A DNA stretch of 12,271 bases from Planctomycetota bacterium. Lineage in GTDB: Bacteria > Planctomycetota > Planctomycetia > Pirellulales > Lacipirellulaceae. This document shows, piece by piece, positions 1-12,271 of this stretch. Both the position numbers and the translations under genes were made by a program. The notes under the pieces are model-generated. The model did not search any database and had not been told where the DNA came from. It saw only the letters and a list, made by a program, of their open reading frames with translations. Within the stretch, counting starts at the first letter, position 1. Each line of letters starts with the position of its first letter. The stretch is taken from positions 1 through 12,271 of the forward strand of contig JBCCXZ010000092.1 of assembly GCA_039190745.1 (NCBI GenBank), written 5' to 3'.

Positions 1-1914
1 CGGTCTGGAGAGCGGCCGGGCCGTCGTCGGTGTTGAAGTTGGTGTCCCGCCCAGGATGATGTTGCCGGAGGCCTCTTCGATGAGGCTGGTGTCGACGGCG
101 AACTCTCTGAACGTGTTGTACCAGAGCAGGTTGCGTTTGTAGCCGCCCGGCCCGGTGGCGGTGGCGCCGCGCTGGACCGTTCCGACCACCTCGCGGAAGA
201 GCGGCTGCTGCATCGCGGAGGCTGCGAGGACTGCGAGGTCGGCGGCGCTAGCCAGATGGCCCTCTGCGGTCAGGCCGCTCGTGTTCTTGAAGCCGGAGGA
301 GTCCATGCCGAGTTCTTTCGCCTTGGCGTTCATCGCGGAAATGAACTGAGCGTAAGCGTCGCCCTCGGCATTGGGCGCGAGGCGGGGGCCGAAGTGCTCG
401 CCCAAAGCGACCGAAGCGTCGTTGCCCGAGGGGAGCAGGAGGCCGTAGAGCAGCTCGCCGACGAGAATCTTCTCGCCGGCTTTGACCCCTGAGGTCGAAC
501 CGATCGTGTTGTCGGCACGCTCGGAGAAGGTGACGAGCTCGTCGAGAATCTCCGGCTTCTCTTGGGCCAGCGTGGTCACGAGGTAGCCGGTCATAATTTT
601 GGTCGTGCTGGCGAAGTGGCGGGGCTCTTCGGCGTTCATGCCCCAGAGGAGTTCGCCCGATTCGCCGTCGGTGACCGCCCAGGCTTTGCAGGTGACGAAA
701 GGCTGGCCGGTGAGCGGCTCGACGGGGGCCTTCTCGATGGCCTGGCTGTTTACCTCCGCGGGCGATGGGATTTTTTCCTCTTGGGTGATGAGCGCGCCGA
801 GGGCCGCCCAGGTCTCGGGCGTGACTGTGCCGCTGGCGGCGAGCTTCTTCGCCCGTTGGAAGCGGACGACCGCCGCCTCGGTCATCGGGCCGAAGTCTCC
901 GTCGACCGAAAGCGACGGCGAGGGGTCCAGCCGTTCGTTGAGCGTGCGCTGCAGTGCCTCGACCAGATCGCCTTGAGCGCCGAGTGCGAGCGCGGCGGGT
1001 CGCTTCGCGTCCGCGGTTTTGGGTTTGGGGGCGTAGAAGTAGTCGTAAGCCGCCTTGGCGATGCGGCCGCAAAGGATTTCAGCGGCATTCTCGTCGCCCC
1101 AGCTCTGGTCTTTGTTGCCCGTGGTGAGCACGCAGATGGCGAACGCTCCGCCGCGGCGTTCGACGATGGCGGCGTCGCATCGGGTGGCCGCCACGGCGCC
1201 GATCTTGTTGGCGACCTTGGCGGTCGGCGGTAGGAACCGGGGGATCATCTGATCGTCCACGCAGGCAAGCATGTGCTCGCGCATCTCGGCCGAAGCCGCC
1301 TCGGAGACGAGTTTGCCTTCGTGCAGCATGGCGAGCAGCTTGATTGTCTCGGCGGCGGTGACGCTGCCGAGGCCGTACTTCTTGCTGCGTTCAGGGAACA
1401 CCGACGTGCCGGGGCGGAACACGAGCGAGTGGAGTTTCGTCTCGGTGAGCCCCATCGACTCCATCAGGTCGCTCGGGCGGCGGAGGCCGACCTTCTCGAT
1501 GACGAGGTTTGTGGCCGTGTTGTCGGAGTAGGCAATCATCAAGCGGATGAGCCCGCGGAGGGGCAGTTCGGTGCCGTCGAAAAACTGCTTCGTAAGGATG
1601 CCGGCGCCGGGGACCTTGTCCTCTTTGTCGAGCGTTACGCTCTGGCCGAGGTCGAGCTCACCGTCTGCCGCCATCTGGTAAGCGGCAACCATGACTGGGA
1701 TTTTGGCGAGGCTTGCGGCGGGCATCGGCTCGTCGGCCCGGTGTTGGTAACGCTCGCCGGTTTCCAGGTTGAGGATGTCGATGGCCACCTCGCCTTGGTG
1801 GGCCTTGATCAGCGGCTCAATAAGCTCCCCAAGTCCCGACTCTTCTGCCACCGTACAGGAGGCCGTAACACACACGATGATCGCGGCGAAGGCAATGCAG
1901 CGAGGGGAGTGCAT
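1..1914 (-). CDS. Secreted tandem serine hydrolase: class A beta-lactamase-like domain + PG_binding_1 + peptidase S11 D-Ala-D-Ala carboxypeptidase (3'-incomplete; homology stops near 112)
   Basis: Manual translation from ATG 1914 (MHSPRCIAFAAIIVCVTASCTVAEES, signal-peptide-like), open to position 1. Domain 1: SLAK (SxxK, 1702-1713), SDN (1519-1527), KIG (1198-1206). PG-binding: LGAQGDLVEALQRTLN...VDGDFGPMTEAAVVRFQ...GTVTPETWAAL (799-990). S11: FASTTKIMT (SxxK 598-609), PSGNDA (SxN 421-429), FKNTSGL, ...WYNT. Confidence 0.9.
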   Translation of the reverse strand, partial: MHSPRCIAFAAIIVCVTASCTVAEESGLGELIEPLIKAHQGEVAIDILNLETGERYQHRADEPMPAASLAKIPVMVAAYQMAADGELDLGQSVTLDKEDKVPGAGILTKQFFDGTELPLRGLIRLMIAYSDNTATNLVIEKVGLRRPSDLMESMGLTETKLHSLVFRPGTSVFPERSKKYGLGSVTAAETIKLLAMLHEGKLVSEAASAEMREHMLACVDDQMIPRFLPPTAKVANKIGAVAATRCDAAIVERRGGAFAICVLTTGNKDQSWGDENAAEILCGRIAKAAYDYFYAPKPKTADAKRPAALALGAQGDLVEALQRTLNERLDPSPSLSVDGDFGPMTEAAVVRFQRAKKLAASGTVTPETWAALGALITQEEKIPSPAEVNSQAIEKAPVEPLTGQPFVTCKAWAVTDGESGELLWGMNAEEPRHFASTTKIMTGYLVTTLAQEKPEILDELVTFSERADNTIGSTSGVKAGEKILVGELLYGLLLPSGNDASVALGEHFGPRLAPNAEGDAYAQFISAMNAKAKELGMDSSGFKNTSGLTAEGHLASAADLAVLAASAMQQPLFREVVGTVQRGATATGPGGYKRNLLWYNTFREFAVDTSLIEEASGNIILGGTPTSTPTTARPLSRP

Positions 1915-1937
1915 AGCTTTGTTCCTAGCGGGCGTCG

Positions 1938-2972
1938 TCAGGCGGTCGGATTGGGCTGGGCGGTGAGCGTCACGCCGTTGCCGTTGGTTGCCGGGTAGCT
2001 GCAGACGCCGCGGTCGACGCGGGCCCCCTCGGCGATGTCTTGGGCGAGCAGCGCGGGGCCGTCCATGTCGACGTAGTCCAACAGCGGCAGCAGCTGGGCG
2101 ATTGCGGAGATGCCGACGGTCGATTCGGTCATGCAGCCGACCATCACCTGCAAGCCAAAGCTGCGGGCTTGGTCGATCATCCGCCGCGCGGGCGTCAATC
2201 CGCCGCACTTCATCAGTTTGATGTTGATGCCGTGGAACAGCCCCCGGCAACGGGCGACGTCGGCCTCGGTGATGCAACTCTCGTCGGCGATCACCGGCAG
2301 GGCCGACTGCTCGAAAACCTTGGCGGCACCGTCGCGGTCGGCCGCGGGGAGCGGCTGCTCAAGGAATTCGACGCCCAATTCTTTGAGCGGCGTGGAGAGC
2401 TCGATCGCCTGGTCGGCGGTCCACCCGCAGTTGGCGTCGATGCGGAAGCGGGCGTCGGTGTGCTTGCGGAGCTCGCGGACGATCTCCAAGTCGCGGTCGG
2501 TGCCGAGCTTGATCTTGTAGACGGGCCAGCCCGGCATCTCGTTGAGCTTCTCGACCATGACTTCGACCGAGTCGATGCCAATGGTGTAGTTGGACGGCGG
2601 CGTCGAGGCGGTGTCGAGGCCCCAAAGTTGGTAGACCGGGGCGCCCTGCTGCTTGCCCCAGAGGTCGTGAGCGGCTTCGTCCAACGCGCACAGCGCGAAG
2701 GGGCAGTCGGAGAGTTGCGGGGCGACCGCTTCCCAGAGCGTGGGCGGGTCAAGCGTCGCCGTCGACTCGACCACGCCGCGGACCGAGTCGAGCGCTGCCT
2801 CCATGCGGTCGTAGGTCATCTCGTAGTACGTGTTGGTGGTCGCCTCTCCGAAGCCGGAGTGGGCGCCGTCGCTGAGCTCGACGACCAGGGTGGGCTGCAC
2901 GTCGACCGAGGACCGCGAGATCGTGAAGGTGTGCTTCAGCGGCAGCTCGAATCGGTGCGTGGCCAGCTTCAC
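1938..2972 (-). CDS. Dipeptide epimerase, enolase superfamily MLE subgroup (L-Ala-D/L-Glu epimerase / DgcA-like N-acetyl-D-Glu racemase)
   Basis: 344 aa, GTG start. N-terminal PLKHTFTISR, catalytic KxK (YKIKLG), metal ligands DAN / EQP / ADES, second Lys (NIKLMKCGG), and the DxD motif (DMDG) typical of dipeptide epimerases. Confidence 0.92.
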   Translation of the reverse strand: MKLATHRFELPLKHTFTISRSSVDVQPTLVVELSDGAHSGFGEATTNTYYEMTYDRMEAALDSVRGVVESTATLDPPTLWEAVAPQLSDCPFALCALDEAAHDLWGKQQGAPVYQLWGLDTASTPPSNYTIGIDSVEVMVEKLNEMPGWPVYKIKLGTDRDLEIVRELRKHTDARFRIDANCGWTADQAIELSTPLKELGVEFLEQPLPAADRDGAAKVFEQSALPVIADESCITEADVARCRGLFHGINIKLMKCGGLTPARRMIDQARSFGLQVMVGCMTESTVGISAIAQLLPLLDYVDMDGPALLAQDIAEGARVDRGVCSYPATNGNGVTLTAQPNPTA

Positions 2973-3011
2973 GGCGCGACTACTCTTGGGTTCTCAAAAA
3001 GCGGAGAGCGA

Positions 3012-4079
3012 TCAAGTCGCGACCGCTTGCGGGCGGAACTTCTCAACGGCCGCGACCAAGTCGGCGGGGCCGTCGCGGACGACGTCGCACACCGGCAGGC
3101 CGAGCTGCTCGCCGATGCGGGCCCGCTCGTCTTCGGCCTCGGCGGCGGAGACCTTGCGGCTGTTCATGGCGACGCCGATCACGCTGCAGGGGCCTTGCAG
3201 GCTCGCCATGTGCTCGTAGGTCTTCAGCAGCTCGTCGAGCGGCTTGAGCCCGAAGCCGGGCATGCCGTGGACTTCGGTGCGGCCCACTTCGTAGCAGAGG
3301 ACCAACGCATGTGGCACGCAGCCGTGCAGGATGCCGAGCGTGACGGCCGAGTAGCGGGGGTGGGAGATGCTGCCCTGCCCTTCGACCACGACGATCTCGC
3401 GGTGCTGGTTGGCGAGGACCTGCTTCTCGACGGCGCCGCTGATGAAGTCGGCCACGACGCAGTCGACCGGGCAGCCGTCGCCCTCGACCATAATGCCGGT
3501 CTGTCCGGTAGCGATGAACTTGGCGTCCCGCCCGGCGGCGTTGAGCGCGATGGTGAGCTCCATGGCCACGAGCATCTTACCTACGCTGCAGTCCTGCCCG
3601 ACCGTGTGCAGGCGGAGGCAGTCTTCGCGGAGACCGGTGCGGTTGGCGACCTCGTGCTCGTCGTTCTTGCGGACGTCGATGAGCTTCGCCCCGCTCTGCT
3701 CGGCGGCCCGGGCGAACTCGGCGTCGTCGCAGAGGAACTGGTGCATGCCGGAGATGACGTCCATGCCGGAGCGGATCGCTTGCAGGAGCACCGGCCGCCA
3801 GGAGTCGGGGAAGCGTCCGCCGGCCGAGGCGATGCCGATCATCAGCGTGTTCGCGTCGGGGGCGTCGTCGAGCTTGCCCACCACGGGGGTGTCGCCGCCG
3901 ACGCCGAGGAGGTCTTGAGCCGTTTTGCCGACCTGCGTGGAGTCGAGCAGCGAGACCACTTCTTCCGGGCGGTAACGCAGCAGGCAGGTGGCGGTCTTGC
4001 CGCGGACCGGCTCGGTGTGGCCCTCGGTGAGGATCGCGAGGCGGCGGCCCGCGGGTTCGATCGGCTGTTGCGGACTCAT
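3012..4079 (-). CDS. DUF1611 protein (DgcN-like putative D-glutamate N-acetyltransferase)
   Basis: Family motifs GKTATCLLRY, ISGMHQFL, TVGQDCSVGKM, ATGQTG, DCVVADFISGAVE, VEGQGSISHPRYS. Start placed at the MSPQQ ATG (4079); the 49 aa upstream in the ORF track (to 4226) are Pro/Ala-rich and lack family character. Confidence 0.88.
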   Translation of the reverse strand: MSPQQPIEPAGRRLAILTEGHTEPVRGKTATCLLRYRPEEVVSLLDSTQVGKTAQDLLGVGGDTPVVGKLDDAPDANTLMIGIASAGGRFPDSWRPVLLQAIRSGMDVISGMHQFLCDDAEFARAAEQSGAKLIDVRKNDEHEVANRTGLREDCLRLHTVGQDCSVGKMLVAMELTIALNAAGRDAKFIATGQTGIMVEGDGCPVDCVVADFISGAVEKQVLANQHREIVVVEGQGSISHPRYSAVTLGILHGCVPHALVLCYEVGRTEVHGMPGFGLKPLDELLKTYEHMASLQGPCSVIGVAMNSRKVSAAEAEDERARIGEQLGLPVCDVVRDGPADLVAAVEKFRPQAVAT

Positions 4080-4248
4080 CCGGCGTTTCTCGGTCGGTTG
4101 GCGGGGGCGGGTCGGGCCCGCTGCAGCGTCTGAGTTTAGTAGCTGCCCCTTGGCGGGAGAAGCGCCGGGCGGCTGCGTTTTCGAGCATGCAGCCGGGGGC
4201 ACGCCGGGCTCATCCGATTCGCGCATCGCCCGTGCGAAGTAGCGCAGC

Positions 4249-5940
4249 CTAAGAGGCGGTCGATGAGGCTCGCCGCCGGAGCCCTGCCGCCAGGCTTGCG
4301 AAGGCTAGCCAAGCCGCGGAGGGTTCGGGCACGCTGATCGTTGCCGGTAGTGCTCCGCTGTAAGACCTTTGGAGCAACAGGAGGTCCGCAAGGTCGACGT
4401 CACCGTCACGGTCGCCGTCACCGTGCGTGAGGTATGCCCCTCCGCCTTCAAAGCTGCCGGCATTGGTCTGCCACGTAATGAGATCGTTCTCATCGACGTC
4501 GCCGTCGCCATCGAAGTCTGCCGTGGGGTCGCCCACCGGTCGGCGGTCGACGAGTAGCTCGACCTCTAAGGCCCCGGGCACGTCGAGGACGAACGAGCCG
4601 GCGGTTAACGCGGTGCGGCCCAGTTCTTCCCAGTAGGTGCCGGTGCGTGCGACGATGCGGTAGTGCCCGGGATCGCTCACCGAGACCTGCCAGTCGTCGC
4701 CGCCGACGTTCGAAGCCACCTCGGGCAGCGGGCGGTGGCCTGCGCCGAAGTTGGGGTTCGCCGCGGGGCCCTGCCCCGCCACGTCGTAGAAGCTCGTGAG
4801 CTGCGTCGGGTAGTCGTCGATCACCGCCTTGCTGTAGAAGATGCTGTGCCCGGCGGCGCCTTGAGACCGCGACTCCACGATCATCTGCTGGAGGTCGCTC
4901 ACCGGCGTGTTCGCGCCCGTGCCGTTGCTGCGGAGACCGACGACGACTTGGTCGAGGTCGTTTGGCTCGAACGGATCGATCTGGGCGTCGATGATCGAGT
5001 CGAACGCCGAGAAACTCGAACGGTAGGCCTGCGGCACGAACTCGTCGAACAACCCCTGCTGCTGCCACTCGGGCCAGTCGGCGTTGAAGTTGCTCTGGGA
5101 GAACCCGGTGATCGACGGGCTCACCGAGACGTGCAGGTCGGGCCGGGCCGCCTTAACGGCTTGGTAGAGCTCCGTGGCGAACAGGGTCACTTGGTCCTGG
5201 CGCCATTGGGCGAAGGCGGGGTCGCTCACGCTGGTCGGCGCGGGGTTGCCCGTCTGGTTCTGGTAGAGCGACTGGGTGAGCGGGTCCCAACCGAATTCTC
5301 GCGGCCAGGCCAGGCGGTCGTCGAACTGGATGCCGTCCAGGTCGTAGTTGTTGACCGCCTCGAGGGTGAGGTCGATCAAGAACTGTCGCACCTGCGGCAC
5401 GGCCGGGTTCATCCAGGCGAACCCGTTCGAGGCGTTGGTGAACTGTTGATTCTGATCTCGCAGCAGCCAGCCGCGATTGCGCATGAAGAGCGAGAGCGGG
5501 TTGTTGGGGTCCCCGCCGTTGCCGACGAATTGCGACGAGAAACCGTACTCCCACCAGCCGATGTAGTTCAGCCCGTTGCGGTGGGCTTGGATCAGCGTTT
5601 CTTCGACCAGATCGCGGTTGAAGCCGAGGAACGGCGAGCGGTCGACGCCCTGGGTGGTCGCGGCGAGGGTTTGCGACGGGTAGTTCGTGTAGCCGTTCTT
5701 CCACGTCTCGACGTAGACGGTGTTTAGTCCGACGCCTTTGACCGCGGCCATCGAGGCCTCGGCGACGTTGCCGGTGCGGATGTGGTTCGGGCCGGTGGTC
5801 GTGAGCCAGGTGCCGCGGACCTCGTCCGGCGCAGCCGCGGCGTCTGCCGGGCAAGCGGTCAGCAGGCACAGGGCGAGCGTCGCCAAACCTGCCCGCATCG
5901 CAGTGAGAAGCCGAGCCTCAACCCGTACCGGTCCCGTCAT
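4249..5940 (-). CDS. GHL10 (glycosyl hydrolase-like 10) protein with signal peptide, dockerin-like repeats and PEP-CTERM sorting signal
   Basis: EVRGTWLTT, LNTVYVETW, IGWWEYG, WMNPAVPQVRQFL...YDLDGIQFDD, FVPQAY. C-terminal ADFDGDGDVDENDL..WQ and GDGDRDGDVDLADL..LQ (4360-4521), then VPEPSAAWLAFASLAAGLRRR. SD-like AGAGG 5 nt before ATG. Confidence 0.88.
   Translation of the reverse strand: MTGPVRVEARLLTAMRAGLATLALCLLTACPADAAAAPDEVRGTWLTTTGPNHIRTGNVAEASMAAVKGVGLNTVYVETWKNGYTNYPSQTLAATTQGVDRSPFLGFNRDLVEETLIQAHRNGLNYIGWWEYGFSSQFVGNGGDPNNPLSLFMRNRGWLLRDQNQQFTNASNGFAWMNPAVPQVRQFLIDLTLEAVNNYDLDGIQFDDRLAWPREFGWDPLTQSLYQNQTGNPAPTSVSDPAFAQWRQDQVTLFATELYQAVKAARPDLHVSVSPSITGFSQSNFNADWPEWQQQGLFDEFVPQAYRSSFSAFDSIIDAQIDPFEPNDLDQVVVGLRSNGTGANTPVSDLQQMIVESRSQGAAGHSIFYSKAVIDDYPTQLTSFYDVAGQGPAANPNFGAGHRPLPEVASNVGGDDWQVSVSDPGHYRIVARTGTYWEELGRTALTAGSFVLDVPGALEVELLVDRRPVGDPTADFDGDGDVDENDLITWQTNAGSFEGGGAYLTHGDGDRDGDVDLADLLLLQRSYSGALPATISVPEPSAAWLAFASLAAGLRRRASSTAS
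4252..4332 (-). other. PEP-CTERM protein-sorting signal
   Basis: VPEP at 4321-4332, followed by a hydrophobic stretch and RRR near the C-terminus. Confidence 0.85.
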
Positions 5941-5987
5941 TTCCGCCTCTCTCGATTGCAGAGAATCAGCTCTCGTTCCTAAGAGCC

Positions 5988-6016
5988 AGTTTAAGCGACC
6001 CGAAGGAGTGCGTCAC
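5988..6016 (-). promoter_or_regulatory. Possible internal promoter GTGACG-N17-TAAACT upstream of the GHL10-PEP-CTERM gene
   Basis: Hexamers at 6016-6011 and 5993-5988 with exact 17-nt spacing; the -10 lies in the 72-bp gap and the -35 overlaps the nagZ stop. Confidence 0.25.
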
Positions 6017-7563
6017 GCCGCGGGCGCACCGTCGAGGATCGCCTGCGCGAGGGCGGCTTGGGAGGCGGGCACGTCGCTAAATGTGCAGAACTTCACGCTC
6101 GCGGCGAAGCGTTCGAGCCCGACAGGCGAGCCGAGGCAAGCGAGCACGGTGCCGGGCCTCTTCTGCAAGGCCTCGACGAGCTGGTTCTGCTCGGGCAGCA
6201 ACCCAAAATGGTGCCATGCTGCGGGCTTGACCACCATGGCGAGCAGCAATTGATCTGCGGACTCGGCGGCTTCTCGGGCGGCCTCAAGGTCGCTCGCGGA
6301 ACTGCTCGGACCGATTTCGTGATACTCGACGCTGCTGAAGCGTGATTCGAGCTCCGCGGCGAGCGGTTGCCGCGGCGGGTCGAGGTGCGTTTGGAACGGT
6401 TTGAAGAACAGGGCACACAAAGGCTTATTTGCTGCGAAACAGGGCCGCGGGTTTTCCGACTCGCATTGGACTGCCCCGACCGCGACTTGTGTGGCGAGCC
6501 TGGCGATGTCCGCATCGATCTCCGCTGCGGGCCGGCCTGCCGGGGCTTGAGCGGCAAAGGTCTTGAGCTTCCACATCCGTTCGACCGCCTCGTCGACCCG
6601 TGCTTCGGCAACGGCGCCCTGCTCGACTGCCCGCTCCAATGCGTCGAGCGTGCCGGATGGGTCCGCGACGTCGAGCAGCAGGTCGACGCCGGCGTTGAGG
6701 GCGCTGACGGCCAAGTCGCCTTCGCTTTCGGCCTGCGAAGTGACTCCTTCCATGAGCAGTGAATCAGAGATGACCGCCCCGTCGAAACCGAGTTCGCCGC
6801 GCAGCAGGTCGGTCAGGATCGCTTGCGACAGCGTCGCCGGCAGGTTGCTGGGGTCCAGCCCGGGGTAGCGGACGTGCGCGGTCATCAGCAGCGGCACGCC
6901 TGCGTCGACAGCAGCCTGGAACGGCGGCAGTTCAACCGAGTCGAGCGACGCCCGGTCGCCGTGGACGGTCGGCAGTGCGTGGTGCGAGTCTTCGTGGGTG
7001 TTGCCGTGGCCGGGGAAGTGTTTGGCGCAGGTGAGCATGCCCGCTTCGGTCGCGGCGCGGACGTAGGCTGCAACAAGCTGCGCGACCCGGACGGGGTCGG
7101 TTCCGAACGAACGGGTCGCGATCACCGGGTTCAGCGGGTCGATGTTCACGTCGGCGACCGGCCCGTAGCTAACGTGGATGCCGACGGAGCGTGCCCCCTC
7201 GGCCGTCAGCCGAGCGAAGTCTTCGACGCGGGCGACGGCGTCGTCGCCCAGCGCGTCGAACGCCATCGCGTGCGGCAGCACCGGGTGGCCGAGCACCTGC
7301 TGGCCGAGGCCCCGTTCGATGTCGGCGGTGACTAGCAGCGGCACGTCGCAGAGCGACTGCAGGCGATCGAGCGTTCTCGCCGTCTCGTCCTTGCGGCCGT
7401 TGAAGAGGATGATCCCGCCCAAGGGGCAGTCTTCCAGCAACCGCGCAATGCGGTCGGCGTCTTGGTCGACGGTGCGGACGGGGTCGAGGTTCGAGCCGAT
7501 CCGCGGCAGGATCAGCTGCGCGAGCTTTGAGCGGAGATCGCTGGGCTTCGACGGCAGCGTCAT
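6013..7563 (-). CDS. nagZ: GH3 beta-N-acetylglucosaminidase (two-domain NagZ)
   Basis: NagZ signature KHFPGHGNTHEDSH, ADIERG, PVADVN..P.NPVIATRSFG, MTAHV, nucleophile in ISDSLLM. About 180-aa C-terminal alpha/beta-like domain; no signal peptide visible. Confidence 0.9.
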   Translation of the reverse strand: MTLPSKPSDLRSKLAQLILPRIGSNLDPVRTVDQDADRIARLLEDCPLGGIILFNGRKDETARTLDRLQSLCDVPLLVTADIERGLGQQVLGHPVLPHAMAFDALGDDAVARVEDFARLTAEGARSVGIHVSYGPVADVNIDPLNPVIATRSFGTDPVRVAQLVAAYVRAATEAGMLTCAKHFPGHGNTHEDSHHALPTVHGDRASLDSVELPPFQAAVDAGVPLLMTAHVRYPGLDPSNLPATLSQAILTDLLRGELGFDGAVISDSLLMEGVTSQAESEGDLAVSALNAGVDLLLDVADPSGTLDALERAVEQGAVAEARVDEAVERMWKLKTFAAQAPAGRPAAEIDADIARLATQVAVGAVQCESENPRPCFAANKPLCALFFKPFQTHLDPPRQPLAAELESRFSSVEYHEIGPSSSASDLEAAREAAESADQLLLAMVVKPAAWHHFGLLPEQNQLVEALQKRPGTVLACLGSPVGLERFAASVKFCTFSDVPASQAALAQAILDGAPAA

Positions 7564-7578
7564 CGATGTGGCCGTTCG

Positions 7579-9471
7579 TTAGGACTCTTCTTCGGTCTTC
7601 TTCCCAAAGGCGGGATCGACCTTCAATAATGCACAGATCGCAAAGCTAGGCAGGGTTGAGATCAGCACCCACTTGAAGAAGTTCTCGTAGCCGATCAGCT
7701 CCTGCAGCCAGCCGCAGAACATGCCGGGGATCATCATGCCGAGGGCCATGAAGCCGGTGCAGATGGCGTAGTGGACGGTTTGGTGTTCGCCCTGCGAGGC
7801 GTAGAGCATGTAGAGCATGTAGGCGGTGAAGCCGAAGCCGTAGCCGAACTGCTCGACGGCCACCGCGAGGTTGACCACAAGCAGGCTCTCGGGCTCAAAA
7901 ATCGAAAGCAGCAGGTATACGCCGTTGGGGAGGTTGATGGCCAGCACCATCCACCAGAGCCAGTGCTTCAGCCCGTTGCGGGCGGCGGCGAGCCCGCCGA
8001 GGATGCCGCCCAGAGTGAGCATCAGCACGCCGACCGTGCCGTAGACGACGCCCACCTCGCCGGTGGTGAGCGCCAAGCCGCCCGCTTCGCGGGTGTCGAG
8101 CAGAAAGGGCGCCGCGAGCTTCACGAGCTGCGCTTCGCTGAACCGGTAAAGCATGAGAAACGCCAGCAGCGTCAACAGGCCCGGCTTGCGGAAGAAGCTG
8201 GCGAGCGGTTCGACCATGCGGCCCAGGAGATCGGCCTTCTCGTGATGGGCCCCGTCGGCGGCGGGCTTGGGCAGCGCGATCAGGTGGTAGGCGGTCGCGA
8301 CGGCGAAGATGCCGGCCAGCAAGTAGAACGTTTGCGACCACGCCCGGGCGAAGTCACCTGAGCGGGCGCTGAAGACCGCCTCGGAAGGCTTGTCGAGCTT
8401 GGGGTCGACCTGGACGACGGCGTAGAACGGCATTGAGCTGTTCTCCGCGGTGACCTCAAACCTTGAGCCTTCTACTAGCTTGAAACTCTTGTCTCCTCCG
8501 GTTTGTTCGAAGGTGACGATTACCGAGTCGCCCTCTTGGACGGGCTGGGCGAGCCGCAGCGGAACGGCGACCAGGTCGCCCGCCACAGCCGTGGACGGCT
8601 CCGGCGGCTCGGCCGGGCCGAACCGCGTCTTGATCCACTCTTCAAGCGAGACCACCCATGCTCGGCGATCCTCTTCGCCCTCTTGTTGGCTAACTTCCTC
8701 GACGGCAATGAATCCGTTGTCTCGATTCCACTGCTTCACGGCCGCGATCAGTTTGTTTGATTCCTGCGGCGGTCGCGTAGTGGTGGACAACGCTGTCGCA
8801 TCAAACGCGGCGACGATCGCCTGCTCGGGTGACCCCTCGGGGGCCGTGTAATCACCGGCCGGATCAAAAGCCAACGCGGCGGGCGGGTTGGCGTCTGCGG
8901 AGAATTGGACCTCTACTTCCGGCAAGCCGCCGGCGACCTCCAGGTAGCCCGCGAGCATCACCAGCAGCCCCTGTCCGGTGATCATCGCCAGCCGGTAGAA
9001 CGTGCTGCGGATGCCGACCCACCAGGCTTGGTCGTGGTCGCCGAGGGCGAGCATGTAGAAGCCGTCGGCCGCGATGTCGTGCGTGGCGGAGCAGAATGCC
9101 ACGATTGAGAGCGTCCAGAGCGTGAGCGTGAGGAAACCCGATGCCGGGATGAAGTAGGCCGTGGCCGCCAGCCCGAGCCCGACGGCGGCCTGCATGGCGA
9201 CGGTCCACCCCCGGCGTGTGCCGACCGCCTCGACGATCGGGCTCCAGAACGGCTTCACCACCCATGGCAGGTAGAGCCAGCTCGTGTACCAGGCGATGTC
9301 GGCGTTCGACACGCCGAGCCGCTTGTACATGATGACCGCCACGGTCATCACCACGACGTACGGAAGCCCCTCGGTGAAGTAGAGGCTGGGGATCCACCGG
9401 GTTTGCCGGGAACGGCCGCCGGCCTCGTTGGTCGCCGCCGGGCCGTTCGCGGAGGATTCGGTAGACTCCAT
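7579..9471 (-). CDS. ampG: AmpG-family MFS muropeptide permease (Bacteroidetes-like type) with large soluble insertion
   Basis: WIPSLYFTEGLPY, LYLPWVVKPFWSPIVE, SATHDIAADGFY, YRFSEAQL, EQFGYGFGFTAY, HYAICTGFMALGMMIPG. About 12 hydrophobic segments, with hydrophilic residues ~181-371 interrupting them. Confidence 0.88.
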   Translation of the reverse strand: MESTESSANGPAATNEAGGRSRQTRWIPSLYFTEGLPYVVVMTVAVIMYKRLGVSNADIAWYTSWLYLPWVVKPFWSPIVEAVGTRRGWTVAMQAAVGLGLAATAYFIPASGFLTLTLWTLSIVAFCSATHDIAADGFYMLALGDHDQAWWVGIRSTFYRLAMITGQGLLVMLAGYLEVAGGLPEVEVQFSADANPPAALAFDPAGDYTAPEGSPEQAIVAAFDATALSTTTRPPQESNKLIAAVKQWNRDNGFIAVEEVSQQEGEEDRRAWVVSLEEWIKTRFGPAEPPEPSTAVAGDLVAVPLRLAQPVQEGDSVIVTFEQTGGDKSFKLVEGSRFEVTAENSSMPFYAVVQVDPKLDKPSEAVFSARSGDFARAWSQTFYLLAGIFAVATAYHLIALPKPAADGAHHEKADLLGRMVEPLASFFRKPGLLTLLAFLMLYRFSEAQLVKLAAPFLLDTREAGGLALTTGEVGVVYGTVGVLMLTLGGILGGLAAARNGLKHWLWWMVLAINLPNGVYLLLSIFEPESLLVVNLAVAVEQFGYGFGFTAYMLYMLYASQGEHQTVHYAICTGFMALGMMIPGMFCGWLQELIGYENFFKWVLISTLPSFAICALLKVDPAFGKKTEEES

Positions 9472-9476
9472 AGCGG

Positions 9477-10988
9477 TTACTCGCTGGCGCCCTTGGTTGT
9501 CTGCAACACCTCGGTGTCGCTCTCTCGGCCGAGGCGGTCGACGGCGGAAACGGCGATCGCGTCGAAGCCTTCAACGGTCATGGACGCCTTCGATCCAGAG
9601 CCCGGCATGACCCCAGGGATCCATTGGCCGTCGCGGCGGAGCTGGACCACCCATTTCCAGGGAGCGACGCCCTCGGGAAGCTTCCAAGACGCCGTCGAAC
9701 TGTTCAGTTCGATCAACGGCTTTGCCGGCGGCTCGCCTTCGATCCAGGTGGTCTCTGGGATCAACGCCGGTTTCTCGTAGGGCCCGTCCACCAGCGTGCC
9801 CGCCACGCCGCCGCCCTTCATGAGCACCTTCATGCTGAAGAACACGTTGCCCGTGGCGCCTTCTTGGTCGCGCGTCGTACCGACCTGCTTGGCTACTTCG
9901 CCGGAGGGCCAGCCATCGGGCCCTTCGCGGTAGACCGCGTTGCCCGGCCAGAGGTGGCGGCCGAGCTTGTTCTCGCCGGCCCACCACTCGAGTAGCACCG
10001 GGAACTCGAGGTTCGGCCGGTCGGATTTCCAGTAGAGCTGAGGGCTCGCGTAGTCGAGCCAGCCCTCGTGCAGCCACTTGCGGGCGTCGGCGTACAGGTT
10101 CGCGTAGGCGTCGAAGCCCTTCACGGTCGGCGGGTGGCCGGGGCGCCAGATGCCGAAGGGGCTGATGCCCACCAGCACCCAAGGCTTGACGGCCTTCACC
10201 TCGCGGTACATCCGCTCGATGAGCCGGTCGACGTTCTGACGCCGCCAGTCGTCGCGGTCGAGTGTTTCGCCGCCAGCCACCGCCCGGGCGTAGCTCTCCG
10301 CGTCCGGGAAAGGCACGGGGTTCCCGTCGTCGTCGTTGATTGGATACGGGTAGAAGTAGTCGTCGATGTGCACGCCGTCGATGTCGTAGCGGTTCACAAC
10401 ATCCATAAATACAGCGATCGAGTGCTCGACCGCGTCCGGCTCGCCGGGGTCGAGCCACAGGTTGGCTCCGTATTCGCGGACCAGATCGGGCCGGGTGCGA
10501 CTGATGTGGTCTTTGGGGAAGTCGCTCTTCCGGGAAGGGTGCCCGGCGCGGTAGGGGTTGAACCAAACGTGCAGGTGCAACCCGCGGTTGTGCGCTTCCT
10601 CGACGATGAACTCGAGCGGGTCGTAGGCGGGCGAGGGCGCCTCACCCATCTTGCCGGTGATGTACTCCGACCACGGCTCTAGGTCTGAGCGGTACAACGC
10701 ATCCGCACACGGCCGGACCTGGAAGACCACCGCGTTGAGGTTCAGCTCGACGCAACGGTCGAGGATCGCGATCACTTGGGCCCGCTGCTGATCGGTGGAG
10801 AGGCCGGGCTTGGAGGGCCAGTCGATGTTGGCGACGGTGGCGACCCAGGCGGCCCGAAACTCTCGCGGCACGGCGGGGGGCTCTGCCGCGGCAGGATCTG
10901 CTGCGGCAGAGGTGGTCGGGCCGAAGCCTGCAAGCAAAGAGAACAGAGAGAAAAACAGGGCTGACTGAGAATATCGTGGGGCTCGCAT
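9477..10988 (-). CDS. Secreted GHL10 glycosyl hydrolase, YddW/DigH-like
   Basis: Signal peptide, REFRAAWVATVANIDWPS, LNAVVFQVRP.ADALY.S..EPWS, HVWFNPYR, WLDPG, YDIDGVHIDDYFYPY, GISPFGIW, LYADARKW..EGWLDY.SPQLYW, and a short C-terminal beta-rich tail (AVSAVDRLGRES). Confidence 0.92.
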   Translation of the reverse strand: MRAPRYSQSALFFSLFSLLAGFGPTTSAAADPAAAEPPAVPREFRAAWVATVANIDWPSKPGLSTDQQRAQVIAILDRCVELNLNAVVFQVRPCADALYRSDLEPWSEYITGKMGEAPSPAYDPLEFIVEEAHNRGLHLHVWFNPYRAGHPSRKSDFPKDHISRTRPDLVREYGANLWLDPGEPDAVEHSIAVFMDVVNRYDIDGVHIDDYFYPYPINDDDGNPVPFPDAESYARAVAGGETLDRDDWRRQNVDRLIERMYREVKAVKPWVLVGISPFGIWRPGHPPTVKGFDAYANLYADARKWLHEGWLDYASPQLYWKSDRPNLEFPVLLEWWAGENKLGRHLWPGNAVYREGPDGWPSGEVAKQVGTTRDQEGATGNVFFSMKVLMKGGGVAGTLVDGPYEKPALIPETTWIEGEPPAKPLIELNSSTASWKLPEGVAPWKWVVQLRRDGQWIPGVMPGSGSKASMTVEGFDAIAVSAVDRLGRESDTEVLQTTKGASE

Positions 10989-10994
10989 CGCACC

Positions 10995-11023
10995 ACTCTA
11001 GAGAGCGCGGCGGCCCCAGGCAA
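10995..11023 (-). promoter_or_regulatory. Putative sigma70-type promoter for the cluster (TTGCCT-N17-TAGAGT), possibly leaderless
   Basis: -35 TTGCCT at 11023-11018, 17-nt spacer, -10 TAGAGT at 11000-10995. The ATG A (10988) is the 7th base after the -10. Confidence 0.45.
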
Positions 11024-11248
11024 CCAGTCCTCGGGCATCCGAAATACCGTCGGGAAACCGACCGGGTTCGTGCGCTGGGGCGACATCCGATTGCGCTGAT
11101 TTTTTGTTGCTGACCATCAAGTGCTCGGGTAGCCTGGGAAAGAGGTACGGGGTGCTTAACTGCCATCGGGCCGGGTATAGCCAGACGGCCTTATCTCCCC
11201 GGCCGGTTCTTGTCGTTCGATCCTACAATCTTGAGATCTGTTTTCTTT

Positions 11249-11256
11249 GGAGGTGA
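11249..11256 (+). promoter_or_regulatory. Strong Shine-Dalgarno (GGAGGTGA) for the divergent gene
   Basis: GGAGGTGA lies 6 nt before ATG 11263. A -10-like TACAAT is at 11224-11229. Confidence 0.75.
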
Positions 11257-11262
11257 GTCCTA

Positions 11263-12271
11263 ATGAAATTGACAACTGTGATCTTCTCCGCGCTCGCGGT
11301 GGCCTTTGCTTGCGCCGCTTCGAGTGCCCAAGCTCAGCTCATTGCGGCCGACAGCTACGTCGGCGGCGTCGGCGACTACACGCAGGGCTTCGGCCAGAGC
11401 TTCACCGGGCAGGGTTCCGCTTCAGCCTTCGGTTTCACGGATCCTTGGGGCGGTTCTACTTCCGGAAACACACACCCTGACATCATCACGCTCGACAACC
11501 CAGCAATCGACTACGAAACCGGCGGCAAGGGCAAGTTCACCCCGAGCACCGCGTTCTCCGACTTCGAGCGCCGCTACGAGCACACGCTCGCCCCGTACGT
11601 AGCGCCGGCGAACGACATTTTCTACATGAGCCACTTGGTCAACACCGGGCCTGAGGCTTCGGGCGGCGACACCGAGGGCTACGCCCTGGTCGGCTTCGGC
11701 AGCTTCGCCGACAAGACCCGCCTGGCCGACGACGCGAACTTCCTCTTCGGCGGTTTCGTAGGCTTCGCCCCAGACGGCAACGGCGACGTCGACCTGGTCA
11801 TCCGCTCGCGCACCGGGCCTGGCGGCGCCGGTCAGGTGACCGACGCGATCCTTCAGGACGCTTCGGCCGGCGACCCGGTCGAGAACCTCACCTTCCACGT
11901 CGTGATGAAGCTGACCTACACCGGCGGCGATAAGATCGATTGGTGGGTCAACCCGACCGACTTCAGCAGCGACGCCGGCATGACCGGCAGCTGCGGCCCC
12001 AACCCCTGTGGCGCCTGCATGGCTGGGTTCACGAACGCTGGTTCCCGCATCCGGCGGGGGCGGGCAGCCGAGCACCGGACAGTCGGCCTCGCTGCGGCCG
12101 CTCTCGCAGGTAAAGACGGGGGCGCCGCAGCCCGTGTTGCAGCACACCTCGCCCCCGCCGCAGCCTCCGCAGGCGTCCCCCTCGCCGGCGTCCCCGTCGC
12201 CGGCGGGCGGGCCGGCATCGAGGGTCGGTGCGCCGGCGTCGGCCACGCCCTCCGGGCGGAGGCACAGACCG
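11263..12271 (+). CDS. Secreted hypothetical protein, probably PEP-CTERM-class surface protein (incomplete; credible only to ~11990)
   Basis: Manual translation MKLTTVIFSALAVAFACAASSAQA-QLIAADSYVGGVGDYTQG...GFTDPWGG...FYMSHLVN...FHVVMKLTYTGGDKIDWWVNPTDFSSDAGMTGS. Clear Sec signal (AQA), strong SD, GC-rich third positions. No stop before the window end, but composition changes after ~11990. Confidence 0.8.
   Translation, partial: MKLTTVIFSALAVAFACAASSAQAQLIAADSYVGGVGDYTQGFGQSFTGQGSASAFGFTDPWGGSTSGNTHPDIITLDNPAIDYETGGKGKFTPSTAFSDFERRYEHTLAPYVAPANDIFYMSHLVNTGPEASGGDTEGYALVGFGSFADKTRLADDANFLFGGFVGFAPDGNGDVDLVIRSRTGPGGAGQVTDAILQDASAGDPVENLTFHVVMKLTYTGGDKIDWWVNPTDFSSDAGMTGSCGPNPCGACMAGFTNAGSRIRRGRAAEHRTVGLAAAALAGKDGGAAARVAAHLAPAAASAGVPLAGVPVAGGRAGIEGRCAGVGHALRAEAQT
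12031..12270 (-). CDS. Fragment of a Cys-rich, DAG-repeat protein (myxobacterial-style), probably from a different genome or locus
   Basis: GLCLRPEGVADAGAPTLDAGPPAGDGDAGEGDACGGCGGGEVCCNTGCGAPVFTCESGRSEADCPVLGCPPPPDAG: four DAG motifs and eight Cys. It overlaps the + strand ORF antisense. Confidence 0.45.

Follow-up and report, generated by a model that had tools for sequence, protein, structure and literature searches.

The window, a 12,271-nt stretch comprising positions 1 to 12,271 of contig JBCCXZ010000092.1 from a Lacipirellulaceae planctomycete, carries seven minus-strand open reading frames, the last of them bounded at ~112. Their reading frame calls and recomputed intergenic gaps (5, 15, 72, 169, 39 and 23 nt) match the initial annotation exactly, so its seven co-oriented genes are real. 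Pfam assigns them, in order, to GHL10, MFS, GH3, GHL10, DUF1611, the enolase superfamily and a Beta-lactamase2+PG_binding_1+Peptidase_S11 composite. The features of the window are:

9477–10988, minus strand: GHL10a, an exported GHL10 (DUF187) protein predicted to cleave glycans (PF02638, E 6e-63; signal-peptide-like N-terminus)
7579–9471, minus strand: AmpG-type MFS permease, Bacteroidota-like (TIGR00901 174 bits, cut-off 350; AmpG structures at E 2e-19)
6013–7563, minus strand: NagZ-type GH3 beta-N-acetylglucosaminidase, probably cytoplasmic (PF00933, E 1e-75; no signal peptide)
4249–5940, minus strand: GHL10b, a divergent GHL10 (PF02638, E 1e-57; signal peptide, dockerin-like repeats, PEP-CTERM-like tail)
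3012–4079, minus strand: DUF1611-family protein, a DgcN-like candidate D-amino-acid N-acetyltransferase (PF07755 and PF17396)
1938–2972, minus strand: enolase-superfamily dipeptide epimerase or N-acyl-amino-acid racemase (K-x-K, D, E, D and second Lys motifs)
112–1914, minus strand: exported serine peptidase with two predicted active sites (Pfam: class-A-beta-lactamase-like, PG_binding_1 and S11 DD-carboxypeptidase)
11263–11991, plus strand: divergently transcribed PEP-CTERM protein, function unassigned (cut by the chimeric end; remainder on contig C43)
1–112, no strand: chimeric (foreign) contig end, outside the locus (unaligned to the same-genus genome; run contigs start at 113)
11992–12271, no strand: chimeric (foreign) contig end, outside the locus (unaligned to the same-genus genome; another contig at 12067–12221)

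The window is the middle part of a ~45-kb peptidoglycan catabolic region. The locus exceeds seven genes and extends onto contigs C29 and C43, which carry anmK, murQ, nagB, namZ, a sugar kinase, an amidase, peptidases and transporters. A genome of the same genus aligns to positions 113–11991 at 84%, leaving 1–112 and ~11992–12271 unaligned. Two main contigs from sequencing run X1, possibly the source sample and hence not independent support, span 113–11971, and a separate X1 contig covers 12067–12221 at a depth of 2.6 versus 9.4. The serine peptidase loses its C-terminus at ~112, where the contig turns foreign, and resumes on C29. The divergently transcribed protein is 80% identical to its same-genus copy, which has a PEP-CTERM tail, and C43 begins with the tail missing from the window. 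Promoter and terminator scans of the locus were at chance level or uninformative.

The two GHL10 enzymes lie at different distances from characterized relatives. The sole solved-structure match of GHL10a is Cwp19, a lytic transglycosylase from C. difficile (PDB 5OQ2, E 1e-78), which leaves its original 'DigH-type' label unestablished; GHL10b, whose start is probably at 5898, matches Cwp19 at E 1e-8 only. The characterized GHL10s, Cwp19 and E. coli DigH, act on the wall of their own cell. GHL10a shares their catalytic family and is close to Cwp19, whereas GHL10b is divergent from these own-wall remodelers and bears a PEP-CTERM-like tail. We recognized this tail by eye, with no Pfam or NCBIfam match at E 0.01, and all 13 listed orthologues end in a similar one; orthologues occur in at least 13 of 36 family relatives, a lower bound given that 22 candidates were scored per genome. 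GHL10b is accessory at this locus position: of 28 relatives' loci, 1 includes it within the cluster, and only the host's genus has it at this position. The host genome encodes an exosortase and, by regular expression, ~125 proteins with similar tails. The initial annotation had argued from this surface-sorting signal that foreign walls may be digested; the inference is supported on other grounds, but with so many similar tails and GHL10b in a single relative's locus the argument is weak by itself.

The permease and the GH3 enzyme are assigned by family and motif. A ~190-aa domain of no named family is inserted into the permease at residues ~180–370. An atlas search found this insertion to be common to Bacteroidota MFS clusters, all unnamed, and a profile search against the PDB returned nothing below E 0.25. 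A quick unrooted tree (76 rows, 4 partial rows and one duplicate excluded, no outgroup) allowed no donor to be assigned. The GH3 enzyme has both the KHFPGHG-x4-D-S-H catalytic loop and the nucleophile Asp motif. Its best PDB matches are GH3 N-acetylglucosaminidases, B. subtilis NagZ among them, and it scores 161 bits against PRK05337, under the cut-off of 207.

The next two genes resemble the DgcN–DgcA D-glutamate pathway in that DUF1611 and enolase-superfamily genes are adjacent and have DgcN and DgcA as their top NCBIfam matches. They depart from it in that both proteins reach ~57% of the equivalog cut-offs (273 of 480 bits for DgcN, NF041892; 227 of 400 for DgcA), and the specific assignment proposed at the outset is not sustained. 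The DUF1611 protein matches PDB 7XRJ and 2OBN at E ~1e-56. The best structure for the epimerase is 3IJI (E 1e-64), which we take to be a Bacteroides dipeptide epimerase, and the L-Ala-D/L-Glu epimerase model gives 142 of 343 bits. An amidohydrolase on C43, considered as a DgcH-type deacetylase, proved to be formylmethanofuran dehydrogenase subunit A.

Within the window, the serine peptidase displays SxxK/SDN/KxG motifs followed by SxxK/SGN. The S11 DD-carboxypeptidase signature has its SxxK and SxN here, and its KTG, which falls in the assembly gap, is present in 20/20 homologues examined. Both SxxK motifs, SDN and SGN are likewise found in all 20, and the first KxG in 19. A true class A beta-lactamase is not supported: that model scores 106 of 200 bits, and by eye the loop after SDN lacks the omega-loop Glu motif usual in such enzymes.

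Neighboring contigs supply further steps. AnmK, MurQ, NagB and GGT exceed NCBIfam cut-offs, and NamZ, which in this locus forms a fusion with an AmiE-like serine hydrolase, exceeds its Pfam cut-off. Genes sought nearby in the initial annotation were largely there, with anmK, murQ and an amidase on adjoining C43 and C29; for amgK, no AmgK-like kinase was recognized among the two best of 10 APH matches, which resemble homoserine and methylthioribose kinases. The C29 amidase is large, with fn3 and dockerin-like parts, and scores 28.8 bits against an Amidase_3 cut-off of 27 (10 of 13 homologues match). Its His, Glu, His, Glu zinc/catalytic residues are present by eye, and seven amidase structures and LytH appear as weak PDB matches (E 0.016–0.9). 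A GH25 muramidase is encoded elsewhere in the host genome, in which we found no lytB/SpoIID gene and recognized no Mpl candidate; SpoIID-type enzymes occur in relatives.

The clustering of these genes is not chance, because GHL10a adjoins AmpG in 27 of 28 relatives' loci and NagZ lies in the same stretch in 26. Conserved gene order holds for the GHL10–AmpG–NagZ adjacency and not for the position of GHL10b. GH25, SpoIID-type and additional GHL10 enzymes recur next to the core in relatives' loci. Of the 36 family relatives, 28 have the AmpG-type permease, and these same 28 also have the amidase and MurQ. Among 61 genomes, permease and amidase coincide in 30, and MurQ is present in those and 2 more; since the genomes compared are kin, this co-occurrence amounts to about one event.

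Canonical peptidoglycan synthesis is undetected in the host family. Nothing in the host genome (95% complete) exceeds cut-offs for MurA, MraY, PBP transpeptidase, FtsW/RodA, GT51, YkuD, MurI, Ddl, Alr or MreB. Across 37 family genomes, MurA and over-cut-off MraY were found in none, PBPs only as one contig-edge fragment (0/37 full-length), and FtsW/RodA as 2 weak matches, both in locus-free genomes. As a positive control, PBPs were detected in 129 of 130 other planctomycetes; 4 of these 130, with PBPs, carry the AmpG type of this locus, which counts against foraging. Loss of such genes in Pirellulales has already been published (PMC12283558, PMC12673574).

These gaps bear on whether the locus turns over and recycles a non-canonically made wall of the cell's own, as E. 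coli does with AmpG, NagZ, AnmK and MurQ, a reading we consider unlikely. The four-protein set is complete (AnmK and MurQ exceed their cut-offs; AmpG and NagZ, which do not, are assigned by family and motif), and by family assignment the cytoplasmic steps equal those of E. coli. Yet no Mpl candidate was recognized, AmpG is distant (E 2e-19) with its inserted domain, the genes are clustered with exported hydrolases, and the host has no detected MurA, MraY, PBP or SEDS polymerase, cross-linker, MurI, Alr or Ddl with which to make the wall. What survives is MurB, over cut-off, with MurE-like and MurG-like genes below it, the Mur ligases being one MurE-like protein and a weak second match. Rhodopirellula baltica, also of the Pirellulales, has yielded MurNAc, GlcNAc and DAP on analysis (PMC4432640), so a wall built by an unrecognized route, or its turnover, is conceivable, and the self-wall roles of DigH and Cwp19 point the same way. 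Distribution argues against it: 8 of 36 family relatives have the same synthesis gaps and no locus, and the 12 Pirellulales that keep MurA also lack it (amidase 0, MurQ 0, strong AmpG-type match 0). Surface-type tails on several hydrolases also fit recycling poorly.

The locus probably digests foreign peptidoglycan for carbon and nitrogen. Since the family is without canonical wall-synthesis genes, the walls of other bacteria are most likely the food, and a T. forsythia operon of similar make-up has demonstrated foreign peptidoglycan use. Together with the adjoining anmK, murQ and amidase, the synthesis gaps support the catabolic and foreign-wall readings first proposed. Scores below the equivalog cut-offs for all of the AmpG, NagZ, DgcN and DgcA models count against foraging, as do the kinship of the genomes compared and the failure to identify an outer-membrane uptake system. 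From sequence we infer the activities, localizations, substrates and foreign origin of the substrate. Exported enzymes would cut glycan and cross-links (the two GHL10s, the C29 Amidase_3, the serine peptidase and GH25, with SpoIID-type enzymes in relatives). AmpG would import GlcNAc-(anhydro)MurNAc, and a sodium symporter free sugars. NagZ and NamZ may then release monomers for phosphorylation by AnmK and a BadF-type kinase, and MurQ and a NagB-deacetylase fusion would supply metabolism with fructose-6-phosphate, lactate and ammonia. Cleavage of the stem peptides would fall to gamma-glutamyltransferase, M19 dipeptidase, M14 and LD-carboxypeptidases, and the epimerase and the DUF1611 protein may together convert D-Glu.

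How much of the wall is attacked is a separate matter. It is improbable that the cell only scavenges small soluble muropeptides or GlcNAc oligomers from neighbors while its exported hydrolases leave intact walls alone. Such fragments would suffice for the conserved core of AmpG, NagZ, MurQ and AnmK, and GHL10b is only distantly Cwp19-like. No outer-membrane uptake system was identified: the scanned part of the ORFs in the 58 kb around the same-genus locus includes neither a susC/susD pair nor a TonB receptor. Scavenging would not account for a large fn3/dockerin-like amidase that co-occurs exactly with AmpG, for the GH25, SpoIID-type and extra GHL10 enzymes beside the core, or for a peptidoglycan-binding domain fused to a peptidase. 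Chitin is excluded as the sole target, because MurQ, AnmK and NamZ are muramic-acid-specific.

The nearest known system is the Tannerella/Bacteroidales peptidoglycan-salvage operon. The locus represents an apparently catabolic version of it, carried by a bacterium that lacks canonical peptidoglycan synthesis. The T. forsythia operon comprises xanthan-lyase-like, gtf, lytB, ampG, namZ1, murT, murK and murQ genes, with no SusC/D described. Shared with it are an AmpG of the same broad group, NamZ, MurQ, a BadF-type kinase and a Golvesin-domain protein, as well as SpoIID/LytB, the last in relatives' loci but not the host genome; the clustering of ampG with namZ, murQ, kinase, lytB and the Golvesin-domain gene thus appears over the extended region or relatives' loci. 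Additions are the GHL10s, NagZ, AnmK, NagB, the peptide/D-amino-acid module and PEP-CTERM-type tails, and the DUF4922 gene of Bacteroidales loci is missing from 27 of 28 family loci. To build its own wall, T. forsythia depends on the sugar, whereas the route here looks catabolic and downstream synthesis genes are undetected. That the host likewise salvages MurNAc for its own wall, compensating for loss of MurA, is very improbable despite the similar gene set and the family-wide absence of MurA, which parallels T. forsythia. A single MurE-like ligase plus one further weak match, without MraY or PBP and with no AmgK-like kinase among the two best APH matches, would hardly build a wall, and plain sugars support the growth of L. 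parvula (PMC6995999).

The B. subtilis amiE-nagZ-namZ-murQRP operon offers a second precedent, sharing NagZ, NamZ (with an AmiE-like fusion), MurQ and exo-lytic peptidoglycan digestion. It differs in PTS uptake, where this locus has AmpG and a sodium symporter, and in that Bacillus recycles its own wall. The lack of a susC/susD pair separates the locus from Bacteroidota PULs; of the original description as PUL-like without SusC/D, the absence is borne out among scanned proteins, and novelty as a kind gives way to the T. forsythia and B. subtilis precedents. We found no published description of the locus in the literature searched; the likeliest prior art (Mahajan 2020, Wiegand 2020) lies outside that search.

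Peptidoglycan is a major share of bacterial necromass. CAZyme surveys assign its breakdown to GH23-type carriers, not Planctomycetia (PMC10864421). If foraging is correct, Lacipirellulaceae are an overlooked peptidoglycan consumer with a complete, family-wide catabolic route built from different enzyme families. Degrading machinery without peptidoglycan synthesis separates foraging from recycling, and whether Pirellulales have any wall becomes testable. More tentatively, most Lacipirellulaceae may be free-living, peptidoglycan-less cells that digest dead, possibly living, neighbors with a surface wall-lytic battery (GHL10, GH25, SpoIID, amidase and peptidoglycan-binding peptidase), DUF1559 flankers and the AmpG insertion replacing SusC/D-type capture; such cells would escape self-lysis for want of a wall substrate of their own. 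The locus also suggests a candidate for the amidase described as unidentified in the T. forsythia work. Cultured members of the family carry at least the C29 amidase.

Peptidoglycan (PG) foraging is the probable role of this locus. The best reading, and one we consider likely, is that a lineage in which no PG synthesis is detectable uses it to forage for PG and catabolise it. The locus is real and conserved. All seven minus-strand ORFs lie where the initial annotation placed them, with gaps of 5, 15, 72, 169, 39 and 23 nt reproduced. Pfam and NCBIfam matched them to GHL10, AmpG-like MFS, GH3, GHL10, DUF1611 and an enolase-superfamily epimerase; in the last ORF, a class-A-like serine domain is fused with PG_binding_1 and S11. 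The closest named relative, from the Lacipirellulaceae, has an AmpG of 89% identity and identical gene order, and this assigns the host to that family of planctomycetes.

The seven genes belong to a larger region. The window is the full contig C92 of a 3.9-Mb host genome (completeness 95%), and both its ends appear foreign because a same-genus genome, G001, aligns over 113-11991 at 84% and nowhere outside, and two main contigs of sequencing run X1, possibly the source sample, cover 113-11971. Part of the right end was found on a separate lower-depth X1 contig, and genes broken off at the window ends resume at the starts of host contigs C29 and C43. With G001 as guide, we reconstructed a region of ~45 kb; the gene positions originally claimed stood, but the extent did not. 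The minus strand of 11992-12271, an example of the chimeric contig ends in this assembly, encodes a Cys/Gly/Asp-rich low-complexity stretch reminiscent of myxobacterial proteins.

Parts of the region and associated genes elsewhere (L numbers are fetched DNA stretches with internal coordinates)
C43: second PEP-CTERM protein, DUF1559, XylR/AraC regulator, AnmK, BadF-type kinase, MurQ, sodium symporter, serine-hydrolase-NamZ fusion
C29: NhaC-like transporter, M19 dipeptidase, gamma-glutamyltransferase (GGT), Golvesin/fn3 protein, two DUF1559 genes, NagB-deacetylase fusion
L130:5284-8577 (C29); L047:1304-2728: Amidase_3 split by inserted Golvesin domain
C42: GH25 protein
C8:14166-18123; also L093:15112-19045: M14-SpmA-SpmB-LD-carboxypeptidase group

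AnmK, MurQ, NagB and GGT scored above their NCBIfam cut-offs. The anmK, murQ and amidase genes that the initial annotation proposed seeking nearby are all present, the first two on C43 and the amidase on C29.

Family and motif assignments outline a route from wall to glycolysis. Exported enzymes would cut PG glycan and peptide. GHL10a matches the structure of Cwp19 (E 1e-78), described in PMC6016235 as a lytic transglycosylase yielding anhydro-muropeptides; such products fit the AnmK in the region. In the 20 homologues examined, the two-site peptidase retains both serine sites, one on either side of a PG-binding domain. Disaccharides would enter the cell through AmpG, an activity demonstrated for Tannerella forsythia AmpG (PMC7670621). 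NagZ has its catalytic loop and lacks a signal peptide, and kinases, MurQ and NagB would channel the sugars into glycolysis. The DUF1611-epimerase pair most likely processes stem-peptide D-Glu, acting either like DgcN/DgcA or through Ala-Glu epimerase activity; both Dgc models scored under their NCBIfam cut-offs.

The host retains few wall-synthesis genes. Searches of its genome for MurA, MraY, PBP transpeptidase, FtsW/RodA, GT51, LD-transpeptidase, MurI, Ddl, Alr and MreB found none above cut-off; MurB exceeded its cut-off, and one MurE-like and one MurG-like gene fell under theirs. These leftovers lie on C8 (L128:12241-15311, L129:8511-9566), MurG-like adjoining MurE-like and MurB 12 kb off. 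Across 37 family genomes, neither MurA nor above-cut-off MraY was found (0/37 each), and one contig-edge PBP fragment and two weak FtsW/RodA matches all fell in genomes without the locus. The identical PBP search was positive in 129 of 130 other planctomycetes, so it is valid in this phylum. MurA is kept in 12 of 24 genomes from other Pirellulales families, and all 12 lack both the amidase and MurQ and show no strong match to the AmpG type, a pattern among kin genomes and not a statistical test. PMC12283558 and PMC12673574 already report these wall-gene losses.

Several observations weigh against foraging of foreign PG. The surface-sorting signal claimed for one hydrolase corresponds to a PEP-CTERM-like tail on GHL10b; such tails occur in ~125 host proteins by regular expression, and this one had no HMM match. 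We identified no outer-membrane importer. DUF1559 may have a role in uptake, though a literature search did not turn one up. Cwp19 and DigH act on the cell's own wall (PMC6016235 and PMC12288456). Rhodopirellula baltica has been found to contain MurNAc, GlcNAc and DAP (PMC4432640), so absent synthesis genes need not mean an absent wall.

The locus core is conserved across the family. Among 60 relatives, the AmpG type occurs in 28 of 36 from the same family, with one strong match in the 24 from other families; the amidase has the identical distribution, genome for genome, and MurQ occurs in the same 28 (one partial) plus 3 of the 24. Of the 28 family relatives, compared over as much as 20 kb of DNA surrounding AmpG, 27 have GHL10a and 26 have NagZ, against 17 with the two-site peptidase, 15 with the epimerase, 12 with DUF1611 and a single one with GHL10b. 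The complete seven-gene order recurs only in G001; eight further relatives have the six-gene order minus GHL10b, one with nagB inserted. GHL10b orthologues lie outside the AmpG cluster in at least 13 of 36, one adjoining anmK and another ~7 kb from murQ. The AmpG type occurs in 4 of 130 other planctomycetes. In a quick, unrooted tree, Pirellulales AmpGs form one group (SH-aLRT 94) with four proteobacterial sequences nested inside and Bacteroidota and Ignavibacteriota sequences as neighbours, which fits a single acquisition and gives no direction. An AmpG insertion (window 8332-8949; ~190 aa, probably periplasmic, matching no named family) appears in 12 family-level copies and several Bacteroidota/Ignavibacteriota copies and is missing from others. 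Two gammaproteobacterial loci, L037 and L041, represent a PG-utilisation cluster parallel to this one, and their AmpG falls within the planctomycete AmpGs; both carry AmpG, GNAT, two NamZ, LD-carboxypeptidase, a MurQ-like gene and a symporter, and L037 a TonB receptor.

Among known systems, the nearest counterpart is an operon of T. forsythia (putative xanthan lyase, gtf, lytB, ampG, namZ1, murT, murK, murQ), whose layout the Bacteroidales loci compared share. That operon salvages foreign PG, and its amidase is termed unidentified in 10.1101/2021.12.02.470905. The C29 Golvesin protein is an Amidase_3 interrupted by an insertion, with a score of 28.8 bits where the cut-off is 27; Amidase_3 matched in 10 of 13 homologues, and many database homologues are already labelled amidase or AmiA-like. 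The embedded domain's best structure match is xanthan lyase, and the Golvesin-domain gene near ampG in fetched Bacteroidales loci retains amidase residues. These Bacteroidales homologues may be the T. forsythia amidase, and Tanf_08345 is a candidate for it. Our locus would operate like that operon yet is not a member by purpose, since no wall pathway is evident that could take up its salvaged sugar. The locus does not qualify as a PUL in the SusC/D sense. No account of it was found in the literature searched: passages of three Lacipirellulaceae species papers (PMC6995999, PMC7717034, PMC13315336) do not mention PG catabolism, nor do those of PMC12363236, PMC10845958, PMC10864421 and PMC13288992 describe the locus.

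Further features were noted. An M14 peptidase, an SpmA/SpmB-like Gate-domain pair and an LD-carboxypeptidase are recurrent companions of the locus, which suggests that SpmA/B transport stem peptides. A third GHL10, without a PEP tail, sits beside transporters on host contig C106 (L133:1673-2788). selA, selB and a selD-like fusion adjoin the nagB end (L107:1492-7357), and a REP-like palindrome of ~75 nt on C29 (L130:198-270) has dozens of copies genome-wide.
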